The notes beneath the pieces are model-generated. The model saw only the letters and a list, made by a program, of their open reading frames with translations, did not search any database and had not been told where the DNA came from. A DNA stretch of 64,000 nt from Desulfatiglandales bacterium (GTDB lineage: Bacteria > Desulfobacterota > DSM-4660 > Desulfatiglandales > Desulfatiglandaceae), in contig OY762721.1 in the NCBI GenBank assembly GCA_963666345.1, positions 640,001-704,000 on the forward strand, written 5' to 3'. The position numbers and the translations under genes were made by a program. Below, piece by piece: positions 1 to 64,000 of this stretch (positions are counted from its first letter, which is position 1; every line of letters starts with the position of its first letter).

Positions 1-1604
1 GCAAAACAAAGGGCAGAAAAGATGAAAAAAAGGCGGAAAAGGATGGCGGAAGGCTTGAACTGCCTATAAAATCCCTTGCCGTTGGGGAATTCGCCATCAA
101 AGAAGGATCAATTACCTATCTGGACAAGATAAAAGGAGAGAAAAAGGAGATCACAAATATAACCCTTGTTCTCGATGACGTATCGCTGGACAAGGCGGTA
201 AAAATTGATTTTTCCGCTCTTTTGGATGGCAAGTCTGTCTCGGTCAAGGGCAAGATCGGCCCGGTGGGAAAAGAGTTTGGGAAGGCCCCCCTTCCATTGG
301 ATATCCTGCTGAGCGCCTTTGATGAGATCGAGGTGAAGCTGAAAGGCAAGGTCCTATCACCGACCTCTACCCCCGGGGTTGAGCTTGACCTTCAGGTCGC
401 TTCTTTTTCACCCCGCAGCCTGATAAAACATTTCGGACAGGACTTTCCCTTCAAAACCAAAGACCCCGAGGCGTTAGGCAAGGTCGGCCTTAAGTGTTTC
501 CTTAAGGGCACAGCCAAAGAGATAACTGTCTTGAACGGCGAATTAGGCCTGGATGAATCAACACTGAAGTTTTCAGCCGGAGTGAAGGATTTTAAAAAAC
601 CTGATCTTGCTTTTGATCTGAACCTCGACAAGATAGATCTGGATCGTTATATGCCGCCGCCGACAGAAAAAACAGCTGAACCGGAGAAGACAAAAAAAGG
701 CAATGCAGCCTCAGGCAAAATCGATTACGGGCCTGCAAGGAAGTTATTACTGGACGGCAAAATCAGAATAGGAGAAATCAGGGTCAGCGGGGCAAAGCTG
801 GAAGACTTCAATATGCACATAAAAGGAAAAGGCGGCCTTTTCACGGTTGATCCATTTTCCCTGAAACTGTACCAGGGCGATTTGAAGGCGAAGGCGGTCT
901 CGGATCTGAGAAAGGCCGTACCGGTTAACACATTGACCTACAAGGCCAAAGGGATAAAGGCAGGGCCATTGCTGCAGGATCTTCTAAAAAAGGATTTTAT
1001 CGATGGGACGGCCCTGGCTGAGGGCTCATTGAAAATGACGGGAGACACCCCTGACAATATCAAAAAGAGCCTGAACGGCAGAGGAAAAATAACCTTCAAG
1101 GAGGGCGCGATAAAGGGAATAGACCTCGCCGGAATGGTCAGGAACGTCAAAGCGACCTTTGGTATGGCCGAAAAGGGGGCGGAAAAGCCTAAAACCGATT
1201 TTTCCGAACTTAACTCACCCTTCACGATAACCGGTGGCGTGGTAAATACAGACGACACATCTCTTAAATCACCCCTTATCAGGGTCCTTGCCAAAGGCAA
1301 GGCAAATCTGGTAAGCGAGGAACTCGATTTCCGGATTGAGCCCAAATTTGTTGCCACCCTGAAGGGCCAGGGAGATGAAAAGGCCCGATCAGGCCTGAGT
1401 GTTCCCATACTGGTATCCGGGACCTTCAATAAGCCCAAATTCCGCCCCGATCTGAAAGGGATGCTCAAAGGAGTTATGGAAGGCGGAGTACCAAAGCAGT
1501 CGGATCTAAGGCAGGTCATCCCGGGAGGCATAACAGATAAAGATGAAAAGGGCTCCGAGGGGGCAGGCGGCATTATGAAATCACTGCCCTTCGGTCAGAA
1601 GTAA
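1..1604 (+). CDS. AsmA-family protein (5'-truncated by window edge)
   Basis: The frame is open from base 3 (KTKGRKDE...) through the ORF-track start at 222. It has AsmA-like motifs (LNLDKIDLDRY, LKLYQG, G-I-GIDL, TDFSEL, GKANL..E.LD, VPILVSGTF.KP). Confidence 0.85.
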   Translation, partial: KTKGRKDEKKAEKDGGRLELPIKSLAVGEFAIKEGSITYLDKIKGEKKEITNITLVLDDVSLDKAVKIDFSALLDGKSVSVKGKIGPVGKEFGKAPLPLDILLSAFDEIEVKLKGKVLSPTSTPGVELDLQVASFSPRSLIKHFGQDFPFKTKDPEALGKVGLKCFLKGTAKEITVLNGELGLDESTLKFSAGVKDFKKPDLAFDLNLDKIDLDRYMPPPTEKTAEPEKTKKGNAASGKIDYGPARKLLLDGKIRIGEIRVSGAKLEDFNMHIKGKGGLFTVDPFSLKLYQGDLKAKAVSDLRKAVPVNTLTYKAKGIKAGPLLQDLLKKDFIDGTALAEGSLKMTGDTPDNIKKSLNGRGKITFKEGAIKGIDLAGMVRNVKATFGMAEKGAEKPKTDFSELNSPFTITGGVVNTDDTSLKSPLIRVLAKGKANLVSEELDFRIEPKFVATLKGQGDEKARSGLSVPILVSGTFNKPKFRPDLKGMLKGVMEGGVPKQSDLRQVIPGGITDKDEKGSEGAGGIMKSLPFGQK

Positions 1605-1667
1605 GCCGCCGGACAGGCAATAGAGGCACATTTTTCTTGGAATTTTCAAACTCCAAAGGAGCGTCTA

Positions 1668-2183
1668 ATGACTAAAGACAAGGGCCTTATTCATGCCTTA
1701 TTTTTTCTGATTTCCATTCTGTTTTTCCCTGGAACGGCCCTCCCGCTGATGTACAGCAATCAGGTTGAATCTCTCAGAGACTTGAACGGCATATACGTAC
1801 TGGCTGAGGGGATAGAGAGGGAAGTCGAAAAAAATGGGCTCTCAAATCACATTCTGGCGAGGGAAGTGGGCAAAAGGCTTAAGGCACGGGGGGTAAAGGT
1901 CCTTTCAAGGGAGAAATGGCTTGATACCAGTGGCAGCCCCTACCTTTATCTGAACGCAAACATACTAAAACTCAAGGAAAGCGGTGAATATATTTATTCC
2001 ATAAACATTTCATTCAAGCAAAATGTTTATACCGCCAGGGCCCCTGTAGAGATAATAGGAGCCGCCACATGGACCACCGGGGGTATAGTGGGAATAACCT
2101 CCAGGCTTGAGAACATACATCGGCTGGTTCTGGAAAAGGCGGAAGAATTCATTGATGCATATCTACTGGTAAATCCCGGATGA
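1668..2183 (+). CDS. Hypothetical exported protein, 171 aa
   Basis: AAGGAG RBS; N-terminal basic-hydrophobic signal-peptide-like segment; no family recognised. Confidence 0.75.
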   Translation: MTKDKGLIHALFFLISILFFPGTALPLMYSNQVESLRDLNGIYVLAEGIEREVEKNGLSNHILAREVGKRLKARGVKVLSREKWLDTSGSPYLYLNANILKLKESGEYIYSINISFKQNVYTARAPVEIIGAATWTTGGIVGITSRLENIHRLVLEKAEEFIDAYLLVNPG

Positions 2184-2200
2184 AAGGCCTGCCGACCTGT

Positions 2201-3838
2201 TTACTCTTCGTTAAAACTCACTAGAGACTGGTCATAATCAGGCACTTTTTCATATCCCAGGAGATTCAAAAGGGTGGAGGCCACATTCGTTAGCCCGGGT
2301 CTTTTCAGCTTTCGCATGACATACTCGCCCCTGTAGGATGGGTCATAAATAGCAAAAGGGACCGGGTTGAGGGAATGAGCCGTCTTGGTCTGTTTGTGCC
2401 GTCCATCCTTTAAGGTGTACATTTCCTCTGAGTTGCCGTGATCCGCCGTTATTACCGCTATACCGCCTATCTCCTCTACCACTTCAAGAAGTTCACCGAC
2501 ACACAGATCCACCGTTTCAATAGCAGTGACAGCAGCCTTCAATACTCCCGTATGCCCCACCATGTCTCCATTAGGAAAATTCAAACGACCGAACCTGTAA
2601 TTCCCGGCCCTTAGCATCTCGATAGTCCTGTCCTTTATCTCGAAGGCCTTCATCCTGGGAGCCTTGTCAAATTCTATTCTGTCCGAGGGTATTTCCACAT
2701 ATCTTTCCAGAGAAGCATCGAGATATCCGGAACGGTTTCCGTTCCAGAAATATGTGACATGTCCGAATTTCTGGGTCTCTGATATTGCAAACGATTTTAC
2801 CCCTTCAGCACAAAGATATTCACCTATGGTCCGGTCTATGGAAGGAGGCGCCACGAGATAATTGGGAGGGATATGGGTGTCGCCGTCATATTCCATGATA
2901 CCCGCATAGATAATATCAGGAAGGGCCCCCCGCTCAAACGAATCAAAATCATCTTCAGTGAATGCACGTGAAATCTCTATGGCCCTGTCTCCCCTGAAAT
3001 TAAAACAGATAACCACATCCCCGTCTTTTATGGCACCGACAGGTTTACCATATTCGTCAACAACAACAAAGGAATCCATATATTGATCGGTCATGGAATG
3101 ATTCTCATCGTAAAAGGTCCGAATCGCCTCGTGCGCCGATCTGAACCGTCTTCCTTCCCCGTTTACGTGGGCGTCCCAACCCCTCTTCACTATCGACCAA
3201 TCCGCATTGTAGCGATCCATGGTTACCTTCATCCTGCCTCCTCCGGAGGCGATGCAGTAATCGAACCCCTTTTCTTCCGAGATACGAGAAAGCCTTTGTT
3301 CGGTTGGAATTACATAGCTCAACGCGGATTTTTCCCCCACGTCCCTTCCGTCAAGCAATGCATGAACTCGCAGGTTTTCAATCCCTGATTCGACACACCT
3401 TTCAATTATCCTGTAAAGATGATCAATGTGTGAATGCACGTTTCCATCAGAGAGCAACCCCAACAAATGGATGGCCCCCCCGGCTCTACCCCTTTTCACG
3501 ATACGGGCCCAGAGGTCGGTTTTAAATATATCTCCATTTTCAATCGCCCTGTTTACCAGCCGGGCGCCCTGATCAAAAACCCTTCCGGAACCAAGCGCGT
3601 TATGTCCTACTTCGCTGTTTCCCATATCCTTGTCTGAAGGAAGACCTACAGCGATGCCGTGCGCCTGAAGCTCACAATAAAGATCAGAGGAAAAGAGCCT
3701 GTCAAGATTAGGTGTCTTTGCCAAAAAGACGGCATTTGACCCGTCCGGTCTTCCAATCCCTACACCATCCATTATAATGAGAAGCAACGGACCCTTCCTT
3801 CCTGAAAAACCTTTCATTTTCTCAAGCCCCAAAGCCAT
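2201..3838 (-). CDS. gpmI: 2,3-bisphosphoglycerate-independent phosphoglycerate mutase
   Basis: IMDGVG, MGNSEVGH, GLLSDGNVHSH, DGRD, NFRGDRA, NGDMVGHTG and TADHGN motifs. Confidence 0.97.
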   Translation of the reverse strand: MALGLEKMKGFSGRKGPLLLIIMDGVGIGRPDGSNAVFLAKTPNLDRLFSSDLYCELQAHGIAVGLPSDKDMGNSEVGHNALGSGRVFDQGARLVNRAIENGDIFKTDLWARIVKRGRAGGAIHLLGLLSDGNVHSHIDHLYRIIERCVESGIENLRVHALLDGRDVGEKSALSYVIPTEQRLSRISEEKGFDYCIASGGGRMKVTMDRYNADWSIVKRGWDAHVNGEGRRFRSAHEAIRTFYDENHSMTDQYMDSFVVVDEYGKPVGAIKDGDVVICFNFRGDRAIEISRAFTEDDFDSFERGALPDIIYAGIMEYDGDTHIPPNYLVAPPSIDRTIGEYLCAEGVKSFAISETQKFGHVTYFWNGNRSGYLDASLERYVEIPSDRIEFDKAPRMKAFEIKDRTIEMLRAGNYRFGRLNFPNGDMVGHTGVLKAAVTAIETVDLCVGELLEVVEEIGGIAVITADHGNSEEMYTLKDGRHKQTKTAHSLNPVPFAIYDPSYRGEYVMRKLKRPGLTNVASTLLNLLGYEKVPDYDQSLVSFNEE

Positions 3839-4207
3839 CTGACATATTCCCCTCTCTGTTTTAGAACCAAACGGAATTTCAATACGTCTATTTAATGCTC
3901 CTATTTCTTACTACATGAGTATAAACAGTAATCCCGCCATGTCCAGTTCTTCCTTTGCTTTCCCTTAAGATGCTCCCGGATAAAACCATTGAAAAGCAAC
4001 CCTTTCTTAAAGTATAAATGTTATTATTTTTGGATAATCTCAAGATCAATTAAAATTCATCAGGCAAAAGAAGTGGAACACAAATGAGAATTTTTCACCT
4101 CTTTGATCCTTGGCTCCTTTTTTCTGAATTGCAGGAGCTTCATACTTATAAATCAGGCGATTTTAAGCTCATTTATATGCCTGCGCATATCTAAATTTGG
4201 AAGGAAC

Positions 4208-5923
4208 ATGAAAATGCCTCACAAGGTTGTTGTAATAGGCGCTGTTGCGCTTGGCCCGAAGGCCGCATGCAGAATAAAAAGGCTCGAACCCGACGCGGAA
4301 GTTATAATGATTGATAAAGGAGACCTCATATCTTACGGGGGTTGCGGCATACCCTACTATGTGTCCGGGGATGTCAGTGAGCCGGATCAACTCCAATCAA
4401 CAAGCTTTCATATGCTCAGGGACAGAAAATTCTTCCTTCAGGCCAAGAACATCGACGTAAAAACGAATACCGAGGCCGTTTTAATTGATCGTAAAAACAG
4501 GACCGTACTGACGAAAAATCTTGGCAGCGGTGAGAAAAACGAAATATCCTATGATCACCTCGTTATAGGAACCGGCAGTATTCCAAGGCGGCTTGATATC
4601 CCCGGATCGGACCTGGAGGGTGTCTATCATGTCTCCAGCCTGGATGATGCCATTATGATAAAAAGCGACATAGCAGGGGGCAAGGTCGAGGATGCCGTTG
4701 TCATAGGTGCGGGCGCAATAGGGCTTGAGATGGCCGAAGCGCTCTCCGACCTTTGGGGTATTGAGACATCGGTGGTGGAGATAACAGACCAGATTCTTCC
4801 AGGTATTGTATCGCCGAACATGGCCAGGATGGGGCAATGCCACATGGAGCAAAATGGCATAGCCTTTTATCTGGGGCAGAGCGTCGAGGCTATCAAAGGC
4901 AAGGGCAGGGTGACCCAGGTAGTTACCGACAAGAGCACACTCAAGGCCGATCTTGTTATAGTCGCTGTAGGAGTTATCCCGAACTCAGATCTGGCAAACA
5001 ATGCCGGCCTTGAGATATCACCTTCAGGTGCAATAGTTGTGAACAAACATCTCCAGACCTCCGATCCTTTGATTTACGCCGGTGGAGACTGCGTGGAGAT
5101 CACCAACCTCATAACCGGAAAGCCGGGCTACTGGCCTCTCGGCTCCCTTGCAAACAGGCAGGGAAGAGTAATAGGAACAAATATCTGCGGTAAAAAGGCC
5201 CAATTTGACGGAGCAGTAGGCAGTTTTACCGTAAAACTCTTTGATATCTCTATCGGTTGCGCCGGTTTGAGCCTGCAAACAGCTAAAAAGCGGGGATATG
5301 ATGCTGTAAGCGCATTTGTGGTACAGTTTGACCGTGCACATTTCTACCCTGAAAAAGAACTCTTGTACCTTGAGCTTGTAGTGGAAAAAAACAGCAGCAT
5401 GGTTCTGGGAATCCAGGGCTTTGGAGGAAAAGAAAGCGGGGTGCTGTCAAGGGTGTCCGCCGTAGCCGCCATGCTCAGATATGGGCCTACCGCCTCGGAT
5501 ATAGGCACACTCGAACTTCCCTATTCCCCGCCGTTTTCATCTGCAATGGATGTAGTAAACGCCCTCGGGAACACGGCTGAAAACATCCTTGCCGGCAGGA
5601 ACAGGGTAATAGAAATGGACGACTTCTACGAATTGTGGAAATCGAGGGGATCCGACGGCACCCTTTTTCTTGACTGCAGGGGATGGGGAAATGCCCGGCC
5701 ATTTGTCGAAAAATATCCCGAGTGCTGGAAAAGCGTGCCACAGGACGAGCTTAGGGACCGGATGGATGAAATACCGCGGGATAAGCAATTGGTTTTGATC
5801 TGCAATACCGGTGTCAGGTCCTTTGAGGCACAGATCACACTTGATAAGGAAGGGATCAAAGATACCTACAACCTTCAGGGTGGTATTGCCGCCCTTAAAA
5901 AATGGGGGCTTGACCTGCCCTAG
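4208..5923 (+). CDS. FAD-dependent CoA-disulfide/persulfide reductase-like flavoprotein with C-terminal rhodanese domain
   Basis: Redox-Cys motif SYGGCGIPYY, NAD(P)H motif GAGAIGLEMAE, YAGGD, dimerisation motif YSPPFS and rhodanese loop LICNTGVRS. Start placed at ATG 4208 (or 4214) after GGAAGGAA. Confidence 0.85.
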   Translation: MKMPHKVVVIGAVALGPKAACRIKRLEPDAEVIMIDKGDLISYGGCGIPYYVSGDVSEPDQLQSTSFHMLRDRKFFLQAKNIDVKTNTEAVLIDRKNRTVLTKNLGSGEKNEISYDHLVIGTGSIPRRLDIPGSDLEGVYHVSSLDDAIMIKSDIAGGKVEDAVVIGAGAIGLEMAEALSDLWGIETSVVEITDQILPGIVSPNMARMGQCHMEQNGIAFYLGQSVEAIKGKGRVTQVVTDKSTLKADLVIVAVGVIPNSDLANNAGLEISPSGAIVVNKHLQTSDPLIYAGGDCVEITNLITGKPGYWPLGSLANRQGRVIGTNICGKKAQFDGAVGSFTVKLFDISIGCAGLSLQTAKKRGYDAVSAFVVQFDRAHFYPEKELLYLELVVEKNSSMVLGIQGFGGKESGVLSRVSAVAAMLRYGPTASDIGTLELPYSPPFSSAMDVVNALGNTAENILAGRNRVIEMDDFYELWKSRGSDGTLFLDCRGWGNARPFVEKYPECWKSVPQDELRDRMDEIPRDKQLVLICNTGVRSFEAQITLDKEGIKDTYNLQGGIAALKKWGLDLP

Positions 5924-5951
5924 CCATCTTATTGCATATTATACGGTGATC

Positions 5952-6737
5952 ATGAAAGATTTTACACTGAGCGCATATGAGAGGTACCTGAAGGAGATAA
6001 AACGTTCCTTTTCTCTTGTCTTGAGATTCGATGAATTTCTGCAAAAACAGGTTCCTCCTCAAAGTTTTTGTATAATTCGACATGATGTCGACCGAAGGCC
6101 CGGAAACGCCCTTTTGATGGCTGAGATTGAAAAAAGATTGGCAGTCAGATCAACCTACTATTTCAGGGTCAAACATCACGCCTTTAAACCTGATATAATA
6201 CGCCGGATCTCTGAGATGGGTCACGAAGTGGGATACCATTATGAATGCCTTACAGATTCAAGGGGAGATGTCAGGGCCGCTTTGAAAGATTTCGAGATAA
6301 AGCTCCTCACATTAAGGGAGATAGCCCCGGTCAATACGATATCAATGCATGGCAGTCCCCTGAGCCGATTTGACAACAGAGATCTCTGGCGAGACGGAAA
6401 AAACCATGACCTGCTCCTGCAAAAACACTCTATCCTGGGGGAGATATACCTGGATATAGACTACTCTGAAATCGCTTATATAAGCGACACGGGACGCAAC
6501 TGGTCCCGTGAAAGATCAAACATCAGAGACCGGGTTGAATCCGGCCTGAATCCGGACTTTGCCGATGGTGAAGGACTTCTGGATTATCTCAAAGCCCGTC
6601 CCCACCCCAGGATAATCATGCTGTTTCATCCCGAACGATGGAACGAAAGGGCGCTTGATCGCGGTATATCCTATTTTTTTGACCTTGCGGTAAACTCCTG
6701 CAAGCAGCTACGAAATCTTGCACTCCACACGAAGTAA
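5952..6737 (+). CDS. Polysaccharide deacetylase-like (NodB-like) protein
   Basis: IIRHDVD, STYYFR, GHEVGYHYE, SMHG, YISDTG and LFHPERW motifs typical of deacetylase-fold proteins in glycan loci. Start at ATG 5952. Confidence 0.65.
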   Translation: MKDFTLSAYERYLKEIKRSFSLVLRFDEFLQKQVPPQSFCIIRHDVDRRPGNALLMAEIEKRLAVRSTYYFRVKHHAFKPDIIRRISEMGHEVGYHYECLTDSRGDVRAALKDFEIKLLTLREIAPVNTISMHGSPLSRFDNRDLWRDGKNHDLLLQKHSILGEIYLDIDYSEIAYISDTGRNWSRERSNIRDRVESGLNPDFADGEGLLDYLKARPHPRIIMLFHPERWNERALDRGISYFFDLAVNSCKQLRNLALHTK

Positions 6738-6752
6738 AAACAAAGAAGACAG

Positions 6753-7871
6753 ATGGATAAACATTCAATTGAATACAGGGACTTCCGGCCGGGGGATGAG
6801 AATGCTATAGACGACTTATATCACCGGATTTTCCGTAAGACCCGTGATCTTGAACAGTGGAAATGGGAATTTCTAAACACCCCTGAAGGAAAATCCATAA
6901 TACGAATAATCGAGGATGGCGGAAAGGTTATAGGCCATATTGCATTGATTCCCATGCGATTTTCATTCTTCGGCACTGATATTATCGTCGGAAAATCGGA
7001 AGATTCGAGCCTTCTAGCTGAATATAGGGGTAAAAGGCTTTTCGGCAAACTTGAGAAGAGCTGTTTTGACAGCGCCTCTGAAAAAGGTTTTTCAATCGCC
7101 TATAGTATTTCAAGAACCGCCAGAGAGGTCCATCTCAAGGCAGGGTATCATCCGCTTTCCCCGCTCAAGGGATATTTCATTTCTATTGAACACGACTTTG
7201 TGGCTGAAGAACTGTCTAAATTTTTCCATTTGAGAAAACCAGGCAAGGCGCTCCTTAAGGCGACGCTCAAAATCCTTTCAAAAAAATTTGAAAAGGAATC
7301 AAAGTCAAGAGTTGAAGGGATAAAAGATATCTCAATCGAAAAGATAGAGAGGTTTGACGACAGGGCTGATGAGCTGTTTGACAGATTCGTCGGCAGGCAT
7401 GATGTGATAACGGTAAAGCGCTCTGAATCCTATCTGAACTGGCGCTTTGTTGACAATCCCAATCATGATTATGATATATATATGGCACTGCATGAAAATG
7501 CCCCTGCAGGGTATATTATAACCACAGCGGTAAAGCGCAAAGAGGATTTCAATTGTGATCTGCTGATAGGGTTGATATCCGATTTTCTTGTGCTTGAAGA
7601 GTACAAAGAAGCCCTGCCGCTCCTTTTTGATAAGGCGGTGGAGAGCTGGCATCGCAGAAGGTGCGACTGTGTTATCAATTGGATTCAAAAGGATGGAATC
7701 CTTTCAGATTCGATGTTAAAACAGTTGAGGCGCTTCGGTTTTTTGCCGATGATGGGGAAGTTCAGCATCCCCATATCGGTTCGTCCCCTGAACGAGGATA
7801 TGTCTCTTCAAGGCATTATTGATCAAAAAAATTGGTTTATAACACTTGCCATGTCCGGGAGATGGGCGTAG
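6753..7871 (+). CDS. GNAT-family N-acyltransferase (probably two GNAT domains)
   Basis: EYRGKRLF acyl-CoA motif, WKWEF.N.P and RSESYLNWRF.DNP motifs. Confidence 0.75.
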   Translation: MDKHSIEYRDFRPGDENAIDDLYHRIFRKTRDLEQWKWEFLNTPEGKSIIRIIEDGGKVIGHIALIPMRFSFFGTDIIVGKSEDSSLLAEYRGKRLFGKLEKSCFDSASEKGFSIAYSISRTAREVHLKAGYHPLSPLKGYFISIEHDFVAEELSKFFHLRKPGKALLKATLKILSKKFEKESKSRVEGIKDISIEKIERFDDRADELFDRFVGRHDVITVKRSESYLNWRFVDNPNHDYDIYMALHENAPAGYIITTAVKRKEDFNCDLLIGLISDFLVLEEYKEALPLLFDKAVESWHRRRCDCVINWIQKDGILSDSMLKQLRRFGFLPMMGKFSIPISVRPLNEDMSLQGIIDQKNWFITLAMSGRWA

Positions 7872-7946
7872 CAGATTGCCGGGACTAACTTATACCTGAT
7901 ACTGGGTTTTCATCATTTACAGTATTTGATTTTTCACAGACAGCAG

Positions 7947-8525
7947 ATGCCGGAGATGGAAACAAGAAAAGAGAAAACCGAAAGGAACTTCGACAGAGTG
8001 AAGGGCCTGTTTTCATGGCTCAAGATATTCTATTCAAAGGCAAAAGGCATAAAGCTCATTTATCAACTTTATTATTTCGCACCGCAGAAAATCCTGCGAA
8101 TAAACGGCCGTGTGCCCTGGCCTGTTCACTTCACATCAAGAGTCCTCTACCATGAAAAAATAAGTCTGGGTAATCGCTCGGCACCTGGAATGAGTTCCAA
8201 TTGCTATATCCAGGCGAGAAATGGTATTGAAATCGGACACAATCTCAGGATGGGCCCTGGGGTGGGCCTAATAAGCTCAAACCACCATATAGACGACTAT
8301 GACATATGGCCGGAAACGGGGCCGATAAGGATCGGCGACAACGTCTGGATCGGCATGAATTCGATAGTCCTGCCGGGAATAAAAATCGGAGACAATGTTG
8401 TAATCGCCTCGGGTTCAGTGGTTAACAGCGATATCGCCTCGAATTCTATCGCAGGTGGCAACCCCTGTAAGATCATAAAAGAAAAAAGACCCTATCAAGG
8501 AAAAGACTACAGCATAATAGAATGA
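7947..8525 (+). CDS. Hexapeptide-repeat (LbH) sugar O-acyltransferase
   Basis: IRIGDNVWIGMNSIVLPGIKIGDNVVIASGSVV and GGNPCKII. Start uncertain (7947 or 7956). Confidence 0.85.
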   Translation: MPEMETRKEKTERNFDRVKGLFSWLKIFYSKAKGIKLIYQLYYFAPQKILRINGRVPWPVHFTSRVLYHEKISLGNRSAPGMSSNCYIQARNGIEIGHNLRMGPGVGLISSNHHIDDYDIWPETGPIRIGDNVWIGMNSIVLPGIKIGDNVVIASGSVVNSDIASNSIAGGNPCKIIKEKRPYQGKDYSIIE

Positions 8526-9412
8526 TTTCATGGCACAAATACTTTGTATATCTATCGCTTTTTTTCCTGGCTGTCTTTCTTTTTAAGACAGATTATCTCA
8601 AGATTCCTGCCGTAATATCACCTCAATACCTGATCCTCTCATTCCTTTTTCTTTTTTCCGGTTTTATCGGCAATGCCTTTTCCTGGCACCGACTGCTCAA
8701 GGCGTCAAAAAACCCGGTATCCATAAAAGTCTGCATCTCATCGGTGGGATTGTCCATTTTCGGCAAATATATACCTGGAAAATTCTGGCTCATAATGGGA
8801 AGGGCTGCGCACGTAGCTGAGAACTCCGCTTATTCGCTAGGCAGGGTATCGGCCCTTTCTCTAAACGCCCAGTTCATATCCCTGTGGTTTGGTCTGGTTT
8901 TGGGAACATTCGGCCTTTTCATACTGGGAGGGCTGTATCTTTGGGGATGGATCATCCTTGTCCTGTGGCTTGTACTGACAGCCGTTGTCTTTAGCAGCTT
9001 TTTTAACAATGCAGGTGAAAAATTTCTGAGTTTTATCCTCAAAAAAGAGATTGCGATCCCCAAACTGACCTTGATGGAAACCATTACCGTGGCTCCATGG
9101 TTTGCGATTTCATGGCTCTTATGGGCGGCAGGATTCTATTTTTTCGTCTGCGCCCTTTCCCTTTCAGGCATGCCGATCAGCGTCGGTCTTGGTTTCCCCT
9201 TGGCAGGCACATTGGGAATAATGGCGGTTTTTGCGCCCGGCGGACTGGGGGCGAGAGAAGGAGTTGCGGCAGCTTACCTCTGCCTGGCAGGGTTGGGTCT
9301 ACAAGAAGCGACAACCATCGCAGTAGCCTCAAGGGCATGGTTTCTCTCTGGGGAGGCCTTCATCTTCCTCCTGGGGTGGTTTTCAAAAAAGGCGCACAGA
9401 AAAATCCAATAA
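8522..9412 (+). CDS. Lysylphosphatidylglycerol-synthase-TM/UPF0104 flippase-like membrane protein
   Basis: About 8 TM segments with GKYIPGK and APGGLGAREG motifs; ATGA overlap with the upstream gene. Confidence 0.8.
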   Translation: MISWHKYFVYLSLFFLAVFLFKTDYLKIPAVISPQYLILSFLFLFSGFIGNAFSWHRLLKASKNPVSIKVCISSVGLSIFGKYIPGKFWLIMGRAAHVAENSAYSLGRVSALSLNAQFISLWFGLVLGTFGLFILGGLYLWGWIILVLWLVLTAVVFSSFFNNAGEKFLSFILKKEIAIPKLTLMETITVAPWFAISWLLWAAGFYFFVCALSLSGMPISVGLGFPLAGTLGIMAVFAPGGLGAREGVAAAYLCLAGLGLQEATTIAVASRAWFLSGEAFIFLLGWFSKKAHRKIQ

Positions 9413-9420
9413 TTGATCTG

Positions 9421-10368
9421 CTATTTTAGATTTTTGTTGTATTCCATATCAAACCACATGCTGAAAAAAAGCGTCTGAAGACCGCTTATCAATGTAAAGA
9501 CAAGGGCCATCGCATTTATGTCAGGGATATCGCCGATGGTTGCCCATATGAAAAAAAACCTTATTGCAAGAGGCATACTCAGTCCAAGAAGCAAAAAAGA
9601 GAGGACATAGAAAAATATAAGCGGGTGGAAATCCTTTATGACATATTTATAAAAAAGCCTTTTCCAGAAACCCTTGAACAAAATCCAGCTTATCGTGGGA
9701 ATTACCTTAAACAGCTTGATGCCTGACTTTTCTCCTACATTATAAACCGGCCTTATATGAACATCCCTGACACGAAAATCCTTTTCATTTAGTTTTATCA
9801 GGATATCATTCGGCATTCCATAGCGTTTGAATATCTTATCCAGATCAAGCCTTTTAAGGGCCAAAAGAGATACGGCGGTGTAGCCGCTCTGGGAATCGGC
9901 AATATGCCAGTAACCTGAAGCAATTTTTGTTAACAGGGACAGGAATGAATTACCCAGATACCTGTAATGAGGAATCATCTTCCAGGCCTCACCGTAAAAA
10001 AGGCGATTGCCCTTTGTATACTCAACCTCTCCCCTTGCAACAGGCTCAATTATAGGTACCAGATCCCTGGGATCCATCTGGGCGTCACCGGCCATTACCA
10101 CCGTGACATCCACTTCCATATCACGCGCCATTTTATAGCCCGTGACTATCGCCCCCCCGACACCTTGGTTTATCTCATGATCCAGATGCACCAGACGGCT
10201 CCGTTCGTTTGCCAATCTCTCCAGGATCTTAGAGGTCCTGTCACTGCTGGCATCATTAACGGCAATGATTTTGTCCACATAATCGGGGATCGAATCAATG
10301 GTTTTTTCAATGAGCTTTTCCTCATTGTGCGCCGGGATCACAACTGCAACTGTCTTTTCCATATACAT
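9421..10368 (-). CDS. GT2 glycosyltransferase, DPM1-like (polyprenol-phosphate glycosyltransferase) with two C-terminal TM helices
   Basis: VVIPAHNEE, VNDASSDRT, NQGVGGA, AGDAQMDP, KGNR and DSQSGY motifs; hydrophobic C-terminus. Confidence 0.9.
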   Translation of the reverse strand: MYMEKTVAVVIPAHNEEKLIEKTIDSIPDYVDKIIAVNDASSDRTSKILERLANERSRLVHLDHEINQGVGGAIVTGYKMARDMEVDVTVVMAGDAQMDPRDLVPIIEPVARGEVEYTKGNRLFYGEAWKMIPHYRYLGNSFLSLLTKIASGYWHIADSQSGYTAVSLLALKRLDLDKIFKRYGMPNDILIKLNEKDFRVRDVHIRPVYNVGEKSGIKLFKVIPTISWILFKGFWKRLFYKYVIKDFHPLIFFYVLSFLLLGLSMPLAIRFFFIWATIGDIPDINAMALVFTLISGLQTLFFSMWFDMEYNKNLK

Positions 10369-10421
10369 GACACACCGCCATTAAACTGAACGTTTACAAG
10401 ATATTTTCTCTCTTATTTGAT

Positions 10422-12107
10422 TCAAATTCGAGGCGAAACTTCAAAAACCCCGATCTCATTGTCAAGGAACATAAGATTCAGTTCCCCTTTAAATAAATCT
10501 TTAAGCACCCTCTTGCCGCCCTCTTCAAAAAGATCATTGCTCCATTTATTCAGAAAACCCAGATGTGCGATAATATGGGTTATATCCCTATGCCTCAACC
10601 TCTCCAGCAGGCGTTGCGAATCCCCCCCGGCGGATTTTACCTGTCTATAGAGCCAGTCCACCTCCGCCGGGGTATCGGGTATGTAGTCCCTTTTACAATA
10701 GTAACCTCTCTTACCCAAAAAGACAAACAGGATAAGCGAATGTTCAGGCAGGTTACGGTTTGCGTACTGAATTGAAGGATACTCAGGTCTGTACCGGGTG
10801 ATGTACTCATCCCTGTCCGTTTTACCAGAAATATAGGAAAAGGGTCCTACATACTTGAACTGGTCCAAGACATAGAACAAATTCAACAAAAGGGAAAAAA
10901 CAACCGCAAAAATTACCGGAAGCGATCGTGACGTTTTCCAGCGAACTGATTTTACCGCTTTCAGGGAGGTGACCGACCTTTCTATGCCAAGCGTAGACAA
11001 TATAATCAGAGGTCCTATCAGAGGAGATAGGTATCTTATCCTCATAACAGTGCCGAAAAAGGAGAAAAGCAGAATAAGGATGGAAAAGGCAAGAAGAATT
11101 TTCTTTTCCCTCTCCAGTCCGGGAGGGCCTCTTTTAACCCTTATAAAACCAAGCATTGGAAATATAAGCAGAAAGGGATTGAGTCTTCCGTCGAATAGGC
11201 GGGGGTCCCCATCTTTTCCCTGGAAAAAAATCCTGACCGGCACAAGGGCAATCTGCCACCATTTTTCCTTGTAAATAATACTTCTATAGGCAAAGTGACC
11301 CTTTGGATGTGCCAGGGATGCATCCCTACGATCGATGTCTGAGCCGGGAAAGGTGCTGCCTGCATTGAATCTTTCTTCATAAAGGGGGTAAAAGGGATTA
11401 TTGGTCCATATATAATTTCTTATCATCCAGGGTGAGAAAATAAGAAGCGCTATCGAGAGAAACAGTGCTCCACACCACAAAGACTTTGCGAACCCGAATT
11501 TTCCGCTCCCGCTGAATCTCGCATGGATAAACAAGACAAAAAGTGTCAGAAATACCAAAACGGCAATGCCGTTATATTTGGTTCCCAGCCCAAGGCCGCA
11601 GCAGAGAGCGGACAATATAAGAAATTTCGCCTTAAATTCCTTTTGGATCCATTTCAGTATCAACAGAACCGATGCCGTCGAAAAAAATGTGAGCCCCAGA
11701 TCCACATATGCGGTTATGGAAAGCTTTATTACGACCGGCAGAGAAAGGAATAACAAGGCACCCAAAAGGGCATAAATCTTATCGGATCTTGTTTTAAGGT
11801 AATGATAGATCAGCAGGGCCGTCAAAAGTGCAAAGGAAAAATGTATGAATTTGGGGGCTATATCGTTTCCAAGATAAAGAGCGATCAGATACAGCAGATC
11901 CAGATTCATCGGATAATAGGAATATGGCATGGAAGGTATTTCAAAGATATTTCCGTGCTTCAAGTAAAGCTCGGGGACTGCCAGATGATGGACTAACGCA
12001 TCTTTGCTGACAGGCGGAACAAGACTGAGGAAAATGACAGAGGAAATAAGCAGAAGCAGAAGACCCGTCAAAAATATTTTCAAAAAAGTTTCATGTCTTG
12101 CCGACAT
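10422..12107 (-). CDS. GT-C fold lipid-carrier-dependent glycosyltransferase (ArnT/PMT-like), 561 aa
   Basis: Multi-TM protein with loop-1 Asp (PPVSKDALVHHL), YVDLG, GTKY, PWMIRNYIWTNNPFYP and RYL motifs. Confidence 0.75.
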   Translation of the reverse strand: MSARHETFLKIFLTGLLLLLISSVIFLSLVPPVSKDALVHHLAVPELYLKHGNIFEIPSMPYSYYPMNLDLLYLIALYLGNDIAPKFIHFSFALLTALLIYHYLKTRSDKIYALLGALLFLSLPVVIKLSITAYVDLGLTFFSTASVLLILKWIQKEFKAKFLILSALCCGLGLGTKYNGIAVLVFLTLFVLFIHARFSGSGKFGFAKSLWCGALFLSIALLIFSPWMIRNYIWTNNPFYPLYEERFNAGSTFPGSDIDRRDASLAHPKGHFAYRSIIYKEKWWQIALVPVRIFFQGKDGDPRLFDGRLNPFLLIFPMLGFIRVKRGPPGLEREKKILLAFSILILLFSFFGTVMRIRYLSPLIGPLIILSTLGIERSVTSLKAVKSVRWKTSRSLPVIFAVVFSLLLNLFYVLDQFKYVGPFSYISGKTDRDEYITRYRPEYPSIQYANRNLPEHSLILFVFLGKRGYYCKRDYIPDTPAEVDWLYRQVKSAGGDSQRLLERLRHRDITHIIAHLGFLNKWSNDLFEEGGKRVLKDLFKGELNLMFLDNEIGVFEVSPRI

Positions 12108-12148
12108 CTGGTAAAGCCTCTAAGAGTTAATAATCCGGCACGTTTCGA

Positions 12149-13957
12149 TTACCGATCTTGATCGGATATCCTTTTATTTATTCCTTTAATCATAAGATCA
12201 ATGTGAAGCCTCTTCCACTCAGAAGACGGGATCATATCCATATGCCCCATGGCATTTGAAAAATCCCCCAGTCTTATGTATGCCATGGCCAGGTTCTTTC
12301 TTAACAAAGAGGATTCGCCTGACAATTCCAGGCCCCTGTTCAACACCTCTATTGCGGCTTGATATTGGCCCTTTGCTCCGTGGCTTGAGCCCAGATTAGC
12401 CCAGAAATCAGATCGATCGGGGCAGAGATAAACCGCCTTTTCAAAATATCTCAAGGCCCTGTCATAATTCTTCGTCTTAAAAAAAACAGTCCCGAAATTG
12501 TTTAAGACCAACCCCTTTTGATCTGAGGTAAGATATTTCAAAGAGGCCTTTTCCAGATAAGGCAGGGCACTTTCATACCGACCCGTCTCGATTAGTAAAA
12601 CGGCATAGTTTAGGAGGACCTCACCTCCGGGATATTTTTCAAGGGCGACCTTGAGGTATTTTTCCGCCTCCCGGTATTTTTTCTTCTCAAGCAGATTTAT
12701 ACCCAGACCTCCTGAATAAAAATGGTTGTCAAACACAATAACTTCCTGAGAAAAGAAAGAATTCTCATCCTTCCATAGATTTTTATTCAATATATAGGAA
12801 TAGGAGCCAAAATAAAAAGTTATGATCAAAAGCATGGAGTTGACCAGAAAGGATCTTGACATGAGAGGCGCTTTCAATTTCCCGGCAATCAGCATTATAA
12901 AAGGTAGCGGGAAATAGAGCCATCTCATGGATATAAGAGTAACCGCCGATGTCTTTATAAGATTTAAGACGGGAAAAATTGCAATAATAAAACAGATGAG
13001 AGGAAGACAAATAAATCTGTCCCTTCTTTTCGTCCAAACAGCATATATGATCATGATCATGCCTGCAATCCCTGCCAGCCCCCTCCAGTCAGAATAATCA
13101 CAAGGATATCGGACGATAAAACTGTGGAGATCGTGGGGCAAAAATAGAAGTTTCAGGTTATAAATAATAAGATAGGGAGCAAAATAGATTCTTTCGATTA
13201 TATTTCCTGTCTCCGCAGCGGTTGTCCACGTGCCTGTTATCCCCTTTTTCAGCAAAAGATAGGAAGCAAGGATTATTATAAAAGGGACATAACCGATGAA
13301 TTCCAATTTATAATCCTTTTTTGTAACGTCAAGGAGTCGGTTAAAGACGAACAATAAAGGCGGGATCATAAAGGCAAATTCCTTTGAGGCCAGGGCCGTT
13401 GCAAAGAAAATCAGGGATAAGGTATACTTCGTCCAAGAGGCTTCTTCTCGGCCGCGGAGATATAAATATATACAGGCAATCGAAAAAAAGGTAACAAGGA
13501 TATTGTTCCTCGAAACTATAAAAGATATCGCTTCAGTGTTTACGGGATGAAGCGCAAACAGCGCAGAACCCCAAAAAGCGGGAAGGGTCTCACTGAACAG
13601 CTGCCTTAGGATATAAAAAAGTAGAATAGACGTAGCCATATGAAAAAGGATGTTAGTCAGCCTGAAACCGCAGGCATTTAACCCCCAGATCATGAAGTCC
13701 AAACGATAGGTCAGATTGACCAGCGGCCTATAATAACCCGTATGATAGGGGGCTTCATTTTTTCCGTCTATTATCGAGTCTTCCTGACTGAGATAAGATG
13801 ACAGGGAATGCCCCTGCCTCAGGTATCTGTTATTTTCGATCAAGGGTCTGTCATCAAGGATGAAACCGCCTGACAGGATAGGATGATAAGCCAGTAAAAT
13901 CAAAAGGGGGCAAACCATATAGGGTAACCACAAATGTTTTTCCGGTTTCATAAACAT
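12149..13957 (-). CDS. TMTC-like GT-C glycosyltransferase with C-terminal TPRs, 602 aa
   Basis: GFILDD, YYRPL, LFALHPVNTEAISFIVSR, SKE, RWLYFP and WKDENS motifs, followed by TPR repeats. Confidence 0.8.
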   Translation of the reverse strand: MFMKPEKHLWLPYMVCPLLILLAYHPILSGGFILDDRPLIENNRYLRQGHSLSSYLSQEDSIIDGKNEAPYHTGYYRPLVNLTYRLDFMIWGLNACGFRLTNILFHMATSILLFYILRQLFSETLPAFWGSALFALHPVNTEAISFIVSRNNILVTFFSIACIYLYLRGREEASWTKYTLSLIFFATALASKEFAFMIPPLLFVFNRLLDVTKKDYKLEFIGYVPFIIILASYLLLKKGITGTWTTAAETGNIIERIYFAPYLIIYNLKLLFLPHDLHSFIVRYPCDYSDWRGLAGIAGMIMIIYAVWTKRRDRFICLPLICFIIAIFPVLNLIKTSAVTLISMRWLYFPLPFIMLIAGKLKAPLMSRSFLVNSMLLIITFYFGSYSYILNKNLWKDENSFFSQEVIVFDNHFYSGGLGINLLEKKKYREAEKYLKVALEKYPGGEVLLNYAVLLIETGRYESALPYLEKASLKYLTSDQKGLVLNNFGTVFFKTKNYDRALRYFEKAVYLCPDRSDFWANLGSSHGAKGQYQAAIEVLNRGLELSGESSLLRKNLAMAYIRLGDFSNAMGHMDMIPSSEWKRLHIDLMIKGINKRISDQDR

Positions 13958-13987
13958 CTTTGTTGCCGCCTCTAAAAGGATATAGAT

Positions 13988-16120
13988 ATGAGGATATTTG
14001 AGTTGAATAAGTCATTATATCTGTCGGATTGCAGAAGAACAGTATTCATTTGCATCTCAGCATTCATCCTTATTCTATTGACCTATTCCAACACCTTCCA
14101 GGCCTCCTGGCATTTTGATGATAAACCAAATATACTGAACAGAGAGGCCATGCAGTTAACCGAACTTTCCTTCTCAAATATTGAAAAAACATTTTACCAC
14201 AAAGGCCAGATCTACAGACCATTTTCATGCCTGAGTCTGGCGCTTAACTACTATATCGGCCGAACGGATGTAACAGGATACCACCTGGTCAACACATCTA
14301 TTCATTGCCTGGCATCTATATTTTTATATCTATTAATATATCAGATCCTCAATCTACCAACTCTGGACGGCAGATACGAAAAGACGGCTCATTCCATAGC
14401 CCTTGTTGCCGCGCTTCTTTGGGCGATAAATCCGGTTCAGACTCAGGCCGTTACCTATATAGTACAAAGAATGGCCTCTATGGCCGCACTCTTTTACATT
14501 ATGGCCATGTACCTCTACATAAAAGGAAGAATTGCTGAAAACGCCTTTAAGAAATTTTTTTTCTTTCTTCTATGCCTATCTGCGGCCATTCTTGCTATCG
14601 GGTCAAAGGAAAATGCCGCAATGATTCCGATCAGCCTTTTCTTATTAGAACTGTTCCTGATTCAAGGGATATCGAATGTGAATCTGAGGTCAAGTTTACT
14701 GATATTAATAGCACTCATCCTTCTTCCTTTACTGGCAGTGCTTCTTCTAAGAGGCCCTTCCACCTTTGACCCCTCATACCTCTCAGCCTTTTATGAAGCA
14801 AAACCCTTCAGCATGTCAGAGAGACTTCTGACCGAACCGAGGATAATACTCTTTTATCTCTCTCTTTTGTTTTATCCTATGCCCGAAAGACTTTCCATAA
14901 GCCATGACATTTCTTTATCTCAAGGCCTTTTTGACCCGGCCACCACAATAATCTCAATTGCCGCCATAGGGCTGATCATACTGGCATGTCTGATCAGTGC
15001 AAGGAGATTGCCTTTAACGTCCTACTGCGTAATATTTTTTTTCCTGAACCATTTGATGGAATCTACGGTCTTCCCGCTTGAGCTCGTTTTCGAACACAGG
15101 AATTATCTGCCATCGATGCTTTTATTTGTGCCGCTGGCAGTCCTCATAATAGAAGGCCTTCTTTTCTTTGAAAAAAAGATTTACATGCAAGTCATCATCG
15201 CTTCATTTCCCGCCTTACTTTTGATTGGCTATGGACACAGCACCTATATTCGTAATTTCGTATGGCAAAGTGAGGGTACTCTCTGGAAAGACGCAGCAAT
15301 AAAAGCGCCCAAGCTCGCCAGGCCTCATAACAATCTCGGGAAATTCTATTTTGAAAACGGCCTGTTTGAAAAGGCATTCATGGAACATCAAAAGGCATTA
15401 TCAGGGAAATGCCTTCACCGGAAAAATGAGCACCATCTGACATATTACAACCTCGGCCTGGAATACCAGAGAAGAGGTGACCTGGACCTAGCTCTCAAAT
15501 ACTACAGGATTTCAGAAAATATAAGGCCCGATTATGCAAAACTGCAAAACAATATAGGAACCATACTTCTTGAAAAGGGTCAACCGGAGGAGGCTGCAAA
15601 GGCCTTTAGAAAGGCGGTCAATTCACACCCGACAAATTCCATATACAGCAAAAACCTCGGTTTCGTACTTCTGGAATCGGGTCTGATCAAAAAAGCGTCC
15701 GGCAGTTTTTTACAGGCCCTTGAGGTCAATCCCCATGACCAGGCAGCCCTTAAGGGCCTTGGTTACATAAACAGGTTAATCGGCAATCTAGGCACATCGC
15801 TTATTCAGTTTAAAAAAGCCCTTAGATACGATCCGATCGACCCGACCATACTCCTGTATATGGCAGAGATCTTTCTTGCTAAAAATGACAGTGCAACGGC
15901 TCGGAGCCTTATAAATGAATTCACAAAAACCGGAAACAAGATAGACCTGAATGAATATATTGACGGACTGATCAGCCCCAAAGGAAAGGAAGATGATTAT
16001 GATGCGGTTTACCGCAAAAAAGTCGTACTGAAATTGCTCTCAAATGAATTCAACGAAAAGGCTTCTGATCTTTCCCGCAGGGCAAAACATGTCCTGTCGT
16101 CTCTTGAATATATGAAATAG
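13988..16120 (+). CDS. TMTC-like GT-C glycosyltransferase with C-terminal TPRs, 710 aa
   Basis: WHFDD, IYRPFS, LWAINPVQTQAVTYIVQR, SKENA, EHRNYLPS and WQSEGTLW motifs, followed by several TPRs (HNNLG, YYNLG, QNNIG, KNLG). Confidence 0.8.
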   Translation: MRIFELNKSLYLSDCRRTVFICISAFILILLTYSNTFQASWHFDDKPNILNREAMQLTELSFSNIEKTFYHKGQIYRPFSCLSLALNYYIGRTDVTGYHLVNTSIHCLASIFLYLLIYQILNLPTLDGRYEKTAHSIALVAALLWAINPVQTQAVTYIVQRMASMAALFYIMAMYLYIKGRIAENAFKKFFFFLLCLSAAILAIGSKENAAMIPISLFLLELFLIQGISNVNLRSSLLILIALILLPLLAVLLLRGPSTFDPSYLSAFYEAKPFSMSERLLTEPRIILFYLSLLFYPMPERLSISHDISLSQGLFDPATTIISIAAIGLIILACLISARRLPLTSYCVIFFFLNHLMESTVFPLELVFEHRNYLPSMLLFVPLAVLIIEGLLFFEKKIYMQVIIASFPALLLIGYGHSTYIRNFVWQSEGTLWKDAAIKAPKLARPHNNLGKFYFENGLFEKAFMEHQKALSGKCLHRKNEHHLTYYNLGLEYQRRGDLDLALKYYRISENIRPDYAKLQNNIGTILLEKGQPEEAAKAFRKAVNSHPTNSIYSKNLGFVLLESGLIKKASGSFLQALEVNPHDQAALKGLGYINRLIGNLGTSLIQFKKALRYDPIDPTILLYMAEIFLAKNDSATARSLINEFTKTGNKIDLNEYIDGLISPKGKEDDYDAVYRKKVVLKLLSNEFNEKASDLSRRAKHVLSSLEYMK

Positions 16121-16134
16121 GCCATAATACGCAT

Positions 16135-16174
16135 AAAAAAACACGAATGCCTGTGTTTAACCAGGCATTCGTGT
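16135..16174 (-). terminator. Rho-independent terminator of pilA (between convergent genes)
   Basis: 13-bp perfect stem ACACGAATGCCTG/CAGGCATTCGTGT, 8-nt loop, U-tract on the minus strand. Confidence 0.85.
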
Positions 16175-16198
16175 GCAATAAGCTTGACAAACCCTATA

Positions 16199-16588
16199 TT
16201 ACAACGCTGGGCTATTAGGCGTAATATCGCCGCCAGGTCCTGTAACCGTATAGGTGTGCGTACCGCCTGCGTGAACGGCTGTTGCGGCGAATGAAGTTCC
16301 ATCCGCGCCTGTAATTGTGACTGTTACGTTTTTGGATGAGCCTATAAAACCGGCATCTGAAAGATTTGCGATGGTAGACGTATAGGTGTTGTTATCGGTA
16401 TGGTAGACCTCCTGCGCGGTTGCCAGATTCTTGAGATCCGACATGGATGCAGAGTTACCCGCCCTCTTCTTGTAATTTGTGAATTGCGGGATCGCAATAG
16501 CAGCAAGAATCCCGATAATTGCGATAACGATCATCAACTCAATGAGAGTAAAACCCTTTTCATTATTTCTTGTCATTTTTGAAAGCAT
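16199..16588 (-). CDS. pilA: Type IVa major pilin (117-aa mature form)
   Basis: Prepilin site [26 protein letters not shown] with E5; strong AAGGAGG RBS; own promoter and terminator. Confidence 0.93.
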
Positions 16589-16719
16589 TTTTTCCTCCTT
16601 TAATGAAATTGTTTATCATCTGGGCAACAAAACGCTACCCCCTATCTTAACCTGCAGACCAAATTAGACTGTCTTTTCTCTTCACTTTTTGCACCGACGT
16701 ATTATTTATAAATAATTAA

Positions 16720-16736
16720 TACAATTAGCATGCCAA
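16720..16736 (-). promoter_or_regulatory. Sigma54 -24/-12 promoter of pilA
   Basis: Minus strand reads TTGGCATGCTAATTGTA (GG-N10-GT, a -12 variant of GC); the adjacent gene encodes a sigma54 activator. Confidence 0.7.
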
Positions 16737-16775
16737 AAGATACAACAAAACAAATTATTACAATATACTATGTTA

Positions 16776-16788
16776 AATCAATATATTA
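16776..16788 (+). promoter_or_regulatory. IHF binding site
   Basis: AATCAATATATTA matches WATCAANNNNTTR, in an AT-rich tract between the putative enhancer and the -24/-12 element. Confidence 0.6.
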
Positions 16789-16849
16789 CATACTATTAAT
16801 ATCGAGCTTTCCTTTATCGGCAGGCTAGAATAAAGCAGAGAGGCCGACA

Positions 16850-16889
16850 TAAATAACAATTTTTGGCATCTAAATAACAATTTTTGGCA
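16850..16889. repeat. Tandem 19-bp direct repeat, candidate PilR upstream activating sequence
   Basis: TAAATAACAATTTTTGGCA at 16850-16868 and 16871-16889 (21-bp period). Confidence 0.75.
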
Positions 16890-16907
16890 AATCTTCTTCC
16901 CGTGCAC

Positions 16908-18284
16908 TCAAAGGCCCAGTTTTTCAAGGCGATATCTAAAAGACCGCATGCTTAAGCCAAGGAGGTCTGCGGCTTTCTGTTTGGACCCCTGGGCCGTTCG
17001 AATCGCCTGAAGGATCATATCTTTTTCAATATCGGCCAGAACCAGATCAAGATTTATCCCCTCAGGCCCGATATCTGTTTTTCTTCTGCTGCCCTGAACC
17101 CTTCTCGACCTGAAATTTGAAAGGGTCAGGCTTTCGGGAAGTACAATATTTGAAGCCTCCAAGGCAACGCTTCTCTCTATTATATTTTCCAACTCTCTTA
17201 CATTTCCGGGAAAGCTGTACTGAAGAAGAATATCAAGAGCATAGGCGGATATTTTTCTTATTTCCTTTCCCAATTCCATGGAATATATCTCCAGAAAATA
17301 CTGAGCAAGCAAAGGGAGGTCACCCTCCCTTTGCCTCAGAGGAGGCATCTCCAGATGGATTACATTAAGCCTGAAATATAGGTCTTCTCTGAATCTGTTT
17401 TCCATGACCTCTTTTTCAAGGTTCCTGTTTGTGGCAGAGATAAAACGGACGTCAACACTTTTCTCCTCGATCCCTCCTAAGGCGGTGAAGGTCCTCTCCT
17501 GAATAACCCGGAGGAGTTTAACCTGAATGGCCGGAGTCAACTCGCCTACTTCATCCAGGAAGACCGTCCCTCCGTCGGCCACACCGAAAAGACCCTCCTT
17601 GTCTGTATTGGCTCCCGTAAAGGCGCCCTTCTTGTAACCGAAAAGCTCACTTTCTATGAGGTTTTCAGGTATCCCGGCACAATTTATGACTATAAACGGT
17701 TTTTCCTTTCTGGAGCTAATGCCGTGTATAGCCTTGGCGACCAACTCCTTTCCTGTGCCGCTTTCACCCGATATGAGGATATTGGTTTTGGTCCTTGCAA
17801 CCCGCTCTATCAGATCATAGAGCTTCTTCATCTGAGGGCTTTCACCCACCAGGCAGTCGAAATGATAACGACCTTTCTGTTTACCTCTGTGTTCCGTCAG
17901 GCAATTGTTTTTGGGTAAAAGGGCGTCTTTGACAATTTTCTTGAAATCTATGACCTTAAAAGGCTTCGGGATGTAATCATAGGCACCTTCCCTCATGGCC
18001 TCGACAGCCGTTTCGGCAGTTGCAAATGCAGATATAAGCACGACAACTGTTTCAGGGTTTTCTCTCTTGGCCTTTTTTAACACTCCTATGCCGTCTATGT
18101 CCTCCATCCGGATGTCAGTAACCACAAGGTCAAAGGCCTCTTTCTCAAGGAGTTCACATGCCTTTTCACCATTCTCGGCAAGAGAAACCCGGTAACCTTC
18201 CTTGGAAAGCAAAATTTCCAGAAACTCCCGCATACTTGCCTCATCGTCAACAACCAGTATGCTATAGGCCTCTTTCCCAGACAA
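16908..18284 (-). CDS. pilR: Sigma54-dependent NtrC-family response regulator, PilR-like
   Basis: Receiver domain (VVDDE, TDIRM), GESGTGKE, GAFTGA, FLDEVGE, FREDLYFRLNV and C-terminal Fis HTH; lies directly upstream of pilA. Confidence 0.85.
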   Translation of the reverse strand: MSGKEAYSILVVDDEASMREFLEILLSKEGYRVSLAENGEKACELLEKEAFDLVVTDIRMEDIDGIGVLKKAKRENPETVVVLISAFATAETAVEAMREGAYDYIPKPFKVIDFKKIVKDALLPKNNCLTEHRGKQKGRYHFDCLVGESPQMKKLYDLIERVARTKTNILISGESGTGKELVAKAIHGISSRKEKPFIVINCAGIPENLIESELFGYKKGAFTGANTDKEGLFGVADGGTVFLDEVGELTPAIQVKLLRVIQERTFTALGGIEEKSVDVRFISATNRNLEKEVMENRFREDLYFRLNVIHLEMPPLRQREGDLPLLAQYFLEIYSMELGKEIRKISAYALDILLQYSFPGNVRELENIIERSVALEASNIVLPESLTLSNFRSRRVQGSRRKTDIGPEGINLDLVLADIEKDMILQAIRTAQGSKQKAADLLGLSMRSFRYRLEKLGL

Positions 18285-19551
18285 TTTTACCTCCGATCAT
18301 GGTCAGGTTATTTCTCCCTCTTAGGGTTTCCCCCAAAAAAGGCGTATTTTTACTTTTTGAAAGGATATCTTCCTCTCTCAACTCATATTCATACTCGGTG
18401 TCAATTATGGACAGATCCGCCCTCCCCTTTTCCTGAAGACTCCCGCATGGAATTCCAAGAATAGATGCGGGGTTGTAGGACATCTTTCTGATAGCCTGAG
18501 AAATAGTAAGCACTCCTTGCCTGACAAGACCCAAAACAAGAGGAACGGCAGTTTCGAGCCCAATTATACCGAAGGCGGCTTTGTCAAATTCCACCTGTTT
18601 ATCAAGTGCACTGTGAGGGGCATGATCTGTGGCTATCACATCTATAACACCATCTGCCAACCCCATTTTGACGGCCTCCACATCATCCTCCGTTCTCAGA
18701 GGAGGCTTCATTTTCGTATTCGTGTCATAGCCTCTCACGGCATTATGATTAAGGCTGAAATAGTGAGGAGCTGTTTCCGCAGTAACAGGGACTCCACTCT
18801 CCTTTGCCCTTTTAATAAGCTCAATCGATCCGGCCGAACTGACATGCGCTATATGGACAGGGCAACCTGTAAGTTTTGCAAGGGCTATATCACGAGATAT
18901 CATAATCTCTTCACTCTCTGATGGAATGCCCGGCAAACCTATCTGGGTAGACACCGTCCCCTCGTGCATGACTCCGTTTTCGGAAAGACTAAGGTCCTCG
19001 CAGTGGGAAATCACGGTAAGCCCGTGATAGCTTGCGTACTCAAGTGCCCTCCTCATAATTTCGCTGTTTATTACAGGCAACCCGTCGTCTGAGACCGCAA
19101 CGGCACCTGCTTCTTTAAGATCACCGAATTCGGTAAGGCACTCGCCCAATTGACCTACCGTAATCGCCGCCACGGGATATATTTTGGAAAAATTGTTTTG
19201 ATCGCCTTCCTTGATTATGAATTCCGTAACTGAACGGCAGTCATTTGTAGGTGAAGTATTGGGCATGCATGCCAGGCCGGTAAAACCTCCGGCTGCTCCC
19301 GCCATTGCCCCCGTGAGGATGGTCTCCTTGTATTCATAACCCGGTTCTCTAAGGTGAACATGCATGTCGATCAGACCGGGGACGACAATCCTGTCTGAGG
19401 CGTCGATAATGCAAATCTTCTTATCGTCACGGCTATAAATGCCGGGAGGAATAATTTTCGTTATTCTTTCCCCCTCTATAATAAGATCCCGTTTTTCATT
19501 CATCTCCTTGACTGGATCGATCAACGTTCCACCTTTAATCCAAGTTATCAC
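18262..19551 (-). CDS. pyrC: Dihydroorotase
   Basis: [29 protein letters not shown] and TDHAPH motifs. GTG start chosen by its GGAGG RBS. Confidence 0.95.
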
Positions 19552-20476
19552 TCCTGGCTCCTCCAATTAAGAGATAAAGGATCGCCATTCGCACGGCGAC
19601 CCCGTTGTTAACTTGATCAAGAATTACAGAGCGGACATCCTCCGCAACCTCGGATGTAATTTCCACGCCCCTGTTCATAGGCCCTGGATGCATTATAATG
19701 GCGTCAGACTTGGCATTTTTGATACTTTCACGGTTCAACCCAAAAAACCTGGCATATTCCCTCATACCGGGGAACAACGCCCTGTTCTGTCTTTCAAGTT
19801 GTATCCTAAGAAGCATAATGACATCTTTATCCTTTATGGCCTTGCGGCAGTTGTTCTCGACCTTTACACCCATTGATTCGATATCACAGGGGATCATGGT
19901 GGGGGGACCGGACACCGTAACCGAAGCCCCCATTTTGGTCAATCCGAGGATATTTGATCTTGCTACCCTGCTGTGGGAGATATCGCCCAGGATTACAACA
20001 TCCAAACCTTTTATTTTCCCCTTCTTTTCCCTCATGGTATACAGATCAAGAAGGGCCTGGGTCGGATGCTCATTTATACCGTCACCTGCATTTATAACCC
20101 CGGCTCTCACCTCTCTGGCAAGTATATGAGGCGCTCCGGTTGATGAATGCCTCAATACGATCACATCAGGATTCATTGCCTGAAGGTTTCTGGCCGTATC
20201 TATGAGGGTTTCACCCTTTACCATGCTGCTTCCGCCTGCTGAAAGGCTGAAGGTATCAGCGCTCAGCCTTTTGGCCGCGATTTCAAAAGATGTCCTGGTT
20301 CTTGTGCTTGGTTCATAAAAAAAATTTACCACAGATTTGCCCCTCAGGGTAGGCACCTTCTTTATTTCACGACTGGAGATCTCCTTAAGAGATTCGGCTG
20401 TTTCGAAAATAATCTCCAGATCCTGCACCGAAAGGTCTCCTATTCCCAAAAGGTCTTTATGCTCGAAGCGCTTCAC
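19535..20476 (-). CDS. pyrB: Aspartate carbamoyltransferase catalytic subunit
   Basis: [35 protein letters not shown] and [10 protein letters not shown] motifs. GTG start 9 nt after GGAGG. Confidence 0.97.
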
Positions 20477-20490
20477 CTGCAATCACCTCC

Positions 20491-20530
20491 AAAAAAAAAC
20501 CTCCCTACCAGAATACTGGCAAGGAGGCTT
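20491..20530 (-). terminator. Terminator/attenuator hairpin directly abutting the pyrB SD
   Basis: GCCUCCUUGCCAG-UAUU-CUGGUAGGGAGG, then U9, then GGAGGUG. Confidence 0.8.
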
Positions 20531-20628
20531 CGATTATTGCTCCTAGATACAATCATAGTCGACACTAGGCATTTCTTTATTAAAGGAATCAGAAAGGGAT
20601 ATAAAGATTACGCTCCATTAACAATCTG

Positions 20629-21204
20629 CTAGGCTTTTGGATCGTTTTCGTTTTCCTTTTCATTCTCTCCTTCCACAACCTCTTCAATTTTATCTTCCTT
20701 CATTGTTTTCTTATCATCAGCTACCGGCGTCCCTTTGTCAATTTTTTCCTGACTTTTTACCTTTTTAACGGCGGCAGCACTTTTTTTCTTCTGCTCCGTC
20801 TTAGCCGATTTCATCTTTCTGCTCTTCTTCGAGGTCTTTTTTTCTTCTTCTCCAGGCAGAAGCTGTACGATTGACATGGCAGCACCGTCACCCTTTCGGT
20901 TCCCCATCTTAACAATCCTCAAGTATCCGCCTTGTCTGTCCGTATACCTGTCCTTCAATACATCGAAGAGACTATGGGTCACCGCCTTATCTTTCATATA
21001 TGCTAGCGCCTGCCGTCTGGCATGAAGATCCCCTCTTTTTGCGAGACCAATCATTTTTTCCGCAACGGGCCTTATCGCTTTCGCCTTTGCATCGGTGGTC
21101 TGTATATTTTCGTACTTAAATAGGGCGGTCACCATATTCCTCAACATAGCCCTGCGGTGACTCGAATTACGTGCCAGCTGACTTCCTGATTTCCTGTGCC
21201 TCAT
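20629..21204 (-). CDS. rplQ: 50S ribosomal protein L17 with long charged C-terminal tail
   Basis: [24 protein letters not shown] and R.GGYLRI motifs. Confidence 0.97.
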
Positions 21205-22235
21205 TTATCTAAATCCTCTTCATCTGCATCACCTTCGTCAGCCTTTTCGGGAAGGTGGAAATTATCCAGTTTCATGCCTAACGAAAGACCCATCTCATCA
21301 AGGATTGACTTGATTTCGTTGAGGGACTTCCTTCCGAAATTCTTTGTTTTCAGCATTTCCTGCTCAGTCTTCTGTACAAGCTCCCCGATCATGGTAATGT
21401 TAGCATTCTTGAGACAATTAGCAGAACGCACTGACAATTCCAACTCAGAGACGGGCCTGAAGAGATTCTCGTTTAATTCCACCTCTTTTTCTTCTTCCTC
21501 TTCATCAACCGGCTCAGGCTCCTCCTCAAAGCTGATAAACGGATTCATTTGTTCTTTCAGTATCTTGGCAGCAAAAGCAACCGCGTCTTCAGGGCTTAAA
21601 CTCCCATCTGTCCATACTTCAAGCGTCAGTTTATCGTAATCAGTAATCTGACCAACCCTTGCATTTGTAACGACATAGTTTACTTTTTCCAAAGGAGAAA
21701 ACACTGCATCGATTGATATCACACCAATAGGCTGATCCTTTTCCTTTGTCCGCTCGATTGGGATATAACCTTTTCCTGACCTTACGTTTATCTCCATATT
21801 GAGATTGGCTTCTTTATTTAGAGTAGCAATATGCTGGCCAGGATTCATTATCTCGACCAAACCGTGTGTTTCGATGTCTTTAGCCGTAACCTCGCCTTCA
21901 CCACTTTTGGAAACGTGAATAACGGCCTCTTCCACATCAATCAATTTTGGTCTGATCTCCTTAAGATTCAAAATAATATCCGCGACATCCTCAAGTACAC
22001 CGGGGATCGTCGAAAATTCATGCCGCACTCCGTCAAATCTCACTGAGACTATGGCCGCCCCTTGCAGTGAAGACAGAAGTATGCGCCTTAGCGAATTTCC
22101 TATAGTTATTCCAAAGCCCCTTTCAAGAGGTTCACAAACAAATTTCCCATAAGTTTTTGTCGAGCTTCCCTGATCAATTTCAACCCTCTTAGGTTTGATC
22201 AGTTCCCTCCAGTTTCTGCTCTTTAAATCTGCCAA
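21201..22235 (-). CDS. rpoA: RNA polymerase alpha subunit
   Basis: [34 protein letters not shown] and [10 protein letters not shown] motifs. Confidence 0.99.
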
Positions 22236-22556
22236 AAGGGCCTCCCCCTTTTTAAGGTTTTATATCAAACCGCCTCGACCTTAAAACGCAACGCTCAACT
22301 TTTCACCAATAGGTCGCCCGGCACTATAAAATCCGGCGATATGAATATCGAAATAATAAGCCTTCTTAAAATACCCAATCTATATTGACTAGGAAAATTT
22401 ATTTTAATAACTATTACGGCGAACCTTGCTGATCCGGAAATTCAGCCAGCAGTTCAGGTTGCTCTTGGGAATTCTGAAAAAATCAGAGCATCGATGTGTT
22501 AACAGGCCATCTTACTAAGGCAACCCCCCACAGTCTGTTTTAATTGTAAAGCAACT

Positions 22557-23186
22557 CTATTTGGAATACAACTCTACAATAAGCTGTTCATGTATAGGCA
22601 TAGTTAGTTCTTCTCGGTTTGGAACCGCCTGCAAAACACCACGGAATTTTTCTTTCTCAAGTTCTATCCAGTTCGGAACGCCACGGCGTACAACGGTCTC
22701 CATAGCCCCAAGAATTTGGGGAACATTGCGGCTCTTTTCTCTGACCTCCACAACATCTCCCGGCCTGACAATATAAGAAGGAATATTGACTTTTCTGTCA
22801 TTAACAATAAAATGGTTGTGTTTAACCATCTGTCTTGCCTGATTTCTTGAAGATGAGAATCCCATTCTGTACACAATGTTGTCCAGGCGTGATTCAAGTA
22901 AAACCAGAAGATTGGTACCTGTAATCCCTTTCTGCCTGTCAGCCCTCGCGTAGTATCCTCTGAACTGCTTCTCCAGCACACCGTAGAGCCTTTTTACCTT
23001 CTGTTTTTCCCTGAGCTGTGCTCTATAATCCGAAGCTTTCCCGCTCCGCCTTTGTCCATGTTGCCCCGGTGGGAAAGCCCTTCTCTCAAAGGCACACTTG
23101 TCGCTGTAACAGCGATCACCCTTTAAAAACAATTTCATATTTTCCCGCCTGCAAAGCCGGCACAATGAACCTCTATATCTGGCCAA
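22557..23186 (-). CDS. rpsD: 30S ribosomal protein S4 (Cys-containing form)
   Basis: MARY.G..CRLCRRE, QLREKQK, LESRLDN and IVELYSK motifs. Confidence 0.99.
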
Positions 23187-23271
23187 AAGAGCCCCTCCTC
23201 AAGATTTTAAATTGAAATTAAAAATAATACAAAAAAAGCCGATTTTTCTCTGCACGCCTTTTTGAGTAATC

Positions 23272-23667
23272 CTATACTCTCCGTCTCTTCGGGGGCCTGC
23301 ATCCATTGTGAGGAATCGGAGTAACATCACGTATAATTGTGACGGTAAAGCCATCAACCTGAAGAGCCCTCAAGGCAGCTTCACGACCGACACCGGGACC
23401 CTTAACACGTACTTCCGCCACCCTCATTCCCTGCTCCATGGCCTGAGTGATTGCATCCTTTCCAGCCATCTGGGCGGCAAAAGGAGTGCTCTTGCGGGAT
23501 CCTTTAAAGCCGGCTCTTCCGGAACTTGATTGTGCTATCACATTTCCGGAAAGATCGGTTACAGTAACAACCGTATTGTTAAATGTGGACTGTATATGAA
23601 CTATTCCGTTAGGAACATTTTTCTTTTCCTTTTTTCCTTTGCCCTTCTTTCTGACGGTCTTTGCCAT
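23272..23667 (-). CDS. rpsK: 30S ribosomal protein S11
   Basis: [14 protein letters not shown] and [18 protein letters not shown] motifs. Confidence 0.99.
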
Positions 23668-23683
23668 TCTAATTCCTCACCTA

Positions 23684-24055
23684 CTATTTTTTCTTTCTGC
23701 TCATAACAGCCCTTCTTGGGCCCTTCCTCGTCCTTGCGTTTGTGGAGGTTCTCTGGCCGTGAACAGGCAAACCTCGCCTGTGTCTAAGGCCTCTGTAGGC
23801 CCCAAGATCCATGAGCCTCTTAATATTCATGGAAATATCTCGTCTAAGATCCCCCTCAACAGTGAATTTCTCATCAATAATGTTTCTAACTTTTGCGAGA
23901 TCTTCTCCGCTTATATCGTCTGATTTTATATCCCAATCGATACCAGCTTCGCTCAATATTTTCTGTGCGGAGGTCCTGCCTATTCCATAGATATAGGTAA
24001 GAGCTATTTCCATCCTCTTGGCCTTGGGTAAATCAACTCCAGCAATACGTGCCAA
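23684..24055 (-). CDS. rpsM: 30S ribosomal protein S13
   Basis: [10 protein letters not shown] and [24 protein letters not shown] motifs. Confidence 0.99.
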
Positions 24056-24078
24056 TCTTCACTCCTATTAAAAATGTA

Positions 24079-24192
24079 TTATCCTTGTCTTTGTTTATGT
24101 CTGGGATTCTCGCAAATGACCCGAGTAATTCCCCTTCGCCTGATTATTTTGCATTTTTTACAAATTTTCTTTACTGAAGGTCTTACTTTCAT
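24079..24192 (-). CDS. rpmJ: 50S ribosomal protein L36 (not in ORF track)
   Basis: Hand translation: [37 protein letters not shown]. Confidence 0.98.
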
Positions 24193-24229
24193 AACAGTGA
24201 TTCTCCCCTTCCTGCCCGATCAATAAGCT

Positions 24230-24445
24230 CTAACCTCGATAGACAATACGCCCCCTGCTCAGGTCATAGGGAGAAAGCTCCACTAGGACCTTGTCACCTG
24301 GGAGAATTTTAATAAAATTCTTTCTGATCTTCCCCGAAACATGCCCAAGCACACGATGTCCGTTCTTTAACTCAAGCCTGAACATCGCATTAGGCAACGT
24401 CTCTATTACTACACCTTCCACCTCTATTGCTTCTTCCTTGGCCAT
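24230..24445 (-). CDS. infA: Translation initiation factor IF-1
   Basis: [20 protein letters not shown] and [12 protein letters not shown] motifs. Confidence 0.99.
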
Positions 24446-24484
24446 GTCTTACCTTAGCATCACAGTCAGTAACCGCGCTTAACG

Positions 24485-25798
24485 CTATCTTGTTCTACCA
24501 AAGCCCTTTTTCATAAAGCCTTCATAATGACGCGTCAGCATATGGGACTCAATCTGGCTTGTAGTATCCATGGCTACACCTACAACAATAAGCAACGCAG
24601 TCCCGCCGAAATAAAAAGGTACATTTAATTTATAGATCAAAATCTGTGGAAGAATACATATGGCCGAAACGTATAATGCACCCGAAAAAGTTATCCTTGT
24701 TAAAACACGGTCGATATATTCCGCAGTGTTTTTCCCAGGCCGTATACCGGGTATAAATCCACCGCTTCTTTTCATATTGTCAGCCACATCAACAGGATTA
24801 AAATGTACAGCCGTATAAAAATAACAGAAAAAGAATATAAATCCTACGTAGATAAGGCTGTATATGACATGCCCGGGAGCCAATGCATCAACAACAAATT
24901 GAAGCCAGGGCATCTGCTCCTGATTAAGGAAGTTCGCAATGGTAGCGGGGAACATTATGATAGATGAAGCGAAAATTGGAGGAATAACACCCGCAGTATT
25001 AACCTTTAATGGCAAATGAGTGCTCTGACCTCCATACATCCTTCGTCCTACCACTCTTTTTGCATACTGTACAGGGATCCTCCTTTGACCTCTTTCCACG
25101 AAAACGATCAGGCCAATCACGCCGATCATAAGGGCTATTATGATCACCATGAAAAATGCTGACACCTCCCCTGTACCCATCAACCTGAATGTATTGGCAA
25201 CTGCCACAGGAAACCGCGCCACGATTCCCGAAAAGATAATAAGAGAGATCCCGTTACCGATACCCCTCTCGGTGATCTGTTCTCCCAGCCACATCAAAAA
25301 GGAAGTCCCGGCGGTCAGGGTGATAACGGTCAGCAGTCTGAACGCCCAACCGCCGTCCGGCACGATCATTGCCCCGCCCGGGCTTGTCATATTTTCAAGG
25401 CCAACAGCTATCCCAAATCCCTGTATGGCACTTAAAACAACCGTACCATACCTGGTATATTGGGTAATTTTCTTCCTTCCCTGCTCCCCTTCTTTCTTCA
25501 ATTTTTCAAGGTACGGGACAACAACGGTCATTAGCTCCAATATAATGGAGGCACTAATGTAGGGCATTATTCCCAAGGCCATAACGGACATCTGGCTCAA
25601 TGCCCCCCCGGAAAACATGTCAAACAGCCCGAACAAAGTTCCCTGCTTTGAGCTGAAAAATGCAGAAAGGGCAGCTCCGTCTATCCCGGGAGTAGGTATA
25701 TGACAACCTAGTCTGTATACGGCAAGCATTAATACCGTAAATATTATTCTTTTTTTTAGTTCCGGTATCTTACCGATGTTTTGAAAACCACCTAACAC
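24485..25798 (-). CDS. secY: Preprotein translocase SecY
   Basis: [41 protein letters not shown] and FIPGIRPG motifs. Confidence 0.99.
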
Positions 25799-25816
25799 TT
25801 GGGCACTCTCCTATCT

Positions 25817-26257
25817 TCAGATAACCATGACCGTTCCGCCTGCAGCCTCAACCTTCTGTCTGGCGGTTCTACTCACTTTGCTTACCTTGATATTGACAGG
25901 GCAAGATATCTCGCCGTCTCCCAGCAATTTGATCCCATCCTTTAATTTCTTGACAAGACCAGCATCCTTTAGCAGGTTTTCATCAATTTCAGGAGTATCT
26001 TCAAACACGGCCAAATCCTTTACGTTTATGGTAACGTATTCTTTCCTGAACACGTTGTTGAAGCCCCTTTTAGGAAGTCTCCGGTGGAGCGGCATCTGCC
26101 CTCCCTCAAAGCCTGGACGTGGTCCGCCACCCGAACGCGACTTTTGTCCCTTATGTCCTCTGCAGGCAGTTTTACCGTGCCCCGAGCCTTCGCCTCTTGC
26201 GACTCTTTTTCTTTTCTTTCTGGATCCCTCTGAGGGAGAAAGTTCATCAATTCTCAT
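25817..26257 (-). CDS. rplO: 50S ribosomal protein L15
   Basis: GSGHGKT..RGHKGQKSRSG and GFEGGQMPL.RRLPKRGF motifs. Confidence 0.99.
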   Translation of the reverse strand: MRIDELSPSEGSRKKRKRVARGEGSGHGKTACRGHKGQKSRSGGGPRPGFEGGQMPLHRRLPKRGFNNVFRKEYVTINVKDLAVFEDTPEIDENLLKDAGLVKKLKDGIKLLGDGEISCPVNIKVSKVSRTARQKVEAAGGTVMVI

Positions 26258-26276
26258 ATCAAATTCCCTGTCACCT

Positions 26277-26453
26277 TCAGCCGACCCTCACGAGGAATGT
26301 AACTTTTTCTATCATACCTCGTATGGCAGCCGTGTTTTTCAGTTCAACCGTTTTATTCAACTTGGTCAAGCCTAATCCCCTCAGGGTATCACGAATCTTC
26401 TTGTTCTTTCCAATTCGGCTTTTTACTAGAGTTACTTTGATAGTCTCAGTCAT
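26277..26453 (-). CDS. rpmD: 50S ribosomal protein L30 (not in ORF track)
   Basis: Hand translation: MTETIKVTLVKSRIGKNKKIRDTLRGLGLTKLNKTVELKNTAAIRGMIEKVTFLVRVG*. Confidence 0.97.
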   Translation of the reverse strand: MTETIKVTLVKSRIGKNKKIRDTLRGLGLTKLNKTVELKNTAAIRGMIEKVTFLVRVG

Positions 26454-26481
26454 AATTAAAACTCGTTCCGAAACATATATG

Positions 26482-26979
26482 TTAATGCATTAACTCCTCG
26501 ACACTTTTACCTCTCAGTCTTGCAAACTGTTCGGGAGTTCTCAATGACCTAAGTCCCTTTAGGGTAGCTCTGACAATATTGTGAGTATTATGGGAGCCGA
26601 GGCACTTCGTAAGGATATTCTGCACCCCAACCGCCTCAAGGACAGCCCTTACAGCACCGCCGGCGATCAATCCGGTGCCAGGTCCGGCCGGTTTTAAAAG
26701 AACACGGCCCGCGCCCCACTCACCTATCACCTCGTGTGGTATGCTGGCATTATAAAGGGAAACATTTTGCATATCTTTTTTGGCCTTTTCTATACCCTTT
26801 CGTATGGCTTCAGGCACCTGATTAGCCTTTCCCACTCCGCTCCCAACCGAACCGTTTCCGTCTCCTACGATCACAATTGCGCTGAAGCTGAACCTCCGGC
26901 CGCCCTTAACCACCTTGGCCACCCGGTTTATATGCACCACCTTTTCAATAAGCTGTTTTTCTTCTTCTTCCTTATACAA
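26482..26979 (-). CDS. rpsE: 30S ribosomal protein S5
   Basis: [16 protein letters not shown] and GTGLIAGG motifs. Confidence 0.99.
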
Positions 26980-27051
26980 GGTTCCTCTCCCTTAATCTTC
27001 CATAAACCGCGACCGCGGTTTACTCTGCTATAAAAAAATCCAGCATGCCCC

Positions 27052-27420
27052 TTAAAATACAAGGCCCTTTTCACGCGCCGCTTCCGAAAGGGCTTTAACC
27101 CTTCCATGATAAAGAAAACCGTTTCTATCAAAAACTACTTTCCTTATTCCTTTTTCAATAGCCTTTTCCGCTATCAGAGCGCCAACGATCGCCGCCCCCT
27201 CCTTGTTCCCGCCCCTACTTTTTACATTTTCATCCAGACCCTTTGAGAGAGATGAGGCGGATACCAGGGATCTTCCGGTAACGTCATCTATTATCTGCGC
27301 ATATATGTATCTTAGACTCTTGAAAACACATAACCGAGGTCTGTCACTGCTACCCCTGACTTTCCTACGCACTCTCTTTTTCCTTCTTAATCTCGCTTCG
27401 GTTCTACTAACGGATCCCAT
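27052..27420 (-). CDS. rplR: 50S ribosomal protein L18
   Basis: [15 protein letters not shown] and [14 protein letters not shown] motifs. Confidence 0.99.
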
Positions 27421-27545
27421 TAAAACCCCTCATATTCACTTATTATATCCATGCACTTTGATCTAGGCTCACTTAATTACAATTACAAGCCTGATCAACG
27501 AATTACGAAATTTCCATCAAACAAAGAGAACCCAAAAGGTGACAT

Positions 27546-28079
27546 CTACGCTCCAGCCTTACCGGCCTTTCTTCTAATGGTTTCTTCAGCATACTTTATG
27601 CCTTTACCCTTGTATGGTTCGGGCTTTCTGAAGTCCCTTATTTTCGCAGCAGTGAGCCCTAACAATTCCTTATCGATTCCCCTCAAAGTTATCTTGGATT
27701 TATCGATATTTGCGTCAATACCGTCAGGTAATTCAAAATTTATAGGATGAGAATACCCCAGGTTTAGAACAACAGAATTACCTTTCACTTCGGCCCTGTA
27801 TCCCACACCGTTTATCTCCAAAATCCTTTCAAAACCCACTGATACCCCTCTGACCATGTTGGATACAAGCACTCTGAAAAGCCCGTGGAGAGACCTTGAC
27901 GTCGCTGAATTATCCTGAACTGAGACCTCTACCTTGTCCTCAAAGAGATCGATTTTCACATTAGGGTGGATATTCTGATTTAACTCCCCTTTTGGCCCTT
28001 TTACAGTAAGGCTTTCACCATTCTGCTTGACCTCTACTCCCTTAGGTATTGGGATAGGCTTTTTACCTACACGTGACAT
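27546..28079 (-). CDS. rplF: 50S ribosomal protein L6
   Basis: [15 protein letters not shown] and [10 protein letters not shown] motifs. Confidence 0.99.
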
Positions 28080-28136
28080 CAAAAACCCCCGCTTTTATCC
28101 GAGCCATGAAACATGGCAAAGAATGGAAATATTTTC

Positions 28137-28535
28137 TTACCAAACAGAACAGATGATTTCCCCGCCTATTCCTTCTTTCATGGCACTGGCATCTGTCATT
28201 AATCCTTTTGACGTAGATACGATACTAACGCCGAATCCATTTAACACATTAGGTATTTTATCATGCCTGGCATATATTCTACAACTAGGCTTACTAACCC
28301 TCTTAAGTCCGCCTATTACTGATGTGCCACCTTCGTCATAATTCAGATAAATACGTATCTGTCTATGGCGACCGTCAGAAACGATCCTGAAATTTTTAAT
28401 ATACCCTTCGGATTTCAATAACTTCGCGATATTTATTTTCAATTTTGAACTCGGAATGTCCACCGATTCATGAGAAGCTCTCGTAGCATTCCTTATTCTT
28501 GTCAACATATCGGCAATAGGATCTGTCATGGTCAT
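28137..28535 (-). CDS. rpsH: 30S ribosomal protein S8
   Basis: TDPIADMLTRIRNA, STSKG and GGEIIC.VW motifs. Confidence 0.99.
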   Translation of the reverse strand: MTMTDPIADMLTRIRNATRASHESVDIPSSKLKINIAKLLKSEGYIKNFRIVSDGRHRQIRIYLNYDEGGTSVIGGLKRVSKPSCRIYARHDKIPNVLNGFGVSIVSTSKGLMTDASAMKEGIGGEIICSVW

Positions 28536-28580
28536 TTATCTTACCCCTGTTTTACTTAAAAACCAAATTACACACAATTT

Positions 28581-28766
28581 CTACCAACTGGACTTAATGA
28601 CTCCAGGCAACTCGCCCTTTGATGCCAACATCCTGAAACAAATTCTGCATATTCCGAATTTCCTTAGGAATGCCCTGCTTCTCCCACAGATGGGGCATCT
28701 GTTATAATGACGTGTAGAAAATTTTGGTTTTCTTTGCGACTTAACTATAAGTGACTTACGTGCCAA
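28581..28766 (-). CDS. rpsZ: 30S ribosomal protein S14, 61-aa zinc-binding type Z
   Basis: TTG start after GGAGG; RCPICGR..CRICFR..GELPGV.KSSW. Confidence 0.97.
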
Positions 28767-28776
28767 GGTATCCTCC

Positions 28777-29319
28777 CTATCGATCTCGGAAAGGCATTCC
28801 AAGTTGTTTCAGTAGGAATAGACCTTCCGCATCGGTTTCAGCCGTTGTGACTATAGAAATGTTCAGGCCTTTTACTTTATCGATTTTGTCATAGTCGATT
28901 TCAGGGAATATAATATGTTCCTTAATCCCTATAGTACAATTTCCCCTGCCATCGAATATCTTCTGTGAGATGCCCCTGAAATCCCTAACCCTCGCCAGAT
29001 CGATATTGAAAAGCTTGTCCAAAAAATCGAACATCCGTTCATGCCTAAGAGTCACCATGCATCCAATAGGCATGCCCTGTCGAAGTTTGAAACCCGCGAT
29101 TGATTTTTTCGCCTTGGTAACAACAGCCTTTTGCCCTGAAATAAGGCTAAGATCTTCTACAGCCGAATCAAGAGTCTTAATATTCTGAATGGCCTCGCCT
29201 AAACCCATATTGAGTACAACTGCCTTTAACTTCGGTACGGCCATGATACTCTTATACCCAAACTCTTTCATTAGAAGAGGCACGGCATCATTAAGATATT
29301 TTTCCTTCAGTCGAGACAA
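28777..29319 (-). CDS. rplE: 50S ribosomal protein L5
   Basis: TTG start after [24 protein letters not shown] and FDGRGN motifs. Confidence 0.98.
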
Positions 29320-29405
29320 AGAATCCTCCTCAACACTTTCCATTTCCTGATTAAATAAACGTTCTCACAAGTATTCAACATACAAACTTTTAGCGGCTAC
29401 ATGTA

Positions 29406-29735
29406 CTATCCATCCATCTGTTCACCACATTTCTTACAAATCCGTACCTTACTTCCATCTTCCAAAATGCGTTTTCCTATTCTGGTAGGCTCGGCGCATT
29501 TATTGCATACAATCATCAGGTTGGAGATCGACATGGGCGATTCCTTTTCTATTATCCCACCCTGAGGAGCATTTGCAGAGGGCCGTGAATGACGCTTTAC
29601 CATATTCAACTTTTCCACCACAGCACGCCATTTTTCGTAATCGGTCTTGAGGACAGTGCCAATTTTCCCCTTCTCTTTTCCAGCGATAACGATCACCTTG
29701 TCATCTTTTTTTATTCTTGGCTTTTTAGCTTTCAC
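29406..29735 (-). CDS. rplX: 50S ribosomal protein L24
   Basis: IKKDD.V.VIAGKEKGK.G and GGIIEKE motifs. GTG start inferred from a GGGAG RBS. Confidence 0.97.
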   Translation of the reverse strand: MKAKKPRIKKDDKVIVIAGKEKGKIGTVLKTDYEKWRAVVEKLNMVKRHSRPSANAPQGGIIEKESPMSISNLMIVCNKCAEPTRIGKRILEDGSKVRICKKCGEQMDG

Positions 29736-29772
29736 TTCAAACGCTCCCAAATACTCTTTTTTTTAACAAAGG

Positions 29773-30141
29773 CTAAAGCACTTCCGGCGCTAGCGAAATG
29801 ATCTTCATGAAATTTTTTGCCCTCAGCTCTCTTGCCACCGGGCCGAATATCCTGGTGCCGATCGGTTCCTTTTGTTGGTTTATCAAGACTGCAGAATTAT
29901 CATCAAACTTTATATATGAACCATCCGGCCTCGAAATTTCCTTGGCGGTTCTTACTATCACGGCACGTGACACATCACCCTTTTTGACTCTGGAGTTAGG
30001 CATAGCCTCTTTCACCGAAACAACAATTATATCCCCAACACTTGCGTACCGCCTCTTTGACCCTCCAAGCACTTTTATGCATGATAGAAGCTTTGCCCCG
30101 GAATTATCCGCAACTCTCAATTTAGTTTCTGTCTGTATCAT
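29773..30141 (-). CDS. rplN: 50S ribosomal protein L14
   Basis: [20 protein letters not shown] and ISLAPEVL motifs. Confidence 0.99.
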
Positions 30142-30175
30142 ATCATAATACCCGAACCCATATTGACTAACCTGG

Positions 30176-30442
30176 TTACCCTTCGACGTTCAACCTGGTG
30201 ATTATTCCCGTTACCGCCCATTTTTTCCGCTTACTCATAGGCCGGCTTTCGGTTATCCTTACCTTGTCCCCCATCTGACACTCATTCTTTTCGTCATGCG
30301 CCATATATTTGCAACGTCTTCTCACATATTTCTTGTATGTGGCATGCTTTGTCAATCTCTCGACAAGCACGAGAGCCGTCTTATCCATACGGTTACTAAC
30401 CACAGTCCCTACCAATCTTTTTCTCAATCCACGCTCTGCCAT
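30176..30442 (-). CDS. rpsQ: 30S ribosomal protein S17
   Basis: G.VVS..MDKT, AHDE.N and [10 protein letters not shown] motifs. Confidence 0.98.
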
Positions 30443-30454
30443 CGCTACCTCTTA

Positions 30455-30646
30455 CTAATTAATAGCCCTTTGTTTAAGGACTGTTTCGACACGGGCTATG
30501 TCCCTCTTGGTCTTTGGTATCATAGCGGTATTGCCCAGTTGTCCAGTAGCCTTCTGGAACCTCAAATTAAACAGTTCCTGACTAAGCTCTTTAACTTTTT
30601 CCTTGAGCTCTTCTTCACCCAGTTCCCGCAATTCGCTTGCCTTCAT
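30455..30646 (-). CDS. rpmC: 50S ribosomal protein L29
   Basis: [20 protein letters not shown] and RDIAR motifs. Confidence 0.98.
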
Positions 30647-30650
30647 GTCC

Positions 30651-31061
30651 TTATGCTCTCCTGCTTACAAATTTGGTTGCAAAAGGAAGTTTATGCCCTG
30701 CCAGCCTGAATGCCTCGGTTGCGACATCCTTTTCGATCCCTTCCAATTCGTACAGGATCTTTCCCGGCTTCACAACAGCAACCCATCCCTCAGGGGAACC
30801 CTTACCCTTACCCATTCTGGTTTCAAGAGGTTTCTTGCAAATCGGTTTATCAGGAAAAATACGTATCCATATCTTTCCCCCGCGCTTTACATGTCTTGTT
30901 ACTGCAACACGAGCAGACTCTATTTGTTGAGCCGACATAAAACCGCATTCCAAGGCCTGCAATCCATAGTCACCAAACTCAAGACAGCTTCCCCTATGAG
31001 CCTTGCCTTTGGTTCTGCCTTTTTGTTTTTTCCTGTATTTTACCTTTTTTGGGCTAAGCAT
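30651..31061 (-). CDS. rplP: 50S ribosomal protein L16
   Basis: [16 protein letters not shown] and RMGKGKG motifs. Confidence 0.99.
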
Positions 31062-31070
31062 ATGTCATTC

Positions 31071-31715
31071 CTATTCACTCTTCGTTTTTTCCGGTAAAAT
31101 CTCACCTTTGAAAATTGTCACCTTTACCCCTATTACCCCATAGGTGGTATAGGCCTGCGCAAACCCGTAATCGATGTCCGCCCTTATGGTATGAAGAGGC
31201 ACTCTACCCTCACGGTACCACTCCCTCCGTGCCATCTCGGCACCTCCAAGCCTTCCGCCGCAGGCAATCTTGATACCCTGCGCACCGAGCCTCATGGCAG
31301 AAGTCACGGCCTTTTTCATAACCCGCCTAAAAGCCATCCTTCTTTCCAGTTGAAGGGCGACATTTTCAGCTACAAGCTGAGCCTCGACCTCCGCCTTTCG
31401 CACTTCCTGGATATCAATAATTATTTCCCGTTTGATTTTCTTTTCAAGCTCGCCTTTAAGCCTTTCGATCTCAGCACCTTTTTTTCCGATGATGATGCCG
31501 GGCCTCGCAGTATGAATCCTAATTCTTACCTTGTTAGCAGCCCTTTCGATTTCAATCTTTGCAACTCCGGCCTGAGACAGCTTTTTCTTTAAAAATTTCC
31601 TTATCTGGAAATCCTCAAGAATAAAATCGCTATACTCCCTTACAGCGAACCACCTGGAATCCCAATCTCTGTGGATCCCCAATCTGAAGCTTATTGGATG
31701 AACCTTTTGTCCCAA
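31071..31715 (-). CDS. rpsC: 30S ribosomal protein S3
   Basis: [29 protein letters not shown] and GRVPLHT motifs. Confidence 0.99.
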
Positions 31716-31824
31716 TATGCACCTCCAACTAAATCAAACAGTTAATAAAACAACACTACCAAATATATGAATAAGCTACACGGCCCAGAGGACCTTCACG
31801 CCTTTCTTTTGCAATAAACAGATA

Positions 31825-32157
31825 TTACATCTCATCAAGAATCACCGTAAGGTGACTAGTCCTTTTCCTGATTCTCGTGGCACGTCCCTGAGCCCTCGGG
31901 CGCCATCTTTTAAGGGTCGGCCCCTCGTCCCCGAAAATCCTCTTTATATAAAGGGTGTCCACATCAATTCCCCGATTGTTCTCTGCATTGGCCACTGCGG
32001 AATCAATGAGTTTTTTCAAAATGAATGCCCCTTTTTGGGGAGCAAAGGAAAGCATGTGCAATGCATCCTCCACTTTTTTCCCCCTCACCTCATCCATTAT
32101 AAGTCGAATCTTACGGGGCGAAACCCTAACATATTTTGCTGCTGCCTTTATTTCCAT
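31825..32157 (-). CDS. rplV: 50S ribosomal protein L22
   Basis: [16 protein letters not shown] and PRAQGRA..I.KRTSH motifs. Confidence 0.99.
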
Positions 32158-32189
32158 TTTTTCTCTTCTACAAAATCCCAGGTGGATAT

Positions 32190-32480
32190 TTATTTCTTCT
32201 TGCCCTTTAGTTTAGACTTTTTATCCCCGGCATGGCCGAAAAATATTCTTGTTGGCGAAAACTCCCCAAGTTTGTGACCAACCATATCCTCAGTCACAAA
32301 AACAGGCAGGAATTTTTTGCCGTTATGAACGGCAAAAGTCAGACCGACGAATTCCGGGAGAATGGTTGATCTGCGCGACCATGTCTTAATAATTTTTCTA
32401 CTCTGGGTCTCACCCGCCTTTTCCACCTTGCTCATCAGGTGTTCATCAACAAAAGGACCCTTCTTCAAAGATCTTGGCAA
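32190..32480 (-). CDS. rpsS: 30S ribosomal protein S19
   Basis: [17 protein letters not shown] and [13 protein letters not shown] motifs. Confidence 0.99.
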
Positions 32481-32536
32481 ACCTTTTTCCTCCTATGACA
32501 TTTTCCAAATTAGGCACAACCGAAGTCATATCGCCT

Positions 32537-33361
32537 TTACTTGGTTCTCCTTCTAATTATCAGCCTATCACTCGCCTTCTTCACTCTGGTCTTGTAACCC
32601 TTGGTCGGGACTCCCCAAGGCGTTACCGGATGTCGCCCACCGGATGACTTTCCCTCACCGCCTCCATGCGGATGATCTACCGGATTCATGGCCACTCCTC
32701 TGACATGCGGCCTCTTACCAAGCCACCTGTTACGCCCTGCTTTCCCGATGGAGGCCTTCTCATGCTCAAGGTTCCCAACCTGACCGATGGTTGCCTTACA
32801 TTCAAGTCTCACCATCCTCACCTCGCCGGAGGGAAGCTTAATTTGCGCGTACTTACCCTCTTTTGCCATAAGTTGACCATATCCCCCGGCACTTCTGGCA
32901 AGTTGCCCGCCATGCCCGGCATTCAACTCTATATTATGTATATGGCTTCCAAGCGGTATTTCCTTGAGAGGCAACGCATTACCGGTCCTGATTTCGCCAC
33001 CGGTTCCTGACACCACTTTATCACCTACACTCAGCTTATTCGGCGCCAGAATGTAACGTTTTTCCCCATCAACATAGTGCAATAATGCAATATTTGAAGA
33101 GCGGTTCGGATCGTACTCAATCGAAGCAACCTTGGCCGGAATACCGTCTTTGTCCCTCTTAAAATCAATCACACGGTATTTCCTTTTATGGCCTCCACCT
33201 TTATGTCTGCTTGTGACTCGACCCAGCGAATTTCTTCCACCGCTTTTTCTTACAGGTCGCAACAGCCCTTTTTCAGGTTCCTTTTTGGTTATCTCCTCAA
33301 AGCTGGAAGAGGTCTGAAATCTTCTGCCTGGAGAGGTCGGTTTATTTGTCTTTATAGCCAT
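32537..33361 (-). CDS. rplB: 50S ribosomal protein L2
   Basis: PTSPGRR, EYDPNRS and [17 protein letters not shown] motifs. Confidence 0.99.
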
Positions 33362-33394
33362 TCCTGTCTCCGCATAAATCTATTTCAACGAAAC

Positions 33395-33682
33395 CTACAT
33401 ACCTTCAAAAAATTCAATCTTCTCATCAGGCTTCAGTTTTACTATGGCCTTTTTCCAATCGGCCCTTTTGCCGAGGCTTTTCCCCATCCTTCGTTTTTTG
33501 CCCCTTACGTTCATAGTCTTCACTTCCACGACCTTCGTCTTTAAAAGGGCCTCAACAGCCCTTCGTATCTCTATCTTGTTCGCTTTTTTATGAACCTTGA
33601 AGGAAACCTGATTAAAGCCCTCTTTTTGAATGTTTGCCTTTTCTGTAATGTGGGGCTCTCTTATAACCTGATAGATATCCAC
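33395..33682 (-). CDS. rplW: 50S ribosomal protein L23
   Basis: P.ITEK, ANKIEI..AVE and WKKAIV motifs. Confidence 0.98.
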   Translation of the reverse strand: MDIYQVIREPHITEKANIQKEGFNQVSFKVHKKANKIEIRRAVEALLKTKVVEVKTMNVRGKKRRMGKSLGKRADWKKAIVKLKPDEKIEFFEGM

Positions 33683-34305
33683 TATGACACCAAAGCCTCC
33701 TGTATCTTTCCAATTACCGATTGCTCAAGGACAAGGTGATCGTGGGTCAAGATATCATACACATTAATTCCCTGAAACCGCATCACCTTTACCCAAGGAA
33801 CATTTTTTGAAGACCTCTCCAAATTTTCCTTCTTTTCTTCAGTTACAATGAGTGCCTTGCGGATCTCAAAATTCCCCATCACCCCCACAAATCCCTTTGT
33901 TTTGATATCAGGCAGGTCAAAACCATCAAGCACAACAAGTCGTTCGCTTTTCACCTTATCACTCAACGCCATACACAACGCCGATTTCCTGATCTTTTTC
34001 GACACCTTTTTCAGGTATTTTCGGGGCTCCGGACCGAATGCTACTCCGCCCCCGACCCTTGTAGGCGATTTTACCGACCCGGCCCTTGCCCTACCCGTGC
34101 CTTTTTGTCTATAGAGCTTGCTTCCGGAACCCCGTATTTCAGACCTACCTTTCACAGCGGAGGTTCCAGACCTTCTCTTTGCCAGCTGACTTACCACAAC
34201 CTGATGGAGAATATGCTTCTTTACAGGCACATTGAATATTTCATCGATAAGTTCTATTTCCGACGTTTTTTCTTTTTCGATATTATATACATCCAGCACA
34301 GCCAT
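33682..34305 (-). CDS. rplD: 50S ribosomal protein L4
   Basis: RQKGTGRARAGS and GGGVAFGP.PR motifs. Confidence 0.98.
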   Translation of the reverse strand: MAVLDVYNIEKEKTSEIELIDEIFNVPVKKHILHQVVVSQLAKRRSGTSAVKGRSEIRGSGSKLYRQKGTGRARAGSVKSPTRVGGGVAFGPEPRKYLKKVSKKIRKSALCMALSDKVKSERLVVLDGFDLPDIKTKGFVGVMGNFEIRKALIVTEEKKENLERSSKNVPWVKVMRFQGINVYDILTHDHLVLEQSVIGKIQEALVS

Positions 34306-34336
34306 CTTGCGCCTCAGACTTTTCTATGTAATAAAT

Positions 34337-34957
34337 TTAGGCCTTACAGATTTCCACAAAGCCGTTTTTACTGCCAGGGACAGCTCCTGCCACCAGAACT
34401 ATATCCATTTCAGGTCTTACATCTACAATTTTAAGGTTTTTAACTGTAACACGTTCATTCCCCATTTGTCCGGGAAGCTTCCTTCCCTTTTGAACCCTGC
34501 CGGGAGAAGCACTGCACCCTATTGAACCGGGTATCCTATGCGATCGGGATCCATGCGTCTTTCTGCCTCCGCCAAAACCCCATCTTTTCATTACCCCGGC
34601 GAACCCCCTACCTTTGCTCGAACCAATAACGGTAACGATATCGCCCGCGCTGAAGATATCCGATTTTATTTCCTGCCCGAGATCAAAGACAGCGGAATCC
34701 TCGACCCTTACTTCGCGCAGGTAGGCAAAGTATCCCTTTCCTGCTGCTTTTTGGTGCCCCTTTATAGGCCTGTTTACCCGATTTTCCTTTTTGGGTCCGT
34801 AACCGATCTGCACCGCATTGTACCCCTCTTTCTCAACACTCTTCTTCTGAGTTACCACGCAGGGTCCAACCTGGAGTATGGTCACAGGGACGCTTTTCCC
34901 CTCTTGGAGAAAATATCTGGTCATGCCCAATTTTTTACCATAAAGCTTATTCAACAT
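34337..34957 (-). CDS. rplC: 50S ribosomal protein L3
   Basis: GKKLGMT, SKGRGFAGVMKRW, HR.PGSIG and GAVPG motifs. ATG start at 34957. Confidence 0.98.
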   Translation of the reverse strand: MLNKLYGKKLGMTRYFLQEGKSVPVTILQVGPCVVTQKKSVEKEGYNAVQIGYGPKKENRVNRPIKGHQKAAGKGYFAYLREVRVEDSAVFDLGQEIKSDIFSAGDIVTVIGSSKGRGFAGVMKRWGFGGGRKTHGSRSHRIPGSIGCSASPGRVQKGRKLPGQMGNERVTVKNLKIVDVRPEMDIVLVAGAVPGSKNGFVEICKA

Positions 34958-34993
34958 CGGAAGATGACTCCATTCTACTCTTGCCACCCAGGA

Positions 34994-35305
34994 TTACAGT
35001 TTTATTTCCACATCAACACCGGCTGCCAGGTCCAGCTTCATAAGTGCGTCGACAGTCTGCTGGGTCGGCTCCAGAATATCCAATAGGCGTTTGTGGGTCC
35101 TTATTTCAAACTGCTCCCTTGACTTCTTGTTAACGTGAGGAGACCTCAAAACACAGTATTTATTTATGACCGTAGGTACCGGAATCGGACCGGCCACTCT
35201 GGCACCGGTCTCCTTGGCAGTTTCAACAATCTCCAGGGCAGACTGATCCAACAACTTGTGATCGTAGGCCTTTAAGCGAATCCGGATTTTCTGATTTGCT
35301 ATCAT
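34994..35305 (-). CDS. rpsJ: 30S ribosomal protein S10
   Basis: [10 protein letters not shown] and [21 protein letters not shown] motifs. Confidence 0.99.
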
Positions 35306-36525
35306 GCGGATCTCCCCTTATTCTATAATTTCACTGATGACACCTGCGCCAACAGTCCTTCCACCCTCTCGGATAGCAAAATTAAGCTCTTTTTCCATGG
35401 CTATCGGCATAATCAGACTGACTTCAACAGCTACGTTGTCTCCGGGCATCACCATCTCAACTCCCTCAGGCAGCGTAACGACACCTGTAACATCGGTAGT
35501 CCTGAAATAAAACTGCGGCCTGTATCCATTGAAAAACGGCGTATGACGCCCACCCTCTTCCTTGGTCAGAATGTACGCCTCCGCCTTGAATTTGGTATGA
35601 GGGGTTATCGTGGCAGGCTTGGCTACAACCTGACCCCGCTGAACCTCATCCCTCTTAGTACCCCTAAGCAAGACGCCTATATTGTCCCCGGCTTCACCCT
35701 GATCCAGTATCTTCCGAAACATCTCTACACCGGTGCATACCGTTTTGATAGTATCGGTAATACCTACTATCTCTACCTCTTCTCCTACCTTGATCACGCC
35801 TCGCTCAACTCGTCCCGTTACAACAGTACCGCGACCAGAAATAGAAAATACATCCTCAATAGGCATCAAAAACGCCTTGTCGGTATCCCTTACAGGTTCA
35901 GGAACAAATGAGTCCACCGCATCCATAAGCTCAAAGATCGGCTTGGCTTCCTCAGAGTCAGGATCATCACTCTCAAGCGCCTTCAAAGCACTGCCCCTGA
36001 TTATCGGCGTGTCATCACCAGGAAATTCATACTTGGTCAAAAGCTCCCTGAGCTCCAGCTCAACCAGCTCAACCAGCTCCTCATCATCAACCATGTCACA
36101 CTTATTCAAAAATACCACTATGCTCGGCACACCTACCTGCCTGGCAAGCAGTATATGCTCACGCGTCTGAGGCATGGGACCATCATCGGCACCAACTACC
36201 AAAATGGCTCCGTCCATCTGCGCAGCTCCCGTAATCATGTTCTTGATATAATCAGCGTGACCAGGACAATCTACATGTGCATAGTGCCTTTTATCGGTCT
36301 CGTATTCGACATGCGCCGTCGCTATCGTTATCCCCCTGGCCTTCTCCTCCGGAGCCTTGTCTATCTCGTCAAAGGGCACAAAATCCGCCATACCCTTCAT
36401 ACCCAGATGCTTCGTTATAGCCGCCGTCAATGTAGTCTTGCCATGGTCTATATGGCCTATCGTACCTATGTTTACGTGCGGCTTTGTCCTCTCAAATTTT
36501 TTCTTAGACATCTCCTCTCCTCCTC
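35306..36525. repeat. 1220-bp direct repeat (tuf plus flanks), second copy at 49842-51061
   Basis: Identical EF-Tu translation and identical opposite-strand ORF translations; identity runs 12 nt past the stop and 14 nt before the start. Confidence 0.92.
35318..36511 (-). CDS. tuf: Elongation factor Tu (str-operon copy)
   Basis: [21 protein letters not shown] and [13 protein letters not shown] motifs. Confidence 0.99.
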
Positions 36526-36588
36526 GAAGATTCTTATAAACGGTGCCGTCATGAAATATATTTGACTGCGGTTATTCCAAGCCTCAAT

Positions 36589-37059
36589 CTACCAGCGATA
36601 GTGAGCAAAGGCTTTATTCGCCTCAGCCATTCTATGGGTATCCTCTTTCTTCTTTATAGCCGCGCCTCTTGAATTGGACGCGTCGATAATTTCGCCGGCC
36701 AGTTTTCCATCCATCGTTTTTTCCCCTCTCTGACCGGCAAAGGCGATTATCCATCTGATACCCAGCGCCTGCCGCCTGGAAGGTCTCACCTCGGTAGGCA
36801 CCTGATAGGTAGAACCCCCGACTCTCCTGGATTTTACTTCCACTATAGGCCTTACATTCTCAATAGCCTTCTTGAAGACGCCCAGAGGATCCTGATTCGT
36901 CCTTTCGCTTATCAGATCAAAGGCCTTATAAAGCATTATTTGGGCGATACTTTTTTTCCCATCCTTCATAAGGTTGTTAATGAATTTCGCCACAAGCACG
37001 CTGTCGTACTTTGCATCCGGCGTTATCTTACGTTTGGCGATTACCCTTTTCCTCGACAT
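36589..37059 (-). CDS. rpsG: 30S ribosomal protein S7
   Basis: [15 protein letters not shown] and [15 protein letters not shown] motifs. ATG start at 37059. Confidence 0.99.
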
Positions 37060-37105
37060 ATAAAGCTCCCAAAATAGAGAAAAATACAATTACGATGAAA
37101 AAAAC

Positions 37106-37483
37106 CTATATGCTTTTAGGCTTTTTCGCACCATATTTAGACCTGCCCTGACGCCTATCTTCCACTCCGGTAGTATCCATTGTCCCTCTGACAATATGAT
37201 ATCTCACGCCTGGCAAATCCTTCACTCTCCCCCCCCTGATAAGAACAACCGAGTGCTCCTGAAGGTTATGACCCATTCCTGGAATATAGGAGGTTACCTC
37301 AATACCGTTTGTCAACCTGACCCTTGCCACCTTTCTAAGGGCGGAGTTCGGTTTTTTGGGCGTAGAGGTGTAAACCCTCACACAAACCCCTCTTTTTTGA
37401 GGAGCACCCTGCAATGCCGGGGTCTTCACTTTCTTCTTTGGTTTACTTCGTGCCTTCCTGACTAGCTGATTTATCGTCGGCAT
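37106..37483 (-). CDS. rpsL: 30S ribosomal protein S12
   Basis: [21 protein letters not shown] and [10 protein letters not shown] motifs. Confidence 0.99.
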
Positions 37484-37564
37484 AGATTCTCCTTATACTT
37501 CCCTACAAGAGCTTCGAAATCAAGGGCATAATCCCTGACAGAAATGTTTTGCACAAAATTCTTT

Positions 37565-37593
37565 TTTTTACTTTTCCAAGCCCCTTCTGTCAA
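37565..37593 (-). promoter_or_regulatory. Sigma70-type promoter for the rpsL operon
   Basis: TTGACA-17 bp-TAAAAA on the minus strand in the rpoC-rpsL gap. Confidence 0.6.
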
Positions 37594-37621
37594 GCTTTTT
37601 TATCTCTGTCTCTCAAAAAAA

Positions 37622-40600
37622 TTAGACCCTCGCGCCGATATCCATATCCCTATAAGATTTCACTCCCGTACCTGCCGGTACAAGGCGCCCCATTATAACA
37701 TTTTCCTTCAAACCTTTCAGATGGTCTACCTTCCCAGCCACGCTTGCATCGGAAAGGACCTTGGTCGTTTCCTGGAAAGATGCCGCTGAGATAAAACTCT
37801 CAGTGCTTAAAGACGCCTTGGTGATACCCAGCAAAAGAGGTTCCGCAGTAGCAGGCGTTCCTCCGGCTTTTACAATTTTTTTGTTTTCATCTTCAAATCG
37901 CCATCTTTCAACATGTTCATCCAGAAGGAACTGGGAATCACCGACGCTGATGACGCTCACCTGCCTGAGCATCTGTCGGACAATGACTTCAATATGCTTG
38001 TCATTTATCTTCACCCCCTGAAGGCGATAAACCTCCTGTACCTCGTTTACCAGATACTTAGCGAGTTCTTTTATTCCTCTTATCTTGAGGATGTCATGAG
38101 GATCGGCGGATCCGTCCATAAGGGCCTCACCGGCCCTCACATAGTCGCCTTCAAGAACGCTCAGGTGTTTACCCCTTGCCATGAAATAATTGACAGGGTC
38201 ACCTATTTCAGGCGTAATAGTCACCTTTCTCTTTCCCTTTGTATATTTACCAAAAGATACGACCCCGTCTATTTCACTTATAATAGCCGTTTCTTTCGGC
38301 TTTCTGACCTCAAAAAGCTCCGCGACCCTGGGCAAACCTCCAGTAATATCCTTTGTCTTGGTTGTCTCTCTTGGTATCTTGGCCAAAACCGCTCCAGGGC
38401 CCACCTTTTCACCCTCATTAACCCTTATAACGGCACCTACAGGGAGCTGATAACGAGCCTTCCCCTTTTCGCTTCCTGATACGCTTGCCGTCTTTCCGCT
38501 CTCATCCTTAATGGAAATTCTGGGCCTGATGTCCAAATCACGGGATTCAACGACTACCCGACTGATTTTACCGGTCACCTGATCGCGCTTTTCCTGTATG
38601 GTGTGTCCTTCGATCACGTCACCAAATTTTACGACACCCGGCACCTCAGTCATAATGGGAATGGTAAAGGGATCCCATTCAGCCAAAATCTGATCCGGTT
38701 TCACCTTCTGTTTGTCCTTAATTTTGAGAGTGGCACCATAGATTATCGGATACCGTTCTACTTCCCTTCCTCCTTTGCCCAGTATGGATACCTCTCCATT
38801 CCGGTTCATAACCACAAGGTTGCCTTCCTCGTTCTCAACGGTCTTCAAGTTTATGAATCTGACCTGTCCTTGATTTCTCGGCTGCATAGTGGATTGTTCC
38901 ACCCGCCTGCTTGCAGTACCACCGATGTGAAAGGTTCTCATGGTCAGCTGGGTACCTGGTTCACCAATTGACTGAGCCGCGATTATTCCTACAGCTTCAC
39001 CGATATTAACCTCATGACCGTGCGCAAGATCCCTTCCATAACACTTCTTGCATACTCCCAGCTTGGATTCGCAGGTAAGCGCCGACCTTATCAGCACCCT
39101 TTCAATTCCCGCCCCCTCGATCTTTTTCACCTTGTCCTCGGTAATCTCCTCGTTGGCACCGACGAGCAGGTCTCCGGTTACCGGGTCATAAACATCTTGA
39201 AGAGTCGTCCTGCCAAGCACACGCTCCCCCACCCTCTGGAGTATTTCACCTCCCTCCACAAGGGCGTCCACCCAGATCCCGTCCATGGTTCGGCAATCAT
39301 CTTCCGTAATGATCGCATCCTGAGATACATCCACCAATCTCCTTGTCAGATAACCTGAGTTTGCAGTCTTTAATGCGGTATCTGCCAGGCCCTTTCTGGC
39401 CCCGTGCGTGGAAATAAAATATTGCAGTACCGTGAGGCCTTCGCGAAAATTGGATGTGATAGGAGTCTCAATAATTTCACCTGAGGGCTTTGCCATCAAT
39501 CCTCTCATGCCGGCAAGCTGTCGCATCTGATCTTTACTTCCCCTCGCCCCGGAATCGGACATCATGTAAATCGCATTGAAACTGGATGAGCTCTTGGTCT
39601 TTCCCTCCGGAGAAACGAAGCTCTCTTTAGCCAACTCGTTCATCATTTCAGAAGCGACATCCTCTGTTGACTGGGCCCAGATATCGACCACTTTATTATA
39701 TTTCTCGCCATCGGTGATAAGGCCACTGGTGTACTGATCGCCGATTTTTTTGACCTCACTCTCAGCCTGATCAATGATACTATTCTTCTTATAAGGTATT
39801 ATCATATCCTTCATGGCGATAGACGTGCCTGACATAGTCGCATGCTTGTAACCTATGTCTTTGAGTCTATCTGCCAATATGACGGTTGCTTTAACCCCGG
39901 CCATCCGATACGACTCGTTTATGAGATTACGCAATTCCTTTTTTGTCATCACCCTGTTGATTGAGGAAAAAGGAATTCCTTCGGGCAGGATTTCGGAAAG
40001 GATAATCCTGCCTGTGGTGGTTTCAACGATATCGCCATCGTTCCTCACTTTAATCGAGGCGTGAAGATCCAGTTCACCGGAATCATAGGCGATCCGCACC
40101 TCATTAGGGCCGGAAAAGACTTTGCCCTCACCTTTACAAAAAGGCCTTTCCCTTGTCATGTAATATATTCCTAGCACGATATCCTGGCTGGGCACTATAA
40201 TAGGATCACCGTTGGCCGGAGATAATATATTGTTTGTTGACATCATCAAGACCCTGGCCTCTATCTGGGCCTCAATTGAAAGCGGCACGTGAACGGCCAT
40301 TTGGTCACCGTCGAAATCCGCGTTAAAGGCTGTACACACAAGCGGATGAAGCTGGATAGCCTTTCCTTCGATAAGAATGGGCTCAAAGGCCTGCATACCC
40401 AACCGATGCAGTGTAGGTGCCCTGTTCAGTATGATGCAGTACTCTCTTACCACATCATCAAGGGCGTCCCAAACTTCGGAAGTCTCCCTTTCAACCAGTT
40501 TTTTGGCACTTTTAATGGTAGTTACAAGACCCTTTTCATCCAGTTTGTTGTAAATAAAGGGCTTAAAAAGTTCCAGGGCCATCTTTTTAGGAAGCCCGCA

Positions 40601-41695
40601 TTGATGAAGCCTCAGATTTGGTCCTACCACGATGACCGAACGCCCCGAATAGTCAACTCGTTTACCTAGGAGATTTTGCCTGAATCTACCCTGTTTTCCC
40701 TTCAGCATATCGCTTAGTGATTTGAAGGGTCTCTTATTTGCCCCGGTAACGACCTTTCCCCTCCTGCCGTTGTCAAAAAGGACATCCACGGCTTCCTGAA
40801 GCATCCTCTTTTCATTGCGGACGATTATATCCGGCGCACTGAGCTCCAAAAGCCTTTCCAATCTGTTATTACGATTTATTACCCTTCGGTATAAATCATT
40901 CAGATCAGATGTGGCAAAACGCCCACCGTCGAGTGGAACAAGCGGCCTGAGGTCGGGAGGCAACACAGGTACGGCGTTCATTATCAGCCATTCAGGTTTA
41001 TTTTTTGATTCCTTGAAAGCGTCAATTATCTTGAGGCGCTTGGCAAGCTTCTTTCTTTTTGCCTCCGAACGAGCCCCGATCATCTCAACCCTGAGTGAAT
41101 TGGACAAATCATCTAAATCAAGGCCTTTGAGCATTTTTTGAATCGCCTCGGCCCCAATGCCGGCCTCGAATTTATCCCCGTAGTCTTCTCTTGCCTGAAT
41201 AAGCTGCTCATCGGTTAAGATGGTCCCGTTTGAAATGGGCGTATCTTTTCCATCTATGACTATATAGCATTCAAAATACAGTACCCGTTCCAGATCCTTT
41301 AATGTCAAGTCGAGGAGATTTCCTACCTTTGAAGGAAGACACTTTAGGAACCATATGTGAGCGACAGGCGCTGCAAGTTCTATGTGCCCCATCCGTTCCC
41401 TACGGACCTTGGACTGGATTACCTCCACACCGCACTTTTCGCAAACGATTCCACGGTGCTTCATCCTCTTGTACTTGCCGCAATTGCACTCATAGTCCTT
41501 TATCGGCCCAAATATTTTTGAACAAAAAAGCCCATCCCTTTCGGGCTTGAAGGTCCTGTAATTAATTGTCTCCGGCTTCTTGACTTCGCCGAAAGACCAT
41601 TCCCTGATTTTCTCGGGTGATGCCAGCGATATCCTTACAGCGTTAAAACTTGATGGATCCTTCGGCTTTGTAAAGAAACTGTATAATTCTTCCAA
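37622..41695 (-). CDS. rpoC: RNA polymerase beta' subunit
   Basis: [12 protein letters not shown] catalytic motif, Zn-binding CNCGKYK..CEKC and [13 protein letters not shown]. Confidence 0.99.
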
Positions 41696-41798
41696 TGCCT
41701 CTCTCCTTTACTAGCTCTTATTTACCAAAGATATGCATACATCTGTCGATACAGCAGTCTTTTTTAATAAGAGCTAAAAGATGTTTCCTGCAATTCCC

Positions 41799-44700
41799 TT
41801 AGGCTTGACTGTCCTCGAACAGCTGTATCTCCAATCCGAGACTCTGAAGCTCTTTCATCAACACCTTAAATGATTCAGGCAACCCGGCCTCAAGGACATT
41901 GTTACCCTTCACTATCCTTTCATACATCCTGGTTCTGCCCGCAACATCATCGGATTTGACAGTCAGGAATTCCTGGAGTGAATATGCCGCTCCGTAGGCC
42001 TCCATTGCCCACACCTCCATCTCACCTAGTCTCTGACCTCCAAATTGTGCCTTACCGCCCAATGGCTGCTGAGTAACCAGCGAATAAGGGCCGATTGATC
42101 TTGCATGGAGTTTGTCGTCTACAAGGTGGTGAAGCTTGAGAATGTACATTATGCCTACGGTTACCTCCTGGTCAAAGGGCTCGCCGGTCCTTCCATCGTA
42201 GAGTTTAGCCTGTCCCCCAATGGGCAGACCAGCCTCTTTAAAGGCACCTTTGATTTCATCTTCATCGGCCCCGTCAAAAACCGGCGTAGCCATGGGGACA
42301 CCGTTTGTCAAAAGTCTTGCCTTTTTCATGATATCTTGATCAGAGACGTTTTTAAATTCTTTCTCATACTGATCGGAAGGATAAATCCTCCTCATCTTCT
42401 CTCTTATTTGGCTGATATCCGTGCCTTTATCCAGCAAATCAGCTATCTGTCTTCCAAGTGCTCGAGATGCCCAGCCCAAATGTGTTTCCAATACCTGCCC
42501 GACATTCATCCTTGATGGAACACCAAGGGGATTCAGCACTACATCCACGGGAGTCCCATCAGTAAAATAGGGCATGTCTTCGATAGGTAGAATCCGTGAC
42601 AAGACCCCTTTATTGCCGTGACGCCCTGCCATTTTGTCACCCACGGATAGTTTTCTCTTTACGGCGACATATACTTTCACCATCTTGATTACGCCGGGAG
42701 CCAACTCGTCGCCGAGGCTCAATCTGTCTGTTTTATCGTCAAAAACCCTTGAAATCCGCGACACCTTGGAAGAGTAATTTGAAATTATGGCCTCAACCTT
42801 TTCAATCACGTCCATGGAGACTTTCAAATCTGCCCTATTCCATTCTTCAACAGGTATGAGGTCGATATCCTCCGCTTTTATCGACTTTTCAGCGGACAGC
42901 AAGACTTTGCTGGAAGCCCTTTCAATCAGATCGGTCTTAAGTTTTTTACCTAAAAGGATTTCCCTTATCTTCTCACGGGCGCTTCTCCCTATCACCTCTA
43001 TTTCATCATTCAGATTCTTTTCAAGTTTCTGTCTTTCTTCCGCTTCAATGGAAAGACTGCGTTGATCCTTTTCAACGCCTCTCCTGGAGAAGACCTTTGC
43101 ATCTATTACGATTCCTTTAACACCTGGCGGGACCCTCAGAGAAGTATCTTTAACGTCACCCGCCTTATCTCCGAATATCGCCCTTAGCAATTTTTCTTCC
43201 GGAGAAAGCTGGGTTTCACCTTTGGGTGTAATTTTTCCAACTAATACATCACCCGCTTTAATCTCCGCGCCGACCTTTATAATACCGCTCTCGTCGAGGT
43301 TTTTGAGTGCATCCTCACCCACATTAGGAATATCTCTGGTAATTTCCTCTTTTCCCAGTTTTGTATCTCTCGATACCACTTCGAATTCTTCTATATGTAT
43401 AGATGTATATACATCTTCCTTGACTACTCTTTCACTGATCAGAATCGAATCCTCAAAATTATATCCGCCCCATGACATAAATGCCACCATAACATTCTGC
43501 CCCAGGGCAAGTTCTCCAAGTTCGCAAGCCGGACCATCAGCGATAATCTGGCCTTTTTTTACAAAATCACCTCTCGTTACTACAGGCTTCTGGTTGTAGC
43601 AGCTGTTCTGATTTGATCGCTTGAATTTTGTCAGTTTGTATATCTCAACTTCAGGTTCATCATTGTCTGTTCCACCATTTGATCTAATAACTATTCGGGA
43701 GGCATCCACATCCTCTACTATACCCTCCCTTTTTGCAATAACAGATGTACCGGAGTCTCTGGCTATCACACTTTCTATGCCGGTACCTACCAGGGGAGCA
43801 CTTGCTTTAAGAAGTGGTACCGCCTGACGCTGCATGTTTGAACCCATGAGAGCCCTGTTTGCATCGTCATGCTCAAGGAATGGTATTATAGATGCCGAAA
43901 CACTTACCAACTGATCCGGAGACACATCCATATATTGCACATCCTGAACAGGTATCTTGGCGGCTTCGCCCTCTATTCTAACCGCGGCTTCCTCTCTCAA
44001 AAAACAGCCTTTAGTATCAAGGGGCGCATTGGCCTGAGCAATCGGGAATTCCTTTTCTTCAAGTGCTGAAAGAAATTTGATTTTTTTAGTTGCCACACCA
44101 TTTTCAACATGCCTGTAAGGAGTTTCAATAAAACCGTAGTCATTTACTCTTGCATATGTGCTCAGCGATACAATAAGGCCGATATTTGGGCCTTCAGGCG
44201 TTTCAATGGGACAGATTCTGCCGTAGTGAGTAGGATGAACGTCTCTAACCTCAAAGCCTGCCCTTTCTCTTGTCAGACCACCCGGACCCAAAGCACTTAG
44301 TCTCCTCTTATGTGTAACTTCAGACAGAGGGTTGGTTTGATCCATGAACTGCGAAAGTTGACTCGTACCGAAAAACTCCTTTACTACGGCAGAAGCAGGC
44401 TTGGAATTGATCAAATCATGCGGCATCAGGGTTTCGACCTCCTGAAGGCTCATCCTTTCCTTGATCGCTCTTTCCATGCGGACAAGTCCGATTCTGTATT
44501 GATTTTCAAGAAGTTCACCCACCGCCCGCACTCTTCTGTTGCCTAGATTATCTATGTCGTCCACAACCGCTTCAGCATTTTTAAGTCTTATCAACTCATG
44601 AACAGTCGCGATAATATCCTCTTTTCGAAGTGTACGCTGTTCAAGTGAAACATCGAGGTTTAAACGATAGTTCAACTTCAATCTGCCGACTGTAGAAAGG

Positions 44701-45911
44701 TCGTATGTATTTATGTTGAAGAAAAGATTTTTGAAAAAATTATTAGCCACATCTAAGGTCGGCGGGCTGCTTGGCCTCATTTTACGATATATATCGAGAA
44801 CCGCCTCTTCGGAAGAAGCGATTTTATCGAGCAGCATTGTATCCCGAATCGTACTGCTGACACCTTGAGCACTTAATACAAGACACTCGATCTCTTTGAT
44901 ACCTTTTTCCCTGACCTCATCAATTATCTCCATAGTCAAGGCTTTGTTACCTTCCAGCAAGACCTCACCGGTCCCGGGATCAATCAGGTCATCGGCAATA
45001 ACCCTGCCCTCCGCATCCTCATTTTCGATAGGGAGGTGAGTGATTCCAGCAGAATCAATTATCCTATGAAGGCGTTTCGTATATTTTTCACCCTTTTTGG
45101 CGATAACCTCACCACTTTCTGGATCTATAATATCCTTGTTTATCTTCTTTCTATAGAGGTTTTCCAGGTTCACCTCTCTAAGGAACCCTGATTTCTCAAG
45201 TTTCAGTCTCTCCGTTTCATAAAACATTGAAAGGATTTCCTTTGATGAGTAACCGAGGGCCTTCATTAGAATAGTAGCAGGGAATTTTCGTCTTCTGTCT
45301 ATTCGAACATAAAGGAGATCTTTCGGGTCGAATTCAAAATCCAGCCAGGATCCTCTCAAAGGGATAACCCTTGCCGAATAAAGGAGCTTTCCGCTTGAAT
45401 GGGTTTTTCCCTTGTCGTGGTCGAAAAAAGCCCCTGGGGATCTGTGAAGCTGACTAACCACAACCCGCTCGGTACCATTAATTATGAAAGTACCCCGATC
45501 TGTCATCATGGGTATTGTGCCGAAATATATTTCCTGCTCCTTGATATCTCTTATGCTCTTAGTTCCATCGACAGTGTCCGTATCAAATACCACAAGTCTA
45601 ACTGTCAACTTCAGAGGTGCTTCAAAAGTCATCCCCTTGTTAAGACAGTCGTCCTCATCGTACTTAGCGTTTTCAAAGGAATATTTGACAAATTCCAGAG
45701 AAGATGTTCCCGCGAAGTCGTGTATCGGAAAAACGCTTTTATAAGCACCTTGTAGCCCAACTTCCAGACGCTCTTCAGGCGGCACATCCTTTTGCAAAAA
45801 ACGCTCATAAGAGCGTCTTTGCATATCTATCAGACTCGGGATTTCCACTACCTTATTGATCTTCCCGAAATTTCTCCTCACGCGCCTAATTACGCCGCTT
45901 TCTCCAGGCAT
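41799..45911 (-). CDS. rpoB: RNA polymerase beta subunit
   Basis: [33 protein letters not shown] and GGQRLGEME motifs. Confidence 0.99.
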
Positions 45912-45972
45912 TGTGGCTCCTTTTCAACATTATCCGAATCATCCATCCAATAATACTAATTAATAAATCAAT

Positions 45973-45997
45973 GGCACCCCTGAATGTGAGGGGTGCC
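45973..45997 (-). terminator. Hairpin after rplL (terminator/attenuator before rpoB)
   Basis: GGCACCCCT/AGGGGTGCC 9-bp stem with an AU-rich tail on the minus strand. Confidence 0.6.
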
Positions 45998-46015
45998 GCA
46001 TTTCATTTTCTTCTT

Positions 46016-46402
46016 CTATTTAATTTCCACACCGGCACCGGCTTCCTCAAGCTGGCTTTTTATACCCTCAGCCTCATCTTTCGGAATTCCTTCTTTAACC
46101 GCACCGGGAACACCGTCAACCAGTGCTTTCGCCTCTTTCAAGCCCAGTCCGGTTATTGCTCTAACCACTTTAATAACCTGAATCTTCTTATCCCCTATAG
46201 AAGAAAGAATGACATCAAATTCGGTCTTTTCTTCTTCTTCTTCCTGAGATGCACCACCGGCAAAGCCACCAGCCGCAATCGCTACCGGAGCGGCAGCTGA
46301 GACTCCAAATTTGTCTTCCAATTCTTTTACAAACTCTGAAAGTTCCAGGACAGTCATATTTGAAATAAATTCAACAACATCTTCTTTTGTAATATCAGCC
46401 AT
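46016..46402 (-). CDS. rplL: 50S ribosomal protein L7/L12
   Basis: [20 protein letters not shown] and TGLGLKEAK motifs. Confidence 0.99.
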
Positions 46403-46439
46403 TTTTATCTATAAACCTCCGTATATTCTGTTATATCCT

Positions 46440-46964
46440 TCAAGCCGCCTCACCCTTTTTCTGCTCTATGGCCTTAAGCACATAAACCAATTGGGTCACG
46501 ATTCCGTTGAGTAGCCTTACAAATGATCCAGGCACCGCCTGCATGGCCGAAAGCGTTTGAGCCAAAAGCACTTCTTTTGAAGGCAACTCTGATAACCGCT
46601 TGATACCCTCAGGCTCTATCGTTTTCCCTTCAATCTGGCCAATTTTGAGATCCAGTCCCTTCAACTCTCCGGCCAACTTTACCAAAACTTTGGCACACGC
46701 GGCTACATCTTCATACGCAAAGGCAACCGCCGAAGGGCCATACATATTTTCCTCCAAAACGGCAGCGTCGGTGTCTCGGCTCGCGAGCTTGAACAACCTG
46801 TTCTTTACCACCTGGAATTCAGTCCCTACCTTCCTAAGTTCATTTCTGAGTTGATTAATAGCCTCAACATTGAGACCCTGATAATCAACAAGAAAAGAAC
46901 CCTTTGCCTTTTCAAGGCGGGAATGAAGCTCGGCTACAAATTGTTCCTTTTCTTCCTTATTCAT
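46440..46964 (-). CDS. rplJ: 50S ribosomal protein L10
   Basis: DYQGL.V...LR, VVKNRL and LSELPSKE.LLA motifs. ATG after GGAGG. Confidence 0.97.
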   Translation of the reverse strand: MNKEEKEQFVAELHSRLEKAKGSFLVDYQGLNVEAINQLRNELRKVGTEFQVVKNRLFKLASRDTDAAVLEENMYGPSAVAFAYEDVAACAKVLVKLAGELKGLDLKIGQIEGKTIEPEGIKRLSELPSKEVLLAQTLSAMQAVPGSFVRLLNGIVTQLVYVLKAIEQKKGEAA

Positions 46965-46970
46965 ATTCAC

Positions 46971-47125
46971 CTCCTCTCCTTTTGTCTGTAAAGATACAAA
47001 AGACAGAGGCGCAGAGTATTTTTACATGTAAAAATAGTCTCGGTAGGCGCGTAACGATTAAGCCCAAAAATGCAAGGAAAACCTCAAGGCCTTCCCCGAA
47101 AACACAGGCACCTACTGTCTTTGAC
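46971..47125 (-). ncRNA. Ribosomal protein L10 leader (autoregulatory RNA)
   Basis: GUCAAAGACAGUAGGUGCC...GGCUUAAU...CGCCUACCGAGAC core (47125-47037), plus a downstream hairpin that can sequester the rplJ SD. Confidence 0.85.
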
Positions 47126-47306
47126 CACAAACTATTAAATGTGAAATCCTATCCTACTTTAAAAAAAACGACATAACATCCTTGTTCCGGAACAGTAATT
47201 AATATGCAGAGATTACGTCATTTCCCAAAAAGCACAAAGCCCCTTGTCCCCTTTTTGATAAGGGAGAAATGGGCATCGCCAAGACTTACTGATGGTTTTT
47301 CCGGCC

Positions 47307-48014
47307 TCAGTTGACCAGAAGCTCCTTCACATGGGCAGGGTCAATTTTAATTCCAGGCCCCATTGTAGTGGATATCGCAATGCTCTTGAAGTATGTTCCT
47401 TTGCTTGAAGCAGGCTTCAATCTCTGAATCGTTTCTATAAAGGCAGTGGCATTTTCCAGCAATTTTTCACGGCCGAATGAGACCTTGCCGACCGGAGCGT
47501 GAACAATACCCGATTTTTCAACCTTAAAGTCGATTTTTCCAGCCTTAATTTCGGTTACCGCCTTTGCTATATCGAACGTAACAGTACCCAATTTTGCATT
47601 AGGCATCATTCCTCTGGGGCCAAGAACACGTCCCAGCTTTCCGACAGCACCCATCATGTCAGGAGTAGCGATGGCCTTATCGAATTCAAGCCAGCCACCC
47701 TGCACCTTCTCCACAAGCTCATCAGATCCTATAAAATCTGCACCAGCCTCCTGGGCCTCCTTTTCTTTCTCCCCCTTGGCGAAAACGGCTACCTTAACTT
47801 CTTTTCCCACCCCGTTGGGAAGCACAACCGTACCCCTAACCATCTGATCTGCGTGTCGGGGATCAACTCCGAGTTTCACAGCCAAATCGACACTCTCATC
47901 AAATTTCGTATAAGAGCAGTCTAATGCCATCTGAAAAGCATCTTGAAAAGTCAATCTGGCAAATCTATCTATTTTCTGTGCCTGTTCACTGTATTTTTTT
48001 CCTCTGCGGGCCAT
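47307..48014 (-). CDS. rplA: 50S ribosomal protein L1
   Basis: [30 protein letters not shown] and STTMGPG motifs. Confidence 0.99.
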
Positions 48015-48032
48015 TTTTTGAAACCTCTCAGC

Positions 48033-48461
48033 CTAATTATCAGTCACCTCGATACCCATGCTTCTAGCGGTACCTTCAATGATCTTCGTTGCTCTATCAA
48101 GGTCATAGGCATTCAAATCTTCAAATTTAAGTTTTGCAATCTCTTCGACCTTTTCCCTTGTCACTTTGCCGACTTTGTTTTTGTTTGGCTCACCCGAACC
48201 CTTTGCGATCTGGGCAGCCTGTTTTAGAAGTACCGCAGCAGGAGGCGTTTTGGTAATAAAAGAAAAAGACCTGTCTGCATATATGGTTATAACAACAGGA
48301 ATCACTGTTCCGTTCTTATCCTGCGTTCTTGCATTAAAGGCCTTGCAAAATTCTGCTATGTTCACGCCATGCTGCCCCAATGCCGGCCCTATAGGAGGCG
48401 ATGGATTAGCCTGCCCACCCTTGACCTGAAGTTTAACTGATCCGATAATTTTTTTTGCCAT
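48033..48461 (-). CDS. rplK: 50S ribosomal protein L11
   Basis: [23 protein letters not shown] and GTARSMG motifs. Confidence 0.99.
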
Positions 48462-48554
48462 AAATAATTCCCCTTTATCCGGTAAACCGGTACGTCTGCC
48501 CGTCTAAAAACAATCGCCCTCCGAATTTAATCAGAAGCCACCGGAATTAGATCT

Positions 48555-49085
48555 CTAAATCTTATTTACCTGAATGAAATCAAGTTCTACAGGCGTAGGC
48601 CGACCGAATATCGTAATAAGCACCCTTAGCTTTTCCTTTTCAGGTTTCAACTCCTCTACAATACCCTGAAAATTACTGAAAGGGCCGTCAATGACACGAA
48701 CTTCATCGCCTTCCTCAAACCTGTACTTCGGTTTCGGCCTGCTGACCCCTTCCTCCATTTGATTTATTATTCGCTCGGCTTCCTCGTCAGGAATCGGTGT
48801 CGGATTAACCTCGCCTCCGACAAATCCGGTGACTTTAGCTGTATTTCTGACAGTATGCCAAGTTTCATCATTGAGTTCCATCTGCACAAGGATATAGCCG
48901 GGATAGAATTTCCTTGAGGAAGTCCTCTTTTGCCCCTTCCTTAGCTCGACTACCTGCTCGGTCGGAACAAGTATTTGGCCGAAAGACTCCTGCTGACCGA
49001 GAGTCCTTATCCTTTCTTCAAGGTTCTGTTTAACCTTCTTTTCAAACCCTGAATAGGTATGAACGATATACCATTTTAGATCCAC
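48555..49085 (-). CDS. nusG: Transcription termination/antitermination factor NusG
   Basis: WYIVHTYSGFE, FYPGY, KOW motif GDEVRVIDGPF and IFGRPTPVEL. Confidence 0.99.
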   Translation of the reverse strand: MDLKWYIVHTYSGFEKKVKQNLEERIRTLGQQESFGQILVPTEQVVELRKGQKRTSSRKFYPGYILVQMELNDETWHTVRNTAKVTGFVGGEVNPTPIPDEEAERIINQMEEGVSRPKPKYRFEEGDEVRVIDGPFSNFQGIVEELKPEKEKLRVLITIFGRPTPVELDFIQVNKI

Positions 49086-49157
49086 TTAATCACTCTCATA
49101 TGTTTATTTAAATCGTCCTTTTAAGGCTAAAGGCTTAATCGTCGCATTTGGTCCGGA

Positions 49158-49547
49158 TTATCCCAGGACACCTTTTATTATCTTTATAAGTCCGAAATCA
49201 ACCAGCCCAAGATAAAAAGCAACCAACAGGGTCAAAACTATCACGACAGCGGTAGATGCCAGCAGTTCCTTCCGGGTAGGCCACTTCACTTTTTTCAGCT
49301 CATTCCTTGATTCTCTCAGAAACTGACCGGTCATTCCCAGATATTTCGAAATAGACCCTCCTGCCCTGGCTTTTTTGTCAACGGTTCTTTTCTGAACCGC
49401 CCGCACAGGGGTCTGGGATGCCTTCTTTTTTTGACTCTGCTTCTGGCTCGAATCATCTGACCCTTTACCCTTAGGGGTTGAATCTTTTTTCCTGGTGTTC
49501 TTTTTGCCTTTTGCGCTCTGAGTTTTCATATATCTATTTTTTACCAA
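49158..49547 (-). CDS. secE: Preprotein translocase SecE with basic N-terminal extension
   Basis: ELKKVKWPTRKE plus a single C-terminal TM helix. Start uncertain (TTG 49547 or ATG 49529). Confidence 0.95.
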   Translation of the reverse strand: MVKNRYMKTQSAKGKKNTRKKDSTPKGKGSDDSSQKQSQKKKASQTPVRAVQKRTVDKKARAGGSISKYLGMTGQFLRESRNELKKVKWPTRKELLASTAVVIVLTLLVAFYLGLVDFGLIKIIKGVLG

Positions 49548-49593
49548 AGGTTTGAGCTGGTTATATTTTTCTTTCAGATTCCCATAAAAAAAA

Positions 49594-49670
49594 TGGCAGG
49601 CCAGGAGGGATTCGAACCCCCAACACCCGGATTTGGAGTCCGGTGCTCTAGCCGTTAGAGCTACTGGCCT
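49594..49670 (-). tRNA. tRNA-Trp (CCA)
   Basis: Cloverleaf; anticodon arm CCGGA-CT-CCA-AA-TCCGG; encoded CCA end. Confidence 0.97.
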
Positions 49671-49684
49671 ACATATTAATCACC

Positions 49685-49834
49685 CTATTTGGTTTCTTTG
49701 TGAAGTGTATGAGTCCTACAAGAAGGACAATATTTCTTAAAAGCCAGCTTGTCGGGCGTCTTCCTCTTGTTTTTTGTTGTAGTATAATTCCTGTTCTTAC
49801 ACTTTTCACAGGCTAAAGTTACTATATCGCGCAT
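49685..49834 (-). CDS. rpmG: 50S ribosomal protein L33, zinc-binding type (not in ORF track)
   Basis: Hand translation: [49 protein letters not shown]. Confidence 0.98.
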
Positions 49835-49853
49835 TCCCACGGCGGATCTCCCC

Positions 49854-51047
49854 TTATTCTATAATTTCACTGATGACACCTGCGCCAACAGTCCTTCCAC
49901 CCTCTCGGATAGCAAAATTAAGCTCTTTTTCCATGGCTATCGGCATAATCAGACTGACTTCAACAGCTACGTTGTCTCCGGGCATCACCATCTCAACTCC
50001 CTCAGGCAGCGTAACGACACCTGTAACATCGGTAGTCCTGAAATAAAACTGCGGCCTGTATCCATTGAAAAACGGCGTATGACGCCCACCCTCTTCCTTG
50101 GTCAGAATGTACGCCTCCGCCTTGAATTTGGTATGAGGGGTTATCGTGGCAGGCTTGGCTACAACCTGACCCCGCTGAACCTCATCCCTCTTAGTACCCC
50201 TAAGCAAGACGCCTATATTGTCCCCGGCTTCACCCTGATCCAGTATCTTCCGAAACATCTCTACACCGGTGCATACCGTTTTGATAGTATCGGTAATACC
50301 TACTATCTCTACCTCTTCTCCTACCTTGATCACGCCTCGCTCAACTCGTCCCGTTACAACAGTACCGCGACCAGAAATAGAAAATACATCCTCAATAGGC
50401 ATCAAAAACGCCTTGTCGGTATCCCTTACAGGTTCAGGAACAAATGAGTCCACCGCATCCATAAGCTCAAAGATCGGCTTGGCTTCCTCAGAGTCAGGAT
50501 CATCACTCTCAAGCGCCTTCAAAGCACTGCCCCTGATTATCGGCGTGTCATCACCAGGAAATTCATACTTGGTCAAAAGCTCCCTGAGCTCCAGCTCAAC
50601 CAGCTCAACCAGCTCCTCATCATCAACCATGTCACACTTATTCAAAAATACCACTATGCTCGGCACACCTACCTGCCTGGCAAGCAGTATATGCTCACGC
50701 GTCTGAGGCATGGGACCATCATCGGCACCAACTACCAAAATGGCTCCGTCCATCTGCGCAGCTCCCGTAATCATGTTCTTGATATAATCAGCGTGACCAG
50801 GACAATCTACATGTGCATAGTGCCTTTTATCGGTCTCGTATTCGACATGCGCCGTCGCTATCGTTATCCCCCTGGCCTTCTCCTCCGGAGCCTTGTCTAT
50901 CTCGTCAAAGGGCACAAAATCCGCCATACCCTTCATACCCAGATGCTTCGTTATAGCCGCCGTCAATGTAGTCTTGCCATGGTCTATATGGCCTATCGTA
51001 CCTATGTTTACGTGCGGCTTTGTCCTCTCAAATTTTTTCTTAGACAT
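49854..51047 (-). CDS. tuf: Elongation factor Tu (tRNA-operon copy)
   Basis: Protein identical to the copy at 35318-36511. Confidence 0.99.
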
Positions 51048-51131
51048 CTCCTCTCCTCCTCAAAAGCTCGCTAGAATCGCAGCAATGAATTCACAGACCC
51101 CTAAAACGGCTGGCTTTCACCCATTTCAAGA

Positions 51132-51208
51132 TGGAGCCCACGACCGGGATCGAACCGGTGAACCTCATCCTTACCAAGGATGCGCTCTACCTACTGAGCT
51201 ACGTGGGC
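51132..51208 (-). tRNA. tRNA-Thr (GGT)
   Basis: Anticodon arm CATCC-TT-GGT-AA-GGATG; CCA end. Confidence 0.96.
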
Positions 51209-51220
51209 ACAAAGAAAAAA

Positions 51221-51297
51221 TGGAGCGGGAAACGGGACTCGAACCCGCGACCCTCAGCTTGGAAGGCTGACGCTCTAGCCAACTGAGCTATTCCCGC
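51221..51297 (-). tRNA. tRNA-Gly (TCC)
   Basis: Anticodon arm TCAGC-CT-TCC-AA-GCTGA; CCA end. Confidence 0.97.
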
Positions 51298-51405
51298 CTA
51301 TTCAACAAAAGGATCAACATATTTCGGGAAGTTTTTTTGCAAAAAAGGCTCCCTGTGCATAAGGACTCGACCAAGTCAATCAATCTTATCTTATGGAAAA
51401 CTTGA

Positions 51406-51490
51406 TGGTGGAGAGGGGAGGATTTGAACCTCCGAAGGCTGAGCCGGCAGATTTACAGTCTGCTCCCTTTGACCACTCGGGAACCTCTCC
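51406..51490 (-). tRNA. tRNA-Tyr (GTA)
   Basis: Anticodon arm GCAGA-CT-GTA-AA-TCTGC; long variable arm; 85 nt. Confidence 0.97.
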
Positions 51491-51549
51491 ACTTTTAAAA
51501 ATCCTTGCAAAGGAATATCCCTGCACCCTTCACCTTACTAGCAACAGCC

Positions 51550-51625
51550 TGGAGCCAGCGAAGGGAATCGAACCCCCGACCCACTGATTACAAATCAGTT
51601 GCTCTGCCATCTGAGCTACGCTGGC
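51550..51625 (-). tRNA. tRNA-Thr (TGT)
   Basis: Anticodon arm ACTGA-TT-TGT-AA-TCAGT; CCA end. Confidence 0.97.
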
Positions 51626-51830
51626 CGCATGCGCAGAAAAACGTAAATTGTAAGTTTATTCTTATAAAATAATTATTTCAATACCGATTAGAGGCAAAAA
51701 TACGTCATTTTCAGAGAATATCTCGGCTAAACATGGAATATCTGATCTATCCGCCAAATAGCGTTTTTTAACGCCATTTTAATGTCGCCACTGGGCAAGG
51801 GAAACCAGCCCTATTTCATTAGGCAATAGA

Positions 51831-51859
51831 AGAATAGATTCCCGAAACGTTCCTGTCAA
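51831..51859 (-). promoter_or_regulatory. Sigma70-type promoter of the tRNA-tuf operon
   Basis: TTGACA-17 bp-TATTCT on the minus strand. Confidence 0.65.
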
Positions 51860-51922
51860 TACCCCATTTATTCAATATAAATAAAGCCCCGACCTCCTGG
51901 CTTGATCGGCAAGAAACGATTT

Positions 51923-52135
51923 TGTCCGAATGCAAACCCATAAACGGGTACTTTTCACAATCTCAACATCAATCTATGTGATTATTTGTGCAGAGTAGCA
52001 TATTACGCCTCCAGCGTAATTTCTTGATTTTCTTTGCTAAGCTACGCTTTGCTCAGTCCCACCCTTTGGCAGGCTCAAGCCGGATTCTCGATTTTTTGAC
52101 CTTGCAAAAAATATCTCATTCCTGATCTGGAAACT
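51923..52135. repeat. Possible degenerate dispersed intergenic repeat (MITE/REP-like)
   Basis: Non-coding. Blocks CAATCTC..TCAATCT..TTGTGC..TACGCCTCC..CTTGATTT..CTTGCAAAAAAT..CTCATT..TGGAAACT resemble, from memory only, repeats in Desulfobacterota genomes. Single copy in this window. Confidence 0.4.
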
Positions 52136-52271
52136 TACTAGCGCCCTTGATTCTTACCTGAGGTCTCCCAATAATTACTTGAACCCTTAAGGACTTTATG
52201 GTATCAGACTCACAAAGACAAAAACTATAAATAACTGCTCTTCAATACTGAATTATTAAGGAGGTAAGGAA

Positions 52272-52547
52272 ATGGCAGCATTAGCTGGAGGACTTGTTGC
52301 CCTGGTGCTTGGTATCATCGGGATTATTGCCTGGTGGGGTTATTTCATCGATATTCTGATGGGAGCCCTTCCCATAATGCTCTTACTTGGAGGAGCCTTG
52401 GCAGCCTATCTCGGCTTTGAAGAAATAAAAGACAAAAAGGCCGCTGAAGATTTCGATAGCTCTAAAGAAGACCTTCAGCAGGAGGTCGAAAGCCTCAAAG
52501 AGGAAATCAAGGAGCTTAAGACACAGAAAGACGAAAAACAGAAATAG
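52272..52547 (+). CDS. Small two-TM membrane protein with coiled-coil tail, MamI-like
   Basis: AAGGAGGT RBS; G..AL..G..G..AWW......L.GA.P..L...G..A...G hairpin pattern; acidic/basic heptad tail. Confidence 0.7.
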   Translation: MAALAGGLVALVLGIIGIIAWWGYFIDILMGALPIMLLLGGALAAYLGFEEIKDKKAAEDFDSSKEDLQQEVESLKEEIKELKTQKDEKQK

Positions 52548-52572
52548 CAATCAGCCGAATTTTGCAGGCTGC

Positions 52573-52606
52573 TTTACCGGGCCCCGTTATCGGCAGGCCC
52601 GGTAAA
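52573..52606. terminator. Hairpin between convergent genes (likely bidirectional terminator)
   Basis: TTTACCGGGCC/GGCCCGGTAAA 11-bp stem. Confidence 0.7.
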
Positions 52607-52618
52607 ATTTCCCTACCT

Positions 52619-53041
52619 TTATATATTCGCTAGCTCAAGAGAACTGAAAAAATACGCCAACTCAATTGCAGCATTTTCCCTGGAATCAGAACCATGCACC
52701 ACATTTTTTTCTATGTCGGTGGCAAATTCATATCTTAAGGTGCCCTCCTCGGCATCCTTATAATTGGTAGCACCCATAAGTCTCCTGTAGCGCGAAACAG
52801 CCTCATCGCCCTCAAGCACCAACACAACGCACGCCCCTGATGACATGAACTCGGTAAGACTGTTATAAAAAGGTTTTCCTTCATGGACCTTATAAAAACC
52901 CTTTGCCTGCTCCTTGCTCATATTGATCATCTTCATGGACAATATCTTGAGTCCCTCTTCTTCCATGCGGGAGATAACCTTTCCAATAAGTTTTCTGCCC
53001 ACTCCATCCGGCTTTATGATTGCCAAGGTTCTTTCATTCAT
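52619..53041 (-). CDS. ndk: Nucleoside-diphosphate kinase
   Basis: ERTLAIIKPDGV, HEGKPF, MGATN and NVVHGSDS motifs. Confidence 0.98.
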   Translation of the reverse strand: MNERTLAIIKPDGVGRKLIGKVISRMEEEGLKILSMKMINMSKEQAKGFYKVHEGKPFYNSLTEFMSSGACVVLVLEGDEAVSRYRRLMGATNYKDAEEGTLRYEFATDIEKNVVHGSDSRENAAIELAYFFSSLELANI

Positions 53042-53411
53042 CTCTGGTAATCCTCCTTTTGAACAATTTGATTGACCCGCTGCTGCTTCTGCTGTTATAG
53101 AGCATCTCTGGTGATTAACCGGTTTTCATCGCAAAGGGAGTTCTTTCCGTTTTTACCTTCGAGGGCCTGTTGTTAATACCACAGCGCATCATGTGGCGCA
53201 CTGCCAAAAGGCCACTTTCTTACAGCAGGGTCTATCTAGGCCATACTTTCGGCCTAAATAAAAATAGAAACACACCGGTTAGTCAAGTGAATTATCCCTG
53301 AGGCGGCTTTTCCCAAACCACTCCGGGTCAAGTCTTAACACGATACCGCACCAATGAAAAATCCGCCCTTGATTAAAACCCCTTTTTGCAGCATCATGAA
53401 AGGAATTCGTA

Positions 53412-54146
53412 ATGAGCAATAACGATTTTGACAGTAAAACCGAAAGGATGGATGGGGATCATGTATTTGCTTTTGCCTGTTCTGCGGAACTGCCATGCTT
53501 TACGAAATGTTGCAGAGACGTTGCCATCATTTTGACTCCTTATGATGTCTTGAGGTTAAAGAATAACCTCAGGATTACCTCTGAGCAATTTCTCGAAAAA
53601 TATGCGATCATAGTACCAAGGCAAAATCGTCTGATTCCGATGGTAGCGCTCAAGATGAATGGAAGTAACAAGGAGTGCCCTTTTGTTGCGAAGGAGGGAT
53701 GCACTGTTTATCAAGACAGACCCTGGCCCTGCCGCGTGTTCCCACTTGACATGAACGATGACGGTACGTTCCGCACAACTGCGGATCCTTCACTGTGCAA
53801 AGGTCTGAAAAATGAAAGAAAACAACGCATATCCGACTGGCTGATTGAGCAGGGAGTTCCGGTTTATGACGAGATGAATGTGCTTTTTTCAAAAATCACA
53901 TCTCAGCTTCTTTCTCAGGAACTGGATATTGATAACCCACAGATCAGTAAAATGACCTTTATGGCACTTTATAATCTGGATAAATTCAAAAAATTTATCT
54001 TTGAAAGTACATTCATGGATCGCTTCGATATTGATACGGCCAGGATCGAAAAACTAAAAAGAAATGACTTGGAGTTATTAAAATTTGCATTTGAATGGAT
54101 CAGTTTTGGTCTTTTTGGGGAAAAAACTCTCTCGATAAAGGACTAG
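53412..54146 (+). CDS. YkgJ-family cysteine-cluster (CxxCC, putative Fe-S/Zn) protein, copy 1
   Basis: FAC.....CFTKCC.D....LTPYD, CPFV..EGC.VY.DRP..CR.FP and CKG motifs. Confidence 0.88.
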   Translation: MSNNDFDSKTERMDGDHVFAFACSAELPCFTKCCRDVAIILTPYDVLRLKNNLRITSEQFLEKYAIIVPRQNRLIPMVALKMNGSNKECPFVAKEGCTVYQDRPWPCRVFPLDMNDDGTFRTTADPSLCKGLKNERKQRISDWLIEQGVPVYDEMNVLFSKITSQLLSQELDIDNPQISKMTFMALYNLDKFKKFIFESTFMDRFDIDTARIEKLKRNDLELLKFAFEWISFGLFGEKTLSIKD

Positions 54147-54198
54147 GACTGGTAAAAACCTTTCGGCTGAAAGCCATGTTTTCAGGGACTGAATAGGC

Positions 54199-55023
54199 AT
54201 GGTTCATACCGGTTTTATGGCAAAAATAAAGACATCGGAATCTGAAAAAATATTCTCTCCTTTTGAGGGCGATTCATTCCGCTTCAACTGTCACAGATAT
54301 CTTGAATGTTTTAACAGGTGCTGTGCAGACCTGCGCCTCATACTCACCCCATTAGATATAGTCAGAATAAGAAAAAGGCTTGGCATATCCTCCTCTGTCT
54401 TTCTTGATAAATACACCGAGACCGTGAAGGTTGAATACAGCAGCTTTCCCATGGTAAAGCTGCGTATGGAAGATAACGAATCTCACACCTGCCCTTTTGT
54501 ATCACCCGAAGGGTGCATTATTTATAAAGATCGTCCTACTGCATGCAGACTTTATCCTATAGGCAGGGCTTCATCAAAAGTTGAAGGAGAAAACGGCCTA
54601 AGAGAAAAATTTTTCATAATCAGGGAACAGCACTGCCTGGGATTTAGAGAAAATCGTTTGTGGAAGCTGGATGAATGGCTCGACCATGAGGGGATCAGGC
54701 AATATGATGAGATGAATACTCAATGGATTGAGATAACCTCGTCTTCCAATAGGCTCAGGGGAGGAGGCGATTTGACAAAAAGGCTTAAGATGTTTTTCAT
54801 GGCCTCCTATAATCCTGACAGATTGAGAGATTTCTTTTTTGAAAGCAGTTTTTTCTCACAATTTCATGCATCAGACGATCTGAAAGAGGCCCTTAAATCA
54901 GATGACCTGGAGTTATTAAAATTTGGTTTTCTCTGGCTAAAATTCAGCCTTTTTGGAGATAAAACCTTGAAACTTGAGGCCTCCCCTGCTCAGAACCGGA
55001 CTACTAAACCCAGGCATGTATGA
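54199..55023 (+). CDS. YkgJ-family cysteine-cluster protein, copy 2
   Basis: FNC.....CFNRCC.D....LTP.D, CPFV..EGC.IY.DRP.ACR.YP and HCLG motifs. Start may be 54217. Confidence 0.88.
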   Translation: MVHTGFMAKIKTSESEKIFSPFEGDSFRFNCHRYLECFNRCCADLRLILTPLDIVRIRKRLGISSSVFLDKYTETVKVEYSSFPMVKLRMEDNESHTCPFVSPEGCIIYKDRPTACRLYPIGRASSKVEGENGLREKFFIIREQHCLGFRENRLWKLDEWLDHEGIRQYDEMNTQWIEITSSSNRLRGGGDLTKRLKMFFMASYNPDRLRDFFFESSFFSQFHASDDLKEALKSDDLELLKFGFLWLKFSLFGDKTLKLEASPAQNRTTKPRHV

Positions 55024-55049
55024 CTCTGTCTTCTTCGATATAAAGTAAC

Positions 55050-55810
55050 TCATTTCCTGGCCACCCTTGAACCGATGTAACCAGGCAATTCACAAATAAG
55101 GGCATCTATCTCAGCTCCTTTATTGTTCAAAAACTGCAGGATACCGTCTGATTTTGATTTCAATACAAATTCGTCTCCACTCCTGATTTCATCGCCCTTT
55201 ATAAGCATATCCTCTTTGAAAAGAAAATCTATTATGGCATCATCGGCATCAAACTGCACATCGAATCTCTTTTGCAGATACTCCAACCAGAACCCATATT
55301 CTTGCGGATGGTCCAGGTGTTCCACAGGAATTCCAAGTTCAAAGCTCAGAGGCCTTGAGATACCTGGAATAAGCCTGGAACCACCTAGATAATCAAGAAC
55401 GTGAGCGGTCTGGTGAATCAGTGAACTGTCTCCTATGTTTCTGGAAATCGCTACATAGATATTATCAGGATCGCTCTCCTTGGTCTTTAAGACATTGACG
55501 ACTACGCCGCCTGAACCCTTTGCCTCATTGCTTGAAAAAGTTGGACCTGAGACATCCAAATCAACATAGCGCTTCAAATCTATGAACCTTATACCGACCC
55601 TGCTGCCGGTCAAATCCTTAATATCAAGCGAATCTTTTATCTCTATTGAGCGCCCATATTTCACTTCAGGCAGAGAGGTTATTGTGCGACTCTTCTCGAT
55701 CGAAAAGTCGACCCATTCTGAAAGAGCTCTTCCTCCCTGCCGAGATGACAGTACTTGAATTTCTTTCCGCTGCCACAAGGGCACGGTTCATTTCTTCCGA
55801 TCTTTTTCAT
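55050..55810 (-). pseudogene. SEC-C motif protein split by a 1-nt frameshift (or a sequencing error)
   Basis: ATG 55810 gives [33 protein letters not shown], which stops at 55679. The long downstream ORF is in the -1 frame; one extra G at 55712-55714 fuses them. Confidence 0.8.
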
Positions 55811-55916
55811 ATTGAAGGACCCATCTTTCTATTACCGGCAACTGGCGCCCCTGTTTTACTTCCTGTATGGACACCAAATTAAGGGCTGGGGATTCCTCAT
55901 TATCCGGATGCTGACA

Positions 55917-56186
55917 TCAATCTCCTATAATGCGATCCTTGTGGGCATCATAAGACCAGCAGGGCAGCGGTCCACTGGCTCCTGTCTCCGGATTATACCT
56001 GTGTCTGTAGCTCGCCTTGACATTTTGCGTCTTCATCATATGATCCCAGCCGCGCACAAAATAGGGACACATATCATTGAAACATACCCACTGGAAGCCT
56101 GTACCCCAGGTTGAATCAGAGGGATTGCCCCATCTTTTCATGTCACCTCCGCAGTGCGGGCATTTGGAGATATCCTTTTCACTCAT
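55917..56186 (-). CDS. Small zinc-ribbon protein (Ogr/Delta-like zinc finger type), 89 aa
   Basis: CPHC...CFNDMCPY motif; GGAGGAG RBS; starts 32 nt after the hdrB stop. Confidence 0.8.
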
Positions 56187-56218
56187 TTACTCCTCCAATA
56201 GACAGATTTCCGTTCTAT

Positions 56219-57097
56219 CTAACCGATTGAGGCATGTAAAACACCTTCAGGGGGTATTATATTGTAATCCAAGGCAGCATCCTTCTTCCAGTCAAGGCCA
56301 AAGGCAACGGCCATAAGTTGAGTCAAATAGACTATGGGTACGTCGAAGTCGGTCCCCAGCGCCTTATTTATTCTACCCTGGTAGTTCTCCAGATTCATTG
56401 CACACATCGGGCAGACGGTAGAAACCATCTGCGCACCGTTTGAAAGGGCATCGGCAAGTATTTCACTAACAAGTCCGAAGCAATACTCCATCTCCGTAAG
56501 AAATATGCCCGAGCCGCAGCACCGCATTTTTTTTGGAAAGGAAACGGCCTCAATTCCCAGGGCCTCAAGTAATAAATCCTGTATAACGGGCTTTTCCACA
56601 CTGTCATATTCACCATACGGCCGCACCGACTGGCAACCGACATAGCCTCCCACCTTTAATCCGTTAAGCGGTTTGACGACATTTTCCCTTATGCGATCGA
56701 CTCCTACATCGTGAAAAAGCACATCCATTATGTGCCTTACCCTGATGGTTCCCTTATAACTGAGGCCGCCTTCCGCAAGGATCTCATTTACCTGGGAAGC
56801 AAGCTGCTCATTTTCCTGAATCTCATGATTTACCTTATTCATCTGGATGTAACAGGAACTGCATGGCGCGACTATATCGTAATCCCCCTTCGTCTCTGCA
56901 AGGGCCAGGTTACGCGCGTTTAGTACCTTAATGGAAAGGTCATTCGCACCCACATAGGAGATACTGGCGCCACAACAATTCCAGTCGTCTATCTCCTCAA
57001 ACTCCATTCCCAGACTTTTACAGGCAGGCTTCAGGGAGGCCAAAAAATTAGAACCACTCGCTTCAAGGGCGCAACCCCAGTAAAGAAAATATTTCAT
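56219..57097 (-). CDS. hdrB: Heterodisulfide reductase subunit B-like protein (two CCG domains)
   Basis: YWGC, WNCCGA and PCSSC; YVGC, RCCGS and VCPMC..NL. Confidence 0.92.
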   Translation of the reverse strand: MKYFLYWGCALEASGSNFLASLKPACKSLGMEFEEIDDWNCCGASISYVGANDLSIKVLNARNLALAETKGDYDIVAPCSSCYIQMNKVNHEIQENEQLASQVNEILAEGGLSYKGTIRVRHIMDVLFHDVGVDRIRENVVKPLNGLKVGGYVGCQSVRPYGEYDSVEKPVIQDLLLEALGIEAVSFPKKMRCCGSGIFLTEMEYCFGLVSEILADALSNGAQMVSTVCPMCAMNLENYQGRINKALGTDFDVPIVYLTQLMAVAFGLDWKKDAALDYNIIPPEGVLHASIG

Positions 57098-57684
57098 GAC
57101 CCGCCACCTCCCTTCCCTATTTCCCCGGCCTTATCAAGCATCCTTCTCAGAGAATCGATACCCTTGATCTTTTTCTCAGGCAGAAGTTTCATCCTCTTGT
57201 GCAAAAACATCACTATACCCATGTCCATCATCTCCAGGGTCTTTTTAAGCCCCTGGAAAAATCCTTCTAGAAAAAAGTAGCGCCTGGAGAGTTCCTTTTC
57301 ATCAATCCTGCCGATTCGATAGATCTGTTTCCAGAATTCACCGGCAAAACCGCAGGTTTCCTTTCTCGGGACATAGCCCTGTTTTACAGCATAATTTGCC
57401 AGGCCGTGCATTACGTCCACCACAGGTATCCCTCGCGGACAACGTACCTGGCATGCATAGCAGGAGGTGCATAGCATTATGGCCTCACTTCCTAGAACCT
57501 CTTCCCTTTTACCCGCCCTTACCATTGAGAAGATTTTCCTTGGTGAAAAGTCCATCTTGAGACTCAAAGGACATGATGCAGCGCATACCCCGCACTGCAT
57601 GCACATCTTTATTTCATCACCGAAATCCACATTACGGAAGACCTCCTGAGTAAATGAGGGGTTATAGTTCACACCATCTTTCAT
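57094..57684 (-). CDS. hdrC: Heterodisulfide reductase subunit C-like 2x[4Fe-4S] protein
   Basis: CMQCGVCAASCP and CTSCYACQVRCPRGI motifs; no TM domain; ATGA overlap with hdrB. Confidence 0.9.
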   Translation of the reverse strand: MKDGVNYNPSFTQEVFRNVDFGDEIKMCMQCGVCAASCPLSLKMDFSPRKIFSMVRAGKREEVLGSEAIMLCTSCYACQVRCPRGIPVVDVMHGLANYAVKQGYVPRKETCGFAGEFWKQIYRIGRIDEKELSRRYFFLEGFFQGLKKTLEMMDMGIVMFLHKRMKLLPEKKIKGIDSLRRMLDKAGEIGKGGGGS

Positions 57685-57760
57685 AAGCGACCTCTTTCTA
57701 TTATTGATTTCCGAATGAAAAGATCAAATTGACCCCTAATCAAAAAAATAGACCTTTTCC

Positions 57761-59992
57761 CTACCAGCCTTTAAAAGGATTGGGGCCCACCTTCTCTATC
57801 GTCTCCATGAATTCGCCGATGATCTTGGGTATTTTTTCGTAATCGGTAATTCCGACCTCTTCAAACCTTACCCTTTCAGATTCAAGGGCAAGCCTGTCAA
57901 GGGTCTCCGAGACCTTGCTGAGTCTTGTGCTTGCAAGCTCGCTTCCCTTGACAAAATGGCACTGGTAGTCGTCTCCGTGCCTGCAGCCTAAAAGAAGAAT
58001 CCCGTCAATACCCCTTGAAAGGGCATCGGCTATCCACACCAGGTTGAGAGACCCTAGGCACCTTACAGGGATAAAACGCACATAGGGGCTCCACTTCATT
58101 CTCTTTATTCCTGCCATATCAAGGGCGGGATAGGCATCATTTTCACAAATCAAGGCAAGGACTCTCGGCTTTTCTTCATCCTCTTCAGGGACATTGATCG
58201 CCTTTATCATGTTTCCTATCATACCCACTGAGTAGTTCTTAAAAGAGATAACTCTTTCGGGACAGGCCCCCATGCAGACCCCGCATCGTCTGCACCTGGT
58301 AGGGTTGGGAATCGGATTTGCCTTTTCATCCTCATTAAAGACCCCGAACGGGCACTCTTCGGTACATCTCTTACACTGTGTGCACCTCTGAAAATTTATC
58401 TCAGGATAGGACATGTCGCCCGATCTGGGGTGAACCGCCAGCCCTTGAGCAGTAGCCTCAACACATTGAATAGCCTTCATGGCGGCGCCTGAGGCATCAT
58501 CCACAACCTTTGCCGACTCCATAGGCCTTCTCACGCACCCTGCGGCATATATACCAGTCCTTCGCGTCTCATATGGAAAGCATATAAAATGAGAATCAGG
58601 GAAACCATATTTCAGGGTAGGCAGTTCAGGGCCCTGACGATATTTAAGGTTGAGCGTGGTTGAGGCAAAAAAACCTGAATCGGCCGCCACCTCAATCATT
58701 CCTTCTTCATCCGCACCCTCTGAACCTTCAGGCGCCTTGATTTTAGGCGTCACTTCCGGTTTGGTGGCCGGAACCATTCCGACGGCAAGAACAACCATGT
58801 CAAGATCTTCAATTTTTATCTTTTCGCCCAGAAGTTCATCATCGGCCTCCACGAAAAGTTTTTCCCCTTCTTCGTCGATATTTGAGACCGCACCTCGGAT
58901 AAATATATTGCCTTCGTCCTGTGCCTTTCGGTAAAAATCCTCAGACTGACCGACCGTTCGCATATCCTTATAAATGATGTAATTGACGGCCTCCGGATTC
59001 TGCTCCTTCACATAGGAGGCATGTTTCAATGAAACAAGACAGCATACAGAAGAACAATAAGGCAGATGATCCTGGTCCCTTGAACCGGCGCACTGTATAA
59101 AAAGGACATTTTTTATCTCCTTCCCGTCAGAGGGTCGGGTTATATCCCCATTGGCCGCAATCTGCTCGAATTCAACGTTTGTGACAACATTTCTGAATTT
59201 GCCGTAACCCAGATGCTCCAGTTTATCGGCATCATAAGGTACCCAGCCGGTAGCCTGAACTACGGCACCCACCCTTTCTGTTGCGCTGCCTCCATTCGAG
59301 TTTATCTCTACGGAAAACAGTCCTGGCGCCCCCTCAATACCGGCTATAGTGGATGAAGTGTAGACCTTTATATTTGTATTCGCCTGCACCTGCTTTATCA
59401 TATCCTCAGAGCCGGTTTCAGAAATCTCCTTATATGGCATGGTAACACGTTTTTTGCATTTTCCCAGAAATCCCCCCAGCTTATCCTCCTTTTCGACCAG
59501 GATAGCCATGTATCCCGCCTTTGCCGCATCCAAAGCGGCTGTCATACCTGCTATTCCACCTCCTACAACAAGTATGTCTTTTGAAAATCCCTCCTCAGCC
59601 TCAAAGGGAACGGGCAATTCCATATCATTGACCTTTTTACAGGCTATCCTGAGGTTGTCCTCGGCCAGCATCTGGGTATCTTCCTCCATGGCAGCCTGAG
59701 TCCACGCAACCTGCTCCCTTATATTGACCCTCTCAACAATCTTTTCAGGGCCAAAATCAAACACATCGTAATTAACCCTATGGGAGCAGGCAGCGATTAT
59801 AAGAGTATCTATATCTTCCCCTTCGATATCCTTCCTGATAATCTCAATACCTTCCGGTCCGCAAAGAAAGGGATGTGACTTGCATAATGCAGGGCTGTAT
59901 TCATCATTGGCCACCTCGGAGAGCTTTTCCGCATCTATGGCCTCTCCAATTCCGCATCCGGTGCATATGTATACTGCCGTCTTTTTATCCAT
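57761..59992 (-). CDS. qmoB: QmoB (HdrA-like flavoprotein + ferredoxin + MvhD-like domain)
   Basis: YICTGCGIG, GGGIAG, QCAGSRD..HLPYCSSVCC, YGFPDSHFICFPYETRRTG, two CxxCxxCxxxCP motifs and GCRHGDDYQCHF. ATG start at 59992. Confidence 0.95.
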   Translation of the reverse strand: MDKKTAVYICTGCGIGEAIDAEKLSEVANDEYSPALCKSHPFLCGPEGIEIIRKDIEGEDIDTLIIAACSHRVNYDVFDFGPEKIVERVNIREQVAWTQAAMEEDTQMLAEDNLRIACKKVNDMELPVPFEAEEGFSKDILVVGGGIAGMTAALDAAKAGYMAILVEKEDKLGGFLGKCKKRVTMPYKEISETGSEDMIKQVQANTNIKVYTSSTIAGIEGAPGLFSVEINSNGGSATERVGAVVQATGWVPYDADKLEHLGYGKFRNVVTNVEFEQIAANGDITRPSDGKEIKNVLFIQCAGSRDQDHLPYCSSVCCLVSLKHASYVKEQNPEAVNYIIYKDMRTVGQSEDFYRKAQDEGNIFIRGAVSNIDEEGEKLFVEADDELLGEKIKIEDLDMVVLAVGMVPATKPEVTPKIKAPEGSEGADEEGMIEVAADSGFFASTTLNLKYRQGPELPTLKYGFPDSHFICFPYETRRTGIYAAGCVRRPMESAKVVDDASGAAMKAIQCVEATAQGLAVHPRSGDMSYPEINFQRCTQCKRCTEECPFGVFNEDEKANPIPNPTRCRRCGVCMGACPERVISFKNYSVGMIGNMIKAINVPEEDEEKPRVLALICENDAYPALDMAGIKRMKWSPYVRFIPVRCLGSLNLVWIADALSRGIDGILLLGCRHGDDYQCHFVKGSELASTRLSKVSETLDRLALESERVRFEEVGITDYEKIPKIIGEFMETIEKVGPNPFKGW

Positions 59993-59996
59993 CGAG

Positions 59997-61265
59997 TTAC
60001 CTCCTCGCAATTGTTTGAATAGCCTTTAAAGCGGCGGCTGTGCCATCCTGTACGGATGAGGCGACCTCAGTGGGTCTTCTTACACAACCGGCACCGTAAA
60101 TACCGGCCTTTTCCGGATCAAAAGTCATAAATCCATATTCATCATAGGAAACATCGGGTGAAGGTTCGATACCGATACCGTTGGGGACCATTCCTGTGGC
60201 AAGCACTACCATATCGCATGTTGTCCTTATCTGCTCACCCGTATTCGTGTCCTCTCCCTCAAGGAGCAGGTTCCCTGTTTCAGTATCCTCAGTTATCATT
60301 GCTATCTTACTCTTTACAAAAGAAATCTTTTCATCTTCCTTGACCCTGTTATAGAAATCCTCCAGCCGATCAATGGCCCTTATATCTATAAAATAGATAG
60401 TGGCCTCACTGTCGGGATATTGCTCTCTCAGGTATGTGGCCTGCTTCATGGAGGCCAGACAACAGACTCCTGAGCAGTAAGGCAGATGGTTTTCATCCCT
60501 TGAACCGGCGCATTGAATAAAGGCCACATTCTTTGGTTCATTACCATCCGATGGTCTGAGGATCTTCCCGGCAGTTGGTCCATCCTGTGAGGCAAGACGC
60601 TCCATCATCACATTTGTTATCACATTCTTGTATTCGCCGAATCCGTAATATTCGATCTTTGACGCGTCGTAGGGATCCCATCCCGCGGCCCATATAATGG
60701 CACCCGCCTTTATATCGAAGAGGACTTTTTTCATCTCTAAGTCAATGGCATCATATTCACAGGCATCCCTGCATTTTTCAGCCTCGTCCGTGCCTACAAT
60801 CGAAGGATCAAGCACATACCTCATAGGAAACGCGAATTCATGCGGCAGATAGGCAGCCTTTATTTTATCCATGCCATAGTTGAACGGGTTGTCTATCTCT
60901 GTTTCGCATACCTCCGAGCATTTTCCGCAGCATGTGCAGTTTTCAGTGACATATCTGGGCGAAATTTTGACTGTCACATCGTAATCCCCTTTAACACCAG
61001 ATATCTTTGCCGGCTCCGCCATTGTAAAAAAGCGAATTCTGGGGTTCTGCTTCATCCTCCTGAAGTTGATCTCAAGCCCACAACTTGGGGGACATAGCTT
61101 CGGGAAATACTGATGCAGCTGCGCAACCCTTCCTCCAAGATAAGGCATCTTTTCGATCAGCACCACTTCATAACCGGCCTCGGCCGCCTCAAGAGCCGCC
61201 GTGATACCGCTCATGCCGCCTCCAACCACCAGTATAGTCTGGTTTGTAGTCTCTACTCCCGACAT
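59997..61265 (-). CDS. qmoA: QmoA (HdrA-like flavoprotein)
   Basis: VGGGMSGITAALEAAE, YFPKLCPPSCGLE, QCAGSRDENHLPYCSGVCC and VQDGTAAALKAIQ motifs; follows aprA. Confidence 0.95.
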   Translation of the reverse strand: MSGVETTNQTILVVGGGMSGITAALEAAEAGYEVVLIEKMPYLGGRVAQLHQYFPKLCPPSCGLEINFRRMKQNPRIRFFTMAEPAKISGVKGDYDVTVKISPRYVTENCTCCGKCSEVCETEIDNPFNYGMDKIKAAYLPHEFAFPMRYVLDPSIVGTDEAEKCRDACEYDAIDLEMKKVLFDIKAGAIIWAAGWDPYDASKIEYYGFGEYKNVITNVMMERLASQDGPTAGKILRPSDGNEPKNVAFIQCAGSRDENHLPYCSGVCCLASMKQATYLREQYPDSEATIYFIDIRAIDRLEDFYNRVKEDEKISFVKSKIAMITEDTETGNLLLEGEDTNTGEQIRTTCDMVVLATGMVPNGIGIEPSPDVSYDEYGFMTFDPEKAGIYGAGCVRRPTEVASSVQDGTAAALKAIQTIARR

Positions 61266-61407
61266 TGTCACCTCCGAGGTTGTAGTTTTTCCCTTTAAAG
61301 CGATTTGGAATACCTGCTTACTATAAAAAACGCATTTCGTCCATAGCCACCCTATGCGGTGTGCCTATAGACCAGATCCGCCGTCATTGAAAGCAAGTAA
61401 GAGGGAT

Positions 61408-61451
61408 AAAAAATATGCTCCGGACACCCAGGTAATAGGTGCCCAGAGCAT
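61408..61451 (-). terminator. Rho-independent terminator/stabilising hairpin after aprA
   Basis: AUGCUCUGGGCACCUA-UUACC-UGGGUGUCCGGAGCAU-AUUUUUU; the stem is complete only on the minus strand (G:U pairs). Confidence 0.8.
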
Positions 61452-61470
61452 TATCATGAAAAATTGACAG

Positions 61471-63354
61471 TTATACACCCGGCAGAGGGACAATATCCCT
61501 TTTGATCATTTCCCATTCTCCCGTTGCGGCATCCCACCTGCAATTTGCAAAGCAGTGCCAGTTATCCTCATCCATCTTGGGAGTATCCGACCTGAAGTAG
61601 TAGCCGGGCCACCTTGTCTCCTCGCGGAAAAGCATTGTCCTGACATGGGACTCACCCTGCCACATACGGTGAATGTTCTCCCAGCATCTTTCAAGGTCAT
61701 AAACATCCCTTGCACCCAGTTTTTCAGAGTCCTCTTTAAGATAAACGAACAGTTCCATCGCCCTTTCCAGAAGGGCCTTGCTGGTCTTGAACGCAGAAGT
61801 CACGCCACCTGCATATTCGTCCATGATTTTCTGGAGACGATGCATAAACTGCATCGGCATGATATAGTTGGGATTCACCTCAGGCACGGTGGTTTCCTTG
61901 CAGTGCGACTGGAAAAGATCCATAGGAGCCAGGATCTTGGCCTTCAGTTCTTCCAACTTTGCCGCATCCACACTGGGATCACTTCCCTTTTCAACGATAT
62001 ATTTTATAGCGGATTTTCCTGCGATTCTGCCCTCCGCATGGGAACCTGAAGAGAACTTATGACTGGAGGCGCCTGAGGCGTCGCCGGCAGCAAAAAGTCC
62101 GTCCACAGTGCACATGTTGGCGTATCCCCACTTGTATGGGGTATCTATGTCTTCGGGACCGCTTACCCAAGCGCCGGATGCTCCGGAGTGTGATCCTATG
62201 AAGTAGGGTTCACAGGCTGCGATTTCGGAATGCTTTTCTTCAGGTTTTACATTTTGTGCGGCCCAGAGGTGTGCCTGGGATATCGTCATATCAAGAAAAT
62301 CCTCCCATGCCTCAACCTCCAGCTCTTTCATCTTCTTTTTGAAGGCCTTCGGATCATCCTTGTAGGCATCGGCCAGTTTTCCTATGGCCTCATCGGTCTC
62401 CATATACAGGGGACCAAGGCCGGCATCCGTATCAAGCATACCGAGATAATTTCTCAGATTTGCAGGGATAGGCTTTGCCAGTCCATAGGGAGCCCAGTTA
62501 TTGAGCTCATCCCTTCTTTCTACCATATACTCGCCGCCCTCGGCGCTTATAGCCCTTGATTTAAAGAGCAGGAACCAGGCACCAACGGGGCCGTACGCGT
62601 CCTTGAACCTTACAGGAATAAAACGCACTTCCTGACAGGTCATCTCCGCACCCGCCTTCATCGTGAAATAGGCACTCGAACCTGTGTTGAAGGGAGGATA
62701 CCAGGAACGCCCGAAACCCTCACCGACAGACCTGGGACGGAATACATGAACAGCACCACCTGCTGCTATGACAGTGGCCTTGGCCTTGAAGACATAGAAC
62801 TTTTCTTCACGGGTGCTGAATCCGACCGCTCCCACGCATTTGTTACCATCCATAAGAGGTTCCACAACAAAGATCCTCTCGTAGAGCTCACCGCCTGCAT
62901 CCGCGATAGCGTTCTTTGCAGCCTCTGCAATGATAATCTTATATGACTCACCATTTATCATTAGCTGCCAGCGTCCTTCATGCACATACTTACCCTCTTC
63001 ATCGGTCCATATCTTGAGGCCCCATTTTTCAAAGAGATGCACCGTGGAATCGACGTGTCGTGCGATATTGAACACCAGGTCTTCCCTGGAAACACCCATC
63101 AGGTCCTGACGGACATAGCGGACATAATCCTCGGCGGTATTGTCACCGTCTCTTATTCCGACATACTGATTGATTGCAGAAAGGCCCATCGCCACCGCTC
63201 CGCTCCTGTCGGTTGCGGCCTTGTCTACCATAACGACCTTAAGGCCGTTCTTCTTGGCCCAGTAAGCGGCCTCTGTGGCAGCACCGCATGCAGCGAATCC
63301 ACCGCCTACAATCAGGAGGTCGGTATTAACTACTACTGTCTCATAATTTGCCAT
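61471..63354 (-). CDS. aprA: Dissimilatory adenylylsulfate reductase alpha subunit
   Basis: RSGAVAMGLSAIN, WQLMINGESYK, RFKDAYGPVGAWFL, EAWEDFLDM, HKFSSGSHAEGR and REETRWPGYY motifs. Confidence 0.98.
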   Translation of the reverse strand: MANYETVVVNTDLLIVGGGFAACGAATEAAYWAKKNGLKVVMVDKAATDRSGAVAMGLSAINQYVGIRDGDNTAEDYVRYVRQDLMGVSREDLVFNIARHVDSTVHLFEKWGLKIWTDEEGKYVHEGRWQLMINGESYKIIIAEAAKNAIADAGGELYERIFVVEPLMDGNKCVGAVGFSTREEKFYVFKAKATVIAAGGAVHVFRPRSVGEGFGRSWYPPFNTGSSAYFTMKAGAEMTCQEVRFIPVRFKDAYGPVGAWFLLFKSRAISAEGGEYMVERRDELNNWAPYGLAKPIPANLRNYLGMLDTDAGLGPLYMETDEAIGKLADAYKDDPKAFKKKMKELEVEAWEDFLDMTISQAHLWAAQNVKPEEKHSEIAACEPYFIGSHSGASGAWVSGPEDIDTPYKWGYANMCTVDGLFAAGDASGASSHKFSSGSHAEGRIAGKSAIKYIVEKGSDPSVDAAKLEELKAKILAPMDLFQSHCKETTVPEVNPNYIMPMQFMHRLQKIMDEYAGGVTSAFKTSKALLERAMELFVYLKEDSEKLGARDVYDLERCWENIHRMWQGESHVRTMLFREETRWPGYYFRSDTPKMDEDNWHCFANCRWDAATGEWEMIKRDIVPLPGV

Positions 63355-63373
63355 ATTTTTACCTCCTTCTCAC

Positions 63374-63808
63374 CTATATTGTGGGTACCGCATCAAGTCC
63401 CAGTGACTCAGGTTCGGTTGCCAGGGCCTCAGATTTGAGGTCATCATGAGTGCCATATCCACCCAGAGGATCAGCCGTTCCTTCGGCATTGGTCCTTATG
63501 GGGAACTTAAACCTTTTGATTGAACCATCCCTGAACTTGACCGTCCACATAATATCCTGAGAACCCCGAAGCGGCGTGCAGCTTGCTCCAAGGGGAATAA
63601 AATCGGCATACCCCCTGACATCCATAGCCTGCTGAGGGCAGATCTTAACGCAACACTGACATTCCCAGCACATGGAAGGATCACGGTTATATGCCTTCAT
63701 GGTCTCCGTATCAAGCACCATGAGGTCGTTGGGGCAAATATACATGCATGCGGTCTTGTCCTGCCCCTTACAACCATCGCATTTTTCCACAATAACATAA
63801 CTTGGCAT
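63374..63808 (-). CDS. aprB: Dissimilatory adenylylsulfate reductase beta subunit
   Basis: MPSYV..KCDGCKGQDKTACMYICPNDLM, CWECQCCVKICP and KRFKFPIRT motifs. Confidence 0.98.
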   Translation of the reverse strand: MPSYVIVEKCDGCKGQDKTACMYICPNDLMVLDTETMKAYNRDPSMCWECQCCVKICPQQAMDVRGYADFIPLGASCTPLRGSQDIMWTVKFRDGSIKRFKFPIRTNAEGTADPLGGYGTHDDLKSEALATEPESLGLDAVPTI

Positions 63809-63967
63809 TATAACACCTCCTGGTTTAACATATTAAAAGTATTCAATCTTTCTATCTGGGAAAACTATGAATCCTTGGCACACCTCCTTTCTTTCTTAAT
63901 TTTGCAGGAAAAACAAATAACGATTGTTGTATACAAGCCATTGTTTTTGCTGATTAAAATGTTTTTT

Positions 63968-64000
63968 TTATTTCTTAACTTCACCGGTAGCGGCACCGTG
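63968..64000 (-). CDS. sat: Probable 3' end of sulfate adenylyltransferase (truncated by window edge)
   Basis: Minus strand reads HGAATGEVKK*, resembling my recollection of deltaproteobacterial Sat C-termini. The position upstream of aprB fits, but only 10 codons are visible. Confidence 0.5.
   Translation of the reverse strand, partial: HGAATGEVKK

Follow-up and report, generated by a model that had tools for sequence, protein, structure and literature searches.

Do the genes clustered beside a type IV pilin gene in an uncultured bacterium encode a pilin glycosylation system, and how close are its enzymes to the animal TMTC O-mannosyltransferases? The locus that raises this question belongs to Desulfatiglandales bacterium (assembly GCA_963666345.1, contig OY762721.1) and occupies positions 5,952-16,588 of the window, the 64,000-nt stretch of DNA that was analysed (forward strand, 640,001-704,000).

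Organization of the pilA locus

All nine genes of the original prediction were found in the window (Table 1). Pfam matches bear out the presence of pilA and of two multi-TM proteins carrying TPRs and, over cut-off, of a third GT-C enzyme and of the GT2, UPF0104, LbH and GNAT proteins; the deacetylase-like gene is also present, with a weak assignment. The genes form three blocks: deacetylase, GNAT, LbH and UPF0104 on the forward strand, GT2, 561-aa and 602-aa on the reverse strand, and the 710-aa gene alone on the forward strand, its start lying 30 bp from that of the 602-aa gene on the opposite strand. The 710-aa gene converges on pilA across a gap of 78 bp, and the two are not co-transcribed. 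A single operon, or one transcription unit, is ruled out by this strand layout.

Table 1. Features of the pilA locus, in window coordinates.
Feature	Position	Strand	Evidence or remark
Polysaccharide-deacetylase-like protein, 261 aa, weak assignment	5952..6737	+	PF01522 E 0.2; PdaA E 0.3
GNAT-family protein, 372 aa	6753..7871	+	PF13527 E 2e-9
LbH (hexapeptide-repeat) sugar acyltransferase-like protein, 199 aa	7926..8525	+	PF00132
UPF0104 / LPG_synthase_TM protein, 296 aa, predicted flippase	8522..9412	+	PF03706 over cut-off
GT2, 315 aa, two C-terminal hydrophobic helices	9421..10368	-	PF00535
GT-C enzyme without TPR, 561 aa, PMT/ArnT-like	10422..12107	-	PF02366 E 1.6e-9, over cut-off
TMTC-related GT-C + TPR protein, 602 aa, DD at 35-36	12149..13957	-	PMT_2 + TPR
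TMTC-related GT-C + TPR protein, 710 aa, DD at 44-45	13988..16120	+	GT-C fold, pilin linkage
Intrinsic-terminator-like hairpin, 13-pair stem then T run	16141..16174	-	3' of pilA, between convergent genes
Type IVa major pilin PilA, 129 aa	16199..16588	-	N_methyl; PilA_Myxo E 1.5e-19, below cut-off
Sigma-54-like -24/-12 element upstream of pilA	16730..16747	-	read by eye
PilR-like sigma-54 response regulator, 458 aa	16908..18284	-	just upstream of pilA element

Mature PilA comprises 117 aa, lacks Cys and carries 24 Ser/Thr among its last 92 residues. The putative element upstream of pilA was read against what we take to be the -24/-12 sigma-54 consensus, and a PilR-like regulator falls inside the fetched flank of 29 of 46 related loci. 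A sigma-70 scan returned 32 sites versus 24.3 expected, which is close to chance. The low GC content of the island (41.6-45.3% versus 48.0%) is weak evidence because a nearby ribosomal operon is similar. The absence of PglL/TfpO and PglB from the window, pointed out in the original prediction, extends to the whole 96.7%-complete genome, where searches for Wzy_C and STT3 gave no match, the controls being matched in 9/14 and 4/14 genomes.

Motifs, fold and ancestry of the GT-C/TPR proteins

The motif series noted for the two TPR proteins is present in both. It reads F43-D44-D45, Y76RP, N148PVQTQA, I158VQR, S206KE, R371NYLP and W426QSE in the 710-aa protein and F32ILDD, Y76RP, H137PVNTEA, I147VSR, S191KE, R345WLYFP and W395KDE in the 602-aa protein, where the late-loop motif has to be corrected from R.Y.P to R..Y.P. 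The motifs are not due to chance, since conservation among 48 aligned orthologues is 95% or higher at the key residues of the 710-aa protein (D44, D45, R77, P78, R161, K207, E208, R371 and Y373). Pfam recognizes TPRs in both proteins and PMT_2, over cut-off, in the 602-aa protein, whose GT-C assignment draws on this match and on homology; no GT-C Pfam family matched the 710-aa protein. The AlphaFold model of the 710-aa membrane domain (pLDDT 78.6, pTM 0.83) was used in a structure search whose 20 best matches were all of GT-C type (Z 18.3 to 9.4; next match 6.5), among them AglB (Z 18.3, rmsd 4.7, 307 aligned), Pmt (Z 17.6) and ArnT (Z 16.8). In Foldseek by itself, no match reached E 0.001. 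A crude hydropathy scan of the two GT-C/TPR proteins counted 8 and 6 TM helices, and the 710-aa model aligns over most of its length with GT-C enzymes having 11-13. At the level of this model, a GT-C fold of the 710-aa membrane domain is thus supported, as had been anticipated.

PMC7801869 already notes prokaryotic TMTC homologues and lists the TMTC motifs M1-M7 (CAZy GT105). Set against that list, both locus proteins keep DD of M1 and KE of M4 (D44-D45 and K207-E208 in the 710-aa protein, D35-D36 and K192-E193 in the 602-aa protein). M4 lacks its (T/Q)xxT tail, only YRP is left of M2 (SHKSYRP), and the M7 position, ERxxY, reads EHRNY in the 710-aa and MRWLY in the 602-aa protein. RxD of M3 (R161-M-A in the 710-aa protein, R150-N-N in the 602-aa protein) and PxxP of M6 are absent from both; no DW of M5 is conserved at the aligned position, the DW at 290 of the 602-aa protein not being conserved in its orthologues.

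We tested the relation to TMTC through DUF1736 and the Atlas because profile searches of PDB sequences for TMTC found nothing; among the structure matches listed for the 710-aa model there was no TMTC chain. The best TMTC_DUF1736 score in the genome, that of the 602-aa protein, was 11.8 bits (E 0.85) for a cut-off of 27, and 0/36 aligned members scored above it. All eight bacterial proteins that do pass the cut-off match the profile of the 710-aa clade (E 1e-14 to 2e-55), and in the Atlas a 56%-identical homologue gives a score of 0.93 with a eukaryotic DUF1736 cluster. Judged by their sequences, the two GT-C/TPR proteins are supported as real but distant TMTC relatives, and this much of the original assignment as TMTC-type enzymes holds. 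Membership in TMTC is rejected: DUF1736 stays below cut-off, the two proteins lack RxD, DW and PxxP, and TMTC is closer to other bacterial clades, themselves not pilin-adjacent (0/10).

Linkage to pilin genes and alternative readings

Close orthologues of the 710-aa gene have a pilin gene within 3 kb in 41 of 46 cases, four of the others being cut by contig ends and one having it at 3.7 kb, versus 0/25 control genes from other clades and 0/10 genes in DUF1736-matching loci. The linkage outlasts inversion, the 710-aa-type gene being convergent with pilA in 29 of the 46 loci and directly downstream of it on the same strand in 8. Outside the order, 5/9 close orthologues are pilin-adjacent and 3/9 truncated; weaker homologues are mostly away from pilin genes (adjacent in 5/14 within the class and 1/11 outside the order). 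The 602-aa proteins form a separate clade (support 1.0) with 10/13 members within 3 kb of a pilin gene, and in one locus (L159) a 602-aa-type gene directly follows pilA without a 710-aa gene. A second pilin locus of this genome, encoding a different, MSHA-like pilin (G000:C1:2058422-2061546), shows the linkage again, as do L078, L079, L087 and L185. GT-C types are exchanged beside pilA: where the 710-aa clade is missing, another GT-C adjoins pilA in 10/20 loci, from other TMTC-like clades or of the TMEM260-like, PMT_2-TPR or 561-aa type. Three loci with visible downstream DNA (L161, L166 and L174) have no GT-C beside pilA. Since the genomes are related, these counts overstate independence. Pilin linkage of all four genes (710-aa, 602-aa, 561-aa and GT2), expected from the original prediction, is conserved and supported, and none of the genomic observations that would have told against that prediction was made.

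The family of the 710-aa and 602-aa proteins numbers 145,147 clusters and must serve other acceptors too. The GT-C/TPR enzymes could be general O-glycosyltransferases of envelope proteins, for which pilin is one of several targets or a mere marker of a variable insertion site. The genome holds six paralogues, one of them adjoining two secreted repeat proteins and a pilin-free sugar operon, close homologues occur in glycan operons that lack a pilin gene (L189, L190 and L193), and TMTC and TMEM260 act on Ig-like domains (PMC11292533). A genome of the same family has a phosphoglycerate mutase gene directly after pilA (L174), which makes the locus an insertion site. However, the 710-aa clade (support 0.996) is pilin-adjacent in 50/62 members, across two pilus types and several orders, and its gene stays with pilA where pilA has left pilR (L043, L044 and L048). 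We consider this explanation unlikely.

The remaining genes bear on a second alternative, in which the island, partly or wholly, modifies lipid or polysaccharide, the GT2, flippase, deacetylase and ArnT-like 561-aa protein glycosylating lipid A, LPS or a glycolipid. TPRs are missing from the 561-aa protein, which matches PMT and PMT_2 over cut-off and the ArnT model weakly (E 7e-4, below cut-off), and a trio of glycosyltransferase, deacetylase and UPF0104 makes a glycolipid in Pseudomonas (PMC12713373). Orthologues of the 561-aa gene lie within 6 kb of a pilin gene in 21/27 cases, whereas outside the order only 6/16 weaker homologues do so. Against a lipid acceptor, a 561-aa-type gene directly adjoins pilin in L167, L169, L170, L210 and L213; together with a GT2 gene it directly flanks the pilin gene in L167, L169, L170 and L213 and lies 3' of pilA in L209 and L210. 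Lipid modification, which also leaves two TPR-bearing enzymes unexplained, seems to us improbable. A third alternative, in which the TPR membrane proteins keep a GT-C scaffold but serve pilus assembly or chaperoning without catalysis, is very improbable, although their TPRs score against a PilW model (E 2e-23, below cut-off) and non-enzymatic accessory genes lie 3' of pilA in Pseudomonas (PMC11841053), because the DD, RP, R, KE and R/Y positions in the loops hardly vary and GT2 and sugar-pathway genes accompany these proteins.

The GT2 is predicted from its sequence to be a polyprenol-phosphate sugar synthase. Its best PDB match is dolichol-P-mannose synthase 5MLZ (E 2e-8), it scores E 1e-18 against an AglJ model, yet far below cut-off, and this GT2 or an alternative one is present in 22/27 loci with a 561-aa gene. 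A donor of D-arabinofuranose made by the DprE1/DprE2 route was rejected: the DprE1-type domain PF04030, which we take as a proxy for DprE1, gave no match in the 96.7%-complete genome (controls matched in 3/14). UPF0104 members occur within 15 kb in at least 12/46 loci and at the second pilin locus of this genome, the family being present in 107/123 genomes overall; the protein is a recurrent island member and predicted flippase, and PMC5898192 supplies an archaeal AglD/UPF0104 context.

Deacetylase, GNAT and LbH vary from locus to locus and count as accessory genes. Within about 9 kb of the 46 orthologues, deacetylase was found at 2 loci, LbH at 1 and GNAT at 0, so that the acyl genes are ruled out as core parts by their rarity and the fixed, complete pathway originally proposed, acyl modifiers included, is not supported. 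The deacetylase was matched in 10/122 other genomes of the class, in 4 of them within 25 kb of a 710-aa orthologue, and the LbH protein was below cut-off for all NCBIfam sugar O-acetyltransferases. In relatives, the genes nearby belong to families such as GT9, GT4, YfhO and Wzx-like, which are compatible with LPS or other surface glycans too.

Proposed pathway and known systems

Taken together, our analysis indicates that the locus is probably an island for TfpW-like glycosylation of pilin, in which the GT-C enzymes can be exchanged. In the scheme that we infer, which extends to activity, donor sugar, acceptor (PilA), linkage type and order of steps, the GT2 would load a sugar onto polyprenol phosphate, the UPF0104 protein may flip the lipid-linked sugar, and, outside the cytoplasm, Ser/Thr residues of the membrane-held pilin would receive the sugar from the GT-C enzymes. 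Within this scheme the sugar may be mannose, its transfer may be stepwise and the glycan may carry acyl groups, as originally suggested. The 710-aa protein is the most likely protein-directed transferase and its TPRs are predicted to hold the acceptor. Further sites, or the lengthening of the glycan, would fall to the 602-aa and 561-aa enzymes, and the genes for the deacetylase, GNAT and LbH proteins are a swappable set whose likely role is to tailor the sugar. The purpose, by analogy with TfpW, is likely to be the masking of the pilus from phages.

This reading points to type IV pilin as the acceptor for one clade of a huge TMTC-related bacterial family that is experimentally almost untouched. 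Because no TMTC chain appeared in the structure searches, a small bacterial enzyme with its pilin could offer a tractable way to study how TPR-bearing GT-C enzymes choose folded acceptors. It also predicts variable sugar coats on the pili of many anaerobic sediment bacteria, which would bear on phage resistance and pilus surface properties. More speculatively, and with considerable doubt, a pilin-dedicated clade of TMTC relatives might head plug-and-play, multi-enzyme pilin glycosylation across Desulfobacterota, in which TMTC-like, TMEM260-like and PMT-like GT-Cs build or place glycans on folded pilin, one lipid-linked monosaccharide each time, and move from genome to genome in an arms race with phages. 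If this were true, TfpW, TMTC and TMEM260 would all represent a single ancient radiation, in bacteria, of glycosyltransferases that act on folded domains under the guidance of TPRs.

Three-component systems of lipid-linked glycosylation, of the GtrABC/ArnCEFT type, consist of a GT2 synthase, a flippase and a GT-C transferase. The locus resembles them in encoding a GT2 synthase, a predicted flippase and a GT-C transferase together. Their known acceptors are O-antigen, lipid A, teichoic acid and S-layer glycan, whereas here two transferases carry TPRs and the genes track pilin. A literature search that took in few subscription papers listed no description of the proposed pilin glycosylation system in Desulfobacterota. 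TfpO/PglL (Wzy_C) shares the inferred outcome, an O-glycosylated pilin, and a gene next to pilA, but belongs to another enzyme family, not found in this genome. With TMTC1-4, the two TPR proteins of the locus share the GT-C domain with C-terminal TPRs, DD, YRP, KE and the late Arg/Tyr, but not SHKS.

The closest precedent, overlooked when the original prediction stated that none had been characterised, is TfpW of Pseudomonas aeruginosa group IV, a characterised GT-C/TPR O-glycosyltransferase of pilin Ser/Thr (bioRxiv 10.1101/2020.04.19.049825). The concept is already known from TfpW and the surprise is limited for that reason. By its published description, TfpW (646 aa, versus 602 and 710 aa at the locus) likewise has a GT-C domain with DD in the first outer loop and C-terminal TPRs, a gene beside pilA and a lipid-linked donor, the last being a prediction at the locus. 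Part of its motif, Tyr-X6-Pro, is found in the matching late loop of 46/47 orthologues; the full motif YX6PFX7P occurs in 0/47 and 0/11 aligned sequences. The tfpW gene lies directly downstream of pilA, whereas the 710-aa gene is convergent with it here, and where TfpW acts as one GT-C fed by the DprE1/DprE2 arabinose route, the locus has three GT-C enzymes and a GT2 instead.

Linkage of the 710-aa gene to pilin genes

The profile of the 710-aa GT-C/TPR protein matched in 69 of the 123 genomes of the class, and 60 loci were fetched around the best non-self matches out of 100 matches listed. The predicted conservation of the pilA linkage was borne out: 41 of the 46 loci scoring at least 500 carried a pilin gene at 3 kb or less (29 in convergent orientation, 8 in which a co-oriented pilA immediately precedes the 710-aa orthologue, 4 in other arrangements), four of the remaining five stopped at a contig edge and one had its pilin at 3.7 kb. 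Below a score of 500, such a pilin was found in 5 of 14 loci. In control sets, none of 25 TMTC-like genes from other clades, spread over 20 loci, had a pilin gene within 3 kb (for 7, the sequence visible on one side was shorter than 3 kb; three were 3.1-3.2 kb from minor-pilin-like genes), and pilin adjacency was observed in 0 of 10 cases at nine DUF1736-matching loci. Among 20 loci sampled from 36 matches in other orders, the nine strong matches were pilin-adjacent (5), truncated (3) or neither (1), and one of the eleven weaker ones was pilin-adjacent. In a FastTree tree of 140 domains, the 710-aa protein fell into a 62-member clade (support 0.996), of which 50 members were pilin-adjacent, 9 truncated and 3 non-adjacent. 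Because related genomes are not independent, these counts are descriptive and do not amount to a test of significance.

The link persists through inversion, the 710-aa gene seeming to be inverted in much of this order, and where pilA has left pilR (L043, L044, L048). It also persists with another pilus type: at the second pilin locus of the same genome, a 700-aa paralogue, with 47% identity in its membrane domain, converges on two MSHA-like pilins, and is followed by UPF0104, two GT4, four GT2, two more TMTC-like and two other GT-C-like genes, then minor pilins. The two pilin islands hold five of the genome's six TMTC-like genes. Also noticed at the second locus was a frame of 1205 codons that begins like a prepilin.

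Counting was also done from the pilin gene, on 20 loci from a pilA search chosen for having no 710-aa clade match alongside. Another GT-C lay within a few genes of the pilin in 10 of them: a 602-aa-clade gene directly 3' of pilA (L159), another TMTC-like clade (L163-L165), TMEM260-like genes (L160, L176), a PMT_2-TPR gene (L171), or the 561-aa type with GT2 on the opposite side (L167, L169, L170). Six of the others end at or shortly after the pilin, three have unrelated neighbours (L161, L166, L174) and L175 is ambiguous. Given this variety, we conclude that GT-C genes are interchangeable at the site beside pilA, which is what a variable surface modification would lead one to expect. No Wzy_C match was obtained among the scanned neighbours of relatives' loci or in the genome.

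In one genus (L167, L169, L170, L213), a second pilin gene separates the 561-aa orthologue from GT2. TMEM260-like genes, often with TPRs, are found in pilin islands, where they accompany TMTC-like genes or stand in their place (L043, L074, L077 and L083, called by Pfam; L160, L163-L165, L176 and L209, by similarity to one of these).

Layout and composition of the island

The source genome is a single contig, 96.7% complete (window, G000:C1:640001-704000). A PilR-like regulator gene precedes pilA, which has a sigma-54-like element (read by eye) and a strong hairpin at its end. The strand layout excludes one operon for the 5952-16588 block and, with the hairpin, divides it into three units. Among the family assignments, that of the deacetylase alone is weak. 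The divergent starts of the 602-aa and 710-aa genes are merely 30 bp apart (13957-13988), so that either these starts are wrongly placed or the promoters must lie partly in coding sequence.

Features of the pilin islands and related loci
Feature	Coordinates	Strand	Remark
Deacetylase-like, GNAT, LbH, UPF0104 genes	window, within 5952-16588	+	
GT2, 561-aa GT-C, 602-aa GT-C/TPR genes	window, within 5952-16588	-	
710-aa GT-C/TPR gene	window, within 5952-16588	+	converges on pilA
Phosphoglycerate mutase gene	window, 2201-3838		
Second pilin locus (L001, L002)	G000:C1:2041802-2066579		pilB, pilC, sigma-54 regulator, two MSHA-like pilins
1205-codon frame	G000:C1:2035074-2038691		
Locus of the sixth TMTC-like gene, 734 aa (L003)	G000:C1:2467236-2481974		after two secreted ELW-repeat proteins

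In a same-family genome (L174, G013:C6), a phosphoglycerate mutase gene lies directly 3' of pilA. The block between these genes in the window (2201-16588), a 606-aa oxidoreductase gene included, resembles an island of which L174 has the empty-site version.

Co-occurrence was counted in the 46 loci scoring at least 500, many of them fragmented, over about 9 kb of flank. Of these, 20 showed the 561-aa orthologue, 11 the 602-aa one and 21 a GT2 belonging to either of two types; the core is therefore a pilin, one or more GT-C enzymes and GT2. Over all loci, 21 of 27 561-aa orthologues lay no more than 6 kb from a pilin, and GT2 accompanied 22 of the 27; of the weaker homologues from other families, 6 of 16 had a pilin at that distance. 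These six include the gene orders pilA-TMEM260-like-561-GT2-deacetylase (L209) and pilA-561-GT2 (L210). The flippase-like gene is recurrent: comparison of coordinates places UPF0104 no more than 15 kb away in at least 12 of 46 loci, the family itself occurring in 107 of 123 genomes. The acyl modifiers, originally taken as pathway components, proved variable (deacetylase in 2 of 46 loci, LbH in 1, GNAT in none, within the ~9 kb flanks).

In other lineages (L008, L177, L180, L181, L184), the 710-aa, 561-aa and usually GT2 genes lie together on the same strand, in most cases 3' of pilA. In L008, L009 and L070, the 710-aa orthologue has a VKOR-DsbA fusion gene behind it; no such gene is present in the window island, whose pilin is devoid of cysteine.

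Fold and relation to TMTC

The motif series of the original prediction was recovered in both TPR proteins. Overall, the observation was largely right, and the pilin link has good genomic support. For five elements (DD, RP, the Arg behind the third helix, KE, late Arg/Tyr), conservation reaches 95% or more, both across 48 sequences from the 710-aa group and, slightly shifted, across 12 from the 602-aa group; the two proteins share 28-31% identity over part of the domain only, and fall into separate clades in the domain tree. The membrane domain of the 710-aa protein, modelled from a 12-row alignment (pLDDT 78.6), argues for the predicted GT-C fold: the top 20 rows of a wide structure search were all GT-C-type (Z 18.3 to 9.4; next row 6.5). 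Foldseek ranked the same families first, yet none at E 0.001 or better.

The seven TMTC motifs used as test list come from PMC7801869, which also mentions prokaryotic homologues. M1 and the KE of M4 are present in the window TPR proteins, M2 and M7 kept in part, and M3, M5 and M6 absent. DUF1736 stayed below cut-off in the genome (best 11.8 bits, 602-aa protein) and in all 36 members; in 301 genomes of the phylum, eight proteins from 7 genomes pass it. The profile of the 710-aa clade matches all eight, and the part of them covered by DUF1736 aligns with the YxxxxxxP loop found in the window proteins. In the Atlas, the 56%-identical homologue P0016 reached a eukaryotic DUF1736 cluster at 0.93, ranked after bacterial PMT_2 clusters. 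The name "protein O-mannosyl-transferase" is already automatically attached to 5 of 120 homologues among the matches listed, and the wider family counts 145,147 clusters at E 0.001 (75,083 at 1e-30). Judged from these matches, the relation to TMTC is real, the proteins being cousins and neither members nor closest bacterial relatives; the TMTC label overstates membership.

Proposed mechanism and comparison with TfpW

GT-C enzymes with an acidic first-loop motif transfer lipid-linked sugars outside the cytoplasm. The window GT2 has two C-terminal helices and resembles polyprenol-phosphate sugar synthases (5MLZ, E 2e-8), a likeness pointing to a lipid-linked monosaccharide donor that GT2 would load. 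UPF0104 proteins are predicted flippases according to PMC5898192 and PMC12713373. The 710-aa enzyme probably moves the sugar onto the pilin, the 561- and 602-aa GT-Cs adding sites or residues; the globular part of the pilin is Ser/Thr-rich (24/92). The initiating enzyme may also be one of these two, the 561-aa or 602-aa type alone adjoining the pilin in some loci. Next to window-type GT2 genes (L041, L046, L054, L062), Gfo/Idh/MocA-LbH, DegT aminotransferase and asparagine-synthase-like genes are often found; these neighbours suggest an amino- or acetamido-sugar rather than mannose.

At L003, the ELW-repeat proteins share an identical C-terminal tail, with a GT2 and sugar-pathway operon 3' of the 734-aa gene (read by eye), and are possible non-pilin acceptors. 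General protein glycosylation is an unlikely role for the window system, modification of lipid or polysaccharide a distinctly improbable one, and a non-catalytic function hardly credible. The mature pilin (16202-16552) has three N-x-S/T sequons, at positions 54, 63 and 75. N-linkage would not be favoured, because sequon counts in relatives' pilins vary from 0 to 5 and the genome search found no STT3 match.

No description of the system in Desulfobacterota was found in the literature searched. The original prediction named no biochemically characterised bacterial TMTC-like pilin system. The concept is preceded by TfpW, a 646-aa GT-C with a DDX motif and C-terminal TPRs (bioRxiv 10.1101/2020.04.19.049825). 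Its gene lies directly 3' of pilA, and the enzyme attaches D-arabinofuranose to pilin by O-glycosylation; glycosylation of this type blocks pilus phages, according to bioRxiv 10.1101/150227. The full TfpW proline motif is absent from the window locus proteins and no DprE1-type gene was found in the genome, but the locus matches TfpW in architecture and position, and it is on these, not on sequence homology, that we liken the two.
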